Shown here one piece after another: positions 1 through 64,000 of a DNA stretch of 64,000 nucleotides (positions are counted from its first letter, which is position 1; every line of letters starts with the position of its first letter). This stretch comes from Bacteroidales bacterium UBA5206 (lineage in GTDB: Bacteria > Bacteroidota > Bacteroidia > Bacteroidales > Tenuifilaceae), in contig DHVO01000089.1 in assembly GCA_002412705.1 (NCBI GenBank), positions 5,636-69,635 on the forward strand, in the 5' to 3' direction. The notes beneath the pieces are model-generated. The model was not told the DNA's origin and made no database searches. It worked only from the letters and a program-made list of their open reading frames with translations. A program made the position numbers and the translations under genes.

Positions 1-136
1 CAATAATGGGGTTTGCTCCGGCAGCTAGTAATCCAATAAATACAAATTCTGAACTTAATGGAACTACTGTGGCCGCAAGAAAACTAGCAACAAAAAGTCC
101 GTAGTACCCAAATTCGATAAGTGATTCCAATGGCAA
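1..136 (-). CDS. YqaA/DedA-like (SNARE-associated) membrane protein, N-terminal fragment; the gene runs off the left edge
   Basis: I translated the minus strand from a TTG at 136. It gives LPLESLIEFGYYGLFVASFLAATVVPLSSEFVFIGLLAAGANPII and stays open to position 1. This resembles the conserved N-terminus of YqaA/DedA-type proteins. It is absent from the ORF track because it is truncated. Confidence 0.45.
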   Translation of the reverse strand, partial: MPLESLIEFGYYGLFVASFLAATVVPLSSEFVFIGLLAAGANPII

Positions 137-262
137 TTTTTTTGCAAAAATAGGCGAATTACAATAGGCTACACCATTTTATAAACTACTCAATTTAATA
201 AGAAGTGAACATTAGTCCTTGATATTCGTTTACTTATCTATAAAAAACACACATTAACAATA

Positions 263-757
263 ATGAAACGATTCGTAATTTATATGCTACTTGTTGCGGC
301 TGTAGCCGCATCGTGCACAAGAGGGGAGAGGCCTACAGGTGAACTGGCAGTACCCATTGTTGATTATAGCGGGCTAGAGCCCTATCTTAACAAGAGTAAC
401 GATACTACCTACATTGTTAACTTCTGGGCCACATGGTGTACTCCTTGTGTTGAGGAGCTTCCCTATTTGGAGAAGCTATCGCGCGAGTACTCTAATGGAC
501 CCGTAAAGGTTCTTTTGGTAAACCTCGATTTCCCAAAGTACTACGATTCACGGTTACTCCCTTTTCTTAAGGAGCACGATATTACGGCACAGGTAATTAT
601 GCTTGATGATTCCGATACAAATACATGGATTAATAAGATTAGCCCCGAGTGGCAGGGTTCAATTCCTGCAACTGTTATATACAGGGGAACTAAGCGCCAG
701 TTCTTTGAGCGGGCCTTTACATATGAGGAACTGGTTGAAATTGTAGAAGAGTTTTAA
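263..757 (+). CDS. TlpA-like thioredoxin-fold thiol-disulfide oxidoreductase, probable lipoprotein
   Basis: 164-aa ORF with a signal peptide ending in a lipobox-like AASC. It carries a WATWCTPC CxxC motif in a thioredoxin-fold context. Confidence 0.8.
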   Translation: MKRFVIYMLLVAAVAASCTRGERPTGELAVPIVDYSGLEPYLNKSNDTTYIVNFWATWCTPCVEELPYLEKLSREYSNGPVKVLLVNLDFPKYYDSRLLPFLKEHDITAQVIMLDDSDTNTWINKISPEWQGSIPATVIYRGTKRQFFERAFTYEELVEIVEEF

Positions 758-830
758 TCCAGTCTATGCTTTGTGTTTAACTGCCTTTGTTTCACAATTC
801 ACGTCTCACCCTAACAACAAAAGTTCAAAA

Positions 831-1430
831 ATGAAAACATTACTAATTACGTTAACTATCGCGCTTGCATCGCTATCTGCATTGGCTCAAGGAGTAAAAG
901 TTGGTGATAAAGCGCCCGACTTTAATCTTAAAAATGTTGATGGCAAAATGGTTGCCCTATCCGACTATAAGGACGCCAAGGGTGCTGTGGTAATTTTTAC
1001 CTGTAACCATTGTCCTTATGCTCAAGCGTATGAGCAGCGCATTATCGATTTGCATAAGACCTATGCCGCTAAGGGATATCCTGTAATTGCCATAAATCCT
1101 AACGATCCTGCAGTTCAGCCCCAAGACTCTTATGAACTAATGCAGCAACGGGCTAAGGACAAGGGATACTCATTTGCTTATCTGTTTGATGAAGGGCAAC
1201 TTGTATATCCCAAGTATGGTGCTACCAAAACACCTCACGTTTACCTTATACAAAAAAGGGGTGCCGATTTTATGGTTGAGTACATAGGTACAATAGACGA
1301 TAACTATAAAGATGCTGCCGCAGTGAAGGAGAAATACCTTGCCGATGCTATTGATGCCTTAATAAAAGGCGATAAGCCAACGCTTGTAAACACAAAGGCA
1401 ATTGGCTGTAGTATCAAGGTGAAGAAGTAA
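831..1430 (+). CDS. Secreted thioredoxin-fold (redoxin/AhpC-TSA-like) protein
   Basis: The ORF is 771..1430, but the internal ATG at 831 gives a clean signal peptide (MKTLLITLTIALASLSALAQ). It has a FTCNHCPY CxxC motif and the KTPHVYLI strand typical of thioredoxin-like proteins. Confidence 0.75.
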   Translation: MKTLLITLTIALASLSALAQGVKVGDKAPDFNLKNVDGKMVALSDYKDAKGAVVIFTCNHCPYAQAYEQRIIDLHKTYAAKGYPVIAINPNDPAVQPQDSYELMQQRAKDKGYSFAYLFDEGQLVYPKYGATKTPHVYLIQKRGADFMVEYIGTIDDNYKDAAAVKEKYLADAIDALIKGDKPTLVNTKAIGCSIKVKK

Positions 1431-1442
1431 CTTCTGGATAAT

Positions 1443-1480
1443 AAAAAACAACCGCAAACAGAATTTGCGGTTGTTTTTTT
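1443..1480. terminator. Bidirectional rho-independent terminator between convergent genes
   Basis: Perfect 16-bp arms aaaaaacaaccgcaaa / tttgcggttgtttttt with loop cagaa. A- and T-tracts flank both sides. Confidence 0.75.
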
Positions 1481-1501
1481 GGTAGTATAAAGCTATTAAT
1501 A

Positions 1502-2080
1502 CTAATAGTTTTCGGCTTTTTCTTCAAAGTATGCCGTTGGATGGTCACAAACAGGGCAGTTCTTAAGGGCTTTTTTCCCTTTATGAACGTATCCGCATTT
1601 GCGGCAAACCCACTCAATTTCCTCATCCTTTTCAAAAACCTTGCCCTCTTCAACGTTCTTAAGTAGCTTAAGGTAACGCTCTTCGTGCTCCTTCTCAACC
1701 TTTGCAATCATTTTAAAGGTAGTAGCAATGCGCTTAAAGCCTTCCTGTTCTGCTATTTCGGCAAACATGGGGTAAAGGTCTTCCCACTCTTCGTGCTCGC
1801 CCATTGCAGCCGCTCTTAGGTTATCAGCAGTGGTGCCTATTACACCTGCAGGGTACGATGCGGTAATCTCAACCATTCCCCCTTCAAGGTACTTGAAAAA
1901 AGTTTTTGCATGCATCTCCTCCTGCATGGCTGTTTCCATAAAAAGGGCAGCAATTTGCTCGTAACCCTCTTCCTTTGCAACCTTAGCAAAAAAGGTGTAA
2001 CGATTCTTTGCCTGCGATTCGCCTGCAAAGGCTTTTAGCAGATTCTTCTCAGTTTGAGTTCCTTTTATACTCTTATCCAT
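1502..2080 (-). CDS. rbr: Rubrerythrin
   Basis: 192 aa with an N-terminal ferritin-like four-helix region containing ExxH motifs (EEMHAK, EKEHEE). The C-terminus has a rubredoxin-like CRKCG...CPVCD motif. Confidence 0.9.
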
Positions 2081-2383
2081 GGTGTTTAATTTTTGGGGTA
2101 ATGAAGCTTAAAGATAGGTAAATTAGATACGCATTATGCTCTAGCTAATCTATTTAGACTTTCTCTATTTTAGCTGAGCATTAGGCTTTTCTTATGGATT
2201 TTATGCCGATTGTAGAATCTTATTCTAGCAATGCGTTGCGAACCCAATGGGTTTAAATCTGTTTTTTAGTTTGTTCCTAGTTCTGAAACAAAAGCTAATG
2301 TATGTTGAATGCTTTTGACCATGCTTTGAAATCCACTACATTAGCCTTGTAAATACAAATTGTACCATAAATAAGAGCAGTTT

Positions 2384-3070
2384 ATGAATAAACTTATTGT
2401 ATCATTATCCTTCCTGCTAGTATCGTCTCTATCGTTGGCACAGCAGTGGGTTTTTGAAAAGCCTAACTATGCTGATATCGAAAAAAATATCGCACTTCAG
2501 GGTAGTAACCTCTTTTATTCCAATCTTATGGCGCGGTTTAACCTTGCCGATACCACAATGTCGCTGGAGGAGAAGCGCCACCTTTACTATGGCTACACTT
2601 TCCACTCCAATTACTCGCCTTATGGTAGCTCTACCTATCGCGATAGCGTGAGCGCAATTTACAGAAAGGACTCCCTGGTTGCAGCCGATTACCGGCTTAT
2701 GATTGCATTCTGCGATTCCATGCTACAGGCTAACCCCTTCGATTTTCAAGCGCTTGGGTCAAAGGTTTATGCCTACGACCAGCAGGGCGATACTACAAAA
2801 GCGTTTGAGAACCTAAAGCGAATGAGTTTTATTGTTGATGCCATAGTAAGCTCTGGTGATGGGGTTTCCAAAGAGACGGCTTTTTATGTGATTCAAACCT
2901 CGCATGAGTACTTCTTGCTTGATATTCTCGGCTTTCAGTTTGGTGGTTCGCAAAGCCTAATTGGTCACTACGACTACCTTACTGTGCAACCTAACGAGGC
3001 TGATATAGAGGGCGTTTACTTTGACGTGAGTCCATGCCTGAGCTCCTTGTCGAAACAAATGGAAAAGTAG
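2384..3070 (+). CDS. Secreted hypothetical protein (possibly DUF4919-like)
   Basis: 228-aa ORF with a signal peptide (LSFLLVSSLSLAQQ). I recognise no catalytic motif. The family guess is from memory only. Confidence 0.5.
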   Translation: MNKLIVSLSFLLVSSLSLAQQWVFEKPNYADIEKNIALQGSNLFYSNLMARFNLADTTMSLEEKRHLYYGYTFHSNYSPYGSSTYRDSVSAIYRKDSLVAADYRLMIAFCDSMLQANPFDFQALGSKVYAYDQQGDTTKAFENLKRMSFIVDAIVSSGDGVSKETAFYVIQTSHEYFLLDILGFQFGGSQSLIGHYDYLTVQPNEADIEGVYFDVSPCLSSLSKQMEK

Positions 3071-3137
3071 TTGCCTTTGGTACATCGCTGCGCTTAACTT
3101 GTTTAGTATTGCTAACCATTTTCTAAACTTTTTTGGT

Positions 3138-3701
3138 ATGATGCAGAACAGAGAGCTATTACCCGATAGCAGCAATACGTTAATTGCCTTGCTGCAGAAG
3201 CGTTTTCAGAGCAATATGCACCGCCATAGTGTACTTGTGTGGCCTGATATTGTGGTTAAACTACAAGCTAATTCGGAAAAGCTTTGGTCGCTTAACCAGA
3301 TGGAGCAAACTGGCGGTGAGCCAGATGTTGTTGGTTTTGATACACAAACAGGTGAGTTCCTCTTTTGCGATTGTTCCAAGGAATCCCCTAAGGGCCGAAG
3401 AAGCCTTTGCTACGATGACCAGGCTTTGAACGATCGAAAGGAAAATAAACCTGCAGGCAGCGCAAAGGCAATGGCTGCAAGTATGGGCGTTGAGCTACTT
3501 ACAGAGCATCAGTATAGAGAGCTGCAGCAGTTGGAGCCGTTTGATGCCAAAACATCAAGTTGGATAGAAACCCCTAGTGAGGTAAGGACGCTTGGTGGCG
3601 CTCTATTTGGCGATTATCGTTACGGACGGGTTTTTATTTACCATAACGGAGCCGCATCGTACTACGCAGTTAGGGGGTTTAGGGCGATGTTGCGGGTATA
3701 G
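3138..3701 (+). CDS. DUF4256-like protein
   Basis: The ORF is 3099..3701, and the ATG pair at 3138/3141 is the likely start. The conserved stretch EQTGGEPDVVGFD...FCDCS...GRRSLCYD resembles DUF4256 family proteins. Confidence 0.55.
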   Translation: MMQNRELLPDSSNTLIALLQKRFQSNMHRHSVLVWPDIVVKLQANSEKLWSLNQMEQTGGEPDVVGFDTQTGEFLFCDCSKESPKGRRSLCYDDQALNDRKENKPAGSAKAMAASMGVELLTEHQYRELQQLEPFDAKTSSWIETPSEVRTLGGALFGDYRYGRVFIYHNGAASYYAVRGFRAMLRV

Positions 3702-3755
3702 CTTTGGTGTGTGTTAATTAACAAAATACCCTGAAGCATTTGAAATATTACAGAT

Positions 3756-4613
3756 ATGACAAAAGAAAAAATATTATTAGCAGGAGCTACTGGATATTTA
3801 GGTCGATTCATAACACAGGAATTGATTGACAGAGGCTATGAAACGAGAATTATAGTTCGCAACAAAGAAAAAGTAAAACTAAGTTCGCTAGATATTGAAA
3901 TAGTTGAAGCTCAAATAACGAAACCCGATAATTTGAAAGATGTATGCAAAAATATTGATATTGTAATCAGCACGGTTGGAATTACAAGGCAAAAGGATGG
4001 ATTAACCTATATGGATGTCGATTATCAGGCAAATGCAAACCTGATTAATGAAGCCAAAAAAAGCGGAGTTAAAAAATTCATCTACATATCCGTTTTAAAT
4101 GGAGAGAAACTTAGGAACCTGAAAATTTGTGAGGCAAAAGAAAAATTAGGAGATTATTTAAAATCTTCTGGATTAAATTATTGCATAATTCGACCAAATG
4201 GATTTTTCTCTGATATGGCAGATTTTCTTAAAATGGCGAGAGGAGGAAAAGTTTACTTGTTCGGAGACGGAAAATTAAAACTAAATCCAATTCACGGAAA
4301 AGATTTAGCAAAAGAGGTTGTAAATGCTATCAACCAAGATAAAAAAGAGATTAATATTGGCGGTCCTGATTTGCTTTCTCAAAACGAAATTGCAGTATTG
4401 GCATTGAAAGCTTATGGAAAGAAAATTAAGATTATTCATTTGCCTGATTGGATAAGGCAATTTGCTCTTTGGAGTGTTAGGACATTTACGAGTTCAAAAA
4501 CGTATGGTTCGATTGAATTTTTTATGACAACTATGGTTATGGATATGACTGCTCCACTATTTGGAGAAGAGAAATTAGAAAATTTTTTCAATAACGAAGC
4601 TAAAAATAAATAA
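3756..4613 (+). CDS. NAD(P)-binding NmrA/atypical-SDR family oxidoreductase
   Basis: 285 aa with an N-terminal Rossmann motif LLAGATGYLGRF. The length and layout fit an NmrA-like protein. The gene is visibly AT-richer than its neighbours. Confidence 0.8.
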   Translation: MTKEKILLAGATGYLGRFITQELIDRGYETRIIVRNKEKVKLSSLDIEIVEAQITKPDNLKDVCKNIDIVISTVGITRQKDGLTYMDVDYQANANLINEAKKSGVKKFIYISVLNGEKLRNLKICEAKEKLGDYLKSSGLNYCIIRPNGFFSDMADFLKMARGGKVYLFGDGKLKLNPIHGKDLAKEVVNAINQDKKEINIGGPDLLSQNEIAVLALKAYGKKIKIIHLPDWIRQFALWSVRTFTSSKTYGSIEFFMTTMVMDMTAPLFGEEKLENFFNNEAKNK

Positions 4614-4776
4614 AAACGGCACACAGTATACAGTGATAATTGTTTGATAATCATGTGTATGTGAAGTGTTAGTTCTCGAGTCAACTTTTTCCTAGCAGAT
4701 AGGAAAGAAGCCCGAAAACCTAACCGTTTCCTATTGTAAAACGGTTTACCGTGTTTTGCTAATTGCTTTTAATTTG

Positions 4777-5958
4777 ATGTTAATGAAGGGGATAACTCGT
4801 GCCGTTTGGGTGTTGTCTGTTATTAGCTTGCTTACCGATACTGCCAGTGAGATGCTATACCCAGTAATGCCTATCTACTTAAAATCCATTGGCTTTACTG
4901 TGGTTCTAATTGGAGTGCTAGAGGGGCTTGCTGAGGCAACAGCAGGGCTAAGCAAGGGGTACTTTGGTAAACTCTCTGATACCGCAGGGAAGCGGGTTCC
5001 CTTTGTGCAAGTGGGCTACTCGCTAAGTGCCATATCAAAGCCTCTAATGGCATTTTTTATTTACCCTCTGTGGATATTCTTTGCAAGAACAATTGATAGG
5101 TTTGGCAAAGGAATAAGAACTGGTGCAAGGGATGCAATCCTTTCTAGCGAGGCAACTCCAGCAACAAAGGGGCGCGTATTTGGATTTCACCGATCAATGG
5201 ATACCCTTGGAGCTGTTCTTGGCCCTTCTTTGGCGTTGGTTTACCTCTACTATTTCCCCGATGACTACAGAACCCTTTTTCTTGTTGCATTCTTCCCTGG
5301 ACTGCTTGCCATTGCTGCATCTTTCCTACTAAAGGAAAAGCCTAGCCAGCAGACCAATGTTAAGCCCCCGGTTAAGTTCTTCTCTTTTATCGGCTACTGG
5401 AAGGAGAGCCCTGTGGCCTATAAAAAGTTGCTGGTAGGATTACTGGTCTTTACCCTATTCAATAGTTCCGATGTTTTTCTGTTGCTAAAGGCTAAGGATG
5501 CAGGTTTAAGTGATGCCGCTGTAATTGGGGTTTATATTTTCTACAACCTCATTTACGCATTGTTCTCATATCCTATCGGGATTTTAGCCGATAGGGTAGG
5601 GCTTAAATCAATTCTTATATCAGGCCTAATTGCCTTTGCCACGGTATATTTTGGTATGGCGTTTTGTTCGGGGATGTATGTTTACCTCGGCTTGTTCTTT
5701 GTTTATGGCGTTTATGCCGCTGCAACCGAGGGTGTATCAAAGGCTTGGATATCGAATATTATTAGTAAAAATTATACTGCCACAGCAATAGGAACCTTTG
5801 CTGGGCTGCAAAGTGTTTGTGCCTTGATGGCGAGTTCGTTAACTGGCCTTGTTTGGTTCGTTTTTGGGGCAACAACCGCTTTTGTGCTTACTGCTGCTGT
5901 AACGCTACTTGTATGCATTTATCTGTTTGTTTACGTGCCAAAACCTAGTTGTTCCTAA
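4777..5958 (+). CDS. MFS transporter
   Basis: The ORF is 4756..5958 and the first ATG is at 4777. It has about 12 hydrophobic segments and an MFS-like loop motif DRFGKGIRTGARD between TM2 and TM3. Confidence 0.75.
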   Translation: MLMKGITRAVWVLSVISLLTDTASEMLYPVMPIYLKSIGFTVVLIGVLEGLAEATAGLSKGYFGKLSDTAGKRVPFVQVGYSLSAISKPLMAFFIYPLWIFFARTIDRFGKGIRTGARDAILSSEATPATKGRVFGFHRSMDTLGAVLGPSLALVYLYYFPDDYRTLFLVAFFPGLLAIAASFLLKEKPSQQTNVKPPVKFFSFIGYWKESPVAYKKLLVGLLVFTLFNSSDVFLLLKAKDAGLSDAAVIGVYIFYNLIYALFSYPIGILADRVGLKSILISGLIAFATVYFGMAFCSGMYVYLGLFFVYGVYAAATEGVSKAWISNIISKNYTATAIGTFAGLQSVCALMASSLTGLVWFVFGATTAFVLTAAVTLLVCIYLFVYVPKPSCS

Positions 5959-6089
5959 TTTTAGTAATTCGTTTTTAATGTACTGACATTTAATGTTATA
6001 TGTTGATGTTATTATAATGGTAATTTATAACATAAATTCCCTCTGATTTAGAGCGTAAACAGAATTACTTCTTTATCTATCTTTGCCGC

Positions 6090-6704
6090 ATGATTCAAGA
6101 TTTTTCATATCTCTACGCCCTGGATTTACTGGGAACCTTTGTTTTTGCCATCAGCGGTTTTTTAACTGCTTCCGACAAGAAGTTCGACCTTTTTGGCGCG
6201 GCAGTTATCTCTCTGGTTACGGCTTTAGGCGGGGGAACCATTCGCGATATGCTCATTGGTAGTCACCCGGTGGGGTGGATGATTAATGCCAACTACCTTT
6301 ATGCCGTACTTGGTGGAATTGTGGCTAGTATTCTTTTTAAAAGGCATATAGAGCGGTTGCGCCGCACCCTTTTCCTTTTCGACTCCATTGGGATTGGCAT
6401 TTTCACCGTGGTTGGCTTGCAAAAGACTCTGGGTTACGATGTTTCTCCGTTCATTGCAGCCATAATGGGAACTACTTCCGCCGTATTTGGCGGTGTTGTT
6501 CGCGATATTCTCTCTGGCGAGGTTCCCCTTATTTTCCGAAAGGAGATTTACGCAACGGCTTGTTTTGTTGGTGGGCTATTCTATCTATTCCTGTGCTGGT
6601 TGGGCATTGGAACCGATTGGTCTGCAAGTATCACCGTGCTACTTATCATCGGAATTCGCCTTTTGTCGGTTCATTTCAAGTGGTCGCTACCTCGCATGGG
6701 GTAA
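6090..6704 (+). CDS. Trimeric intracellular cation channel (UPF0126, YadS/YicG-like) membrane protein
   Basis: 204 aa with a duplicated UPF0126 signature: GGGTIRD in the first half and FGGVVRD in the second. It has seven hydrophobic segments. Confidence 0.8.
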   Translation: MIQDFSYLYALDLLGTFVFAISGFLTASDKKFDLFGAAVISLVTALGGGTIRDMLIGSHPVGWMINANYLYAVLGGIVASILFKRHIERLRRTLFLFDSIGIGIFTVVGLQKTLGYDVSPFIAAIMGTTSAVFGGVVRDILSGEVPLIFRKEIYATACFVGGLFYLFLCWLGIGTDWSASITVLLIIGIRLLSVHFKWSLPRMG

Positions 6705-6802
6705 GTAAAGGCAGTTTTATACACTTTTTCTCTGATGTGCATTGTACATTAGCCCTTTAACTACGGGCTAAAATCATTACATTTGCGCTCTAATTATCTA
6801 AA

Positions 6803-9316
6803 ATGGATAGTATTTACCCATCGTCTTTTGAATCTAAAGTAGGATTCGACCGCATTCGTGAGCATGTTGCAGGCCTTTGCCTTTGCCCTTTAGGAAGGCG
6901 TAACGCGCAACAGGTACAGTTTATTAGCGATTACCAAACCGTTGTTCGTTTAGTTGATGAAACCAGCGAGATGAAAACCATTCTTCTGATGGAAGATGGC
7001 TTTCCTGTTGATGGTTACGTTGATGCCACTCCCTTTTTGGAGCGCATTAAGCGTGAGGGAACTTACCTTGACGAGACGGAGCTGGTTAATCTTCGCCGCT
7101 CGCTCGATGCCATTCGCGCCCTACTTGCATTCTTCAAAAAGGGCGATGAGCCAAAGTACCCTCGCCTTACCGATTTGGCCAAGCCAGTAGCGTACTTCCC
7201 TTACGTATCGGATAGGATTGATGCTATAATCAACAAGTTTGGCAAGGTAAAGGACAACGCTTCGCCAGAGCTGGCGCAAATCCGCTCATCCATTTCGTCT
7301 ATACAGAACTCCATTTCAAAGCGTATAACCAGCATTCTTAAGAGCGCGCAGTCGGAGGGGATTGTTGAGTCGGATGCATCGCCATCCATCCGCGATGGTC
7401 GTATCGTAATCCCCGTGCTTGCTGCCAATAAGCGCAAGCTTAAGGGGTTGGTACTTGATGAGTCGGCCACAGGTAAAACTGTGTTCATTGAGCCTGTTGA
7501 GGTGGTTGAGATGAATAATGAGCTTCGCGATTTGGAGTATCAGGAGCGCCGCGAGGTTATTCGTATCCTTGTGGAATTTGCCGATAGCATTCGTCCCTAT
7601 CTACCCGATTTGTTGCTATCGTACGAGTTTCTTGGTGCCATTGATTTTATTAGAGCCAAAGCGCTGTTTGCCCTAAATGTAGCTGGTAACAAGCCCATTG
7701 TAAATAGCAAGGCGGGAATCTCACTGCGCAATGCGGTGCATCCGCTCCTAATGTTAGCGCTAAAAAAGGAGGGCAAGTCGGTAGTTCCGCTCACCTTGGA
7801 GCTAAACGATAAGAATCACTTACTGTTGATATCGGGTCCCAACGCAGGAGGAAAATCGGTGTGCTTAAAAACCACTGGTTTAGCGCAGTACATGCTTCAG
7901 TGCGGGTTCCTTCCTCCTGTAACGGAGAATAGCGAGATGGGTATCTTTAACAAGATATTCATTGATATTGGCGATGAGCAGTCCATTGAGAACGATTTAA
8001 GTACATATAGCTCCCACCTTCTCAACATGAAGCACTTCCTTAGGTATGCCGATAGCAAAACCATGGTGCTTATTGATGAGTTTGGCTCGGGTACCGAACC
8101 CGTGGCCGGTGGTGCCATTGCCGAGGCTATTCTTGGCAAGCTTAACGAGGCGGGAACCTTTGGAATTATCACCACGCACTACTCTAATCTAAAGCATTTT
8201 GCCAGCAATTCCGATGGTATTATTAATGGCGCAATGCTTTTTGATAATGTTAAGATTGAGCCGTTCTTCCGCCTAGAGGTGGGAAAGCCGGGCAGCAGCT
8301 TTGCCTTTGAGATTGCCCGTAAAATAGGCCTTCCCGAAGATTTGCTACAGGTTGCATCGAGCAAAACGGGCGACGATTATGTTACCTTCGAAAAACACCT
8401 CCGCGTGATATCGCGCGATAAGCGCTACTGGGAGCAGAAACGGGAAAAGATTCGCCTTACCGATAAGCGCCTTGAGGAGATGGAGCAGAAGCTGGCATCG
8501 GAGCTTAGCGCGCTTAAAACAAAGAAACAGGAGGTAGTGCAGCAGGCAAAGCAAGAGGCGCAGGCGCTACTTGCCGAGACCAACAGGCGCATTGAGAATA
8601 CTATACGCGAGATTCGTGAGGCTGAGGCCGAGAAGGAGCGTACCCGCGAGCTGCGCAGCAACCTTGAGCAGTTTAAGGAGGAGGTTAAGCAGCAGCTAGC
8701 CGATGGTGCCTCCGATGAGGAGATTGAGCGCAAAATGGCTCAGATAAAGGATAGGCAGAAGCGCCGCGATGAGCGTAAAACTAAAACGGGTGAGGTTGAT
8801 GCTAAACCCTCCAAAAAGGGCGCACCTGTTCAGGATGATGAGGATAAGCCCTTGGCGCCTGGCGATAAGGTTAAGCTTGCCGGACAGGATATCCCCGGTG
8901 AGGTTGTAAGCGTTGGGCCAAACACCGCTGTGGTGGGCTTTGGGCAAATGCTCACCACCGTTCAGCTCGATAAGCTTCAGCGCATATCTAGCAACGAGTA
9001 CCGCAAATCGAACAGAGAGGTAAGGCAGCCCCGCACCTCATCAACATACGATATGCACAAGAAGCGGCTAAACTTTAAGTCCGATATCGATATCCGCGGA
9101 TATCGTGCCGATGATGCCATGCTAGAGGTGCAAGAGCTGCTAGATGAGGCGCTTATGCTTGGAATATCTCAGGTGCGTATTCTGCACGGAAAGGGTAATG
9201 GCATTCTTCGTCAGCTAATTAGGGAGTACCTGCAAACCCTTCCCTTCGTATCGTCCTTTGCCGATGAGCGGGTAGATTTGGGTGGAGCCGGAATTACTGT
9301 GGTTAAGCTGGATTAG
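6803..9316 (+). CDS. mutS2: Endonuclease MutS2 (MutS domain V ATPase, coiled coil, Smr domain)
   Basis: 837 aa with a Walker A motif ISGPNAGGKS and DEFGSGTEP. It has a long Glu/Lys/Arg coiled-coil and a C-terminal Smr motif IRGYRADDA...LHGKGNGILR. Confidence 0.92.
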   Translation: MDSIYPSSFESKVGFDRIREHVAGLCLCPLGRRNAQQVQFISDYQTVVRLVDETSEMKTILLMEDGFPVDGYVDATPFLERIKREGTYLDETELVNLRRSLDAIRALLAFFKKGDEPKYPRLTDLAKPVAYFPYVSDRIDAIINKFGKVKDNASPELAQIRSSISSIQNSISKRITSILKSAQSEGIVESDASPSIRDGRIVIPVLAANKRKLKGLVLDESATGKTVFIEPVEVVEMNNELRDLEYQERREVIRILVEFADSIRPYLPDLLLSYEFLGAIDFIRAKALFALNVAGNKPIVNSKAGISLRNAVHPLLMLALKKEGKSVVPLTLELNDKNHLLLISGPNAGGKSVCLKTTGLAQYMLQCGFLPPVTENSEMGIFNKIFIDIGDEQSIENDLSTYSSHLLNMKHFLRYADSKTMVLIDEFGSGTEPVAGGAIAEAILGKLNEAGTFGIITTHYSNLKHFASNSDGIINGAMLFDNVKIEPFFRLEVGKPGSSFAFEIARKIGLPEDLLQVASSKTGDDYVTFEKHLRVISRDKRYWEQKREKIRLTDKRLEEMEQKLASELSALKTKKQEVVQQAKQEAQALLAETNRRIENTIREIREAEAEKERTRELRSNLEQFKEEVKQQLADGASDEEIERKMAQIKDRQKRRDERKTKTGEVDAKPSKKGAPVQDDEDKPLAPGDKVKLAGQDIPGEVVSVGPNTAVVGFGQMLTTVQLDKLQRISSNEYRKSNREVRQPRTSSTYDMHKKRLNFKSDIDIRGYRADDAMLEVQELLDEALMLGISQVRILHGKGNGILRQLIREYLQTLPFVSSFADERVDLGGAGITVVKLD

Positions 9317-9351
9317 GCGGATATTGGTGTTTAGTGCTTAGTGTTTGGATA

Positions 9352-9526
9352 CTAGTGTTTGTTTTTTAGATTTTGGTGTATAGCCTTTATCTTAGTCTAA
9401 AATCTAACGTCTAAAATCTATCTTAATCTTTCACATTTCTAGTGTTTGTTTTTTAGATTTTGGTGTATAGCCTTTCTTAGTCTAACATCTAACGTCTAAA
9501 ATCTAACATCTATCTTAATCTTTCAC
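9352..9526. repeat. Tandem duplication of an ~87-bp unit (2 copies)
   Basis: Copy 1 starts at 9352 and copy 2 at 9439. The first 37 nt are identical (ctagtgtttgttttttagattttggtgtatagccttt). The remainder differs mainly by a 2-nt indel and a 7-nt indel. Confidence 0.85.
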
Positions 9527-9596
9527 GTCTCACGTCTCACCTTACACCTTTCACTTTTCACTTTTCACGTTTCACTTTTCCCGTTTCCCGTTCCAC
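9520..9596. repeat. Heptanucleotide tandem array, 11 units, consensus nTTTCAC
   Basis: Read directly from the sequence: ctttcac gtctcac gtctcac cttacac ctttcac ttttcac ttttcac gtttcac ttttccc gtttccc gttccac. The array ends about 38 nt upstream of the GTG start at 9634. Confidence 0.85.
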
Positions 9597-9633
9597 TCTT
9601 TTTCCTATCTTAGCACTAGCAAAAACATTTACC

Positions 9634-10941
9634 GTGGAGCTTCTAGTATATACCAACAGTATTACGCCAAGGCTAACCTACATTGCCAAATTCCTTTTGG
9701 GGAATATACTTGGCTACACGGTCACCTTTAGCACCAGTAAGTCCAAAATAGTTTCCTTTAATGGTCCGGTAATCGCTTATACCAATATTTCCGTATCTAA
9801 TGCGGTAAATATAGTCCCGCATGGGTTGCTAACCGAGATGGATATTACAGAGCAACCGCTTAGCCTCTCCGTATGGAATGGTTTACCTGTTGTATTTGTT
9901 ACATCCGATGAGGCAACAATTCCTTTCGATCTGTTTGCCGCATCGTTCTATCTAGTTTCCCGGTACGAAGAGTATTTACCCTTTGAGCCCGATAAGCATG
10001 GGCGTTTTCCACACGAGGCAAGTGTGCTTTTTAAGGAAGGGTTGCTCAACAGACCCTTGGTTGACGAGTGGGCCATGGCGATGCGCAATGAGCTGGCCAA
10101 GTTTTTCCCCAAGTATATCATGCCAAAGCGTAGGTTCCACTTTGTTCCTACTATCGATATTGACAATGCATTTGCCTATAGGCATAAAGGGTTACGTAGA
10201 ACTTTCTTTGGTTCTCTTCGTGACTTGGTTTACTTCCGTTTCGACGAGCTCTTTACACGCTATATGGCTATTTTGGGTCTTAAACGCGATGTTTACGATG
10301 TTTATGAACGGCTATACACCCTACTTGCTCCATACCCTTGGGCTGTGTGGTTTATACTTGGTGGCAAGTATGGGCATTACGATAAGCGTGTGTCGCTAAA
10401 AAAGCGTTCCATGCGCCAGTTGGTTAGGCGAATATCAAGACAGTTTGAGGTGGGTGTTCATCCATCGTATGGAGCGGGATTGGATGCAAAAGCCGTTGAA
10501 GAGGAGATTGCCCAGCTATCGTTGGTACTAAATGCAGAGGTGAGCAAGAGTCGCCAGCATTTTCTACGTATCAAAATGCCATACACCTACAGGCTGTTGT
10601 CCCAACTGGGCGTTAAGGCCGATTATTCCATGGGGTACTCTGCTATTAATGGATTTAGGGCGGGCACCTGCACTGCATTCAAGTTTTACGACCTAGAGTC
10701 GGAACGCGAGCTTCCCCTTATGGTTGTTCCTTTTGCCGTAATGGACAGAGCGTTACTAAACGAATGCAGCGATAATGCCGTTAAAGCAGTCTCGCGAGCG
10801 CTTCATCTGGCAAAAAACGTGCGAAATGTTGGAGGAACATTTATACTTTTATGGCATAACGAATCGTTATCTGGTACTAACGAGTGGAAGGATTGGGAAG
10901 ATGTGCTTCCTGCTATTATTAGCGAAATTAAAAGATTTTAA
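9634..10941 (+). CDS. Divergent polysaccharide-deacetylase-like protein with an N-terminal extra domain
   Basis: 435-aa ORF with a GTG start. PTIDIDNAF and VGVHPSY resemble the NodB-type Asp-Asp and His motifs. This is the first gene of a tightly packed four-gene string. Confidence 0.6.
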   Translation: MELLVYTNSITPRLTYIAKFLLGNILGYTVTFSTSKSKIVSFNGPVIAYTNISVSNAVNIVPHGLLTEMDITEQPLSLSVWNGLPVVFVTSDEATIPFDLFAASFYLVSRYEEYLPFEPDKHGRFPHEASVLFKEGLLNRPLVDEWAMAMRNELAKFFPKYIMPKRRFHFVPTIDIDNAFAYRHKGLRRTFFGSLRDLVYFRFDELFTRYMAILGLKRDVYDVYERLYTLLAPYPWAVWFILGGKYGHYDKRVSLKKRSMRQLVRRISRQFEVGVHPSYGAGLDAKAVEEEIAQLSLVLNAEVSKSRQHFLRIKMPYTYRLLSQLGVKADYSMGYSAINGFRAGTCTAFKFYDLESERELPLMVVPFAVMDRALLNECSDNAVKAVSRALHLAKNVRNVGGTFILLWHNESLSGTNEWKDWEDVLPAIISEIKRF

Positions 10942-10943
10942 TC

Positions 10944-11852
10944 TTGAATATTAGGTATATACACAATGCGGATATTGATATTGCCAAGTGGGATAGCTGC
11001 ATCTCGGGCTCGGTAAACGGCATTGTTTACGCCTACTCTTGGTATCTCGATATTGTTGCAGGGCAATGGGATGCTCTAGTTGGCGATAATTACGATGCCG
11101 TATTTCCATTGGTTTCAGCCCAAAAATATGGGTTCAAATACTTATACCAGCCTTTATTTACTCAGCAACTTGGACTTTTCTCTTCACGTCAGCTCGATAC
11201 CGATACCGTAAACGCTTTTATAGCCGCAATACCTGCTAGGTTCAGGTATATTAATATTAACCTGAATACATTTACGCGGGCATCGCTGCTAGGTGCATCT
11301 ATACAACCAAGGGTAACCTATCAGCTGGATTTAATAGAGCCCTTTAGGGTTCTCTCTTCGCGATATTCGGACAATACCAAGCGGAACGTTTCAAAATCGG
11401 TTGCGTATGGTGTAACCGTGCTAAAAGGAGGTGCTGTTGATGAGTTCCTAACCTTTAAAAAGCAGCATGAGGCAGTACCAATATCGCCTGCAAATTTGAA
11501 CAAGCTAAGGATGATTATTGCTGCAGCAACTGGGAGCGGGCAGGGCGAGGTGTACATGGCCTACTCTAACAGGAATGAGCTATGCGCCGCTGCGTTTTTT
11601 ATACGCTCCAACGGAAAGGTAATTTACCTCTCGGCAGCATCGTCGCCACAGGGGAAGGAGAATCGAGCCATGTTTGGGCTTATCGATTACTTCCTTATGC
11701 AGAACTCAGAGTCGCGCCTTGTGCTCGATTTTGAGGGTTCATCCATCCCTAGTATTGCTAGGTTTTACGCAGGATTTGGAGCAAAGCCTAGTAGTTATGA
11801 CCACATCCAGATTAACCGCTTTCCTTGGCCTCTTAAGCTGATGCTGCCATGA
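10944..11852 (+). CDS. FemAB-like / GNAT-fold acyltransferase family protein
   Basis: 302-aa ORF with a TTG start 2 nt after the upstream stop. The C-terminal LVLDFEGSSIPSIARFYAGFGAKP resembles the Fem/Acetyltransf_6-type motif. It has an ATGA stop/start overlap with the next gene. Confidence 0.5.
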   Translation: MNIRYIHNADIDIAKWDSCISGSVNGIVYAYSWYLDIVAGQWDALVGDNYDAVFPLVSAQKYGFKYLYQPLFTQQLGLFSSRQLDTDTVNAFIAAIPARFRYININLNTFTRASLLGASIQPRVTYQLDLIEPFRVLSSRYSDNTKRNVSKSVAYGVTVLKGGAVDEFLTFKKQHEAVPISPANLNKLRMIIAAATGSGQGEVYMAYSNRNELCAAAFFIRSNGKVIYLSAASSPQGKENRAMFGLIDYFLMQNSESRLVLDFEGSSIPSIARFYAGFGAKPSSYDHIQINRFPWPLKLMLP

Positions 11853-12805
11853 AGCTGCAGTTTCAGAAAATGGCTCCATATATACCATTCTCCCCCATGG
11901 TAAAGCTAAGTGGTGTAAGGGTCTTTATGCCATTCTACCACCTGGTAAGTGATAATCCACCGCCACATGTAAAGCATCTATACCCTATTTGCAATACAAA
12001 AGAGTTTAGCGCGCAGCTCCAGTTCATGCTAAAACACTTTACCCCAATTGGCGCATTGGATCTGGCACGCGTTGTGCAAACTGGGGCGCGCGGGCGCAAA
12101 CCTTACCTTTTTTTATCTTTTGATGATGGCTTTAGTGAACTATACAGCGTGGTTGCGCCAATACTTTTGCGCCATTCCGTTCCTGCCACTTTTTTTGTGA
12201 ACACCGGATTTGTTGATAATAGGGAGCTGTTTTACCGTTGTAAGGTTAGCCTTTTAGTCGATGCCATTCTCTCTAACCCCTCATTGCAATCGGTTTACAA
12301 CGTTAATTCACTGCTTAAGCTGGGTTACACCGATGCTGCCAGCCTTAACGACATAGCAAGTCAGGTTGATGTTGTTTTTGATACCTACCTGGCAACCCAA
12401 AAGCCCTACCTCAATCTCAGCCAGTTAAAGGCTCTCGCTACACAGGGGTTCACCATTGGTGGGCACAGTGCTACTCACCCCGATTTCTCAACACTTACTC
12501 CAGAGCAGCAAATTGCCGAGATTAACCAGTGTATGGGATGGGTAAACCACCATTTTCCAGAACAACCCCAAATGTTCTCATTCCCTTTTTCCGATATTGG
12601 CGTTGAGGCATCACTCTTTACCCTTTTGCAAAATCAATCTAACCCTAAGGTCGATTTGGCCTTTGGTACTTCGGGCTTAAAAAAGGGTAAGCACTCAATG
12701 CACTTGCAGCGTATCCCAATGGAGTACAGTTACAAATCGGCCAAAAAGATTTTGGGAGGGGAATTATTTTACTATCTTGTTAAAAGGTTTCTCTATTTAG
12801 CCTAA
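11849..12805 (+). CDS. Polysaccharide deacetylase (NodB homology domain) family protein
   Basis: 318 aa with NodB motif 1 (LSFDDGFSE), motif 2 (GGHSATHPDF) and FSFPFSD. Confidence 0.8.
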   Translation: MKLQFQKMAPYIPFSPMVKLSGVRVFMPFYHLVSDNPPPHVKHLYPICNTKEFSAQLQFMLKHFTPIGALDLARVVQTGARGRKPYLFLSFDDGFSELYSVVAPILLRHSVPATFFVNTGFVDNRELFYRCKVSLLVDAILSNPSLQSVYNVNSLLKLGYTDAASLNDIASQVDVVFDTYLATQKPYLNLSQLKALATQGFTIGGHSATHPDFSTLTPEQQIAEINQCMGWVNHHFPEQPQMFSFPFSDIGVEASLFTLLQNQSNPKVDLAFGTSGLKKGKHSMHLQRIPMEYSYKSAKKILGGELFYYLVKRFLYLA

Positions 12806-12860
12806 ACAAATAGAATTTACTATATTACCGAAAACTGGCACCCGAAACGACTTATTAACA

Positions 12861-13964
12861 ATGATTGAAGTATCCAGAGTAAAAGTAGCCGACCTAATCC
12901 CTTTAGCCAACGACCCCTCTCTAGCCGAACGCGATAATGTGCCTATTAGTAGGCATAGGGCCATATCGCATGCAGCAAATCCTCGTGCAAATCCTTCCGA
13001 TGTAGTGCTTTACCTGGCCTACTACAATGGGGAACTAGTTGGCTACCGAACCGTTATGCCCGATATTCTCTACCTTCCACAGGGTGAGGTTAGGGTTGGC
13101 TGGCTTAGTGGAAATTGGGTAAACCCAGAACACCGCCGCAAGGGAATTGCCTCCGCGCTACTAAACGAGGCTCTTAAGGATTGGAACCATAGGCTAATGT
13201 TTACCAACTATGCCCCAGAGTCAAAGGCGGTTTACGATAAGGTTGGCGAGTTTAAGCGTATTTACAAGTTTGAGGGGCGCCGCTTTTATCTGAGACCCTG
13301 TTTTGCCTACCTTCTACCTGGTCGAAACGGTTTTTCGCGCAAGCTTAAGCCTCTTTTTAAGGCTGCCGATATATTGCTATCACTTGTAAATCCATTGCCT
13401 TTGCTGGCATACAGGTCACGCCCTGGCGAGCATGTGGAGCTGGAGTATATGCATCGGCCCGATAATGACATAGCAACCATGTTCGAAAAGGAGTGCGAGG
13501 GAACGCTAACCCGTCGTAAATTGTACGACTTGGCTTGGATACTCCGTTTCCCTTGGCTGGTAAACGCTCCACTGGGCGATAGGATAGGGAAGAGGTACTA
13601 TTTTTCATCTGCCCCCAAGCGTTACTATCAGCTACTGCTAAAAATTTACTACACAGGGCAGCTTGTTGGCTTTCTTATTATCAATGTAAATAATCGTAGC
13701 ATGAGTGTGCCATACTCTTTTGTGCTTCCATTCTATCGTAAGGTGGCTGCAAGGGTTCTTTTGGCACATGCAGCTAAGCTAAAGGTAAACTACTTAACGG
13801 TTTACCAATCGGCAATGGTCGATGCGCTGGCTTCAATTAAACCCTTCTCTCTACTATCGCGCAAGCACTATCGCAAGTACTATGCAACCGAAAATCTAGC
13901 CAATGAGCTTCAAAATGTAACCATTCGTTTTGAGGAGGGCGATGGTGATTGCGCCTTTATATAA
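12861..13964 (+). CDS. GNAT family N-acyltransferase with a C-terminal extension
   Basis: 367 aa with an acetyl-CoA binding motif HRRKGIASALLNEAL in an N-terminal GNAT-like region. Confidence 0.7.
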   Translation: MIEVSRVKVADLIPLANDPSLAERDNVPISRHRAISHAANPRANPSDVVLYLAYYNGELVGYRTVMPDILYLPQGEVRVGWLSGNWVNPEHRRKGIASALLNEALKDWNHRLMFTNYAPESKAVYDKVGEFKRIYKFEGRRFYLRPCFAYLLPGRNGFSRKLKPLFKAADILLSLVNPLPLLAYRSRPGEHVELEYMHRPDNDIATMFEKECEGTLTRRKLYDLAWILRFPWLVNAPLGDRIGKRYYFSSAPKRYYQLLLKIYYTGQLVGFLIINVNNRSMSVPYSFVLPFYRKVAARVLLAHAAKLKVNYLTVYQSAMVDALASIKPFSLLSRKHYRKYYATENLANELQNVTIRFEEGDGDCAFI

Positions 13965-14001
13965 TCAGAGCTAAGCAGTTTATATTACTGCATAAAACAG
14001 C

Positions 14002-14026
14002 AAAAGCCAGCAATTTGCTGGCTTTT
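14002..14026. terminator. Bidirectional hairpin terminator between convergent genes
   Basis: Perfect 11-bp arms aaaagccagca / tgctggctttt with a 3-nt loop. A/T tracts lie on both sides. Confidence 0.7.
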
Positions 14027-14046
14027 GTTATTAGATGTTGGCAAAA

Positions 14047-15288
14047 TTAGATTTGCACAATTTTTTCGGCATCGTACTTACCTGCTTTAAGCTTTTCGTG
14101 GCACTCTTTAAATGCAGCAATGGTTTGCTTAACATCATCGAGCGTGTGGATAGCCGTTGGGATAAGCCTAAGTAGAATTTGGCCTTTAGGAATAACTGGG
14201 TAAACTACAATAGAGCAGAAAATACCGTAGTTCTCACGAAGGTCGAATACAAGGTTTGTAGCCTCAGGTACACCACCATACATGTAAACAGGGGTTACCG
14301 GTGATTCTGTTTTTCCAATGTCAAGTCCTACCTCTTTTAGCCCAGATTGAAGAGCCTCTACTACAGACCAAAGGTTGTCTTTTAGTTCTGGTTGGGTTTG
14401 AAGTAGCTCAAGCCTTTTCAATGCACCCAGAACCATAGGCATTGGTAATGATTTTGCAAAAATTTGCGAACGCATGTTGTAGGTAAGGAAGTTGATCACC
14501 TCTTCGTCGGCAGCAATAAAACCACCAATACCAGCCATGCTCTTTGCAAAGGTAGAGAAGTAAAGGTCAATCTCGTCCTGAACACCAAAATGCTCGCCAG
14601 TACCTGCACCCGTTTTACCCATGGTACCAAAACCGTGAGCATCGTCAACAAGTAGGCGGAAGTTGAACTCTTTTTTAAGTTCAACAATACCCCGAAGATT
14701 TCCTAAATCCCCAGCCATACCAAACACACCCTCGGTGATAACAAGAATTCCACCTCCAGTTTTTTGTGATAGGCGAGTTGCATGGCCAAGCTGCTTGCGC
14801 AGGTTTTCCATGTCGTTATGTGGGAAAACAAATCGTTTTCCAGGGAAAAGACGTAGTCCGTCAATAATGCATGCGTGAGCTTCTGAGTCGTAAACAACAA
14901 CATCGTTGCGGTTAAGTATGGTATCAATAATTGAAACCATACCTTGGTAGCCAAAGTTAAGAAGGTATGCCGATTGCTTTCCAACAAACTCAGCTAGTTT
15001 TTGCTCAAGCTCCTCGTGCTTGCGGGTTTGACCGCTCATCATACGGGCACCCATAGGGTAAGCCATACCATACTGAGCAGCACCTTCTGCATCGGCTTTT
15101 CTCACTTCGGGATGGTTGGCTAGGCCAAGGTAGTTATTGAGACTCCAGGTAAGAACTTCTTTACCGCGAAACATCATTCTTGGTTTTATCTCACCTTCAA
15201 GCTTTGGAAATGCGAAGTAGCCATGTCCCTCCTTTTGGTATTTGCCAATAGGGCCCATACTCTTCTTTATCTTGTCAAAAATGTCCAC
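14047..15288 (-). CDS. PLP-dependent alpha-oxoamine synthase (SPT / cysteate-fatty-acyltransferase / KBL / BioF-like)
   Basis: 413 aa with DDAHGFG and a PLP-lysine context FSTFAKSMAGIGGF. The N-terminal YFAFPKLEG...NNYLGL is typical of class II aminotransferase acyl-CoA ligating enzymes. Confidence 0.85.
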   Translation of the reverse strand: MDIFDKIKKSMGPIGKYQKEGHGYFAFPKLEGEIKPRMMFRGKEVLTWSLNNYLGLANHPEVRKADAEGAAQYGMAYPMGARMMSGQTRKHEELEQKLAEFVGKQSAYLLNFGYQGMVSIIDTILNRNDVVVYDSEAHACIIDGLRLFPGKRFVFPHNDMENLRKQLGHATRLSQKTGGGILVITEGVFGMAGDLGNLRGIVELKKEFNFRLLVDDAHGFGTMGKTGAGTGEHFGVQDEIDLYFSTFAKSMAGIGGFIAADEEVINFLTYNMRSQIFAKSLPMPMVLGALKRLELLQTQPELKDNLWSVVEALQSGLKEVGLDIGKTESPVTPVYMYGGVPEATNLVFDLRENYGIFCSIVVYPVIPKGQILLRLIPTAIHTLDDVKQTIAAFKECHEKLKAGKYDAEKIVQI

Positions 15289-15699
15289 GACTATAAGATT
15301 TTAAGTGGTTATAAACTATTGGGGTTTAAAAGATGAGCAAAAGTACATTTTTTTGGAAAGCATCCAAAAGTATTTGTCCCATAGTGCACCTAGTGAGGTT
15401 TTAAAACACCTAATTCTAGGTAGGTTAATGCTTTTTCTATATACCAGCGGAACGCACTCACTTTAATCAACAAACTGTGTTATATGCTTCTCTCCTGATT
15501 ATACTTCAAAATGGGTATCATTAATATCCTGCTAGGGGATTCAATAATACAATTTCGTTATTTTTTAATAGCGTTTTTTAACTTAAAGCCTATTCTATTT
15601 CTTAGAATTCTGCTAACTTTGCCTGCTTGAAAATGGTTATGCAATATTTTGTAGCCAAATAGGTTATTATTGATAAATTAGCCAATTGGGAGTCTTTTT

Positions 15700-16491
15700 A
15701 TGAGTAGAAAAACGATTGTTTTGATTTTTCTTCCTGTTATTTTGCTTGTTTCGTGCAAGGGATTTGAAAAAATACTAAAGAGTAAGGATTATGATTTCAA
15801 GTACCAAAAGGCACTTGAGTATTTCCAAAAAGGGGATCACTACCGTTACTCATTGCTCTTTGAACAGCTTGTTCCTATTTACAAAGGCACCCAACGTGCC
15901 GATACTGTAGAGTACTATCTTGCGCTGGGCAATTACAACCAAGGCGACTACCTTTTGGCTGGTCACTACTTCGATAAATTTAAGAAAACGTATCCTCGTA
16001 GCCCCTTTGCAGAGGAGGCTGAGTTTATGTACGCATACTGCTTTTACGAGATGTCTCCACGCCCCGAACTGGATCAGGAAACAACCCAATCGGCCATTGC
16101 GGCTTTTTCGGAGTTTCTTTCCAAGTTTCCTCGTTCAGCTAAGCGCCAGCAGGTGCTAGATATACAAAAGGAGCTTAAGATTAAGCTAATGGAGAAATCG
16201 TACCTAAGTGCAAAACTATACTACAACATGTCGGAGTACAAAGCCGCTATTGTAGCACTTAAGAATAGCCTCGAGGAGTATCCAAATACACCTCATCGTG
16301 AGGAGATGCTTTTCCTAATTGTTCGTTCGGCCTACCTTTTGGCCGACAACAGCGTACCAGAAAAGCGCAAAGAGCGTTTTCAGGCAACAATAGATGAGTA
16401 TTTTACGTTTATAGCAGAGTACCCAGAGTCATCCTATGCTAAGGAGGCTAAGGAGATACACGAACGTTCAGTTAAGGTTTTAGGAATCTAA
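15700..16491 (+). CDS. bamD: Outer membrane protein assembly factor BamD (TPR lipoprotein)
   Basis: 263 aa with lipobox LLVSC and TPR-like repeats. It sits in the usual position upstream of rpoZ-coaBC in Bacteroidota. Confidence 0.8.
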   Translation: MSRKTIVLIFLPVILLVSCKGFEKILKSKDYDFKYQKALEYFQKGDHYRYSLLFEQLVPIYKGTQRADTVEYYLALGNYNQGDYLLAGHYFDKFKKTYPRSPFAEEAEFMYAYCFYEMSPRPELDQETTQSAIAAFSEFLSKFPRSAKRQQVLDIQKELKIKLMEKSYLSAKLYYNMSEYKAAIVALKNSLEEYPNTPHREEMLFLIVRSAYLLADNSVPEKRKERFQATIDEYFTFIAEYPESSYAKEAKEIHERSVKVLGI

Positions 16492-16505
16492 ATCAATCCA
16501 GAAAT

Positions 16506-16838
16506 ATGGACTTTAAAAAGACAAATGCCCCTGCTTCAACTGTTACCAGGGATTTAAGCAAACTCGATACCGAGACAGGTAATGTTTACGAGAGCGTGAT
16601 GATTATTGGTAAGCGTGCGAATAAAATCTCTCAGGATATGAAGCACGAGCTTAACCGTAAGTTGGAGGAGTTTGCTTACTATACCGATAACCTTGAAGAG
16701 GTTTTCGAGAACCGTGAGCAAATAGAAATCTCTAAGTTCTACGAGCGTCTTCCTAAACCAGTGCTTATTGCAACTCAGGAGTTTATTGAAGGGAAGTTGT
16801 ATTTCCGTATGAACGAAACCGAAGAAAAGGCAGAGTAG
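16506..16838 (+). CDS. rpoZ: DNA-directed RNA polymerase subunit omega (Bacteroidota long form)
   Basis: 110 aa. NVYESVMIIGKRANKI and FYERLPKP match my memory of Bacteroidota omega subunits. It is located between bamD and coaBC. Confidence 0.7.
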   Translation: MDFKKTNAPASTVTRDLSKLDTETGNVYESVMIIGKRANKISQDMKHELNRKLEEFAYYTDNLEEVFENREQIEISKFYERLPKPVLIATQEFIEGKLYFRMNETEEKAE

Positions 16839-16840
16839 TA

Positions 16841-18046
16841 ATGCTCAAAGGAAAGCACATTATTATAGGTATAACCGGAAGTATTGCGGCCTACAAGGCC
16901 GCAACGCTTATTCGGTTACTGGTTAAGCGTGGCGCTGAGGTTAAGGTTATTATGACTCCTCTTGCCAAGGAGTTTATTACTCCGCTTACTATTGCTACGC
17001 TTTGCAAAAACCCAATACTCGTTGATTTTTACAATCCCGAGAATGGCGATTGGAATAGCCATGTTGACCTAGGATTATGGGCCGACCTTTACCTTATTGC
17101 TCCTGCAAGCGCAAACACAATGGCTAAAATGGCCACTGGTGTTGCCGATAACTTGCTTTTAACTACCTACTTGTCGGCTAAGTGCCCAGTTATGGTTGCG
17201 CCTGCTATGGATTTGGACATGTACCAGCATCCTGCAACGCAGCAAAACATTGGCATCCTACAGAGTAGGGGAAATGTAATTATTGAGGCGGCAACTGGCG
17301 AACTTGCCAGTGGCTTATCTGGTAAAGGCCGAATGGAAGAACCAGAGGTTATTGCTGCCGAAGTAGAGCGCTTTTTTGCCTCGCAGAATCGTTTTGCTGG
17401 GAAAACAGTACTTATTACATCGGGACCTACTTATGAACCCATAGACCCTGTTCGCTTTATAGGAAACTATAGCTCAGGTAAAATGGGGAAATCTATTGCA
17501 GAAGTTTTTCTTGCTCAGGGTGCTAACGTCATTTTTATTACTGGACCTACCTCAAATATCCCTGTTGGCGATAACTTGGAAGTAGTTAAGGTTAAAACAG
17601 CTGCAGAAATGCATGCTGCTGCGTTAGCCCATTTTCCAAATAGCCAAATAGCCATTATGGCTGCTGCAGTTGCCGATTTTACTCCAGAGGTAAGCAGTAG
17701 CTCAAAAATAAAGCGGGAGGGCGATAACCTTACGCTTGTTCTTAAACCCACCAAGGATATTGCTGCCGATTTGGGCAAGCAAAAAGCACCTGGCCAAGTT
17801 CTTGTGGGATTTGCCCTTGAAACCAATAACGAAGCTCAGAACGCTGCTAAAAAGCTAAGTGCAAAAGGACTAGATTTTATTGTGCTTAACTCACTTAACG
17901 ACCAAGGCGCTGGGTTTGGCTTCGATACCAATAAGATTACCATAATTAGCAAGAGTGGTGAGTCCGTTCCTTTCCAATTAAAGCCTAAAGATCAGGTTGC
18001 AGCCGATATAGTTGACGTAATTTATAGCTATCAATCCGGTTCTTGA
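16841..18046 (+). CDS. coaBC: Bifunctional phosphopantothenoylcysteine decarboxylase / phosphopantothenate-cysteine ligase
   Basis: 401 aa with an N-terminal flavoprotein motif GITGSIAAYK and PAMD. The C-terminal half is the CoaB part (SGPTYEPIDPVRFIGNYSSGKMG). Confidence 0.92.
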   Translation: MLKGKHIIIGITGSIAAYKAATLIRLLVKRGAEVKVIMTPLAKEFITPLTIATLCKNPILVDFYNPENGDWNSHVDLGLWADLYLIAPASANTMAKMATGVADNLLLTTYLSAKCPVMVAPAMDLDMYQHPATQQNIGILQSRGNVIIEAATGELASGLSGKGRMEEPEVIAAEVERFFASQNRFAGKTVLITSGPTYEPIDPVRFIGNYSSGKMGKSIAEVFLAQGANVIFITGPTSNIPVGDNLEVVKVKTAAEMHAAALAHFPNSQIAIMAAAVADFTPEVSSSSKIKREGDNLTLVLKPTKDIAADLGKQKAPGQVLVGFALETNNEAQNAAKKLSAKGLDFIVLNSLNDQGAGFGFDTNKITIISKSGESVPFQLKPKDQVAADIVDVIYSYQSGS

Positions 18047-18081
18047 TATTGGGCTAAAACATAACCTAAAAATCAGGATTG

Positions 18082-19002
18082 ATGATACAACGATTTGTTA
18101 TAGCTGCATGTATTATCGCATTACCCTTAACCTCCTTTGCTCAGGAGCTAAAGTGCAATATACAGGTAAATACCTCAAAAATACAGGGGACTAACCGTAC
18201 CGTATTCCAAACGCTTCAAACCTCTATTTATGAGTTCATGAATAACACCTCATGGACCAATCACGTTTATGCTGTTGATGAACGTATAGAGTGTAATATA
18301 ATGCTGAACATAACAGAGCAGCTTGGCTCCGATGAGTATAAAGGCACGCTGCAAATCCAATCCCGTCGTCCGGTTTACAACACATCGTACTACACAACAA
18401 TGCTAAATTTTCAGGACAATAACCTGCACTTTAGGTATTTGGAGTACGATAAGCTGGAGTTTAGCGAGAACAGCCATCTTAGTAACCTTACGTCCACTCT
18501 TGCTTTCTATGCCTATATTATACTGGGGCTCGATTACGATTCGTTCTCCTATGAGGGCGGTACAGAGTACTTCCAAAAGGCAGAGCGCATTGTGAATAAC
18601 GCTCAAAACGCTCCAGAGCGTGGGTGGAAGGCCTACGAGGGTAACCGCAAGAATAGGTACTGGATGGTTGAGAATTTGCTTAATCCAAAGTACCGCAGAG
18701 TGCGTAACGTTTACTATGTTTACCATAGGTTGGGTTTAGATCCCATGAGCGAGAAAGTGGTAGAGAGTCGTGCTGCCATTGCCGAAGCCATTGCTGATTT
18801 ACAAGTGGTTTATCGCGAAAAACCTGATCCTTACCTTTTTTACTTACAAATGTTTTTTGATGCCAAGAGTGATGAGCTGGTGAGCCTATTCAAGGAATCG
18901 TATCCTACAGAGAAGGCTCGGGTAGCAAACATGCTAATCGAGATAGATAACTCAAATGCATCAAAGTATAAAACCATAACAGCATCGTCTGGTAATATCT
19001 AA
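18082..19002 (+). CDS. DUF4835 family secreted protein (labelled T9SS-associated PorD in some annotations)
   Basis: The ORF is 18079..19002 and the ATG is at 18082. It has a signal peptide ending SFAQ. It occupies the conserved position between coaBC and recN in Bacteroidota. The family name is from memory. Confidence 0.55.
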   Translation: MIQRFVIAACIIALPLTSFAQELKCNIQVNTSKIQGTNRTVFQTLQTSIYEFMNNTSWTNHVYAVDERIECNIMLNITEQLGSDEYKGTLQIQSRRPVYNTSYYTTMLNFQDNNLHFRYLEYDKLEFSENSHLSNLTSTLAFYAYIILGLDYDSFSYEGGTEYFQKAERIVNNAQNAPERGWKAYEGNRKNRYWMVENLLNPKYRRVRNVYYVYHRLGLDPMSEKVVESRAAIAEAIADLQVVYREKPDPYLFYLQMFFDAKSDELVSLFKESYPTEKARVANMLIEIDNSNASKYKTITASSGNI

Positions 19003-19019
19003 CCTATTGCCCTTTAATT

Positions 19020-20678
19020 ATGCTACGTAATTTGCACATACAAAACTATGCGCTTATCGATCTTCTCGATATAGAGTTTCATAAAGGACTAAATATCATA
19101 ACTGGTGAAACCGGTGCGGGAAAATCGATTTTATTAGGTGCTCTTGGGCTTATTCTAGGCCAGCGTGCCGATTCAAGCGTGCTAAAGGACACTTCCAAGA
19201 GCTGTGTTGTTGAAGGGCTTTTTGATATCTCCACCTATGATTTAAAACGTTTTTTTGCCGATAACGATTTGGATTACTACGATAGTACCATTATTCGCCG
19301 GCAAATAAATGAGGCAGGGAAATCTCGCGCCTTTGTTAATGAGGTGCCAGTTACCCTTAACGTGTTAAAGGAGCTGAGTAGTAAGCTAATTGATATACAT
19401 TCACAGCACGAGAGTTTACTACTTGGTACTGGGCATTTTCAGCTTACTGTTCTAGATAGCTTTGCGGGTATTGCACCAAGTATTGCAGAATATTCTATAC
19501 TTTACGCTAAGTACCGTGAGGCAAGAGAGAAACTCGAATTGCTGGAACAGAACCTAGCAAAGGATAAAGCTGATTTTGACTACTACAATCATCAGCTACA
19601 GGAACTTAACGAGGCAAAACTTAAGTTAGGAGAGGTTCCGGAGTTAGAAGATTTACAGAAAAAGTTGACCCATGCAGAGGAGATAAAAAGCGCCTTAACA
19701 TTAACCCACGAGGCTTTAAATGGGGGCGAGGCTGCTATTGTTTCTGTAATAAGGGAGGCAGAAACTGCCCTTAAGCGTATAGAAGGGTTCTACGCATCAG
19801 CTAAGCTGCTGGCCGATAGGTTGGAGAGCTGTAGAATTGAGCTTAGAGATATTGCTACCGAGGCAGAGGCGCAGAATATATCAATTGAGCTAGACCCCGA
19901 GCAGCTTGAGCAGGTATCACTTAGGCTCGATAGATTGTTTATGCTCCTGCAAAAGCATAGGCTCTCTTCTGTTGATGAGCTTATTGCCCTTCGTGATGAC
20001 TTGGATGCTCGGGTGGCATCGATAAGCAATGCTGATTATAATATAGAACAGCAACGCAAGGAGCTAGAGCAGGTAAGGGCGAAGCTAACCGACTCTGCCA
20101 GCAAGCTATCCAAAGCACGAGCAAAAGTAGCCCCTGCAATGGAGAAACAGGTAGTAGAAATACTTGATGAGCTGGGTATTAAGTTTGGTAATTTTAAGGT
20201 TGATATAAGGCAAAGTTCAGAGTTCCATGCATGGGGAACCGATATGGTTCAGTTTCTTTTCTCTGCTAATAAGGCAATGCCGTTACAGGATCTATCCAAA
20301 ACGGCATCGGGTGGCGAGCTGTCAAGGCTAATGCTCTCCTTAAAGTCGTTGATGGCGCAATCGTCTAATCTTCCCACCATCATTTTCGATGAAATCGACA
20401 CGGGGGTATCAGGTGAAATTGCCGATAAAATGGGGCGAATCATTAACCGAATGTCAACTGGCATGCAGGTAATCAACATCACGCATTTACCCCAAATAGC
20501 CTCAAAGGGTAAGCACCATTACATGGTGTACAAGGATCACTCCACAAGTGTATCGGCAACCCGTATTAAGGAGCTATCAGCCGATGAGCGCGTTGTTGAG
20601 ATTGCCAAGATGCTAAGTGGTGAAACAGTTACCGATGCTGCCCTTTCTAACGCTAAGGCGTTACTATCTAAGGAGTAA
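19020..20678 (+). CDS. recN: DNA repair protein RecN
   Basis: 552 aa with Walker A GETGAGKS, a long coiled-coil, the SMC signature SGGELSRLML and Walker B IIFDEIDTG. Confidence 0.92.
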   Translation: MLRNLHIQNYALIDLLDIEFHKGLNIITGETGAGKSILLGALGLILGQRADSSVLKDTSKSCVVEGLFDISTYDLKRFFADNDLDYYDSTIIRRQINEAGKSRAFVNEVPVTLNVLKELSSKLIDIHSQHESLLLGTGHFQLTVLDSFAGIAPSIAEYSILYAKYREAREKLELLEQNLAKDKADFDYYNHQLQELNEAKLKLGEVPELEDLQKKLTHAEEIKSALTLTHEALNGGEAAIVSVIREAETALKRIEGFYASAKLLADRLESCRIELRDIATEAEAQNISIELDPEQLEQVSLRLDRLFMLLQKHRLSSVDELIALRDDLDARVASISNADYNIEQQRKELEQVRAKLTDSASKLSKARAKVAPAMEKQVVEILDELGIKFGNFKVDIRQSSEFHAWGTDMVQFLFSANKAMPLQDLSKTASGGELSRLMLSLKSLMAQSSNLPTIIFDEIDTGVSGEIADKMGRIINRMSTGMQVINITHLPQIASKGKHHYMVYKDHSTSVSATRIKELSADERVVEIAKMLSGETVTDAALSNAKALLSKE

Positions 20679-20900
20679 CTGTTGAAATAATCCGTTTACT
20701 TTTAGGTTCCTGTTTCCTAGGTAGATTTATACCTATTGTCGAACCATTTATTGTATTGGGTGTTTATAGCACATATTAGGGGCACAAAGGCGCGAGTTTT
20801 GAATACTACACGTTTTTGTTACAACTATTTTTAATCTCTAGCCTTTAATCTCGCCTGGGGGCGAGACAAGCTCTTTAACCATTGCCTAATCATCCTGCTT

Positions 20901-20932
20901 TTTGTTTTAAACACTAGTTTAGATTACTTTTG
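20901..20932 (+). promoter_or_regulatory. Candidate Bacteroidota-type promoter for fabI (-33 TTTG / -7 TAnnTTTG)
   Basis: TTTG lies at 20901-20904 and TACTTTTG at 20925-20932, with a 20-nt spacer. The -7 box ends 26 nt upstream of the ATG at 20959. This is a motif match only. Confidence 0.3.
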
Positions 20933-20958
20933 TCATTGATTAACCAATATATCCGATT

Positions 20959-21798
20959 ATGTCGCATAATCTATTAGAAGGAAAACGCGGGCTTATTTTT
21001 GGAGCCCTAAATGAAAGTTCTATAGCCTGGAAAGTAGCAGAACTTGCTCACCAAGAGGGTGCAAATTTTGTTCTTACCAACACACCTGTAGCAATGCGTA
21101 TGGGAACAATTGATGAATTGGCTGCGCGTACAGGTTCATTTGTTATTCCCGCCGATGCAACAAATGTTGCCGATTTAGAGAGGTTAGTTAAGGAGGGCAT
21201 GGAGAAGCTAGGAGGGAAGTTCGATTTTGTGCTTCACTCCATAGGTATGTCACCCAATGTGAGAAAGGGCAGAACGTACGACGATTTAGACTACGATTAT
21301 TTTGATAAGACCCTTGATATCTCCGCCATATCATTCCACAAAATACTTCAAGTTTGCTGGAAACTAGATGCCATTAATGAGTGGGGGTCTGTTTTAGCAT
21401 TATCGTACATTGCTGCCCAGCGAACCCTTTATGGTTATAACGATATGGCCGATGCAAAGGCTTTGCTTGAGTCCATTTCACGTAGCTTTGGCTACATCTA
21501 TGGTCGCGAGCGTAGGGTTAGAATCAACACCATTTCGCAATCGCCAACCATGACTACTGCGGGTAGTGGGGTTATGGGCTTTGATGCGCTACTGGATTTT
21601 GCCGATAGGATGTCGCCTTTAGGTAACGCTTCGGCCGATGAGTGTGCTAGCTTCTGTATTACCATGTTCAGCGATTTAACCCGTAAAATTACCATGCAGA
21701 ATTTGTTCCACGATGGTGGATTTTCTAGCATGGGTATGAGTAACCGTGCAATGGCCGTTTACAACAAGAACTTGGAAGAGTGTAAGGATTGCAAATAG
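20959..21798 (+). CDS. fabI: Enoyl-[acyl-carrier-protein] reductase (NADH), FabI type
   Basis: 279 aa with an N-terminal LEGKRGLIFGALNESSIAW motif. It has a FabI-like Tyr/Lys region (SYIAAQRTLYGYNDMADAKA). Confidence 0.85.
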   Translation: MSHNLLEGKRGLIFGALNESSIAWKVAELAHQEGANFVLTNTPVAMRMGTIDELAARTGSFVIPADATNVADLERLVKEGMEKLGGKFDFVLHSIGMSPNVRKGRTYDDLDYDYFDKTLDISAISFHKILQVCWKLDAINEWGSVLALSYIAAQRTLYGYNDMADAKALLESISRSFGYIYGRERRVRINTISQSPTMTTAGSGVMGFDALLDFADRMSPLGNASADECASFCITMFSDLTRKITMQNLFHDGGFSSMGMSNRAMAVYNKNLEECKDCK

Positions 21799-21842
21799 CC
21801 ATATTTTTATTTAATTAGCAGGAGATTTAATAACTCTCCATT

Positions 21843-23477
21843 ATGTATATAAAAAGAGCAAATCTCATCCCTCTTTTGGGATGGATTTTAAGTCTCCTGC
21901 TAATTGTTCTTTTCTCTCTTTTGGTCTTTGCTACGCTAACCCCACAGCAAGTCTCCGTTTACATAAACTCCGACACTCTTTACCTTCCATCCATTTTTAG
22001 AGATATTTTTATAGATAGCTCTGGCCTAAAGGGCTGGAACCTAAATGCTGCACCAAATTTTTTTCCCGATTTTCTCATATACTCTGCTATTAATTTCGTT
22101 TTTACTGATTTTAGGGTTGCCGCTCTTATTTATAGTTTGCTACAAATCCTAATAATTGCTTTGCTTTTTAATGCGATACTTAAAGCGCTAAGCAAGGATG
22201 TTGGCTATGCACATCTTACTGTTACTAACCTTTTGCTACTGCTTTTTCCCTTGTCGGCCTTAATTTCTGGCGATTTTATTTTCACGTTCTATATCTATAG
22301 CATAAGCTACCATACAGGAGCCTTTATTATGGCTATGGTGTCGTTACTTATCACTTTACGTGCGCTAAATATGCAGGGCAAATGGAATTTAATGTTATTA
22401 GCCATATCTGTTTTCCTTGGTGTGTTTAACGATAAACTTTTTATTCCAGCCTTTGTGTTTCCTCTGGTTGCGGTAATTCCATATCTGTTTGATAATGAGA
22501 AAAGGGCTATAGCAAGGCAGTTACTCATTACTACAATATCCTTTACCGTAATTTCATTAGTCGCCTTTTGGGGGATTAAAAAACTAGGTTTCATTAGCAT
22601 AATTAGTACTGATTGGAAGATGTTTAATTTCTCCAACATCATTCCGTCATTTAATGTGATGTTTACTCAGTATGCTAATTATATAAAGAATGGCACGGTG
22701 AGTGGTGTTGTAATTATCCTAACCCTTTTTGTATTTATAGTCCTTTCGGCTTATCTATTTCCCATTTTGCGCCAAATATATAGGGATGTAAAGGGGAGGA
22801 GTAGGGTTCGTTTATCTACACAAAACGCTTTTGCTCTTTTCGCTTGGTTTTTTATTCCAGTAGTGGTTTTTACTCCTGTAATAAATGGTAATTACTTTAG
22901 CCCTGCAATTCTAAGATTCAATATACATGCATATTACTTTGGTGTACTTTTAACCGGGTTCTTACTTTTCCTTCTTTTTCGAAATAGAAAAGGGGTTGCT
23001 AATTTATCTGGAGTATCAGTTGTAATAGCGTTAGTGCTATTGGTAAGCATTTATAATAAGCGAAAGACCGATGTGAGTCTTCAACCTCTTTTAGGGTACT
23101 ATCCAGAGCGCATTGCGTGTATTGACTCTGTTGCGTTGGAGACCCAATGTAAATATGGTATTGCTACCTATTGGGATGCAAAGCTCACAACAATGCTATC
23201 AAAACAAGGCGTAAGGCTTTACCATGTTTTCCCCGACCTTAAAATATGGTACCACGTAACCAATAAAAATTGGTACTATAAACAAGGAAAGGGGATTCAT
23301 GCTAACCCTAAGTTTAGGCTAATTGTTATGAACGGATTCGATTCAACAAAGGTAGTGCAAGTTTTGGGGCGACCTCTAGAAATTTTAACGTTCCCAGAGG
23401 TGGGTACCGAGGTGTGGTTAATGAATGAGTTTGAGTTTGATGTAGAAACTCGAGCGCCAAGTGTAATTCGACCTTAA
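21843..23477 (+). CDS. Polytopic membrane protein with a C-terminal soluble domain, function unknown
   Basis: 544 aa with about 11-12 hydrophobic segments across the first ~400 aa, then a ~130-aa hydrophilic tail. It is AT-richer than fabI. Confidence 0.6.
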   Translation: MYIKRANLIPLLGWILSLLLIVLFSLLVFATLTPQQVSVYINSDTLYLPSIFRDIFIDSSGLKGWNLNAAPNFFPDFLIYSAINFVFTDFRVAALIYSLLQILIIALLFNAILKALSKDVGYAHLTVTNLLLLLFPLSALISGDFIFTFYIYSISYHTGAFIMAMVSLLITLRALNMQGKWNLMLLAISVFLGVFNDKLFIPAFVFPLVAVIPYLFDNEKRAIARQLLITTISFTVISLVAFWGIKKLGFISIISTDWKMFNFSNIIPSFNVMFTQYANYIKNGTVSGVVIILTLFVFIVLSAYLFPILRQIYRDVKGRSRVRLSTQNAFALFAWFFIPVVVFTPVINGNYFSPAILRFNIHAYYFGVLLTGFLLFLLFRNRKGVANLSGVSVVIALVLLVSIYNKRKTDVSLQPLLGYYPERIACIDSVALETQCKYGIATYWDAKLTTMLSKQGVRLYHVFPDLKIWYHVTNKNWYYKQGKGIHANPKFRLIVMNGFDSTKVVQVLGRPLEILTFPEVGTEVWLMNEFEFDVETRAPSVIRP

Positions 23478-23481
23478 AAAC

Positions 23482-23510
23482 AAAAGCCTCGGAATTATTT
23501 CCGAGGCTTT
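23482..23510. terminator. Bidirectional hairpin terminator between convergent genes
   Basis: Perfect 12-bp arms aaagcctcggaa / ttccgaggcttt with loop ttat. Confidence 0.7.
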
Positions 23511-23530
23511 CTGTTAGGACTTAAATCCTA

Positions 23531-24391
23531 CTATCCTAAATATGATTTAAGCAATTTGCTCCTTGATGTATGACGTAATCTGCGAATTGCCTTTTCTTTA
23601 ATCTGACGAACCCTTTCACGGGTTAAACCAAACTTTTCACCAATTTCTTCAAGGGTCATTTCTGAGCAGTTAATGCCGAAGAATAGCCTAATGATGTCCC
23701 GTTCACGCTCGGTAAGGGTTGCTAACGCGCGCTCAATCTCACGGCTAAGCGATTCGTTAATGAGCGACTTATCGGCATTAGGCGAATCGTTATTCACTAA
23801 AACATCTAGTAGGCTATTGTCTTCTCCATCAACAAATGGAGCATCAACAGATACATGCCTACCACTAACGCGAAGCGTATCGGATACTTTTTCCTTTGGT
23901 AACTCAAGTAGGTCGGCAAGTTCTTCTGGCGAAGGGGTTCTTTCAAACTCTTGCTCAAACTTGGAAAATGCCTTGTTTATTTTATTTAAAGATCCTACCT
24001 GATTTAGAGGAAGCCTTACAATTCTTGACTGCTCTGCTAAAGCCTGAAGAATTGACTGACGAATCCACCATACAGCATACGAAATGAATTTGAATCCACG
24101 GGTCTCATCAAACTTTTCAGCCGCTTTAATAAGGCCTAAGTTCCCCTCATTAATAAGGTCTGGTAAGCTTAACCCTTGATTTTGATACTGTTTCGCAACA
24201 GATACAACAAAGCGTAGGTTAGCTCTAGTAAGTTTCTCAAGTGCTTCTTGATCGCCCTTCTTGATTCGCTGAGCAAGCTCTACTTCTTCCTCTACTGTAA
24301 TAAGTTCTTCTTTCCCAATCTCCTGTAAATACTTATCCAGCGAAGCGCTTTCTCTGTTAGTAATTGATTTTGTAATCTTTAACTGTCTCAT
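23531..24391 (-). CDS. rpoD: Primary RNA polymerase sigma factor (Bacteroidota RpoD/SigA type)
   Basis: 286 aa with region 2 ([25 protein letters not shown]) and region 4.2 ([23 protein letters not shown]). Confidence 0.92.
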
Positions 24392-24485
24392 CTTAACCCA
24401 AAAATTTATGCGAAGTTATGGCATTTTATCATCAAATTCAAGAAGCAAATAACAGGTGTACCTAGCTTTGTAAGTTTTTTTAACA

Positions 24486-25934
24486 TTACATGCCTACAGC
24501 ATAATACGCAACAACCCCATTTGGGTAAACTCCTTCAACTAGTACTCCTCCCGATGCAAATTCGAATGCTCGTTTTAGATCATCGGTATTTCTAATTGGT
24601 GTGCGGTTTACCTTAGTAATGATAAAACCCTGTTTAATTCCACTTGATTGAAATTTGCCCGTTTCTAGTTCTACTACCTGAACCCCGTACTTGATTCCTA
24701 GTTTCTGCATTTGTGCTTCAGAAACCTCTTCGAAAGAGGCTCCCAACATTTTATTAAGCTCTGTTGGTTTAACTATCTCTGTTCCGCCCTTCTTGTTACG
24801 TAAGGTTGCTGTAAATTGTTTCTTTTTATTGTCGCGAATTACTGTTACCTCTACCTTGTCGTTTGGACGGTATTTACTGATTTGCTCCTGTAGCTGCGAG
24901 GGGCTGTTTACTTCAATGCCGTTAATGTGAGTAATTACATCGTTGGGTTTTATTCCGGCATCTTCCGCTGCTCCCTTTTCGCTTACATTGGCAACAAGAA
25001 CCCCTTTAATCTCTTTTAAGCCTATTTCATTGGCTTTGTCTTGGTCCACATCGGCAATGCTTACTCCTAATATTGCTCGTTGTACTTCTCCAAATTCTAT
25101 AATATCGAGAACGGTTTTCTGAACAATTGAGGTAGGTATAGCAAAAGAGTAGCCTGTGAAAGATCCCGTGCGGGAGGCAATAGCTGTGTTTATGCCAACA
25201 AGTTCGCCTTTCATGTTAACTAGAGCACCTCCGCTGTTACCAGGGTTTACTGCGGCATCGGTTTGTATAAACGACTCAATGGCGTAGTTCTCTCTAAGGA
25301 TATTTATGTTTCGAGCTTTGGCACTTACAATACCCGCAGTAACCGTGGATGTTAAATTGAACGGATTACCAACAGCAAGAACCCACTCGCCAACTTTTAA
25401 GTCATCGGAATTTCCAAAGGGGATGAATGGTAAGTCGCCATCAGTGTTAATCTTTAGTAATGCTAAGTCAATGCTAGGGTCGCGACCCACTATTTTTGCC
25501 TCAAAAGTTCGCTTGTCATTTAAAACAACCTGTACCTTATCTGCATTGTCTACAACGTGGTTGTTGGTAACTATGTATCCATCTTGGGTTACTATAACCC
25601 CTGAACCACTACCCATTTGTGGTTGAGGATCTTGCCTGTACTGTGGCCCAAAAAAGAAATCGAATAGCGGATTTCCATAGCTGTACGCAGTGCTTGCTTC
25701 ATAAGTAGTCATTACATGCACTACTGCATGAACCGATTTTTCGGCAGCATATGTAAACGTTGTGGCATTGCTATCACCTGGTATTGGTCCAGTAAGCATT
25801 ACGGGTTTTGTTTCCGCAATAGGGGTATTGGGTACTGTGTTTTGATTTTTTGTAAATAGAGAAAAGGCCGCAACAGAAATAATACCACCTAGTAGAGCGG
25901 CAATAAATGTTGAAATTATTCTTTGTCCTTTCAT
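24486..25934 (-). CDS. htrA: Do/HtrA family periplasmic serine endopeptidase with two PDZ domains
   Basis: 482 aa with catalytic triad contexts TNNHVV, DLALLK and GNSGGAL, followed by two PDZ-like regions. Confidence 0.9.
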   Translation of the reverse strand: MKGQRIISTFIAALLGGIISVAAFSLFTKNQNTVPNTPIAETKPVMLTGPIPGDSNATTFTYAAEKSVHAVVHVMTTYEASTAYSYGNPLFDFFFGPQYRQDPQPQMGSGSGVIVTQDGYIVTNNHVVDNADKVQVVLNDKRTFEAKIVGRDPSIDLALLKINTDGDLPFIPFGNSDDLKVGEWVLAVGNPFNLTSTVTAGIVSAKARNINILRENYAIESFIQTDAAVNPGNSGGALVNMKGELVGINTAIASRTGSFTGYSFAIPTSIVQKTVLDIIEFGEVQRAILGVSIADVDQDKANEIGLKEIKGVLVANVSEKGAAEDAGIKPNDVITHINGIEVNSPSQLQEQISKYRPNDKVEVTVIRDNKKKQFTATLRNKKGGTEIVKPTELNKMLGASFEEVSEAQMQKLGIKYGVQVVELETGKFQSSGIKQGFIITKVNRTPIRNTDDLKRAFEFASGGVLVEGVYPNGVVAYYAVGM

Positions 25935-26137
25935 GGTAATTAATTTTTAGTTTGCTCTAAATAACACACAAACCCCATGCCTTGTGCTTTTAGTTAACAT
26001 TGATTAACTAATAACTGCCAATTTTTACACAGTGTAACGTACCATACCCCATTGCTTTACGTAATGGGCTAACAAGTGCAAATTGGCAACTGTTTTTTTC
26101 CAAGTATTCGCTGTAAAATACGGACCTAATTATTTAC

Positions 26138-26515
26138 CTAGTAGGGTAGAAATTTAAAGGGGATTTTTGAGAGTTCTGCAAATGTTTCTCCAGATTCAAA
26201 CATATCCTCATCAATGGGTCGGTAGTACCAATTAACAACGATGGACATTTTCTTTTTATGAATCTCACTAAGTATTGTAAAAATATCCAACAGTTTTTTT
26301 GATGATGCGCTGTTAAAGTAGTCTATTTTAAAGGTAACTATTGTTTCCCTATTAGGTGTTTTAACGTATTCTTTTAACCAGTCTAGGATGGGAATGAAAA
26401 AGCTATTTGGATCTTCTGGCATCGATTTGCCGTAGAACTCAAAACGACCTCTGTCCTTATCGAGGATAACTTCGAAGCTATCTGGGGTTTCATCTAATCG
26501 GAGTTCGTTAAGCAT
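26138..26515 (-). CDS. DUF1987 (SiaC-like) small regulatory protein
   Basis: 125 aa. GRFEFYGKSMPEDPNSFFIPILDWL and FKIDYFNSASSKKLLDIF match my recollection of the DUF1987/SiaC family. Confidence 0.6.
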   Translation of the reverse strand: MLNELRLDETPDSFEVILDKDRGRFEFYGKSMPEDPNSFFIPILDWLKEYVKTPNRETIVTFKIDYFNSASSKKLLDIFTILSEIHKKKMSIVVNWYYRPIDEDMFESGETFAELSKIPFKFLPY

Positions 26516-26596
26516 ATGTTGTAATTTACTGTTTAACTAGTATTGCAAATGTAGGTGTTGTGAATATTTATAGTAACAGTTGGGTTCTGCAAAAGT

Positions 26597-27376
26597 TTAA
26601 AGTGTAATACGTCCTTTAAAAACTTGTTCTACAGGTCCTGTTAACCATATATTTACGTAGTTGAACTCTGCCAATTTGTCAAACGACACTGTAAGTTTTC
26701 CCCCTAGAGCTTGTAGCTCTACTTCACTTTCTTCACTCTCAAGAAAGTGATGTGCAGCAATTGCCGAAGCTACAGCTCCAGTTCCACAAGCAAGGGTTTC
26801 TTCTTCTACTCCACGTTCAAATGTTCTTATTAGTAGTGTTTCGTTGCTAAGTTGTACAAAGTTAACGTTGGTACCTCCATTTTCTGCATTAAATGATGTC
26901 CTAATATTTTTACCCTCTTCGTTTACGTTTACTTGGGTTATATCCTCTACAAATGATATGTAATGAGGGGAACCTGTATCAATAAAGTAGTAATCGTTGG
27001 CCGCGATGAAAGTACTTACGTCTTTCATCTTGAGTTTAATAATGCTATCGGTAATAAAATGAGCCTCATGCTCACCGTCGATACCCATAAATTTGGGGGT
27101 ATCATTGGTTAGCCCAAGCTGCTTAGCAAAGTGTACGATACATCTACCTCCGTTTCCGCACATAGTACTCTCGTGTCCATCGGAGTTAAAGTAACGCATC
27201 CTAAAATCGAGGCTTTCATGGTTTTCAATTAGCATTAAACCATCAGCACCAATACCCAAGCGTCTGTTACATAGGTGCTTTACTTTGTCTGCTGCAGGCA
27301 TGAAATCAGCCAATCGGTTATCAATAATTATGAAATCGTTTCCTGCACCATGGTATTTTGCAAATAGAAGTTCCAT
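26597..27376 (-). CDS. dapF: Diaminopimelate epimerase
   Basis: 259 aa with both active-site Cys contexts (FNSDGHESTMCGNGGRC and LACGTGAVAS). Confidence 0.92.
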   Translation of the reverse strand: MELLFAKYHGAGNDFIIIDNRLADFMPAADKVKHLCNRRLGIGADGLMLIENHESLDFRMRYFNSDGHESTMCGNGGRCIVHFAKQLGLTNDTPKFMGIDGEHEAHFITDSIIKLKMKDVSTFIAANDYYFIDTGSPHYISFVEDITQVNVNEEGKNIRTSFNAENGGTNVNFVQLSNETLLIRTFERGVEEETLACGTGAVASAIAAHHFLESEESEVELQALGGKLTVSFDKLAEFNYVNIWLTGPVEQVFKGRITL

Positions 27377-27539
27377 GTGAATGGTTGTACGTTAAAAGTT
27401 AAAATCTAAGAACTAGTCTCGTTGTTTAAGGTTAGACACGCTTAAAGCTCAATTTGCAAAGCTATACAAGTTATCTATAAACGGGATTGGGGTGTTTGTT
27501 GTTGCAAGACATCTGCAAATTACTAATTACAAATTAACA

Positions 27540-30500
27540 TTATCGGCTAAGGACTTCAACCTCAACTCGTCTGTTTTGAGCACGCCCCTGTTCTGTATCA
27601 TTAGATACTTTTGGTGTTGTGTTGCCCATACCCTTTGTGGTTAGATTACTGTAGCCTTTTTCTATTAAATAGCGGGCAACAGACTTTGCTCTTTCTTCTG
27701 AAATTGAGGTGTTGCTTAGCGCCTCAAGGTCATCTGAGTGACCTTGAATTTCAATTCTAACCGTAGGATTGTCCCTAAGGAGAGCTAGAAGTCGGTTGAG
27801 CTCAGCAACAGCCTCAGGACCAAGTTCAGCACTGTTACTGCCAAATGGTATGTTAAGCCCAATTTGCGAACCAACTGCAATGGGTTTAAGCATCACATCG
27901 CGGGTAACATTCATAAATGTGGTTACCTGGTTTAGGTTTAGGTTTTCCGACATGTACCAATACCCCTCAGCTACTACCTCAACTGCATAGTTGTCGCCAG
28001 CAAGGAACGAGAAACCAAAATCACCCGATTGTGCATTAGAGTAAACAGAGGTAATTGTTGTGTTATCGGTTGTGTTTACTAAGCTTACCCTTGCTCTTAT
28101 TGGGTTAAGTGTATTAGCATCTTTTACTGTTCCTCTTATATTGGTTCTTCTAACCTGAGCAACCCCTTCTGGTTGGTTCTCAAAGCCCTGAGCAAAGTTA
28201 ATACGTCTAACTTTCTCATCAAACACAAAGTTTACTTCAAATTGCTTGTAGCCATTAAATTGAACCATGAAGTTATTCTGGCGTAAATCAAAATTTTCGT
28301 AAAAGATGTTGTTAATGGAAACAGAATACCTATCGGTGACAGGGGCAAACAGAACAAACTCTCCATTCTTATCGGTTAGGGTAGAGTAGGAGCGCTTTTG
28401 GCTATCGGTTGCAACAATTCTAACATTTGAAACATCAATATTTCCAAGTCCCGATAGTTTACTCCTGTTTAATATGATTTTTCCAAATACTTTATTCTTC
28501 TCAACGTATGGAAAGTAGTAGTTTCCTGTAAAGGAGACCTTAAGGTTCGATTCTTCATTGGCCTTGCTGAATGTACCTGCATCATCTCCAACAGCATAGT
28601 AGTTTATAGTGTAGTTTCCTTCTGGAATATTCTCAAGAGTAACCCTGCCGTATGCATTGGATAGGAGTTGCGTGCTATAAAAATCGCCAGGAACGTACCT
28701 AGCCTCTTCTCCTTCTATTTTGTTAATCTCTACAAGAATATTTTTAATGCCAGGCTCATTCTGATCCTGAGTTAGGTTTCCATTAAAGTCTTTAAAAAAG
28801 ACCAGCTCAATGTCATGATACTTTACACTGGGGTGGTTTAAGTTAAACTCTTTACGAATTCCCGCTTCAAGGTAAAAAGTTTGGTACGATTGGGTTGCCT
28901 CGTAAATATCCTTCCTGTTCTGAAGAGAGTAAACACCAAGAGCTCGTACTAACCAATCATTTTTTAGGTGCCATTGCAGTTGAGCCGATATGTTTGAGTA
29001 GCTAGATTTGGATACTAAGTCGTTATTGTACGAGAGGCTTGCGTTAAGTTCTATTATGTTTTTATAGATATATGAGTCGTAGGAGGGCATTATCCTGATG
29101 TAATTAAAAGGCCTTGATGTGTAGTAATGGTTAATTAGCTCAAATACTGTCTTGGGGCCAGATATGTACGACGATATTAGGCCTATTTTTGATGAACGAA
29201 GATTTAAGCTAACCTCTTTGTAATTAAAGTTTTGTTTTCGTATGGACTCGTTATCGTCTCCTTCCTTAGATGGAGCTTCAGCAATGTAAGGAAAGCCTAC
29301 GGTTAGTCTTGGTGTTAATATTGTATATCCTCCTCCTAATCTAAATCGTGCACCTACCGAGACTTTGGGCGATATGGCGTTAAAAGGTACAGATTGCTCG
29401 TATCCCGAGAGGTTATTCCAAAGAAAATGATCTACTCCTGGTCCTCCAATAATCATTATTTTGGGTGTAAGAGCATGGAGGTATTCAATTGTAGAAACAC
29501 GGCTAAGCGACGAGCTTGTGTTGTTTCCTATGCCTGTAACATTATATTCAAATCGATACTCGGAGTATTGTAACCTTATGTTATTTCCAGTCTGTAAGTT
29601 ATAGTTTACATATAAGTTCCCATCAAATCGCCCCCTATAACTTCCTATGTAACTGGGTGAGCCATACTTCGCTCTTATGCTAGCCGAAATGTGGTTATGC
29701 CTTAAATTATAGACAAGTTCCGATCCAAAGCCCGTATGGTTTGTTTGCCCATTTATATTTTGGGTGTAAGTATTGTATGAGCCCATAATGCCAATAGATT
29801 GCGAAGAACCTATAGGGAAAGATGTTCTTGCGATGGCTAGATGAGAAGTTAAGGGATTATCCCCTTCTTTGTTGTTCAAAATGTATTCTGTTTCAAAAAA
29901 AAGTGCAGGCTTTGGCGAAAATCTAAATTTCCCAGAGTAATTAAAAAGGTCTAGTCGCAAGTCCTTGTTGGCTAGCAAAAAGGCGCTATAGCGTTTGCTT
30001 GTATATTTTACAAAAGCTCCTCTACCAACTAACGATACTTCACTTGACCTAAAATTGTCGCCCACTTCAAGTGTAAAGTTATTAATAGTTGCACCTAAAT
30101 ACATCCTATTATACTTATACAAATCTTCAGGTTCTCTTGATGTAAAATTCCTGTAGTAGAAAAAGAGTGATTTTCTTTCTTGTAAAAGAATATTCCCTTC
30201 GGCAAGAGCAGTTATGCCTGGAACCTCGTTTTCTTTAAGTAAACCTTGCGCTGTTACTTCTAGTACAAGAGGTTTTGAGGAGGGGGGTATATAGTTTATG
30301 TAATCGGATTCAAGCTTTTTAAACCATACATTTTGTTGATACATGGTATCTTGGGAGCTAACACGTAAATTTAGCTTATACATTGTTTTACCAAAGGAAG
30401 TAGTGTTAACCAACCTTATGTTAAACGATACAGAGGTATCGTTATATTCTTTTAGGGGAAAGTCTTTAACAAAAAGATTGGTTCCTCCTTCTATGGATAG

Positions 30501-31064
30501 GTCTGGATCCGATTCCATTGTAATGGTAATGAGCTCTTGCCTGTTGCCCTTATTTTCGAGAGTAAGGTTAAACGATGAAGTGCTCTTCTCTGGATCAATA
30601 AACCTAAATCGATCTATATTCTTTATTCTAAATCCTGATATTCGGGGAATCTTAACAAAACAGTACTCGTTTTTTATGGTGTTTCCTCTGCTATCGGTTA
30701 GTGAAGCAATAACACTATAACCAATATCACCTCTTGCTTCGCTCCCTACAGCAACACGAATAGGTATATAAATGGAATCCTGAGGTTCTATTGTAACCTC
30801 TCGTTTATCTTGACCTATAACATTCCAACCTTGAGGTACTGTAATGTTAAGGGTAACAACTTCTGTTCTATTGCCAGAGTTTTTTACTTTTAGTGCATTA
30901 AAGAAGCTTTCTTTTGCACTGGATGTAACATAGTGCTGTGCAAATGCTATTTCTAGCTTTGATGGCTCGTTATTATATAGAAAGTATTGGGCTGTACTAG
31001 AAAACGGAAAAACAGTTGCTAATAGCCAAAAAATGAGGTTTTTATATGATATTCTAAATCTCAT
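27540..31064 (-). CDS. 1174-aa outer-membrane protein: N-terminal beta-sandwich modules, internal barrel-like region, CarboxypepD_reg-like modules, C-terminal OmpA peptidoglycan-binding domain
   Basis: It has a signal peptide (FPFSSTAQ). Residues ~265-740 are rich in alternating hydrophobic/aromatic strands. Residues ~750-1055 hold three modules such as GRVTLENIPEGNYTI, DKNGEFVLFAPVTDRYSV and IRGTVKDANTLNPI. The OmpA_C signature is present (RIEIQGHSDD...ERAKSVARYL...NRRVEVEVL). Confidence 0.8.
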   Translation of the reverse strand: MRFRISYKNLIFWLLATVFPFSSTAQYFLYNNEPSKLEIAFAQHYVTSSAKESFFNALKVKNSGNRTEVVTLNITVPQGWNVIGQDKREVTIEPQDSIYIPIRVAVGSEARGDIGYSVIASLTDSRGNTIKNEYCFVKIPRISGFRIKNIDRFRFIDPEKSTSSFNLTLENKGNRQELITITMESDPDLSIEGGTNLFVKDFPLKEYNDTSVSFNIRLVNTTSFGKTMYKLNLRVSSQDTMYQQNVWFKKLESDYINYIPPSSKPLVLEVTAQGLLKENEVPGITALAEGNILLQERKSLFFYYRNFTSREPEDLYKYNRMYLGATINNFTLEVGDNFRSSEVSLVGRGAFVKYTSKRYSAFLLANKDLRLDLFNYSGKFRFSPKPALFFETEYILNNKEGDNPLTSHLAIARTSFPIGSSQSIGIMGSYNTYTQNINGQTNHTGFGSELVYNLRHNHISASIRAKYGSPSYIGSYRGRFDGNLYVNYNLQTGNNIRLQYSEYRFEYNVTGIGNNTSSSLSRVSTIEYLHALTPKIMIIGGPGVDHFLWNNLSGYEQSVPFNAISPKVSVGARFRLGGGYTILTPRLTVGFPYIAEAPSKEGDDNESIRKQNFNYKEVSLNLRSSKIGLISSYISGPKTVFELINHYYTSRPFNYIRIMPSYDSYIYKNIIELNASLSYNNDLVSKSSYSNISAQLQWHLKNDWLVRALGVYSLQNRKDIYEATQSYQTFYLEAGIRKEFNLNHPSVKYHDIELVFFKDFNGNLTQDQNEPGIKNILVEINKIEGEEARYVPGDFYSTQLLSNAYGRVTLENIPEGNYTINYYAVGDDAGTFSKANEESNLKVSFTGNYYFPYVEKNKVFGKIILNRSKLSGLGNIDVSNVRIVATDSQKRSYSTLTDKNGEFVLFAPVTDRYSVSINNIFYENFDLRQNNFMVQFNGYKQFEVNFVFDEKVRRINFAQGFENQPEGVAQVRRTNIRGTVKDANTLNPIRARVSLVNTTDNTTITSVYSNAQSGDFGFSFLAGDNYAVEVVAEGYWYMSENLNLNQVTTFMNVTRDVMLKPIAVGSQIGLNIPFGSNSAELGPEAVAELNRLLALLRDNPTVRIEIQGHSDDLEALSNTSISEERAKSVARYLIEKGYSNLTTKGMGNTTPKVSNDTEQGRAQNRRVEVEVLSR

Positions 31065-31066
31065 TT

Positions 31067-31621
31067 TTATGGGATGTAATTTATTGGGGATAAATTAATA
31101 GAAAGGCCTACAAGATAATAGCCGCTATCAAAGTTTAGTAAAGGCGCTGCTGTACCAAGCTTATAAGTTAACGAGAATTCAATAAGTACATTGCTGGTTC
31201 CATCTCCTTTAAGCATCCATACATCGGCAGTTGTAGGAGAAAAACTTGGAGAACTTATTTGAAGATTAGGTTCGCCTACTTGGTTTGTAATAACAGGTTC
31301 TAGTAGCAATGAACTTAGGGGAATAGAATCGGTTGGTGAGACTAGGGCTACATTATCTGCACTTATTGTAAGTTCCCAACCAGTACAACTAGAGTTATTA
31401 AAGTATAGTTGTACTTTACTCCAGCTAGTTAGGGTCACACCGCTATTAAGTTGGTCTAAAGTGCTTACTCTAAAAATGGCATTGCTTCCTTTTAGGATAG
31501 CAATTTTCGCAAATGGATCCTGAGCATATAGGTTTCCTTTGTTAGAGGAAAATACTATAAGCAAATAAAAACAGCCAAATAGGAAAAGGTGTTTACGGAT
31601 TTTTAACCAATGCGAAAGCAT
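31067..31621 (-). CDS. 184-aa secreted hypothetical protein (minor subunit/adaptor candidate)
   Basis: It has a signal peptide ending LYAQD. Its stop lies 2 nt from the start of the 1174-aa gene. The sequence is beta-rich and Ser/Thr/Leu-rich. I do not recognise the family. Confidence 0.6.
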   Translation of the reverse strand: MLSHWLKIRKHLFLFGCFYLLIVFSSNKGNLYAQDPFAKIAILKGSNAIFRVSTLDQLNSGVTLTSWSKVQLYFNNSSCTGWELTISADNVALVSPTDSIPLSSLLLEPVITNQVGEPNLQISSPSFSPTTADVWMLKGDGTSNVLIEFSLTYKLGTAAPLLNFDSGYYLVGLSINLSPINYIP

Positions 31622-31640
31622 TTTTATTATCTCGTATTAT

Positions 31641-31684
31641 AAAACTTGAAGCCAAACGGGTAACGCTCGGCTTCAAGTTTTTTA
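31641..31684 (-). terminator. Intra-cluster hairpin terminator/attenuator after the 197-aa gene
   Basis: Perfect 13-bp arms aaaacttgaagcc / ggcttcaagtttt with a 15-nt loop. Read on the minus strand it is followed by TTTTATAAT. Confidence 0.6.
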
Positions 31685-31732
31685 TTTAAAACTAGTTAGT
31701 CATTTATTTCAGCAGTGAAATAATAGAACTTA

Positions 31733-32326
31733 CTAAATTGGAACTACGTTAATAAATACATTGGTAACGTATGTATCTGATGCTAAGCTTTGCTCTAGTA
31801 GTGTTTGAGCATTCATCGATGCATTGGCAACAGTTCCCAACTCCCATTTAATATCAAAAGTATTAACAGTGCTAGAGCCAGCATCCACTGCAGATAGTAC
31901 TGCTGCAGTTGCTGTAGAAAGGCCTGTTACTGTTGCAACAGAAACAGTTGTTCCAGTTGCTCCACCCACATTGTCAATAAGATAACCAACGTTGTTAAGT
32001 GGCATCTGGTTTCCAGTTCCCCCTGCTGATTCATAGTTCATTCCATAGAAAGCAGCACTTTCTGAGTATAGAAGAACATTGAAGTTTCTTGATGAAGCAA
32101 CATTAAACCTAGTTGTATACCTTGGTGAGTTAGCTATACCAGTGGTATAGTCATCAATGGTATTAACTACAAATTGGATGTTACCCCCAGAGACTACGGT
32201 AAGCCTCAAAATTGAGTTTAGGGTTACAGATACTGGGATAACTGCGTTATCAGAAATCTGCCCAAACCCCACGTTTGCAAAAAGTAGCATTGCTACTCCA
32301 ATAATCATTTTCTTCATTTTCATCAT
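31733..32326 (-). CDS. 197-aa secreted pilin-like beta-rich protein (family not recognised)
   Basis: It has an SPI-type signal (LLFANVGFGQ) with no Cys lipobox. The mature protein lacks Cys and is rich in Thr/Ser/Ala/Val/Asn/Gly. It has alternating-hydrophobic N-terminal (AVIPVSVTL) and C-terminal (YVTNVFINVVPI) strands. Confidence 0.6.
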   Translation of the reverse strand: MMKMKKMIIGVAMLLFANVGFGQISDNAVIPVSVTLNSILRLTVVSGGNIQFVVNTIDDYTTGIANSPRYTTRFNVASSRNFNVLLYSESAAFYGMNYESAGGTGNQMPLNNVGYLIDNVGGATGTTVSVATVTGLSTATAAVLSAVDAGSSTVNTFDIKWELGTVANASMNAQTLLEQSLASDTYVTNVFINVVPI

Positions 32327-32473
32327 TTATTTAGGGTTGTTTATTACAAAGCCTAATTTGTTAAGTAAAAATATATTAAAACCTTTGTTTCCTATATACT
32401 AATAGCACTTTTTTATTAAAAAAGTTGCCTTTTTTTGATTAAAAGCGTTGTTTTATCTGCTAGGTAAACGTTT

Positions 32474-34357
32474 TTAAGGTTCAACCTTAAATCCAATTAC
32501 TAAGACATCATCTACCTGAGGGTAAGTGTCTCCCATCCAATTCTTCATCTCAATTTTGAGTCTCTCCCGTTGTTCTGCAGATGGCAGAGAATGCAGGTTT
32601 ACAAGTAGTTCGGTGAAATTTTTTATCATATACTTTCTACCCTCAGTTCCACCAAACTGATCTATAAATCCATCGGAGAAGATGTAAAACCAAGTAGGCG
32701 ATTCTACTTTTATTTTGTGTGTGGTGAATTTCACATTCTGTAAATTCTCCGTTCCACCCCCAATAGAGTCCTTGTCTCCTCTAATTCTATAAGCCTCTCC
32801 GTTTGCTACATATACAACAGGGTTCTTAGCTCCAGCGAATTCAACGGTGTTTTCTGCTTTGTTTATTATGCATAGAGCCATATCCATACCGTCGCGATTA
32901 TCGGTTTCATCCTGTCGTAACGTTCGCCTAATACCTTTGTTCAGTTCTAAAAGTGCATCAGCGGGGTTGTGAATTCCTTTTTCTATTATTTCATCGAGCA
33001 AGTTATAACCAATCATAGAGAGGAAGGCTCCAGGTACTCCGTGACCAGTACAATCAATTGCAGAAATAGCAAACTTATCCTCGGCGGGATTGTATATGTC
33101 GGAACCATTTAGAATAATTGGTCTAAACCAATAGTAGTCTCCACTTACAACATCTCTTGGCTTAAAGAATATAAAACTGTCGGGAAGGAATTCTTGCAAG
33201 TAATTTTGTGCAGGGAGTAAAGCTTTCTGAATTCCCTGTGCGTAGTTTATACTTTTTGTGATATTCTCATTCTGCCGTTGTATTTGGTCTTTTTGTCGTT
33301 GAATTTCATAGTTCTGCTCGCTTAATTTTACATTTGCCCTCTTTTTGTCCTTGTAGTTTTTGTAAACAACAATTGCGAGCAGGGTTAGCAGCAATAGGAA
33401 TATTGAAATGGAGTATATAATCATTTGCTGGGTTCGCTCACGAGTTTTCTGCTCGCTAATCTGAACTTCTTTTAATTCTCTATCCTTATTAATAAGGTCA
33501 ATCTCAATTTGTTGTTGTCGAGCTACCTGTTCTGCTTGAAAAAGGCTGTCCTGCTTTGCCTTTACTACAAACCCTAACGAGTCCTCCTTTGCTTTGGACA
33601 TTAGCTTTTGGTACTCTAACTCTAGCTGTTTTGCCATGCGCTCCATGCGCTCTTTTTCTGCCTGAACCTGAGTTTTACCAACAATTTCCTCGTATTCAAC
33701 CTTTACTTGTTGAGTGGCTAAGTGCTGTTCTACACTGGCAAAAAGGTTATTGTACTCTGAGGCTTTTTTAGTGTTGCCAATTCGTTCGTAGCAGTTTGCA
33801 AGGAGTCTAAGGCAGTTTAATGTTAGGCGAGGATTACCTACCTTTTGCGATAGTTGGTATGCTTCTTCAAGGAGTGGAATGGCTTTTTCAAATTGATTCT
33901 GTACCGTCAATAGGTAAGCCACATCAATTAATCCAGCGGCAATATCTGCTTTATTGTTGAGTTTTCGCCTAACCTCTAGGCTTTTGTTAAAATAGTCTAA
34001 GGCTAGGTCTAGCCTGTCAAGATCTGTGTAAATGAGACCTATGTTACTATATATGGCCTTAATATCGTTGAGGTTCTGTACCTTCTCGTTAAGAGGAACA
34101 GACTCTAAGAAATAGTTAACAGCCTCGCGTAAGGCACCATGTTCCCAATAGATAAAGGCAACCTTATTAAGGTAAAAAATAGTTTGTTGCAAATTGCCTG
34201 CTTGCTTGTATCGTTGTGCAAGCTCAAGGAAACGCTCAATTTCGGCTTGTTTTTCTTGGGGGATAGTAACAATGTTTTGGGCTGGACTAATGCCATTTCC
34301 TAGCATTAGTAGAAGGAATAGAAAGAGTTTAAAAAACAGAGCCCTTATGTTAGCCAC
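32474..34357 (-). CDS. Sensor phosphatase: signal peptide, TPR domain, coiled coil, TM segment, PP2C/SpoIIE domain
   Basis: 627 aa with TPR repeats in the N-terminal half and a TM segment MIIYSISIFLLLLTLLAIVVY. SpoIIE-type motifs are present: SGDYYW, DCTGHGVPGA, DGMDMA, FSDGFIDQFGG and DDVLVIGF. Confidence 0.85.
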   Translation of the reverse strand: MANIRALFFKLFLFLLLMLGNGISPAQNIVTIPQEKQAEIERFLELAQRYKQAGNLQQTIFYLNKVAFIYWEHGALREAVNYFLESVPLNEKVQNLNDIKAIYSNIGLIYTDLDRLDLALDYFNKSLEVRRKLNNKADIAAGLIDVAYLLTVQNQFEKAIPLLEEAYQLSQKVGNPRLTLNCLRLLANCYERIGNTKKASEYNNLFASVEQHLATQQVKVEYEEIVGKTQVQAEKERMERMAKQLELEYQKLMSKAKEDSLGFVVKAKQDSLFQAEQVARQQQIEIDLINKDRELKEVQISEQKTRERTQQMIIYSISIFLLLLTLLAIVVYKNYKDKKRANVKLSEQNYEIQRQKDQIQRQNENITKSINYAQGIQKALLPAQNYLQEFLPDSFIFFKPRDVVSGDYYWFRPIILNGSDIYNPAEDKFAISAIDCTGHGVPGAFLSMIGYNLLDEIIEKGIHNPADALLELNKGIRRTLRQDETDNRDGMDMALCIINKAENTVEFAGAKNPVVYVANGEAYRIRGDKDSIGGGTENLQNVKFTTHKIKVESPTWFYIFSDGFIDQFGGTEGRKYMIKNFTELLVNLHSLPSAEQRERLKIEMKNWMGDTYPQVDDVLVIGFKVEP

Positions 34358-34874
34358 TTCGTAATAATTAGTTATTGTAAAAATTACTTAAAAGTAATAA
34401 ATGTTGGTTACATGCCGCTTCTAATCTTACAAAAAATGATTTTTGCACTTATTTTTTGACAAGTGATACTTCTTTTAATTTGCTTTGCGCATTTCTATAC
34501 ACTAGTTCCCTTTCCTTGAATGAACTCAAGTTGTTTTTAATTTATTAATGGTTATATTATTAAAAACAAACGTTAGACATAGGTTTGTTGTTTCTAATTA
34601 TTCTTTTTTTAGTTTTCATAATGTATTTTTCATTCTTGTAATGCTGAAGGCTTTTATTTTAATCAGCAATTTATTATACTGCTGTGAATAAGTGCTATAC
34701 TTTGGAGTAGTGCTTTTAAACTCATCTCTTTTGAACGTTTGCCATAAGTAAGGTAAGGTTTGTCAATAAATGCTTCAATTTTATTGATGGTTGCCTCTAA
34801 TTTGCCCAGTTTTTGCTACTATTGTTATTGATTTGCTAATTGTATATCTTTACCAAGATACTATTACCCATTTT

Positions 34875-35738
34875 ATGAAGCGTTCATCCATATTGTCATT
34901 TTGCGGAGCATTGCTTATGATGGCTCCTGTTCATGGTTTTTCTCAAGACTTTGAGGTTGCTCCAGTAAACCTTGAGTTTAACGCAGAACCTGGTGAAAAT
35001 CAGGTTAAAACTATAAATGTGAGGAACCATAGTAATCAGAAAACTTCATTTATGGTGACTCTTTCCGATTATCTGCCTAAGGGCGATGGTGGAAGGGAAT
35101 TTTTGCCTCCAAATTCAACCAAGCGCAGCTGTGCCAATTGGATGAATATAAACCCTAGTTTCTTTGAGCTAAACCCAGGCGAGGAGATGGCATTGCAGAT
35201 TGGGATGCTGGTTCCTGGCGAAGAGTATGGTGCGGCATGGGCTATGCTATTTATTCAGCCAACCCGTGAGCAAACCAGTTGGAGTGCAGAGGGAACTCTT
35301 GGTGCAGGTGTTATGGTAAGTGGACGGATTGGTGTTACAATTTCGCAAACACCAAAATCGAATGCAATAAATTCTGTTAAGGTTACTAGTTTTAGTGAAG
35401 ATGTAGCATCAAGTGGAAGCGATCGTCTTTTTAATTTGTCGTTAGATAACCTTGGTGAGAGAATAACTAAGTGTAAGGTGTTTCTTGTTGCATCAAATAT
35501 GATTACTGCAGAGGAGAAACAGTTCCCTCCACTTGAGATAGAAACATTCCCTAAAGCCACAAGAAACGTGCAGCTAACGCTTCCCGCAGGCCAACTTGCT
35601 CCTGGGAAGTATGCTCTTGCGGCCATAGTTGATTACGGGCCTAAGTATGCACTAGAAGGGGCTCAAATTGTTATTGATATTAAGGATAGTGGCACACAAC
35701 CAGTCCAACCCGATACTCTAACTCCTCCAACAGAATAG
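34875..35738 (+). CDS. Secreted two-module Ig-like/beta-sandwich protein (chaperone candidate)
   Basis: The ORF is 34791..35738, and the ATG at 34875 gives signal peptide MKRSSILSFCGALLMMAPVHGFSQ. There are two ~120-aa beta-sandwich-like halves (VAPVNLEFNAEPGENQVKTINVRNHSNQKTSFMVTL... and VKVTSFSED...FNLSLDNLGERITKCKVFLV...). Confidence 0.55.
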   Translation: MKRSSILSFCGALLMMAPVHGFSQDFEVAPVNLEFNAEPGENQVKTINVRNHSNQKTSFMVTLSDYLPKGDGGREFLPPNSTKRSCANWMNINPSFFELNPGEEMALQIGMLVPGEEYGAAWAMLFIQPTREQTSWSAEGTLGAGVMVSGRIGVTISQTPKSNAINSVKVTSFSEDVASSGSDRLFNLSLDNLGERITKCKVFLVASNMITAEEKQFPPLEIETFPKATRNVQLTLPAGQLAPGKYALAAIVDYGPKYALEGAQIVIDIKDSGTQPVQPDTLTPPTE

Positions 35739-35761
35739 TTTCTGTTAAGTATGCTGAGATA

Positions 35762-36925
35762 ATGCGAAAATTAGCACTCATTGGTTTTATTGTTATATGC
35801 GCTGTTGCTAAAGGCCAAACAAATTTTCTTATTTCTAAGTATTTCTCTTCTGGAAATATTTCTGAGGCGATATGGATTAAGGTAATTAACAATGATACCA
35901 TATACCATGGACCTTACACTAGTTACTACCCAGAGGGGAAAGTAATGCAGGAAGGTTTTTACTATGAGGGGGCTCCCGATAGTATATGGCTTACCTACCA
36001 TCGCTTTGGAGCGAGGAAATCCATGTTTACATTTAAGAAAGGGTTACGTTCTGGCGAATTTAAGTTTTGGTATGAGGCAGGGGGGCTATACCAACATGGC
36101 TACTACCAAAACGATTTACTCAATGGAACTTTAGTTACATACCATCAGAATGGCATCGTTGATTCCGAGTCTAACTATTTGAATGGTGTCCTTAACGGTT
36201 CAAGCACTGTGTATAGTAGTGAAGGGATAGTAAGGCTTAAACTGAGCTATGTAAACGGATTGGAAGATGGACCTTGGGAATCCTTTTTTGAAACAGGAGA
36301 GCTTAATTATAAGGGGCAGAAAAAGGAGGGGCGCTTTGTTGATACCCTGTATACTTTTTACAAAAACGGGCAAGTTCAGCGTAAGGCATACTATAATAAT
36401 GGTATAATAATAGGCTCAATGATAGGGTACTATCCAGATGGAACTATAATGAATACCATGACATATAGTAATGGTGAAATATCGGGAGTCTATTCATCCT
36501 TTTATCCCAATGGAGGCGTTGCCGAGATGGGGAATTATGCCAATAGTAAACGGAATGGGTTATGGAAAAGTTATTTCCCTAGTGGTGCCGTAAATAGTTA
36601 TGGCAATTTTGTTAACGATTCGCTTGATGGCCTATGGACTGTTCTATATGAGAATGGAGGCTTAAGACAGAAAGGTTTCTATGTAAGTGGCAACAAAATG
36701 GGGGAGTGGCAATTCTATAATAGTAGCGGACAATTTGTTATGCAAGGGTTTTACTGGGATGGTTTGCCAGAAAATGTTTGGACTATCTTCTATCAAAATG
36801 GTAGAATTGCGGGGAGAGTAGCATTTATGCGAGGTAGGCAAATAGGTGCAGCATATCTTTATAGCGAAGAGGGGTTGATTAATAAAACCTTACATTTCAA
36901 AATTCCAGAGAACTTTTCGAAGTAG
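35762..36925 (+). CDS. MORN-variant repeat protein (YwqK-like repeats), secreted
   Basis: 387 aa with a signal peptide ending AKGQ. It has more than 10 tandem ~23-aa repeats of the type G.W..YY.NG....G.Y.NG...G. Confidence 0.75.
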   Translation: MRKLALIGFIVICAVAKGQTNFLISKYFSSGNISEAIWIKVINNDTIYHGPYTSYYPEGKVMQEGFYYEGAPDSIWLTYHRFGARKSMFTFKKGLRSGEFKFWYEAGGLYQHGYYQNDLLNGTLVTYHQNGIVDSESNYLNGVLNGSSTVYSSEGIVRLKLSYVNGLEDGPWESFFETGELNYKGQKKEGRFVDTLYTFYKNGQVQRKAYYNNGIIIGSMIGYYPDGTIMNTMTYSNGEISGVYSSFYPNGGVAEMGNYANSKRNGLWKSYFPSGAVNSYGNFVNDSLDGLWTVLYENGGLRQKGFYVSGNKMGEWQFYNSSGQFVMQGFYWDGLPENVWTIFYQNGRIAGRVAFMRGRQIGAAYLYSEEGLINKTLHFKIPENFSK

Positions 36926-36945
36926 ATTATATATACTGTTATCAC

Positions 36946-36987
36946 AAAAAACGAGAGGCTGTCCAAATAGACAGCCTCTCGTTTTTT
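36946..36987. terminator. Bidirectional rho-independent terminator
   Basis: Perfect 18-bp arms aaaaaacgagaggctgtc / gacagcctctcgtttttt with loop caaata. It lies between the MORN gene and gyrB. Confidence 0.8.
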
Positions 36988-37016
36988 ATCTTGTCCTATA
37001 TAGGAGGGAAAGCTCC

Positions 37017-38996
<1,980 letters not shown>

Positions 38997-39158
38997 TTAT
39001 TATTCTAAATCCAATCAATTACCTGCCGATTAAAAATCGGCTAAGGATGTAATTGATAAGTTGTTGATTATCAAAAGGAGTGCACTTGATTAGCGCATCC
39101 ATCAAAGATAGCAATAAAATCGAATTTTTCGATTCTATTTTTCTGTGTTTTTACTAAC

Positions 39159-39196
39159 AAAAAAGCCTGATTAGTAGAGTCTAATCAGGCTTTTTT
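39159..39196 (-). terminator. Rho-independent terminator downstream of the barrel gene
   Basis: Arms aaaaaagcctgattag / ctaatcaggctttttt with loop tagagt. Confidence 0.75.
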
Positions 39197-39214
39197 GATG
39201 GATGGCACTACCAG

Positions 39215-40903
39215 CTAAAAAGCGTAGCTTACTCCAGCCATAATATTGAACCTCTGCATTGGGTAACGGTAGTAGTGTGAATACTTTGATGCCGCTATGT
39301 TATTAATGTCAAGAAATGCACCTAAACGCCTATTGTAGTTGTACTGTAGGCCTATGTTTACATCAACTAAACCGTTTAGCTCTGTGATAGGATTAGCGAT
39401 GTCGGCAGTTTTCGCAAATCGTTTCCCTTCGGCAATGATATCAAAGTTTACAAGTATTTTATCGCGTAGGTTATACCTAACAGATAGCTGTCCCTCTAGT
39501 TCTGGCTTGTGCCAAGGTTTCTCTAGTTCCTTCATCTTGAACGATTGGTACTGTCCCTTAAGAAAGAAACTTAGGCTGCTTGATGCCGCTATGGTTAGCT
39601 CTCCAACAAATCGGGTTTGTGTTACGTTGTCGGTTTCAACATCAAAGCGGTTAAATAGCGGGTTGGTTGGGTCTATAGATGTGTTTACGTAAAAGTACAT
39701 GCTATCGACAATGGAGTAGCTAGCAAAGGCGTTGTATGAAACGTTTGAACTGAAATTTCCCTTTACGCCGCCCACTAGGTTCATTTTATGGTTGGTGTTG
39801 AACACATCGATACCTGGAACAACCCATGGATTCTCATTAAGAATCTTATCGTAGGAGTTCTCTTCTAATCGGCCCGACATCTCTACGTAGGGTATTAGGT
39901 AATGGCTAATAATATCGTACGATAGGTGAGCGATAGGGTAGAAGAAGGTGTTCTTTTGGTAGGAGTTGGCATCGTATAGGTACTGAACTCCAGCTTTAAC
40001 GCGCCATTGTTCGCCAAAAAGACCTATCCAAGGTGAGAATTTGATTATTGTATTGTTGATTGAATCTAGTTTCTCATTCTTGGCAATATGCTTAATGGAT
40101 AGGTCAAGGCCCACTCGCTCTGTTTTAAAAAACTTATCGGCGCTGACGTTAATTCCAATGGTGTTTTGCTGCATGCTAAAGTTGTCGGCAAAGTACCTGA
40201 AGTTGCTGGATACGGCGTAGTTGTAGTGGGTAGAATCGGTATGGGTTGAGTGGTACCCTAACGCCGCATCAAGTTGGTTAAACTTCTGCTTGCTATCCTG
40301 ATTGTTTAAATCGGCAGTTGGGCTTGAGGTATCGTAACCGTAGTAGGTAAATCCCTTGTTGTTATACTCAAGGTCGCCCCATAGAAGCGAGTTGCTAAAT
40401 ATCCTTTTCCCAAACAGGTTGATTGCGGTGCGGCTGTAATCGGCATCGCTTTTAACTCCGTTATCTAGCTTTATTTTACCAAAGGATGATTTGTGCTTTA
40501 GCCAGCCACCAAACACGTTATTGTTGCTTCTAAGCTGGTTTACGTATAGCTCAGCCAGTGGCGATGTGTATGTACCAATTCCTAGTCGTACGTATCCCAT
40601 GCGAAGCTTACTTTGCGGCTCGGCAACCATTCTGGCAGGGGTAATGGGATCTACCCGTAACCCTGGAATCATAGGTCTTGACGCTAGGGTATAGGTGAAC
40701 TTGGGTACTATTTTTAGCGTGTCCTGCACCCTTGGCATTTGGTTTAGCTTAAAAGCATCGGATATAGTTGGTTCGTAAGGTCTTACAACCTGAACCTGCT
40801 TTGTGAGCTTGTCGTCCTGAGCCGATGAGGCAAAGGTGCCTAAAACAAAGGCCGTTGCTAAAATGCTTTGTAGTATGTGTGCTGTAGATAATTTCAATTG
40901 CAT
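39215..40903 (-). CDS. Outer-membrane beta-barrel protein (putative porin family)
   Basis: 562 aa with a signal peptide ending SSAQ. It has an alternating aromatic/hydrophobic strand pattern throughout and a C-terminal AGVSYAF with terminal Phe. Confidence 0.6.
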   Translation of the reverse strand: MQLKLSTAHILQSILATAFVLGTFASSAQDDKLTKQVQVVRPYEPTISDAFKLNQMPRVQDTLKIVPKFTYTLASRPMIPGLRVDPITPARMVAEPQSKLRMGYVRLGIGTYTSPLAELYVNQLRSNNNVFGGWLKHKSSFGKIKLDNGVKSDADYSRTAINLFGKRIFSNSLLWGDLEYNNKGFTYYGYDTSSPTADLNNQDSKQKFNQLDAALGYHSTHTDSTHYNYAVSSNFRYFADNFSMQQNTIGINVSADKFFKTERVGLDLSIKHIAKNEKLDSINNTIIKFSPWIGLFGEQWRVKAGVQYLYDANSYQKNTFFYPIAHLSYDIISHYLIPYVEMSGRLEENSYDKILNENPWVVPGIDVFNTNHKMNLVGGVKGNFSSNVSYNAFASYSIVDSMYFYVNTSIDPTNPLFNRFDVETDNVTQTRFVGELTIAASSSLSFFLKGQYQSFKMKELEKPWHKPELEGQLSVRYNLRDKILVNFDIIAEGKRFAKTADIANPITELNGLVDVNIGLQYNYNRRLGAFLDINNIAASKYSHYYRYPMQRFNIMAGVSYAF

Positions 40904-40929
40904 GGCTTAATGGATTTGTAACCCGTAGC

Positions 40930-43900
40930 TTATTCTTTAAACTTAATTTCGATGGTATCGGACTTTGACGCTGCTTGCTTATCCTTTTCGGTTTTAACTA
41001 GCTCGTTTAGCTTGTTTGTTGCTTCGTCTATAATTCCATCTGTTGTGTTGCTATACCCATCTAAAACGCTTTGTAGCGTTGCTTTTGCTTGGAAAAAGTC
41101 ATCCTTGTCGGCATAGATATCGGCAAGGATTATAAAGCTTTTTGCCAGCCAGTATTGGTGAGGCGTGTTTACCTCAGCAAAGCTGAATACTTCGGCCTCG
41201 GCCTTATCTAATTTCCCTTGCTGGCGAAGTATGCTTGCCATTAGGTATCTCGACTCTGCTCCTTCAAGCGTTTTGGGTGCTCTGGCAACAGTTGCAAACT
41301 GGTCGAAAGCTTCGGATATTTGACCTAATGCAATGTGCGATTTGGCCATCTTGAATCGGGCTTCGCGCTCCTGCTCCTCGGCAAGTTTATCGGAGCTTAG
41401 AACTTTTGCAGCCGCTAAAATAACATCGTTGTGGCGCTCAAGTGCAAATGCAGCCCTTAGCTTACCAATGCGCGCTTCTAGAAGGTTGTTTTTTATTTCG
41501 GCTAAGCCCTCAAGTAAATCGTAGGTTTCATATGCCTCTGCAAACTTGTTTTGCGAAAGGTAAATTCTTGATGCGCTAAGCAGTGCCTGCTCTGTGAAAT
41601 CATTCTTAGGCTTTTGAATCACGTAAATAAGGTTCTCTAGCGCTTTGTCGTTTTGCCCTTCGCGCAGCTGGCAATCGGCAAGGTAGAATGATGCGTTAAG
41701 TGTAAAGTTTCCTTTGGGGTACTCTGCAAGGTAACTTGTAAAGCCAGTTGACGATTTGCTGCAGTTCCCTTCCATGTATAGCTTTTCTGCGGCAATATAG
41801 GTTAGCGAGTCCTTCTCGGCAATGCTGATATTGGCAAAGCTACCCAGCTGCCCAGCATAGCTGAAGTAGGAGTTAACATCGCCCTTATCAACATAAATAT
41901 TTCTAATGCCTGTTAGTGCGTTTTTAGCCTCCGATGTTCCAGGGTACTGCTCAACAACCCTTTTGTATAGTCCCATGGCAGAGTCGGATAGCTCATTATT
42001 GTAGGCCAGTAGCCCAAGTTGAACTAGCGATTTTACGTGGTAGCTGCTGCTTGAGTAATCGTGTACAATTTGGCTGTAGTACTTGGCCGCCTCTTGGGGC
42101 TGATTTAGTATGATATTGCTTTCGGCAATCTCAAAAAGCGCATCGTCAAGGTAGCTGGACTCAGGGTACTTTTCGAGCAGAGCGATAAGCGTTTCAATTT
42201 TCTTTTGAGGGCGCTCAACCAAGCCGAATGAGAATGCCTTTTGGAACATGGCATAATCACCATCGAGGGTGTTAACGGTTATAGCCTTGTCGTAGTAGTC
42301 TATAGCCACCCAGTAACGGCGCTGGATAAAGTAGCTGTCGCCCGTCCTGTTGTGCGCATCGCCAAGCATTGGTGTGGCTTCCTTGGCGCTTATGTCGGCG
42401 TACTTACGGAACCACACAATGGCATCGTCGTACTTTTTCTGCTTAAAGTTGGCATAGCCTAAGTTGTAGTGGGCTATTTTGTACTCTGGTAGCTCAAAGG
42501 AGCCTGCGGTGAGGATAAACTCATTGTAATCCTTAGCAGCAGCCTCAAAGTTACCCATGCGGTAGTTGGCTTCTGCTTTCCAGTATAGCGCCTGCGCCAT
42601 AAGGATTCTATTGTACTCAGGGAACTTTAGTGAGAGGTCAAACTTCTCAATAGCCTCTTGGTAGCTAAGGTTCTGGAATAGCTCAATTCCCCTAAAGAAC
42701 GCTACTCGCTGGTAGGCGCCACGGGTGTTGGCATCCTTATTCCTAATCTTTTCTAAGGATATTAATGCATCCTTGTAATTCTTAGTGTTTGAGTAGGCTA
42801 GAACAAGGTAATTGTAGGCCTCGTCGGTTCTAGGGCTATCCGGATATTGCTCTATGTACTCCCTAAAGGCATCAATGGCCTCGTTAAAGGGGGAGTAGAA
42901 CATCTCGTAGGTGATTTTGGCGAAGTTAAATAGCGCATCCTCCTTAATAACAGGGTCGAAAGTGCTTTTTGAGGCCATGCCAAAAGCCTGACGCGCCTTG
43001 TTCTTGTCGTTTTGCTTAAGGTAGCAATCGGCTAGGTGATAGTAGGCGTTTTGGCTAAGGCTATCGTCCTCGGTTGAAACCCTTTCTAGGTTCTGAGCAG
43101 CTTTCTCAAAATCGGAGTTCCTATAGTATGTAAAACCAATTATGTAGTAGTCTGACCGGGAAATCGATTGTGATTTCTCTGTGTACTTCTCAAAGTAGCT
43201 TGCAGCCTCGGCATATTTTCTAAGGTGAAAGTAGGATTCTCCTATTAGCCTAGCAATTTCAGGCGCTCTTTTGGGTGATGCCGATTCCAGTAGCTCTGGT
43301 GCATACTCTACAACCTTTTGGTAGTTCTGCTGTAGGTAGTGAATGTGGGTTATGTAGTATGGGACTAATGGAGCAAACGTTTCGTCATCGCTTAGCTTGG
43401 TAAAACCTTTGAGCGCAGTGGCAAAGTTCTTCTGCTCGTAGGCAATGTGCGAGTAGTAGTATGTTGCTGGCGATGCGTACTTGTTATCGGTATCCTTAAT
43501 CTCAAAGAATAGCCTGCTGGCATCTTCCTTTTGGCCTAGGTTAAAGTAGCTGTAACCCAGCTTAAAGCTTAGCTCTGGCCTCAAATCCTTATGAATACCG
43601 TTCTTGTTAGTTCGTTTGAACCAGTAAACCGCCTTTTTATAGTCGCGTTCCATGTATCGTAGCTTACCCATTTGGAAGTAGGCTAGGTCAATCTTTTGGC
43701 TCTCGGGATACTTTGCAATGAACTGGCCAATAAGATATTCGGCATCATTGTTAGTGAGCTCAATGGCGCACATGGCAAAGTAGAACTCGGCATCGGCCTT
43801 TTGTTGGCTAACATCGGAGCCGAAATCGGCAACAGCCTTTTGAAACAGCTTTTGGGCTACTCCAAACTTTCCTTTTTCGTATAGGTTGAGCCCCTCTTTG

Positions 43901-44004
43901 TAGTTTTTATCTGCATTGGTGTAAATGCTGGATTCTTGAGCAAAGGCAGTGCCCATAAAAAGGCTCAGAACGATTAATGTGTTGGTTACTTTTTTTCGAA
44001 GCAT
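40930..44004 (-). CDS. Large secreted tetratricopeptide-repeat protein (~1024 aa)
   Basis: The ORF runs to 44040, but the ATG at 44004 gives signal peptide MLRKKVTNTLIVLSLFMGTAFAQE. TPR/YbgF-like repeats run through the whole length. The gene lies 26 nt upstream of the barrel gene. Confidence 0.8.
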   Translation of the reverse strand: MLRKKVTNTLIVLSLFMGTAFAQESSIYTNADKNYKEGLNLYEKGKFGVAQKLFQKAVADFGSDVSQQKADAEFYFAMCAIELTNNDAEYLIGQFIAKYPESQKIDLAYFQMGKLRYMERDYKKAVYWFKRTNKNGIHKDLRPELSFKLGYSYFNLGQKEDASRLFFEIKDTDNKYASPATYYYSHIAYEQKNFATALKGFTKLSDDETFAPLVPYYITHIHYLQQNYQKVVEYAPELLESASPKRAPEIARLIGESYFHLRKYAEAASYFEKYTEKSQSISRSDYYIIGFTYYRNSDFEKAAQNLERVSTEDDSLSQNAYYHLADCYLKQNDKNKARQAFGMASKSTFDPVIKEDALFNFAKITYEMFYSPFNEAIDAFREYIEQYPDSPRTDEAYNYLVLAYSNTKNYKDALISLEKIRNKDANTRGAYQRVAFFRGIELFQNLSYQEAIEKFDLSLKFPEYNRILMAQALYWKAEANYRMGNFEAAAKDYNEFILTAGSFELPEYKIAHYNLGYANFKQKKYDDAIVWFRKYADISAKEATPMLGDAHNRTGDSYFIQRRYWVAIDYYDKAITVNTLDGDYAMFQKAFSFGLVERPQKKIETLIALLEKYPESSYLDDALFEIAESNIILNQPQEAAKYYSQIVHDYSSSSYHVKSLVQLGLLAYNNELSDSAMGLYKRVVEQYPGTSEAKNALTGIRNIYVDKGDVNSYFSYAGQLGSFANISIAEKDSLTYIAAEKLYMEGNCSKSSTGFTSYLAEYPKGNFTLNASFYLADCQLREGQNDKALENLIYVIQKPKNDFTEQALLSASRIYLSQNKFAEAYETYDLLEGLAEIKNNLLEARIGKLRAAFALERHNDVILAAAKVLSSDKLAEEQEREARFKMAKSHIALGQISEAFDQFATVARAPKTLEGAESRYLMASILRQQGKLDKAEAEVFSFAEVNTPHQYWLAKSFIILADIYADKDDFFQAKATLQSVLDGYSNTTDGIIDEATNKLNELVKTEKDKQAASKSDTIEIKFKE

Positions 44005-44247
44005 ACTGCGGGTTTTCAGTAAAATCGGATAAAAATACAAAATTAATGGACGAAGGTAATAGCCTATTAGCTCTTTTTCTGATTATTTACATGTAGGCTT
44101 TTATACTCAAAATAATGGTACAGAAATCCCTATTTGTTAATTCAAAGATACCTTTTGATTTCAAGAAACGCTTTGTATGCCGATAAATTGTAAACTGAAC
44201 TTCTATTTACATTAGAAATCAAAAAAAAGTAACGTATATTTATAGGT

Positions 44248-44264
44248 GCACACATTATGTGTGC
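44248..44264. promoter_or_regulatory. 17-bp perfect palindrome upstream of the pirin gene (operator candidate)
   Basis: gcacacat t atgtgtgc, with 8-bp arms and a 1-nt spacer. It ends 35 nt upstream of the ATG at 44300. Confidence 0.3.
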
Positions 44265-44299
44265 GGCGATTTAAGCGTATAACACATTAAATATTAGAA

Positions 44300-45145
44300 A
44301 TGATATCATTAATTCAACAATTCAAATCCCAGTTTGCCATGGAGGGAGCAGGGGTAAAACTTAAAAGGGTTTTCGCATTCACAAATACTTCAGATACCGA
44401 TCCGTTTTTGCTTCTCGATCACTTTGGTTCCGATAACCCTGATGATTACCTCGCAGGTTTTCCATGGCATCCGCACAGGGGGATTGAGACGGTTACCTAC
44501 ATGCTAAAGGGAAAGGTGGAGCATGCCGATAGTTTAAAAAACGAAGGGACTATTGGTGCTGGCGATGTGCAGTGGATGACTGCGGGTAGCGGCATTGTGC
44601 ATCAGGAAATGCCCAAGCCTGTTGATGGGCACATGGAGGGAATACAGCTTTGGCTAAACCTACCTGCATCGCATAAGATGATGCAACCCCGGTACCGTGA
44701 GATTAAGGCGGCATCAATACCCAAGGTTACTGGCACAGGCTCTACTGTTGCTGTAATTAGCGGTGAGTATAACGGGGTTAAGGGAAGCGCAGAGGAACTG
44801 GTTTTTCCTGTTGAATACTATCACGTTAGTTTGAATGCCGATGCAGTGGTTCAAGTTCCTGTAAAACAGTACAGCAAGATTATTGTGTATGTACTTGAGG
44901 GAAACTTAAACATACATGGCTTAAAAGATGCGTTAAGTGGCGGTAATGCTTATGTTTTGAGCGCAGATGAAACAATGGCATTTAGTGCTGGAAACGATTC
45001 TGCTCAATTCATGGTAATGCTATCAAGTCCACTTAATGAGCCCATAGCATGGCGTGGCCCCATTGTAATGAATACCCAAAAGGAGCTTAATGATGCCTTT
45101 GAGGAGCTGTACCAAGGGACTTTTTTAAAGGATAAGCCAGTGTAA
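44300..45145 (+). CDS. Pirin family protein
   Basis: 281 aa with a bicupin layout and the metal-binding motif FPWHPHRGIETVTYML...H.E. Confidence 0.85.
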   Translation: MISLIQQFKSQFAMEGAGVKLKRVFAFTNTSDTDPFLLLDHFGSDNPDDYLAGFPWHPHRGIETVTYMLKGKVEHADSLKNEGTIGAGDVQWMTAGSGIVHQEMPKPVDGHMEGIQLWLNLPASHKMMQPRYREIKAASIPKVTGTGSTVAVISGEYNGVKGSAEELVFPVEYYHVSLNADAVVQVPVKQYSKIIVYVLEGNLNIHGLKDALSGGNAYVLSADETMAFSAGNDSAQFMVMLSSPLNEPIAWRGPIVMNTQKELNDAFEELYQGTFLKDKPV

Positions 45146-45250
45146 TATTTACAATATTGAAGCGTTATTTAAAGGCCTATTCCCTTATTGGAAATGGGCC
45201 TTTATAATGATATGTGGAAGAGTATAATTTAGTATAGTTTATAGTAGCAT

Positions 45251-45628
45251 ATGAAGGGGGATAGATTCTCTATATTAAAACGGCTTCACAGCTTTACGTA
45301 TGCCTTTAACGGTTTACGAATTCTTTTTAAGGAGGAGCACAACGCTCGGATTCATTTAGTTGCAGCTATTTGCGCAATAGCTTTAGCAGGTGTGTTGAAT
45401 GTCTCTGCTTTAGAGTGGGTTGCTATAACTATAGCTATAGGACTTGTAATTTCTCTTGAGGCGATGAACTCGGCAATTGAAAACTTGTCCGATTTTGTTT
45501 CTCCCAATAGGAATGACAATATTAAACGAGTAAAGGATATATCTGCAGCAGGTGTTCTTATTGCTTCCATTGCTGCTTTGGCAACAGGTTTGCTAATTTT
45601 TATTCCCAAAATCATAGAGTTATGCTAA
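45251..45628 (+). CDS. dgkA: Diacylglycerol/undecaprenol kinase family membrane protein
   Basis: 125 aa with three TM segments. Motifs EEHNARIH and SLEAMNSAIE match the DgkA family. Confidence 0.8.
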   Translation: MKGDRFSILKRLHSFTYAFNGLRILFKEEHNARIHLVAAICAIALAGVLNVSALEWVAITIAIGLVISLEAMNSAIENLSDFVSPNRNDNIKRVKDISAAGVLIASIAALATGLLIFIPKIIELC

Positions 45629-46284
45629 AGACTTTACGAGAATCTTCGCGTTTGAATGAGACCCTTTTCATGGCGGCATTATCCCTGTTCTGCTTTGGTG
45701 TTTCAATTTTTCGGTATGTATATTCCGATACCAAGGTGTTTCTGTTTCTTAATTGGAACCTTTTTCTTGCCTTTATCCCCTGGGCGTTATCAAGTGTAGT
45801 GGTAATTAAACCTTCGTTAAAGAAATCGCGAGGTGTATTGTTCTTGTTGCTTGCAGCATGGTTGCTCTTCTTTCCTAATGCGCCTTATATTCTAACTGAT
45901 TTGTTTCACCTTAGGCTGCGCTCTTCCATGCCTATTTGGTTTGACCTTATATTGATTCTCTCGTTTGCATGGACAGGTCTCCTTTTTGGATTCTTAAGTT
46001 TATTAGATATTGAACGAGTTTTACGCGATTTTGTAAAGCCAGTATATATCCCATTTATTTCTATTTTGCTTTTGTTTACAGGAAGTTTTGGCATTTACGT
46101 TGGGCGATTTCTTAGGTGGAATAGTTGGGATATCGTAGCTGAGCCTTTTAAACTATTCTATGATATTGGAGATAGATTTGTAAACCCATTTAACCACCCA
46201 AGAACATGGGGGATGACAATCTTTATGGGTATTTTCTTAAGCATAGTTTACTTTTCGTTTAGAATGGTAAAAAGGCGCAATTAG
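45622..46284 (+). CDS. DUF1361-like integral membrane protein
   Basis: 220 aa, overlapping the dgkA stop (ATGCTAA). It contains NLFLAFIPW and FFPNAPYILTDLFHL motifs. Confidence 0.65.
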   Translation: MLKTLRESSRLNETLFMAALSLFCFGVSIFRYVYSDTKVFLFLNWNLFLAFIPWALSSVVVIKPSLKKSRGVLFLLLAAWLLFFPNAPYILTDLFHLRLRSSMPIWFDLILILSFAWTGLLFGFLSLLDIERVLRDFVKPVYIPFISILLLFTGSFGIYVGRFLRWNSWDIVAEPFKLFYDIGDRFVNPFNHPRTWGMTIFMGIFLSIVYFSFRMVKRRN

Positions 46285-46299
46285 GATTTTTTAAAATAT

Positions 46300-46349
46300 A
46301 AAACCGTTACGCATAAAGAGAATTACTTCCTTTAACGTAACGGTTTTTT
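46300..46349. terminator. Hairpin terminator between convergent genes (long interrupted loop)
   Basis: 12-bp arms aaaaccgttacg / cgtaacggtttt, with an inner taaag/cttta pairing. A T-tract lies on the plus side and an A-tract on the other. Confidence 0.5.
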
Positions 46350-46381
46350 ACTTGTTAATACTTTTCTTGTGTGGCCGTTTT

Positions 46382-48598
46382 TTACACCCTCACCCTCTTC
46401 AATCTCAAACTATTGGATACTACCGATACTGAGCTTAGCGCCATTGCTGCTCCTGCAATCATGGGGTCAAACTGGTAACCAATTATAGGGTAGAGTATTC
46501 CTGCCGCAACGGGAATGCCAATAACATTATAAATAAACGCCCAGAAAAGGTTCTGCTTAACCGTACGCATGGTGCGCTGCGACAGCTTTATGGCTTTTGG
46601 CACTAGCGCTAAATCGGAGTTCATGATGGTAATTTTGGCTATATCCATAGCAAGGTCGGAGCCTTTACCCATGGCCATGCTAACATCGGCACGGGCAAGC
46701 GCTTGCGAGTCGTTAACTCCATCACCAATCATGGCAACTGTGTGCCCATCGGCTTTTAGCCTTTGTACTATGGAGTCCTTATCGTTTGGCAGTAGCTGTG
46801 CGTAGTACTGCTCAATACCTACTTTTTTGGCAACGGCTTTGGCTGTTTCTGTATTATCGCCGGTGAGCATAATGGGTGTTATGCCCATTGCCTTAAGCTG
46901 AGTAATTGCTTGTTGCGTGGTTTCCTTTACCTTATCGGATATGGCAATAACGGCTACAACGGTTTGGTTTGCTGCACAAAGTACTACCGTTTTTCCCTCT
47001 TTTTCCCAATTTGATATGTTGCTTTGGTAAGGAGTTGTGCTTATGCCATTATCCTCCATAAGGCTGGGGTTGCCAATGTAGTACTGTTGGTTGTTAATTG
47101 CTGCCGATGCTCCTTTCCCGTGAATGGATTGAAAGTTGGTTACATCAACGCTCTCTCCGTTTTTAAGGTTGATATGCTCCACAATGGCCGCAGCAAGTGG
47201 GTGCTCCGAGCGTGATTCTATAGCATGTATAGCCGCTTCGTGTAACGATTTGTTGCTATCGGCATCGGTCCAAAGAATGGTATCAACCTGAGGTTTGCCC
47301 TCGGTTAGTGTTCCCGTTTTATCAAAAATAATAGTGTCAACCTTATGCGCTAGCTCAAGGCTTTGGGCATCCTTAATTAGAATTCCTAGTTCGGCTCCGC
47401 GCCCAACGCCAACCATAATGGCAGTGGGAGTGGCAAGACCCAGTGCGCAGGGACATGCAATAGCTAGTACGGTAACCATGGCTAGAAGCCCATGAATAAA
47501 GCCCTGTTCGCCGCCAAGGACAAGCCATATTATAAACGTTAGTGCCGATATTACCATTACTGCTGGTACAAATATACCAGCAACCTTATCGGCCAGTTTT
47601 TGTACGGGGGCTTTGCTATTCTGTGCATCCTCAACCATTTTTATGATACGGCTAAGTACCGTTTCGCTGCCAATTTGTAGCGCTTTAATTGTAAGGCTAC
47701 CCTTTTGGTTAGATGTTCCTGCAAAAACCTTTGAACTGGCGCCTTTGGCAACAGGTATGGGTTCTCCGGTGATTGTGCTCTCATCAACGTAGCTCTCGCC
47801 GTTTGTAACAACACCATCAACAGGAATCCTAGCGCCAGGCTTAACCAGCACAAGGTCGTCGGCTTTAAGTTCAGATATTGGCACATCCACAAAATCGCCA
47901 TTAACAATTTTGGTTACCGTTGATGGCTGAAGCCCCATGAGCTTGCGAATGGACGATGCGGTTTTGCTCTTGGCACGCTCCTCGAGCCATTTCCCCAGTA
48001 GGATAAAGGATATTATTACGGTTGCCGATTCAAAGTAAACGTGTGGGTGCAACCCTCTGCTAATCCAGAATTCAGGGAAAAAGGTGTTGAATGCGCTGAA
48101 AATAAAGGCTATTGAGGTGCTTAAGGCCACAAGGGTATCCATGTTGGCCATAAGGTGCCGTGCCTGTTTTACTGCATTAACAAAGAATCCGCGGCCAAAC
48201 CAGAATACAACAGGCGCTGCTAAAACCATAGATATCCAAGGTGAGAGATGCCAGTGCATAAAGCCCATTCCAAGTACAACTACAGGAACCGATAGCAGCG
48301 CTGAGTATATTGTGCGTAGCTTATACTGTTTTTCGGTGCGTTCGCGTGCCTCGCTAGCCTCCTTGTTCGGATCGTCGGATTCAATAATTAGGTCGTAGCC
48401 AATGGAGCGGATAACCTCTTGTAGCTTTTGTGGTGTAGCCGCTTGTGGGTCATACTGAGCCCAAGCCGTTTGGTTTGCAAAATTTACACCAGCATCGGTA
48501 ACGCCTCCAACCGATTTTAGCATGGTTTCTACGCTCATTGCGCAACCAGCACATGACATGCCTGTTACGGGAAATATGGATTTGATTGTGTTGCTCAT
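46382..48598 (-). CDS. copA: Copper-translocating P1B-type ATPase
   Basis: The ORF runs to 48673, but the ATG at 48598 starts right before the HMA domain (GMSCAGCA). It carries the CPC transmembrane motif, DKTGTLT, GDGVNDS and TGES-like TGEP. Confidence 0.9.
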   Translation of the reverse strand: MSNTIKSIFPVTGMSCAGCAMSVETMLKSVGGVTDAGVNFANQTAWAQYDPQAATPQKLQEVIRSIGYDLIIESDDPNKEASEARERTEKQYKLRTIYSALLSVPVVVLGMGFMHWHLSPWISMVLAAPVVFWFGRGFFVNAVKQARHLMANMDTLVALSTSIAFIFSAFNTFFPEFWISRGLHPHVYFESATVIISFILLGKWLEERAKSKTASSIRKLMGLQPSTVTKIVNGDFVDVPISELKADDLVLVKPGARIPVDGVVTNGESYVDESTITGEPIPVAKGASSKVFAGTSNQKGSLTIKALQIGSETVLSRIIKMVEDAQNSKAPVQKLADKVAGIFVPAVMVISALTFIIWLVLGGEQGFIHGLLAMVTVLAIACPCALGLATPTAIMVGVGRGAELGILIKDAQSLELAHKVDTIIFDKTGTLTEGKPQVDTILWTDADSNKSLHEAAIHAIESRSEHPLAAAIVEHINLKNGESVDVTNFQSIHGKGASAAINNQQYYIGNPSLMEDNGISTTPYQSNISNWEKEGKTVVLCAANQTVVAVIAISDKVKETTQQAITQLKAMGITPIMLTGDNTETAKAVAKKVGIEQYYAQLLPNDKDSIVQRLKADGHTVAMIGDGVNDSQALARADVSMAMGKGSDLAMDIAKITIMNSDLALVPKAIKLSQRTMRTVKQNLFWAFIYNVIGIPVAAGILYPIIGYQFDPMIAGAAMALSSVSVVSNSLRLKRVRV

Positions 48599-48738
48599 TG
48601 CTTTATATTTCTGGTTTTGATTCGTAGGATGTGGTTTTACAAAAGTATAAAACTTGCTATGCCAATGTGGCATTATGGGTTTAAAAAGTAAAAGCAGGGG
48701 AGCAGCCCTGCTTTTGGAGAGAAAAATGGACTATGTAT

Positions 48739-49023
48739 TTATAGTTCCTCTGTTTCAACAATTTTTGCAAGTATTTCAGCGTAAGGCATCAATAGGTACT
48801 TATTGCCATCTAGCTCAACCTTGGTTCCTGCATACTGTCTAAAAAGCACTGTGTCTCCAATGGCAATGTCTGCATTATCTATATTTCCAACAGAGATTAC
48901 CGTTGCTAAACTGGGTTCCTCCTTTACTGTATCGGGAATTATTAAACCCGATGTAGTAGTTTTTTCTTTACCACTAGTAACAGATAATACCACATGTTGG
49001 TTCAATGGAACTAGTTCTTTCAT
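48739..49023 (-). CDS. Divergent GroES/Cpn10-like co-chaperonin with no adjacent groEL
   Basis: 94 aa with Cpn10-like layout: LVPLNQHVVL, KEKTTTSGLIIPDT, a mobile-loop-like segment, VISVG and GDTVLFRQYAGTKVELDGNKYLLM. Confidence 0.7.
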   Translation of the reverse strand: MKELVPLNQHVVLSVTSGKEKTTTSGLIIPDTVKEEPSLATVISVGNIDNADIAIGDTVLFRQYAGTKVELDGNKYLLMPYAEILAKIVETEEL

Positions 49024-49035
49024 AATCGTTATGTG

Positions 49036-49614
49036 TTAGCTGTTTGTAATGTTAAGTAATCGCTTAATTTTTAATTGATCGAACCCAACCACCCAGTCAC
49101 CTCCAATATTTGCTTGGGGAACTCCTTGCTGTCCTGTGGCTTGCACCATTCTGCGAGCGGCATCGGGATCACGAGAAACGTCTATATCCGAAAATGCAAT
49201 ACCATGCTGCCTTAAGAATGATTTTAGGGTATTGCACCATGGGCATGTGGGTGTAGAGTAAACTGTTACTGCTTTTTGTTGGTTGCCTTTTGATGTAGAA
49301 CCAGTGGATACATTCTGCAAAAGGTTTTTATAGAAAGACTCGTCGTGACAGCCTTTTACCACATCCTTAACTTTTCCTTTCTCTAAAATGAGAAGGGATG
49401 GCGCCGATGTGACACCAAATGCAGGGTGTAAATCTTTTGCAACTTGAGCGTCGGCTGCATACATTGCTATTTTACACCCCGAATTTGATAAGGAGGTAAG
49501 GGTACGGTATGCACAATCGCTTACACCTGTCCCTTTTTTGTAAACAAGAAGAAGTGACTTCTCATTTACTGCCGATAATCTGTTGAATTCCGAGAGAGAG
49601 TTTACGTTTATCAT
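49036..49614 (-). CDS. Fusion of a thioredoxin-like domain lacking CxxC with a glutaredoxin-like (CPWC) domain
   Basis: 192 aa. The N-terminal ~100 aa have a Trx-fold pattern (LLLVYKKGTGVSDCAY...APSLLILEKGK). The C-terminal half is VYSTPTCPWCNTLKSFL...GVPQANIGG. Confidence 0.7.
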   Translation of the reverse strand: MINVNSLSEFNRLSAVNEKSLLLVYKKGTGVSDCAYRTLTSLSNSGCKIAMYAADAQVAKDLHPAFGVTSAPSLLILEKGKVKDVVKGCHDESFYKNLLQNVSTGSTSKGNQQKAVTVYSTPTCPWCNTLKSFLRQHGIAFSDIDVSRDPDAARRMVQATGQQGVPQANIGGDWVVGFDQLKIKRLLNITNS

Positions 49615-49694
49615 ATGTTATAATTTTACTTTTTGGGCTTTGGGGAGTTAGTATCCATTTTTGTGCCAAATAAATATACATATATACATATGAC

Positions 49695-49788
49695 AAATAT
49701 GGCATAAAATTTATTGTTGTTGGTTTTGAATCATGAAAGAATGACATGAAACAATACTGTTTTGTTGAACTTGTGCAATGCCATATTT
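49695..49788. promoter_or_regulatory. Pair of perfect 11-bp inverted repeats in the divergent control region (operator candidates)
   Basis: aaatatggcat at 49695-49705 and its exact reverse complement atgccatattt at 49778-49788, 72 nt apart. A TATATTTG box (a TAnnTTTG match) lies at 49828-49835. Confidence 0.3.
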
Positions 49789-49911
49789 TAATCAGGTATT
49801 GATTTCCGTTGGTCAAAAAGGCTATAATATATTTGAATTGTAGGCTGTTTTTTCCTTTACTGTTTATAGTTTTATATAAAATGGAATTTTAATATATTAC
49901 AATTTAAAATC

Positions 49912-50844
49912 ATGGTTGAACAAGAAAAGATACAACGAACACTGAGGCTTTTACTGTTGCTAAGCGGGCGAAAAAACTATACTATATCAGAATTAGCCGA
50001 AAAGCTTAGCACCACAAACAGAACGATATACAGGTATTTAGAGACATTTAGAGAAGTAGGGTTTCAAGTAGAAAGGATTAACGGGCGCTTTAGCATTGAT
50101 AAAGTTTCACCACGATACAAGGAGTTAAGTAGCTTGCTCTATTTTTCTCCCGAGGAGGCTTATGTGCTTAGCAGGGCTTTGGATATTATTGACGATGGCA
50201 ATCCTGTAAAACAACAACTGGTGGAGAAGCTCTACTCATTGTACGAGGCAAGAAACGTGGCTGCCACCATAGTAAAAAAGGCCAATTCCGAAATTGTTAC
50301 AAATTTGGTAGATGCCATATCATTAGGAATGCAGGTTATCCTTAAAGATTATCAATCGTCCAATAGTAATAGCATAAGCGATAGGGTGGTAGAACCATTT
50401 GGTTTTACGTATAACTTCCTTTCGGTTTGGTGTTTCGATCCCGTATCGCAAACCAACAAGGTTTTCAAGACATCTAGAATTGGTACTGTTATTATTACTG
50501 GAAATAGGTGGCAGTTTGAGAAACATCATAAGGTTGGGCATTTGGATCATTTTCGTGTAGCAGGATACCAGACTCATAGCGTTTGTTTGCAGCTTAATTT
50601 GCGTGCTGCAAATTTGCTTAAAGAGGAGTATCCACTTGCTGAAACAGGAATGCGCCTACAAAAGGATGGAACGTATATATACGAAGCGGAAGTTTCCAAC
50701 TTTGAAGGGGTTGGCCGATTTGTTCTGGGTTTACCTCAAGATATTAAAGTAATGGGCTCACAGGAGTTTATCGAATTTCTAAAAGAGAAAATGAAATGGC
50801 ATCACCTTGCAGTTGATTCTTTAGCTAATGTTGAAAATCATTAG
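49912..50844 (+). CDS. HTH + WYL-domain transcriptional regulator (YafY-like)
   Basis: 310 aa with an N-terminal winged HTH (YTISELAEKLSTTNRTIYRYLETF). The central WYL-type beta region is RVVEPFGFTYNFLSVWCFDPVSQTNKVFKTSRI. It also has a C-terminal extension domain. Confidence 0.8.
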   Translation: MVEQEKIQRTLRLLLLLSGRKNYTISELAEKLSTTNRTIYRYLETFREVGFQVERINGRFSIDKVSPRYKELSSLLYFSPEEAYVLSRALDIIDDGNPVKQQLVEKLYSLYEARNVAATIVKKANSEIVTNLVDAISLGMQVILKDYQSSNSNSISDRVVEPFGFTYNFLSVWCFDPVSQTNKVFKTSRIGTVIITGNRWQFEKHHKVGHLDHFRVAGYQTHSVCLQLNLRAANLLKEEYPLAETGMRLQKDGTYIYEAEVSNFEGVGRFVLGLPQDIKVMGSQEFIEFLKEKMKWHHLAVDSLANVENH

Positions 50845-51011
50845 GTTATGTTTGATTGTGTGACAGTATTGTTATTTTAAACTCAATTTTTTTTTGATGA
50901 ATAATTCCTTGTAAAACTATCACTTCGCTAAATTTACAACTGGGATAAATGGTGGCATATTAGGCCTTAGAAGCCCGTCCCTCACAATTTGTTTTAATGC
51001 TGGATAATTAG

Positions 51012-52817
51012 ATGATGAAATTACGCCTCTGGACTAAATTTTTACCTGTTCTTGTTTTGGCAGTACTCCTAATTGCTAGTGCTGACACTGTTGCAGCCCC
51101 TGTTTTAAGGGACGAAGGCACAGTGCAGCAATCCTTACAAAACGGGGAGCAATTTGAGAAGAGCGGCGATTTTAATCAGGCGGCTAATGCGTATAATCAG
51201 GCGGCGACCTCTAGCTGGGAATTGGGAAACTTAAAGAATGCTCTTCAATATTTTGAGAAAGCCCTTTCTATGACCCTTAAAATAGGGAACAAGAACGGAG
51301 CTTATGTAATCCATACCAACATGGGGATGGTGGCGTCGGAGCAGGGCGATTTATCCCTTGCGCTGTCTCACTTTGAAAGTGCGTTAGGTTATGCTAGGCA
51401 GCTAAATCGTAAAAATGACATATCGGCATCGTTAATTAATTTGGGTAGTGCGTATTCTGATGCTACAGAATATAAAAAGGCTTTAAATGTACTAACCGAA
51501 GCGTTAAATCTTGCCTTAGAGCAAAACGACTCAAAACAAGTTAGGAATTGTTACTCTCTGTTAGCCAAGGTATCCGAGAAAATGGGCAACATAGCAAAAT
51601 CAACAGAGTACTTTAACCTATTTTCCGCGGTATCGGCAAAGATTCAAAAGGAAGAGGCTGCACGTAAGGAGCAACAGGTTAAACGTATTGTGGATAGCGC
51701 AAAATATAGAGTCCAAGAAGTGCAAAAAGCAAAGGCTGCAACAGAAGTAGCCCTTTTGGAAAAAAGCGTAGAGCTGCAGCAAAAACAGCAAAATCTGGAA
51801 GTTGCAGAGCAAATATCGAAGGAGCAGCAAATGCAAATAGATCTGCTTAGCAAAGAGAAAGCGCTTCAGGAGGCTGAGATAAATAGGAATAGACTATTAC
51901 GGAATATTTACCTCCTTGTTATTGTTATTATTCTTGGCTTTTCTGCTCTAATTCTATATGGTTATAATATCAAACGGAAGAACTATAAGATTCTCTCACA
52001 AAAGAACATCGAAATAAATAGACAAAAGGGGGAGATACAGCAGCAAGCCGAACAACTTTTGGAACTCAATGCACTAAAGGATAAGCTCTTTTCAATAATC
52101 TCTCACGATTTGCGAAGCCCATTATACTCGTTAATTGGGCTGCTAAATCTGGCCAAGGAGGGAAATTTAACCGAGGCCGAGTTCCGGTCGTTCCTTGCTG
52201 AGCTATCGGTGAATGTTGGTTACAACTCTGCTTTGCTGGAGAATCTACTTAACTGGTCCAAAAGCCAGATGCAGGGCATGGTTGTTAATCCATCGGCATT
52301 TAATTTATATACCATTGCCGATAACCAGATGAACTTTTACCAGAATAGAGCTATGGAAAAGGGGATAGATATGGTTAATAATGTTGGTAATAGTATTTTG
52401 GGCTTTGCCGACAAGGATATGATTGAGCTTGTTTTACGGAACCTAGTGGGAAATGCAATAAAATTCTGTTCCCATGGCGATGTAATTACCATAGATGCCA
52501 CTAAGAAGGACGATACTGTAGTGCTTTCGGTTAAGGATACTGGTAAAGGGATTATGCCCGATGATATGCCCAAACTTTTTGGCAATCAGATATTCTCTAA
52601 GCGAGGCACAAACGATGAGAAGGGAACTGGTTTAGGGCTTATACTTTGTAAGGATTTTGTAACTCTTAATGGAGGTACTATTTGGGCTGAGAGCGAGGAG
52701 GGTAAAGGAAGCCGTTTCTTTGTGGCGCTTCCCACTTCTAGCGATTTTGTAAATGTTAGTGGAGCCGATTTTTCCTCATCGAGAAGTAGCAGATCCGAGA
52801 GCTCTGTTAAAATGTAG
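51012..52817 (+). CDS. Sensor histidine kinase: signal peptide, TPR domain, coiled coil, TM segment, HisKA/HATPase_c
   Basis: 601 aa with H-box SHDLRSPL, N-box NLVGNAIKF, G1 DTGKGI and G2 GTGLGL. The TM segment is IYLLVIVIILGFSALILYGY. Confidence 0.88.
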   Translation: MMKLRLWTKFLPVLVLAVLLIASADTVAAPVLRDEGTVQQSLQNGEQFEKSGDFNQAANAYNQAATSSWELGNLKNALQYFEKALSMTLKIGNKNGAYVIHTNMGMVASEQGDLSLALSHFESALGYARQLNRKNDISASLINLGSAYSDATEYKKALNVLTEALNLALEQNDSKQVRNCYSLLAKVSEKMGNIAKSTEYFNLFSAVSAKIQKEEAARKEQQVKRIVDSAKYRVQEVQKAKAATEVALLEKSVELQQKQQNLEVAEQISKEQQMQIDLLSKEKALQEAEINRNRLLRNIYLLVIVIILGFSALILYGYNIKRKNYKILSQKNIEINRQKGEIQQQAEQLLELNALKDKLFSIISHDLRSPLYSLIGLLNLAKEGNLTEAEFRSFLAELSVNVGYNSALLENLLNWSKSQMQGMVVNPSAFNLYTIADNQMNFYQNRAMEKGIDMVNNVGNSILGFADKDMIELVLRNLVGNAIKFCSHGDVITIDATKKDDTVVLSVKDTGKGIMPDDMPKLFGNQIFSKRGTNDEKGTGLGLILCKDFVTLNGGTIWAESEEGKGSRFFVALPTSSDFVNVSGADFSSSRSSRSESSVKM

Positions 52818-52836
52818 CCCTCGGAACTATCTGTTA

Positions 52837-53409
52837 CTAGTATTGGTTTATGGATAGTACCTCTTCTGTACTCTTTCTTCTTTTTTCCCTTAGTTCGTCG
52901 GTTTCGGGATAGCCAAGTGTTATAATTAGGGCTACACGCTTACTTTTGGGAACATTAAGATGCTTTTTCACATCCTTCTCGTTAAACCATCCAAGAATGC
53001 ATGTGCCTAGTCCTTCTGCCTTTGCCTGAAGACAGAGTTGTAATGCGGCAATTCCTATATCAATTAAAGGAAACTGCTTATCCTTAAAAACGCTTCCAAA
53101 GTTTGAATTGAAGTTGGCTGGTTCCATTACAATTACAATGTGAACGGGAGCCTGCTTGGTGAAATGGTTTATCCCAATAATTTTGTTTGATGTAGCGTCG
53201 GCTAGCTTATTCTTAAGCTCATTGTCATTAACCACAATAAACTTCCAGGGTTGAGCATTGCAGGCAGATGGAGCTATTCGTCCGGCCTCTATTATGCGCT
53301 CAATTTTTTCCGGTTCAACAGGCGTGTTTTTGTATGCTCTAACACTCTGACGGCTACGTAGCAGTTCTAAGAAATCGGTGGGATTAACGGTTGGTGTACT
53401 CATCGGCAA
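52837..53409 (-). CDS. Nitroreductase family protein
   Basis: 190 aa. RQSVRAY, APSACNAQPW and the overall length are typical of NAD(P)H-flavin nitroreductases. Confidence 0.8.
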   Translation of the reverse strand: MPMSTPTVNPTDFLELLRSRQSVRAYKNTPVEPEKIERIIEAGRIAPSACNAQPWKFIVVNDNELKNKLADATSNKIIGINHFTKQAPVHIVIVMEPANFNSNFGSVFKDKQFPLIDIGIAALQLCLQAKAEGLGTCILGWFNEKDVKKHLNVPKSKRVALIITLGYPETDELREKRRKSTEEVLSINQY

Positions 53410-54052
53410 TATCTTGTAAATTATTGGATTCTAAAACAATTATTTTTTCAGAGCTGTTTTGTGCTGCAAATATCATGGCCTTAGCCACATCGTGTGCCTC
53501 TATTCCCTTGTATTTGGCTAATGATCCAACAAAGAGGAATGAGAATATCCTAAAAAGAATTTTCCCTAACCCTTCGGAAAATCTGGTTTCGTTACGTTTA
53601 CCTAGTAAAAGCGAAGGGCGAACAATTACTAAGCGCTCAAATCCTATATTGGAAAGCGATTGCTCCATTTCCCCCTTAACCTTTAGGTAAAAGTTCTTGC
53701 TCTTGGCGTTTGCGCCTATTGAACTAACCACCACAAAGTTATTTATCCCATTAGTTTTTGCTGCTTGGGCAATTTTTAGCACAAGGTCGTAGTCAACGGC
53801 TCTAAATGCTTTTCTTGTTCCAGCCTTTTTCATTGTTGTGCCAATGCAGCAGAACACACTATCGATGGGTGTGCTGGGGAATGAAATGTGCTCCCCAGAT
53901 AAGGGAAGTATCTCCAGTTTACCAAGGGAATTAGGCTCTCTGTTCCGTTCAAAAGAAAAAATCTGAGCATAGGTTGGGTTCATGTTAAGTTCGCTAATTA
54001 GCTTGCTCCCAATTAAACCCGTTCCTCCAAAAATGGCTGCACTTTTCATCAC
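53384..54052 (-). CDS. NAD(P)H-binding (atypical SDR) oxidoreductase
   Basis: 222 aa with a Rossmann motif IFGGTGLIGS. It overlaps the downstream nitroreductase gene by 26 nt. Confidence 0.75.
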   Translation of the reverse strand: MMKSAAIFGGTGLIGSKLISELNMNPTYAQIFSFERNREPNSLGKLEILPLSGEHISFPSTPIDSVFCCIGTTMKKAGTRKAFRAVDYDLVLKIAQAAKTNGINNFVVVSSIGANAKSKNFYLKVKGEMEQSLSNIGFERLVIVRPSLLLGKRNETRFSEGLGKILFRIFSFLFVGSLAKYKGIEAHDVAKAMIFAAQNSSEKIIVLESNNLQDIADEYTNR

Positions 54053-54342
54053 TCCTCATTTTAAGTATGTAAAGATAACAATAATATGATTTTCCTCTTG
54101 GAACAGGATTGGCTGGTCAATAAGTGATTTTGTCTTTTCTACTACATGGTTATGATGTTATTGGAGATGAATTGCAAGGGCTGATGTAAAAGGTTACAGA
54201 AATGTTAAAATACTTTAAAATTCATTATTGTTGATTATCAATGCTATGTGATTTTGTTTGATAAAAAAGTTGGTGTGCAGTATTGACTTTATGGAAAAGT
54301 CGCCCGATTATTGCCTCTCAAACCCAAACTAAATTTTACGTG

Positions 54343-55527
54343 ATGAAAAGAATTTTTGGATTACTTTCTGTTATTGCGCTTCTATTTACAGCGTGTCAGA
54401 AGGATGAAGTTGGAATGGTTCAACAAGATGAGCCTTTAGCGGTTAATGGGCAGATTATACCCGGAAGGTATATCGTTGTTTTAAAGAACGATGGACCTCA
54501 AAAGGTTTCTTCAAACGGAACTTATGCGCAGAAGCAGAAGGAAGTGCTATCCTATTCACAGGAGATTATGTCTAACCTACAATTGCCAAAGGAAAGCGTT
54601 AAGGCTACTTATTCTGGGGTTATAACAGGATTTGTTACTGAGCTGGCCGAATGGCAAGTTGCTAAGTTGCAGGGCGATAAACGAATTGCCTTTGTTGAGC
54701 CTGATAGGGTTATAACTCTTGGTGTTGACGCAAAGGGTAAACCTACTGGTGGTACTACATCTCCATCGCAAACAACTCCTTGGGGTATAAGTCGTATAGG
54801 GGGATTTGTTAGCTACTCAGGTACAGGAACAGCATGGATTATTGATACAGGAATTGATTTGGATCATGCCGATTTAAATGTTGATGTTGCTAGGAGTCGT
54901 ACTTTTGTTGACCGAACAAAGAATGCCGATGATGAGAATGGCCATGGAACTCACGTAGCTGGAACTGTTGCTGCTCTTAATAACACTATTGGTGTTGTAG
55001 GTGTTGCAGCAGGTGCTCCTGTTGTTGCTGTTAGAGTTCTAGATCGTCGTGGGAGTGGTTCTTACTCATGGATTATTGCAGGTGTTGACTATGTTGGTGC
55101 TAATGCAAAAAGTGGCGATGTTGTTAATATGAGCCTTGGTGGTCCTTCATCTGATGCGTTAGACCAAGCTGTTCTTAATGCTGCAGCTAAGGGAATTAAA
55201 TTTGCAATTGCAGCAGGTAACGAGAGCCAAAACTCTAATAATGTTTCTCCTGCACGTGTTAATCATCAGAATGTTTACACAATTTCGGCAATGGACTCTA
55301 AGGATGTATTTGCATCGTTCTCAAACTATGCAAATCCTCCAGTTGACTATTGTGCCCCTGGCGTTAACATTTACTCTACATACAAAGGAGGTGGTTACTC
55401 TACCCTAAGTGGTACTTCAATGGCTTCACCACATGCTTGCGGTGTTCTTCTACTTGGTGCACCACGTACTGATGGTTATGTACTTAACGATCCTGATGGA
55501 AATGCTGACCCAATAATTCACAGATAG
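54343..55527 (+). CDS. S8 (subtilisin) family serine peptidase with an I9-like propeptide, lipoprotein
   Basis: The ORF starts at 54283, but the ATG at 54343 gives lipobox LLFTACQ. The catalytic triad contexts are IIDTGID, HGTHVAGT and GTSMASPH. Confidence 0.85.
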   Translation: MKRIFGLLSVIALLFTACQKDEVGMVQQDEPLAVNGQIIPGRYIVVLKNDGPQKVSSNGTYAQKQKEVLSYSQEIMSNLQLPKESVKATYSGVITGFVTELAEWQVAKLQGDKRIAFVEPDRVITLGVDAKGKPTGGTTSPSQTTPWGISRIGGFVSYSGTGTAWIIDTGIDLDHADLNVDVARSRTFVDRTKNADDENGHGTHVAGTVAALNNTIGVVGVAAGAPVVAVRVLDRRGSGSYSWIIAGVDYVGANAKSGDVVNMSLGGPSSDALDQAVLNAAAKGIKFAIAAGNESQNSNNVSPARVNHQNVYTISAMDSKDVFASFSNYANPPVDYCAPGVNIYSTYKGGGYSTLSGTSMASPHACGVLLLGAPRTDGYVLNDPDGNADPIIHR

Positions 55528-55545
55528 AGAGCGTTACCTTGTATT

Positions 55546-55580
55546 AAAAAAAGATGGCCGAAATTTTCGGCCATCTTTTT
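55546..55580. terminator. Bidirectional rho-independent terminator
   Basis: aaaaagatggccgaaa / tttcggccatcttttt, between the convergent S8 peptidase and ggt genes. Confidence 0.75.
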
Positions 55581-55582
55581 GT

Positions 55583-57274
55583 TTAGTATCCCGCGGCGTT
55601 ACCATCCTTTCGCGATTCCGATGCACCAAAGTAAACGCCCTTTTCTGCATCCCACATTATGGCTTGGTAGCCTCCATAGCCACCTACATCGTATGTAACT
55701 TTATGCCCTTTAAGCACAAGGTTCCGAATGGTGTGGTAATCAAATCCCGATTCAAGAAAAACAACACCACCATTGGTCATTCTCTCATCAGTAGGTTCAG
55801 AGCTGCCATCGTGCTGAACTCGGGGGGCGTCGCCAGCTTCCTGTAGGTTCATGCCAAAATCAATAAGGTTTACTACAATTTGTGCATGCCCCTGTGGTTG
55901 CATGGCTCCACCCATAACACCAAAGCTAATCCATGGCTTACCATCTTTGGTTATAAATGCTGGAATTATGGTATGGAATGGCCTTTTCCCTGGTTCAAAA
56001 ACATTGGGGTGCCCTTCTTGTAACGAGAACATTTCGCCTCTATCCTGAAGTACAAAGCCTAGCTCATCGGGAGTCATTCCAGAGCCCATGCCCCTGTAGT
56101 TACTCTGTATAAGCGAAACCATATTGCCATTCTTATCGGCTACCGTTAGATAAATGGTACTGGGAGAGCTAAGTATTCCCGCATCGTAGGATTTTGCCGC
56201 ACGGTTGGGGTTAATTAGCTTGGCCCTTTCCCTTGCATACTCTTTTGATATAAGCTCTTGAACAGGGATGTTTGAGAAAGCGGGATCGGCATAGTAACGG
56301 GCTCTATCCTCAAATGTCAACTTTTTAGCTTCTATAAATAAGTGTAGATACTCTGCGCTACCAAATCCCATGCTTTTAATATCGTACTGTTCTAAGATGT
56401 TTAGTATTTGTAATGCTGCAATACCTTGTCCATTTGGTGGCAGTTCCCAAACATCGTAACCTCTATAGTTTGTACTAACAGGGGTAATCCACTCCGATTT
56501 GTGCGAGGCCAAATCATTATAGGAGAGAAACCCTCCATTGCGTTTCATGTACGAATCTATTGTTTTGGCAATGTTACCCTTGTAGAACTCGTCGCGCCCT
56601 TTTTTTGCTATAGCTTCGTAAGTGTTTGCTAGGTAGGGATTTTTAAATAGTTCTCCTTTTTCAGGTGTTTTGCCGTTGGGCATGTAGGTCTCCTTAAAGT
56701 TTTCGTACTGCGAGAGCCTGTACGACGATGAGCGCATGTAGTAAGCAATAAGCTCCGTAACCGGAAACCCTTCGCGGGCATAGCTTATGGCAGGAGCTAA
56801 AATGGTTTCCATTTTAATGGAACCAAATCGATTGTGCAGTTCAAACCATCCATCAACACAGCCTGGAACCGAGACGGGCAGAGGGCCTAGGGCTGGAATG
56901 TGCGTAATCCCCTGTTCTTTGAAGTACTCAAGGGTTAAAGACTTGGGTGAACGTCCGCTGGCATTTAGGCCATACAGCTGCTGGGTTTTGGCATCCCAAA
57001 CTATGGCAAATAGGTCGCCACCAATGCCGCATCCAGTGGGTTCTACCAGTCCAAGCATTGCGTTTGCAGCAATTGCTGCATCAACAGCGCTACCTCCCTG
57101 TTTAAGTATATCAAGGGCTACTTGTGTAGCAAGGGGCTGGCTTGTTGCTACCATACCGTGTTTGGCAATAACCTCGGAGCGGGTTGCAAAATTTAGTCCA
57201 GTTACCCTATCCTGAGCCATAGTATTACCTAGCACAAGTGTGAATAGGAGTAAGCTTAGCGTTAATCTTGTCAT
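55583..57274 (-). CDS. ggt: Gamma-glutamyltransferase family protein
   Basis: 563 aa with a signal peptide. The Ntn-hydrolase layout shows a probable autoprocessing Thr in PSTIYLTVADKNGN, plus GGAMQPQGHAQ near the C-terminus. Confidence 0.82.
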   Translation of the reverse strand: MTRLTLSLLLFTLVLGNTMAQDRVTGLNFATRSEVIAKHGMVATSQPLATQVALDILKQGGSAVDAAIAANAMLGLVEPTGCGIGGDLFAIVWDAKTQQLYGLNASGRSPKSLTLEYFKEQGITHIPALGPLPVSVPGCVDGWFELHNRFGSIKMETILAPAISYAREGFPVTELIAYYMRSSSYRLSQYENFKETYMPNGKTPEKGELFKNPYLANTYEAIAKKGRDEFYKGNIAKTIDSYMKRNGGFLSYNDLASHKSEWITPVSTNYRGYDVWELPPNGQGIAALQILNILEQYDIKSMGFGSAEYLHLFIEAKKLTFEDRARYYADPAFSNIPVQELISKEYARERAKLINPNRAAKSYDAGILSSPSTIYLTVADKNGNMVSLIQSNYRGMGSGMTPDELGFVLQDRGEMFSLQEGHPNVFEPGKRPFHTIIPAFITKDGKPWISFGVMGGAMQPQGHAQIVVNLIDFGMNLQEAGDAPRVQHDGSSEPTDERMTNGGVVFLESGFDYHTIRNLVLKGHKVTYDVGGYGGYQAIMWDAEKGVYFGASESRKDGNAAGY

Positions 57275-57343
57275 GGGTTTGGGTTTTGGTTATGAGTATA
57301 TGACTTTGTTGTAATGTAAAAGTTTAGAGCTACATATAAAAGC

Positions 57344-57371
57344 AAAGGGCTACCCGTGTGGGCAGCCCTTT
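57344..57371 (-). terminator. Hairpin terminator downstream of the M16 peptidase gene
   Basis: Arms aaagggctaccc / gggcagcccttt with one mismatch and loop gtgt. A T-rich tract follows on the minus strand. Confidence 0.6.
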
Positions 57372-57394
57372 GGTATAAAGAGGTACAACTGAAT

Positions 57395-60307
57395 TTAGTA
57401 TCCAAAAATTTGTTCGCGGGAAACCTTTGTTACTGGACCGTAAAGCTTTTCAATCTCTTCAAAGTTGAAATCGCTTTCTTTACCTAGAATAACATAGGTT
57501 TTGGGCTTACCCTTAACGTATTCCTGTTGGAACTTCTTAATATCAGCAAGAGTAATGTTAGGAATGGTTTGGAAGTAGGTTTTACGAATATCCTCCTTGC
57601 GACCCATCTTTTGGGCATATAGGTAATCCCATATAATATCGAGCTTGGATATACGCTCTGTTCTTATATCCGATAGGATAGACTGCTTTGCTAAATTAAA
57701 TGCAGTTTCAGACTCAGGCATATCGGTAAATAGCTCATTAAACGCATTAAATGCATCAATTACTTTATCGTTTTGGGTTGCAATAAAGCTGTTGTTCATG
57801 AATGGTTTAGCAGTTGAGTTTGGAATGCTATAAGTGGCACGAGCCGTGTATGCCAAGCTACGTTTTTCCCTCATCTCCTGGAAAACAATGGCATTCATAC
57901 CGCCACCAAAGTAGTTGTTGTACATACGAATTGTTGGCAACAGGTTAGCATTGTATGGGCCACCTTTAGTAACAGTTTGAAGATATGACTGCTTAGCATC
58001 GTAATCGGTAAATAGTACCCTATTGCTAGGTGTTTCAAGTGGCTCAAAAGATTTTTCTGCTGGAATTTCAAGGGTTTTCTTAGGAACCTTGTGGTACTTT
58101 GTAATAGCCTTTTTAAAATCGGCTGCTTTATCGGGGCCGTAGTAAATAACCTTGTGAGGGTATGCAGTAAACTGTTTTATTTTAGCAATAAGCTCTTCGG
58201 CTTTTAGCAACTTTAGCTGCTCCTCTGGAACTATGTTAGTAAATGTTGATTGTTCTCCATAGGTAGCGTAGCTTACCAAACCTGCAAATACGTTGCGTTG
58301 GCTTAGCTTATTGTCCTCTCTACTTTTAAGTATATTGGCAACCATGCTGTTTAAAGCGTTCTGATCTGCTTTGCCATCGTTAAGAAGGGATTCAAATAGC
58401 TCAATAGCCTTAGGTGCGTTTTCGCTTAGCCCTGAGAGCAAAACGTAGGTCTCGTCCTCGCCTGGGTAAACGCTATACGAGCAGGCCATTTTGTAAAACT
58501 CTTGGCTAACCTCTTCGGCCGATAGCTTTGATGTTCCAATTAGCTGCAGGTATTGTGCTGCAAGATTAATTGAAGGATCGCTGTTACTACCAAAGGGCAA
58601 GTAATATGCTAAGGTAAAGGTGTTATTCTCAGTATTCTGCTTGTACAGTATTTCTATGTTTTTATTCAGAGCAAGTTTGGTTATATCCTTCTCGTAATCA
58701 ATAAAAACAGGTTCTATTGGGGTTACTGTTTTTGCCTTAATGTTTTTAAGAAAATCAGACTCTGCATTTCTGTTTATATGGATAGGGGTTATTGCTGGTT
58801 TTTGAACCTTTGCAATTTCCTCTGGATTACCTTTACGCTTATATACAACTACATAATTGTTGTTTAAATGCTCGTTGGCAAACTTAACAAGGTCGGCTTT
58901 GGTAATTTTACCATACTCGTTAATTTGGTTAATAGCATCTTTCCACTCAATGTTGTTAAGGTAGCTCATGTACATAACGCGAGCGCGTCCGTTGCTCGAT
59001 TCGTACATTTTCATCTCCCTAAGCTTTAGGTTGTTAATAGCAGCCTCAAGCATCCAGTCGGGGAACTCACCCTTTTTTAGGAGTTCAATTTGGGAAAGCA
59101 AAAGATCTTTTACCTCTTCAAGCGTTTGCCCGTTTTTATTGCGTCCATAAAGCTGAAGAATGGAGTAGTCGGTAAGCTTCATGTTGTAGGCGCCAGAACC
59201 AAGGGTAAGCTGTTTTTTGTTGATGTTTAAATCAATAAGACCTGCTTTGCCGTTGGCCAGCATCATGGAAAGCATATCGGCCATAAGCGCCTCGTTGGAG
59301 TTAGCACCCTTAAAACGATAAGCTAAAAGAATGTTTTCGGCTTCAAGACCAGTAACTTCGCTAATAACGGGTTGGGTTATTGGGGTTTCCTTCTCGTACT
59401 TAAATTCAGGTAAATCTTTAGCCGTTAGCTTGCCAAAATGTTGGGCAACTACTTTTATAGCCTCATCGGGGTTAAAATCGCCAGCCATTACAACCGCCAT
59501 GTTATTAGGAATGTAATACCGTTGGTAAAACTCCCTAATATTTTTCATCGATGGGTTTTTAAGGTGTTCTGCCTCACCAAGAACGGTTTGCTGTCCGTAT
59601 GGGTGGTTGGGTAGCAACGATTTTAGTAGCGCCTCCGATGCTTTTCTTCCGTCGTTGGTTAACGACATGTTTTTCTCTTCGTAAACCGTTTCCAGCTCTG
59701 TATGGAACAGCCTTAGTACTGGTTGATTAAATCTGTCGGCTTGAATGGCCGCCCAGTTATCAATTTGATTACTAGGTATATTCTCTATGTAAACGGTGTA
59801 GTCATATGAAGTACCCGCATTGGTTCCTGTAGCACCAATTGCGCTCATTAGCTTATCGTACTCATTTGGAATGGCAAGTTTTGAAGCCTCAAACGATATG
59901 CTATCAATTACATGGTAAATGGCAGCGCGCTTGTCGTTATCGGTTTCAACCCTGTATATTTCAAAAAGTGAGTCCACCTTGTTAATAAGAGCACTTTCTC
60001 CTTCCCAATCAAGAGTTCCAAAGTTGGGAGTACCCTTAAACATCATGTGCTCAAAGTAGTGAGCTAAGCCCGTTGTTTCTTTTGGATCGTTTTTGCCCCC
60101 TACGCGAACAGCCACATAGGTTTGAATTCTAGGCTCATCTTTATAAACGCTCATGTAAACCTTTAACCCGTTATCGAGGGTGTAAATTCTCGTGTTTAGT
60201 GGGTCACCAGGAACTGTTTCATACTTAAACTCTTGAGCAGGTGCATTAAAGCTCAGCAGGAACAGAACTGCCGATAAAATGAACCAAAGAGATTTGCTTT
60301 TTTTCAT
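57395..60307 (-). CDS. M16 (pitrilysin/insulinase) family zinc metallopeptidase, double-length form
   Basis: The ORF runs to 60436, but the ATG at 60307 gives signal peptide MKKSKSLWFILSAVLFLLSFNAPAQE. It has the inverted zinc motif HYFEHMMFKG. Confidence 0.85.
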   Translation of the reverse strand: MKKSKSLWFILSAVLFLLSFNAPAQEFKYETVPGDPLNTRIYTLDNGLKVYMSVYKDEPRIQTYVAVRVGGKNDPKETTGLAHYFEHMMFKGTPNFGTLDWEGESALINKVDSLFEIYRVETDNDKRAAIYHVIDSISFEASKLAIPNEYDKLMSAIGATGTNAGTSYDYTVYIENIPSNQIDNWAAIQADRFNQPVLRLFHTELETVYEEKNMSLTNDGRKASEALLKSLLPNHPYGQQTVLGEAEHLKNPSMKNIREFYQRYYIPNNMAVVMAGDFNPDEAIKVVAQHFGKLTAKDLPEFKYEKETPITQPVISEVTGLEAENILLAYRFKGANSNEALMADMLSMMLANGKAGLIDLNINKKQLTLGSGAYNMKLTDYSILQLYGRNKNGQTLEEVKDLLLSQIELLKKGEFPDWMLEAAINNLKLREMKMYESSNGRARVMYMSYLNNIEWKDAINQINEYGKITKADLVKFANEHLNNNYVVVYKRKGNPEEIAKVQKPAITPIHINRNAESDFLKNIKAKTVTPIEPVFIDYEKDITKLALNKNIEILYKQNTENNTFTLAYYLPFGSNSDPSINLAAQYLQLIGTSKLSAEEVSQEFYKMACSYSVYPGEDETYVLLSGLSENAPKAIELFESLLNDGKADQNALNSMVANILKSREDNKLSQRNVFAGLVSYATYGEQSTFTNIVPEEQLKLLKAEELIAKIKQFTAYPHKVIYYGPDKAADFKKAITKYHKVPKKTLEIPAEKSFEPLETPSNRVLFTDYDAKQSYLQTVTKGGPYNANLLPTIRMYNNYFGGGMNAIVFQEMREKRSLAYTARATYSIPNSTAKPFMNNSFIATQNDKVIDAFNAFNELFTDMPESETAFNLAKQSILSDIRTERISKLDIIWDYLYAQKMGRKEDIRKTYFQTIPNITLADIKKFQQEYVKGKPKTYVILGKESDFNFEEIEKLYGPVTKVSREQIFGY

Positions 60308-60489
60308 TCGACGTAATTTTAGGTTAACGATATGGTTAGATTGGTTTGAATCAAAAAGTTTAATGAGTAAAGGAAATAACAAAACTTTAGTTTTTAGGTG
60401 AATTCCAAAAAAAAACTCATTTTTACGCCAATTCATGGTGAGTCGATTTTAGCAAGTAACAACCCCATAAAACTCTAACATTAATTGAA

Positions 60490-61731
60490 ATGAGAGCACG
60501 AATACTAGTACTTAGCATAGCGCTTTTGGGCGTTATGGGTTCATGTAGCGAACCCAAAAACACATTCTCCGATGGCGACTGGTTGGGCATTTTAAATATT
60601 GATACAGAAGATCCCTCGCTTCAAGTTCCATTCAATATGCGGCACTATACCGATGCAAAAGGTGTGGAACGCGTTGAGGTTATAAATGCCGATGAGGTTA
60701 TAACCGTTACCGAAATAGGGCGATTAGGTGATACCATATTTATGCGTATGCCAGTTTTTACTAGTGAATTTTACTTTACTGTTCGCAACGACTCTTTGGT
60801 TGGGACTTATTATCCTAAAGGCAAATCCATGGGGAATGGGTACGAATTTTATGGAGTAAAGGGCGAGACTAATCGATTTCCATGGGCTACCGATGCACCT
60901 GTTGGCAATGTAGGAGGGCGTTGGGAAATGGTTGAGAATCCTGGGCAACCCGATTCTTCGGTTATGATTGGTGAGTTTACCCAAAACGAAGGCGTTGTTA
61001 CTGGTTCTGTTCTTAGCCCTGGAGGCGATATGCGTTACTTGCAAGGAGTACTGTCGGGCAGTAAGTTCATGCTATCGGGTGTTGATGGAGCGCATACTGT
61101 AGTGTTTACCGCTACCCTTAGTGAGGATGGACAACTTGTTGATGGCCGTTTTCTGGGAAGCCCCCGTTGGCGGTCAACATGGAAGGCCTCACGAAACGAT
61201 ACCATTACCTTGCCCCAATCTGATGAGCTGGTTAGGGTTAAACTAGGAAGTGAGCCCTTTACCTTTGCTCTACCCAACTCAACTGGCGATACCATTTCTC
61301 TTAACGACGATGAGTTTAAGGGCAAAGTGGTAATTGTTTCAGCATCGGGTTCGTGGTGCCCAAACTGTATGGACGAAACCCGCTTGTTTGCCGAGTTTTA
61401 CAATAAGTATAGCGATAAGGGCTTACGTGTAGTAGCGCTTTGCTTTGAGAGTAACGATAGAGAGGCATCTTTTAGATCCATTAATAGATTTAAGGAACAA
61501 ACAGGTGCAACCTATCCTTTCCTTTACGCAGGCGCAAGGGGCAAAGAGAATAGGGATTCCATTCTCTACGTTTTAGGGGGACAAATGGCTTACCCAACAT
61601 CAATTATAATTGATAAATCTGGTAAAATACGCTCGGTTCACACCGGTTTTAGCGGACCAGGAACGGGTGTGCATTACACTGAGTATGTTGATAAAACTAC
61701 CAAACTAATAGAGGCTCTTTTGGCAGAGTAA
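60490..61731 (+). CDS. Lipoprotein with an N-terminal unknown domain and a C-terminal TlpA-like thioredoxin domain
   Basis: 413 aa with lipobox VMGSCS. The C-terminal ~150 aa carry SGSWCPNC and a redoxin-like fold pattern (YPTSIIIDKSGKI). Confidence 0.8.
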   Translation: MRARILVLSIALLGVMGSCSEPKNTFSDGDWLGILNIDTEDPSLQVPFNMRHYTDAKGVERVEVINADEVITVTEIGRLGDTIFMRMPVFTSEFYFTVRNDSLVGTYYPKGKSMGNGYEFYGVKGETNRFPWATDAPVGNVGGRWEMVENPGQPDSSVMIGEFTQNEGVVTGSVLSPGGDMRYLQGVLSGSKFMLSGVDGAHTVVFTATLSEDGQLVDGRFLGSPRWRSTWKASRNDTITLPQSDELVRVKLGSEPFTFALPNSTGDTISLNDDEFKGKVVIVSASGSWCPNCMDETRLFAEFYNKYSDKGLRVVALCFESNDREASFRSINRFKEQTGATYPFLYAGARGKENRDSILYVLGGQMAYPTSIIIDKSGKIRSVHTGFSGPGTGVHYTEYVDKTTKLIEALLAE

Positions 61732-61757
61732 AATCTTTGTTATTAGCTTATTTGTTT

Positions 61758-61789
61758 AAAACGATGCTCTAGCACAGGGCATCGTTTTT
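61758..61789. terminator. Hairpin terminator between convergent genes
   Basis: Arms aaaacgatgc / gcatcgtttt with an 11-nt loop. Confidence 0.55.
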
Positions 61790-61791
61790 CT

Positions 61792-62616
61792 TTAAAAACG
61801 AAGGGTTAGCTGGGCAAAGTTGCCTGTTAGGGTAAGTGAAACCTTGCTGTTATTTATTCTATGTATTCTGGGTATGGTGTACCCTACCAAGCTCCCCAGT
61901 ACTGCTCCTGCTAATACATCGGAGGGGAAGTGCATTCCAGCCTCAATCCTAAGGTAACCCACAAGCGTTGCTGCCGATAGACTGGAAACCCATATTAAAG
62001 TGGAGTATCCGCTTTTGCCATATAAGTTGGTATAAACGGTTGATAGAAATACTGCAGAGCAAAAGGCCATAGATGTATGTCCCGATACAAATGATTTTTG
62101 TGGGCTTCCCTCATCAAACAGCTCCTTTTTTTCATCTGATGATAGTGACTGATTGTAAAGATAGGGGCGCTTTCTCTGAAAAGTATTTTTTGTTAGCGTG
62201 GTAAGTGTACGGTTTACGTAAATGGTTTCTATGTATATAGCTGATAGGGTTACTACTTGCTGCCACTCCTTGTTGATTAGCGGTTTTAGTCCTAGCGCTG
62301 CAGGAGCAATAAAAAGTACGTCCCTAAAAACATCGCTTGCTTTTTCTGCGCTGTAAGATGCTTTTGTGGTAGCAAATCTATCAAATCGGTTAATATGCGT
62401 AGAGTTAAACAGTGATAGTTGTGCATCGGTTAAGGGCATGGGTTCCTCTAATCCATAGGTGTTAATGAGCGAAACGCCTAATACCGATGCTAGAATAGGA
62501 ATTTCGGTGCTTAGTTTAAGCTTGTATGGGAATGCCTGTTCCTGTGTAAATGAGCGCTGCGTACAGCCTATAATTGTTAGTAGGATAAGTGCAAAGGGCT
62601 TCTTAAAAAAGTTCAT
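61792..62616 (-). CDS. PAP2 family phosphatase, probable lipoprotein/membrane protein
   Basis: The ORF runs to 62652, but the ATG at 62616 gives MNFFKKPFALILLTIIGC. The three PAP2 motifs are present: KNTFQRKRP, SFVSGHTS and YLRIEAGMHFPSDV. Confidence 0.78.
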   Translation of the reverse strand: MNFFKKPFALILLTIIGCTQRSFTQEQAFPYKLKLSTEIPILASVLGVSLINTYGLEEPMPLTDAQLSLFNSTHINRFDRFATTKASYSAEKASDVFRDVLFIAPAALGLKPLINKEWQQVVTLSAIYIETIYVNRTLTTLTKNTFQRKRPYLYNQSLSSDEKKELFDEGSPQKSFVSGHTSMAFCSAVFLSTVYTNLYGKSGYSTLIWVSSLSAATLVGYLRIEAGMHFPSDVLAGAVLGSLVGYTIPRIHRINNSKVSLTLTGNFAQLTLRF

Positions 62617-62638
62617 AGGTTTAAAAGCTACTCTAAGC

Positions 62639-63073
62639 TTAGAGTGTTCCACTTAGCAAGTGGCTTGTTAGCAGCGTAGAAAAGAATAGTGCAAAAATAG
62701 TGAAGAATTGCATCTTTATTGTTTTTATTGGATGAAGAAGCATAAGCATTCCCAATCCTGCAACAAAGGAGATTACGCCTAAGTAAAAATTGGCCTCGCC
62801 AAACCAGCTCGTAGTGCCCCATATCAAGGACATTAGAAAAATGCACCCAATGAGTACCGATAGTATAATGCGGCCTCCCAAATTCATAGGCTGAAGCAAA
62901 AATTTTCCATGAGGAAATACCACAATGGGTACATAAAACAGAATGAGAGTGAAAATGCTAATGGTTAGCCACAGGTTGGTATTTACAACAATAACATTGG
63001 ATACCATTGAGATGAATGCAAGGCTAGTAAAAGCAAGGTATAGCCCAAAAGCAAATTTATTTAACCCCTTCAT
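62639..63073 (-). CDS. Small integral membrane protein, function unknown
   Basis: 144 aa with 4-5 hydrophobic segments. It lies directly upstream of the PAP2 gene on the same strand. Confidence 0.5.
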   Translation of the reverse strand: MKGLNKFAFGLYLAFTSLAFISMVSNVIVVNTNLWLTISIFTLILFYVPIVVFPHGKFLLQPMNLGGRIILSVLIGCIFLMSLIWGTTSWFGEANFYLGVISFVAGLGMLMLLHPIKTIKMQFFTIFALFFSTLLTSHLLSGTL

Positions 63074-63232
63074 ACTGTAGTTGTTTTCAAGTAATACTTA
63101 GTGCTTGTACACGTGTTTTTGTAAACTAGTAATTACGCATTGTAGGACTGAGTGCAAGAAAGTCAAGGTGAAAAAAGGCTAACAGTACTACAAGTTAATA
63201 AATATAAAAGCAAAGTCAATAATTTGCTGTGT

Positions 63233-64000
63233 TCAACTTTTGCTAGGGGGTATTCTTATGCCAAAAACCAGAACATCGTCCACTTGGAAATTTTCTCCTT
63301 TCCACGATTCAAAGGATTCGTTAAGGAGTTTATGCTGAACGCTTACAGGCATTTTGTGTATGCGCATAAGCAGCTCCTTAAAGCGCTTAGATAAGAACTT
63401 GCTGTTTTTGTCTCCCCCAAACTGATCTGCAAATCCATCGGAGAAAAGGTAAATCATATCGATCCCATCGCAGGAAAGCGTGTGGTTTGTAAAGTTTGCC
63501 TTTTCGTTTAGGTGAATTCCAACAGGCATTTTGTCTCCTTTAATTTCGGTTAGTGTTCCGTCCTTAATGTAGTAAAGAGGATTGTAAGCGCCTGCAAACT
63601 GAATGGTATTGTCGCATGTATCAATTACGCAAATAGCTATATCCATTCCATCTTTTGTTTCGCCTTCGGTACCTTTTTGCGATAGCGTAGTTTTAATGTA
63701 TAATCGTAAAGTGTTCAGAATTAGTGCTGGTTGGGTCTCCTCGTTGCGTGTTACAATGTCGTTTAGGAACGATAGCCCAAGCATACTCATAAAGGCACCG
63801 GGCACGCCATGGCCTGTGCAGTCGGCAACTGCAATAATTGTTTTGCAATCCTTTTGTCCAATCCAGTAAAAGTCTCCACTAACAATATCGCGGGGTTTGA
63901 ATAGCACAAAGTGCTCAGGAATAATTTTGCTTATGCTATCTTTATTGGGCATTGCTGCTGTTTGTATCCGCTTAGCGTACACAATACTTTGGGTTATCTC
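63233..64000 (-). CDS. PP2C/SpoIIE-type phosphatase, C-terminal part; the gene continues beyond the right edge
   Basis: The frame stays open to position 64000 (EITQSIVYAKRIQTAAMP...). It carries the same motif set as the 627-aa paralog: SGDFYW, DCTGHGVPGA, DGMDIA, FSDGFADQFGG and DDVLVFGI. Confidence 0.85.
   Translation of the reverse strand, partial: EITQSIVYAKRIQTAAMPNKDSISKIIPEHFVLFKPRDIVSGDFYWIGQKDCKTIIAVADCTGHGVPGAFMSMLGLSFLNDIVTRNEETQPALILNTLRLYIKTTLSQKGTEGETKDGMDIAICVIDTCDNTIQFAGAYNPLYYIKDGTLTEIKGDKMPVGIHLNEKANFTNHTLSCDGIDMIYLFSDGFADQFGGDKNSKFLSKRFKELLMRIHKMPVSVQHKLLNESFESWKGENFQVDDVLVFGIRIPPSKS

Follow-up and report, generated by a model that had tools for sequence, protein, structure and literature searches.

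The 64,000-nucleotide stretch of DNA from Bacteroidales bacterium UBA5206 analyzed here (the window) contains a block of six genes between positions 27540 and 36925 for which an original prediction had proposed a surface-fiber machine with chaperone-usher (CU) logic built from non-canonical parts. The question here is what fiber the locus might form and how its subunits would reach the cell surface. The searchable literature yielded no account of this cluster, and we found none of a CU system in Bacteroidota. All six open reading frames lie at the positions and on the strands first assigned to them, and the hairpin and the spacings were verified as well, including the 2 nt between the stop of the 184-aa gene and the start of the giant gene and the 517-bp divergent gap (Table 1). 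We consider it probable, though not secure, that the locus encodes a TLP-1-type donor-strand-exchange pilus together with a dedicated export and assembly apparatus. TLP-1 is a donor-strand-exchange fibril known from cryo-EM of pond water (CryoSeek; TLP-1a and TLP-1b, PDB 9IKJ and 9IKK; PMC11494351), and no source organism, genes or assembly machinery are reported for it in the accessible literature.

Table 1. Features of the locus in window coordinates.
Feature	Position	Strand	Basis
SiaC-family phosphoprotein gene, 125 aa, outside the six-gene block	26138..26515	-	Pfam SiaC 1.9e-36, above cut-off
Giant outer-membrane protein, 1174 aa, predicted usher-like translocation/assembly platform	27540..31064	-	AF2, Foldseek, Pfam, synteny
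OmpA_C peptidoglycan-binding domain of giant, aa 1074-1165, clade-specific accessory anchor	27570..27845	-	Pfam OmpA 2.5e-15
Barrel region of giant, aa 266-740	28845..30269	-	AF2 model, profile
Two N-terminal Ig-like domains of giant, aa 37-256, predicted periplasmic, candidate docking site	30297..30956	-	AF2
Minor subunit, 184 aa, major-subunit paralog without Nte, predicted cap/initiator	31067..31621	-	hhalign, motif spacing
Hairpin between major and minor genes	31641..31684	-	Folding vs shuffles
Major fiber subunit, 197-aa precursor, diverged TLP-1 pilin family member	31733..32326	-	AF2, Foldseek, profile
Codons of N-terminal extension (Nte), aa 23-39, QISDNAVIPVSVTLNSI, predicted donor strand	32210..32260	-	Conservation, TLP-1 alignment
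Sensor phosphatase, 627 aa: TPR, one transmembrane helix, PP2C (SpoIIE); SiaA-like	32474..34357	-	Pfam, NCBIfam
Divergent intergenic region, 517 bp, AT-rich, presumed promoters of both arms	34358..34874	.	GC ~0.335
Secreted two-domain Ig-like protein, 287 aa, candidate periplasmic chaperone of subunits	34875..35738	+	Sub-threshold Pfam, linkage
Secreted MORN_2-repeat protein, 387 aa	35762..36925	+	Pfam MORN_2 1.2e-30

The identity of the 197-aa major subunit as a fiber protein of the TLP-1 type is well supported. Its precursor carries a signal peptide with predicted cleavage before the conserved Gln23 and is modeled (AF2; pLDDT 82.8, core above 90) with a beta-sandwich core of residues 40 to 197, for which the top Foldseek matches in the PDB are TLP-1b and TLP-1a (E 7e-5, TMq 0.55 to 0.58). 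CfaB and CS17 come next (E 2.5e-4 to 2e-3), followed by CupE, SafA, CsuA/B and FimA, and nearly all other top matches are donor-strand pilins, with cannulae, the Tafi pilus and related chaperone-free fibers also on the list. Searched against the whole PDB, a profile of 116 sequences of the major-subunit family (370 clusters among 1.84e9 representatives) finds only TLP-1b and TLP-1a (E 0.004 and 0.012) in an alignment that spans the donor strand and the first strands. As anticipated, neither small secreted protein matches any Pfam or NCBIfam family, and their signals are of the signal peptidase I type; the 197-aa protein is indeed free of cysteine and hence without a lipobox. With no lipobox, T9SS C-terminal domain or other export signal present, a dedicated route across the outer membrane is needed.

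A complete, self-contained fold of the small proteins had been named beforehand as an outcome that would refute the fiber reading, and the major subunit does not have one in the sense of that criterion. Its conservation peaks in the N-terminal 16 residues (mean column identity 0.71 vs 0.34 in the middle), and the Nte, with its alternating hydrophobic residues I30, V32, V34 and L36, is disordered in the monomer model (pLDDT about 55, no secondary structure) and aligns with TLP-1 residues 6 to 20, the beta1 donor strand. Cryo-EM places this strand inserted in the neighboring TLP-1 protomer, and a conserved Nte that is disordered in the monomer model was likewise reported for a TLP-1 homolog (PMC11494351). 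Conserved ends around a variable middle are, besides, the pattern of a polymerizing surface filament.

The relationship to TLP-1 extends from the subunit to the whole gene cluster. Close natural relatives of TLP-1, whose match to the cryo-EM chain of TLP-1a runs along the entire mature protein (E 8e-79), sit on freshwater metagenome contigs in the order chaperone-like, major, minor and giant gene, just as in the window cluster. HMMs of the window families detect the major subunits (1e-13 to 1e-17), the chaperone-like proteins (1e-32 to 1e-41) and the minor-like proteins (1e-6 to 1e-8) of these loci, and hhalign aligns the two families of giants over 859 columns (probability 100%, E 1e-41) and the barrel of the window giant with those of the TLP-1 loci (95.8%, E 7.5e-9). 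The giants of the two clades share only about 20 to 28% identity, and their most conserved region is the N-terminal Ig domains (BLASTP 1e-14 to 1e-19). The locus is a diverged counterpart of the TLP-1 gene cluster. Both pilins belong to the same family and have a conserved donor strand immediately behind the signal peptide, the last residue of which precedes a Gln; cleavage at this point is established for TLP-1, whose cryo-EM chain begins at the Gln after the signal peptidase I site, and is inferred from alignment for the window proteins. The window subunit differs in being shorter (about 175 mature residues vs 236) and only 13 to 14% identical in structural alignment, and additional parts in the window clade are a MORN protein, the TPR-PP2C regulator and the OmpA domain on the giant; its chaperone-like gene is, moreover, transcribed divergently. 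The distance between window subunit and TLP-1 is considerable, with an HMM E value of 0.004 to the density-derived chain.

Comparison of the two small-protein families with hhalign (probability 99.4%, E 2.8e-21, 175 columns) shows the 184-aa protein and the major subunit to be paralogs, of which the former has no donor strand. A 14-residue gap falls exactly at the Nte, and the distance from the cleavage-site Gln to an xGG motif is 10 aa in minor and 24 aa in major subunits. In the TLP-1 clade, the N-terminus of the minor subunits is Cys-rich and of another kind, not simply shorter. We infer a role as cap or initiator for the 184-aa protein. The strong hairpin noted between the two genes withstood folding analysis (at about 31641-31681, 18-bp stem, dG -32.4 kcal/mol, z -6.9, with 0 of 200 shuffles folding as well), and a stable structure (z <= -3) occupies the same position in 40 of 54 related loci. 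A simple terminator scan leaves it unflagged due to a U-run inside the stem, and by inference it is likely an intra-operon attenuator or mRNA stabilizer that gives a high major-to-minor ratio.

The giant is the candidate for the outer-membrane route. Behind its signal peptide, the AF2 model (pLDDT 84.2) has a pair of Ig-like domains, then a 26-strand barrel, and beyond it three to four Ig-like or transthyretin-like domains and the OmpA domain, the last of which had been recognized correctly and has many OmpA-like matches in the PDB; Pfam detects OmpA, CarboxypepD_reg and SdrD_B domains. The internal region had been expected to form a transmembrane barrel, on pain of refutation, and the model resolves it into 26 long antiparallel strands, most of them at pLDDT above 90, with a small insert (aa 593 to 650) and a beta-signal-like end (...YLEAGIRKEF). 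Its best Foldseek matches are the ushers FimD (1.2e-9 to 2e-8) and PapC (7e-8), followed by LptD (2e-8) and TonB-dependent receptors (about 4e-7). TM-scores to the ushers are low (TMt 0.24 to 0.37) and LptD and TonB-dependent receptors are close behind, so that the term "usher-like" rests on overall architecture. In the PDB, a profile of the barrel region retrieves porin fragments alone (E 0.004); it does not match the Usher family, and the secondary-structure string of the model gives no evidence of an Ig-type plug domain in the barrel. The two N-terminal beta-sandwiches have weak matches to FixG_C, NPCBM_assoc and choice_anch_T and Foldseek matches to Ig domains of the ASH/CEP192 SPD-2 type. 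That the giant is the pore for subunit export is an inference from this predicted architecture.

The candidate for the chaperone is the two-Ig-domain protein. It had been given as 315 aa, the length of a TTG-extended reading frame, but its homologs start at ATG 34875, which leaves 287 aa. A PapD/MSP-like fold is partly supported: members of its family match Cep192_D6 (59 of 61), MSP (57 of 61) and OCRL ASH (53 of 61) in Pfam, but all below threshold, and no structure model is available. Neither a PapD_N/C match in the family nor a CU chaperone match in the PDB was found, and one member is named "P pilus assembly chaperone PapD" by its JGI source. A function as subunit chaperone is inferred without a structure model or a threshold-level Pfam match. 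The repeats predicted for its MORN neighbor are genuine (Table 1), and the MORN gene is paired with the chaperone-like gene in all 43 cases of this clade. Orthologs with 30 to 33% identity adjoin the chaperone-like gene in loci L005 and L007, and no MORN gene was detected in the TLP-1 loci; the protein may be an accessory or scaffold.

A rival reading is a matrix fiber whose subunits, like those of TasA or archaeal cannulae, polymerize outside the cell through donor-strand complementation and without any chaperone. In that case the giant would merely act as a secretion pore or anchor or nucleate the fiber at the cell surface, the minor subunit, having no Nte, would be a cell-proximal nucleator, and the two-Ig and MORN proteins would serve other envelope tasks. 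Chaperone-free fibers among the Foldseek matches and the lack of detected sequence homology to PapD agree with this idea, as does the fact that 12 of 56 loci (e.g., L003) have neither a chaperone-like nor a MORN gene within 10 kb. Furthermore, the donor in TLP-1 is protomer n+4, so that the tubule consists of four separate donor-strand chains (PMC11494351), an arrangement that suits lateral assembly outside the cell better than extrusion through one pore and differs from the n+1 donation of classical CU pili. We nevertheless regard self-assembly as unlikely, though not negligible: an open-cleft subunit of a diderm must traverse the periplasm unpolymerized, minor and giant genes are tightly coupled, and the linkage of the chaperone-like gene to the subunit genes in two clades as diverged as their giants are is hard to explain without a role.

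Synteny, the lack of which would have counted against a shared machine, is strong and reaches the second, distant clade. The block is a conserved module in 96 species-level genomes, mainly Bacteroidales MAGs, in which the giant gene lies 3' of the major-subunit gene (57 of 60 related loci) with an open reading frame of 167 to 216 aa at the minor-subunit position between them (57 of 57 loci; median gap to the giant about 9 nt) and with the two-Ig-domain and MORN genes together upstream (43 of 56); distant loci keep this arrangement, too. The block had been judged AT-richer than its flanks, which holds for gyrB (GC 0.44 to 0.46 vs 0.35 to 0.40) but not for dapF (0.36 to 0.38), and the AT-richness is modest. 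It is no recent island, since in relatives it is syntenic with gyrB, dapF and the SiaC-like gene. Sigma-70-type promoter matches in the divergent region were not commoner than in shuffles, in a scan that did not include Bacteroidota promoters.

The OmpA domain is absent from the giants of loci L007 and L089 and of all TLP-1 loci and, like the MORN protein and the phosphatase, is a clade-specific accessory and not a core part. It is nevertheless a bona fide OmpA_C domain, and one could picture an envelope-stapling or S-layer-like complex without any fiber in which the giant links outer membrane and peptidoglycan and the small proteins serve as accessory subunits in the periplasm or at the surface. 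The C-terminal part of the giant (CarboxypepD_reg, OmpA), though only that part, resembles PorE and CHU_0125 "outer membrane integrity" (NCBIfam), and the 287-aa protein has a very weak NCBIfam match to a putative S-layer protein. Such a complex appears improbable to us given a dispensable anchor, small proteins that are homologous to a real extracellular fibril and the filament-like conservation pattern of the major subunit. The earlier reading had missed the link to TLP-1, the paralogy of the small proteins and the accessory status of OmpA, MORN and phosphatase.

The TPR-TM-PP2C architecture of the 627-aa protein proved right (Pfam TPR_12 2.6e-21, SpoIIE 2.2e-15). In 44 of 56 loci its gene immediately precedes that of the major subunit, whereas TLP-1 loci lack it, and we infer that the phosphatase probably regulates the cluster, with the SiaC-family protein as its probable substrate or partner; 29 of 83 related loci have a SiaC homolog no more than 10 kb away. 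Sia signaling in Pseudomonas controls aggregation and CupA fimbriae. The cluster resembles SiaABCD of Pseudomonas aeruginosa in its SiaA-like phosphatase (NCBIfam SiaA 4e-51, below cut-off) and the nearby SiaC-family protein, but differs in that the sensor part is a periplasmic TPR domain and that NCBIfam scores are far below equivalog cut-offs; we saw neither a SiaB kinase nor a SiaD diguanylate cyclase in the window.

Taken against known pili, the proposed chaperone-usher logic from non-canonical parts is supported, while chaperone and pore roles remain inferred. None of the four outcomes named beforehand as refuting it was obtained, although the one on the PapD/MSP-like fold is only partly answered. 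With classical CU pili (Fim, Pap) the cluster shares an abundant major subunit whose donor strand is N-terminal, a minor one that has none, and a hairpin 3' of the major-subunit gene. Also common to both are a large barrel in the outer membrane, with beta-sandwich domains flanking it in the periplasm, and a periplasmic protein of two Ig domains; no barrel-containing structure matches better than FimD and PapC, and CU pilins abound among the matches of the subunit. In contrast, no part of the cluster has detectable sequence homology to these systems: Pfam gives its proteins no PapD_N/C, Usher or Fimbrial match, sequence comparison with the PDB finds no CU protein of any kind, and hhalign probabilities for FimC, FimD and FimA of E. 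coli stay below 1%. The barrel is modeled with 26 strands instead of 24 and without an evident plug, the giant has extra C-terminal domains and a peptidoglycan anchor, and a MORN partner is present. Alternate and archaic CU pili (CFA/I CfaB, CS17, Csu, CupE) share small donor-strand subunits, but TM-scores are low (0.33 to 0.34), and neither their subunits nor their chaperones and ushers are related in sequence to the cluster. A variant of type V pili (FimA, Mfa1), with lipoprotein precursors, proteolytic strand exchange and an unrelated giant, is barely tenable: these are the only pilus class established in Bacteroidota and likewise polymerize through strand exchange, but they have lipoprotein precursors, proteolytic maturation and no usher, whereas the cluster has signal peptidase I signals, a dedicated barrel protein, a Cys-free major subunit and an N-terminal donor strand conserved beside the site at which the mature TLP-1 chain starts, with no FimA/Mfa-type Pfam match and no type V pilin among the top Foldseek matches.

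For a TLP-1-type pilus with its own assembly apparatus, we propose that Sec would export all five structural proteins and that signal peptidase I would cut just before the conserved Gln. Judging from the modeled fold and the homology to TLP-1, the major subunit would then expose an open cleft and a free N-terminal strand, and the cleft would be capped in the periplasm, most plausibly by the two-Ig-domain protein with its MORN partner. Having a cleft but no donor strand, the 184-aa paralog could stand only at the non-donating end of a chain, so that it would probably prime the pore and become the distal cap. In the modeled architecture, the barrel of the giant would lie between periplasmic Ig-like domains in usher fashion, with OmpA tying it to peptidoglycan, and subunits are inferred to cross it and to polymerize as the N-terminal strand of every newcomer enters the cleft of the subunit before it. 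By homology with TLP-1, the chains would pack into a helical tubule with a width of about 8 nm. How an usher with a single pore would produce the four-chain TLP-1 tubule is not obvious, and no experiment links any gene of the cluster to a fiber. The hairpin would set the subunit ratio, and the TPR-PP2C sensor with the SiaC-like protein may control production. For TLP-1-type fibrils, the locus supplies a candidate usher-like pore and a candidate chaperone that are unrelated in sequence to the classical usher and chaperone.

All six ORFs of the block outlined in the original prediction are present as described (table below), as are the 2 nt between the stop of the 184-aa gene and the start of the 1174-aa gene and the divergent gap of 517 bp. 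We refer to the 197-aa and 184-aa proteins as the major and minor subunit, respectively, and to the 1174-aa protein as the giant. Searches of Pfam and NCBIfam bear out the TPR and SpoIIE/PP2C domains of the 627-aa protein, whose C-terminal half is similar to SiaA, as well as the MORN_2 repeats of the 387-aa protein and the OmpA domain of the giant, which additionally carries CarboxypepD_reg and SdrD_B domains; neither subunit matches any family in these two databases. The two-Ig-domain protein had been put at 315 aa, but its true start is the ATG at 34875, which leaves 287 aa. The strong hairpin expected 3' of the major gene was recovered (18-bp stem, dG -32.4 kcal/mol, z -6.9) and is not flagged by a terminator scan. 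A sigma-70 promoter scan gave matches no commoner than in shuffled sequences, and neither tRNA genes nor Rfam families at threshold were found across positions 1 to 64000. The AT-richness claimed for the block is only modest, and we rejected a horizontally acquired island because the synteny with gyrB, dapF and a SiaC-like gene is kept in relatives. A 562-aa protein adjoining gyrB has a 557-aa counterpart beside gyrB in another genome (locus L001) and matches TonB-dependent receptors only weakly, at their C-terminal end; it probably represents an uncharacterised protein of the outer membrane that has no relation to the cluster.

Coordinates of the features discussed, in the window and in related loci from other genomes or contigs (L-numbers)
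Feature	Source	Position	Strand	Length
SiaC-family phosphoprotein gene	window	26138-26515	-	
Giant	window	27540-31064	-	1174 aa
N-terminal Ig-like domains of the giant	window	30297-30956	-	
Minor subunit	window	31067-31621	-	184 aa
Major subunit	window	31733-32326	-	197 aa
PP2C phosphatase	window	32474-34357	-	627 aa
Two-Ig-domain (chaperone-like) protein	window	34875-35738	+	287 aa
MORN protein	window	35762-36925	+	387 aa
Protein adjoining gyrB	window	39215-40903	-	562 aa
Cys-containing minor	L103	10046-10771		
Cys-containing minor	L107	1094-1795		
Cys-containing minor	L110	10795-11556		
Giant without OmpA domain	L007	10001-13453		
Giant without OmpA domain	L089	11113-14334		
Giant without OmpA domain	L103	10804-14319		
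ORF with lipoprotein-like N-terminus	L005	13759-14196		~131 aa
Two extra pilin-family genes	L088	6504-7791		214 and 209 aa

The AlphaFold2 model of the major subunit (pLDDT 82.8) combines a confident beta-sandwich at residues 40 to 197 with an N-terminal stretch (residues 1 to 39, pLDDT ~55) that has no structure in the monomer. Alignment of the family shows strongly conserved ends and a variable middle rich in indels, with a mean column identity of 0.71 at residues 23 to 39 versus 0.34 at residues 90 to 155, and the best-conserved segment of all, QISDNAVIPVSVTLNSIL, lies inside the unstructured stretch and has alternating hydrophobic residues. In a Foldseek search against the PDB, this model matches first TLP-1b (9ikk; E 7e-5, TMq 0.55) and at rank 3 TLP-1a (9ikj; E 3e-4, TMq 0.58), two donor-strand fibrils from pond water solved by cryo-EM, and later matches include CfaB, CS17, CupE, SafA, CsuA/B, FimA, EcpA, cannulae and the Tafi pilus; fibres formed by donor-strand exchange or complementation make up nearly the whole list. 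The fold class and the pattern of the N-terminal extension fit chaperone-usher subunits, which are defined by an incomplete Ig fold, though the cleft itself was not inspected. No sequence link to such subunits was found, with no match to the Fimbrial family of Pfam and an hhalign probability of 0.4% against FimA; single-sequence searches of the PDB with the major subunit and the 287-aa protein likewise returned nothing meaningful.

The discoverers of TLP-1 (CryoSeek) described neither a gene nor an organism nor an assembly route for their high-resolution fibril, found no sequence to match it in mass spectrometry or metagenome data of their own, and knew only of look-alikes without annotation in the AlphaFold database (PMC11494351). 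A follow-up preprint of 2025 adds nothing on the origin of TLP-1. Neither the major subunit alone nor a narrow profile of 80 family sequences reached TLP-1 in PDB searches; a broader profile of 116 sequences retrieved TLP-1b (E 0.0039) and TLP-1a (E 0.012) as its only matches among 177,635 PDB sequences, in an alignment that spans the donor strand and the strands after it. With the 59 TLP-1b residues shown in this alignment as query, a scan of JGI metagenome contigs yielded 31 loci with proteins 63% to 75% identical over these residues and 1 more at 49%. The encoded protein of locus L103 matches TLP-1a across the entire mature chain (E 8e-79), and the cryo-EM chain starts at the Gln after its predicted signal peptide. 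Near-full-length natural relatives of TLP-1a/b thus exist in public freshwater metagenomes (L103, L108, L110, L115, L107 and L122, from metagenome and NCBI contigs).

These six loci keep the order of major, minor and giant genes, and on every long TLP-1 contig a minor-like gene and then a giant-like gene of 1171 to 1201 aa come after the TLP-1 gene; a homolog of the 287-aa protein is encoded upstream in L103, L108, L096, L117 and L121. HMMs of the window families recognise their counterparts in the TLP-1 loci for the major subunit (1e-13 to 1e-17), the minor subunit (1e-6 to 1e-8) and the chaperone-like protein (1e-32 to 1e-41). The giants of window and TLP-1 loci align over 859 columns with an hhalign probability of 100% (E 1e-41), and even their barrels alone reach 95.8% (E 7.5e-9). 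No PP2C regulator gene and no MORN protein is found in the TLP-1 loci, which can be placed in Bacteroidota because genes nearby encode proteins with T9SS C-terminal domains. The shared gene order together with the homology of giants and subunits makes the window locus, as judged from sequence, a diverged ortholog of the cluster encoding a fibril with experimentally known donor-strand architecture; the fibre identity of the family is well supported. From the conservation of the N-terminal extension and its alignment to strand beta1 of TLP-1, we infer that the major subunit polymerises by donor-strand exchange into a helical tubule.

The family of the major subunit is large, with 370 clusters among 1.84 billion representative proteins and hundreds of homologs without annotation in Bacteroidales metagenome bins. 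A scan limited to a single genome for each species detected relatives in 96 species, mostly bins of Bacteroidales, Tenuifilaceae and Salinivirgaceae, and we retrieved 80 loci for scripted ORF calling and BLASTP. Among them is a cultured carrier, Perlabentimonas gracilis M08_MB (L038), with genes for phosphatase, major, minor and giant on a contig that stops short of the expected position of the chaperone-like and MORN genes. Synteny in other genomes, on which the original prediction had staked its reading, is well established: of 60 loci that extend far enough downstream, 57 have the giant gene after the major gene, an ORF of 167 to 216 aa lies between the two in all 57 (median spacing from its stop to the giant start ~9 nt), the genes for the two-Ig-domain and MORN proteins form an upstream pair in 43 of 56 loci (1 more has the pair downstream), and the PP2C gene directly precedes the major gene in 44 of 56. 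The divergent layout is kept even where proteins are only 30% to 40% identical to those of the window; some loci have the subunit genes and the giant only. All-against-all clustering revealed no other widely shared neighbour besides the SiaC-like gene (29/83 loci). Directly downstream of the giant gene, L005 and 21 other loci have an ORF of ~131 aa with a lipoprotein-like N-terminus that is absent from the window, where dapF comes after the giant gene. In the distant locus L088, two additional pilin-family genes lie upstream and the major and giant genes have no minor gene between them, suggesting that subunit repertoires vary between loci.

We assembled the minor family from syntenic ORFs, and hhalign shows its homology to the major family (probability 99.4%, E 2.8e-21, 175 columns), with a 14-residue gap exactly at the N-terminal extension of the major subunit. 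Between the Gln at the signal cleavage site and the xGG motif, 113 majors have a distance of 24 residues and 37 minors one of 10. The minor subunit is therefore an established paralog with a missing strand that retains the acceptor body without a strand to donate, and the only place that it can take in a donor-strand chain is the non-donating end. Between the major and minor genes, a stable hairpin recurs in 40 of 54 loci, which fits control of the major:minor ratio. Minors of the TLP-1 clade are not merely shorter at the N-terminus; their N-terminal segment differs and contains Cys, and they have additional Cys residues, while those of the window clade are without any extension.

The predicted signal peptides of all five secreted proteins stop directly before a conserved Gln (GFGQ in the major and LYAQ in the minor subunit; STAQ, GFSQ and AKGQ in the others), and the equivalent Gln is the first residue of the mature TLP-1 chain. 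Exported proteins of Bacteroidota commonly bear an N-terminal pyroglutamate, and the conserved Gln fits this habit.

The AlphaFold2 model of the giant (pLDDT 84.2) sets out its domain architecture: a pair of beta-sandwich domains (aa 37-256) precedes 26 long antiparallel strands at aa 266-740, which mostly exceed pLDDT 90, have a small insert at aa 593-650 and agree with the suspected barrel, and three or four more beta-sandwich domains (aa 749-1060) come before the OmpA domain. Given the even strand count and the periplasmic OmpA domain, the N-terminal Ig-like domains are inferred to be periplasmic too. The best barrels matched by Foldseek in the PDB are FimD (1.2e-9 to 2e-8) and PapC, with LptD and TonB-dependent receptors behind, at TM-scores that are low for the ushers (TMt 0.24-0.37). 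Pfam returns no Usher match for the giant and no family at all for the barrel region, a barrel-only profile finds only porin fragments and no usher in the PDB, and hhalign against FimD gives a probability of 0.1% to 0.3%. Members of the usher family have a 24-strand barrel with a plug, an N-terminal domain and two C-terminal domains, whereas the giant is modelled with 26 strands.

For the 287-aa family, searches of 61 members return Cep192_D6 (59/61), MSP (57/61) and OCRL ASH (53/61), which are Ig-like domains of the PapD-like type, all below Pfam thresholds, and no member matches PapD_N or PapD_C. Its profile finds no chaperone-usher chaperone in the PDB, the only marginal match being the ASH-repeat protein FAP47, and the hhalign probability against FimC is 0.9%. 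The protein is thus a candidate chaperone only by inference and without a modelled fold, on the grounds that it is predicted to be periplasmic, consists of two Ig-type domains and is encoded in linkage with the subunit genes in two clades far apart. It also resembles the N-terminal Ig-like domains of the giant weakly over both domains (hhalign E 3e-4, probability 40%, 186 columns; not significant by BLASTP), which may reflect a shared origin or a shared fold type only. In the window clade, the MORN gene always neighbours the chaperone-like gene and often overlaps it.

Canonical chaperone-usher membership can be rejected, since hhalign probabilities against E. coli FimC, FimD and FimA are all below 1%. 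The cluster would work like a chaperone-usher pathway but does not belong to it by any sequence test, in keeping with the non-canonical parts of the original prediction. We also rejected T9SS cargo, given that none of the six proteins matches Por_Secre_tail or CHU_C in Pfam and that the T9SS C-terminal domains near TLP-1 loci sit in unrelated neighbours only.

The main rival explanation is self-assembly without a chaperone, with the giant as a simple pore or anchor; the loci that have no more than subunit genes and giant would suit it, and the persistence of the 287-aa family beside subunit genes in both clades speaks for a dedicated partner. An envelope-stapling complex could draw on the OmpA domain of the giant, which is unambiguous (Pfam E 2.5e-15, 57 bits vs cut-off 27.2; more than 60 OmpA-like domains matched in the PDB), yet this reading is unlikely. 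Only the final 100 of the 1174 residues belong to this domain, and L007, L089 and the TLP-1 loci have giants without it, so that the peptidoglycan anchor is an accessory feature of the window clade. TLP-locus giants end instead in a conserved segment of ~120 aa that has a SPOR-like, peptidoglycan-binding look by eye only, without a Pfam match to support it. A variant of type V pili (FimA/Mfa) is unlikely and the type itself rejected, as the major subunit has no Cys at all, hence no lipobox Cys, and fimbrillin domains are found neither in Pfam or NCBIfam nor among its top 50 Foldseek matches.

Regulation may involve the SiaC-family phosphoprotein gene on the far side of dapF, 1 kb from the giant gene. 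Its product scores 124.8 bits against SiaC in Pfam (cut-off 24.5), and the NCBIfam equivalog scores stay below cut-off both for this product (SiaC 76 vs 150) and for the phosphatase (SiaA 174 vs 700). Where related loci have a SiaC-like gene within 10 kb, it often adjoins the MORN gene or lies downstream of the giant. This gene and the SiaA-like PP2C phosphatase suggest a partner-switch regulator; no SiaB kinase or SiaD cyclase was seen, though without a systematic search.

These data are best explained by a donor-strand pilus of the TLP-1 type that has its own usher-like platform in the outer membrane and a candidate chaperone in the periplasm. In the assembly route that we infer, the 287-aa protein would cap subunits as their chaperone, the paralog without N-terminal extension would prime the fibre as initiator or serve as its cap, the barrel of the giant would be the conduit for translocation, and a PP2C/SiaC switch would act as regulator. 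The chief difficulty lies in the four separate donor-strand chains that make up TLP-1, for which a one-pore usher model does not account. We are evenly divided on the broader proposal that this is an unrecognised pilus-biogenesis pathway of Bacteroidota, a chaperone-usher analog that builds four-chain TLP-1 tubules with its own 26-strand pore and chaperone, unrelated in sequence to PapC and PapD. Subscription-only literature aside, we found no publication on this cluster, on any chaperone-usher-like system in Bacteroidota or on TLP-1 genetics.

If true, an orphan cryo-EM structure would gain its first genetic identity, along with machinery and regulators, from the window and the metagenome loci, and tying TLP-1 to a conserved Bacteroidota gene cluster would make it a tractable system. 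To our knowledge, type V pili are the only ones established in Bacteroidota, and a pilus based on donor strands, with a pore in the outer membrane and a two-Ig-domain partner in the periplasm, would add a second kind. Such a pilus would mean either that the chaperone-usher principle reaches as far as very remote homologs or that this principle has a dual origin, and its machinery, if confirmed, could count as a new class of pilus assembly.
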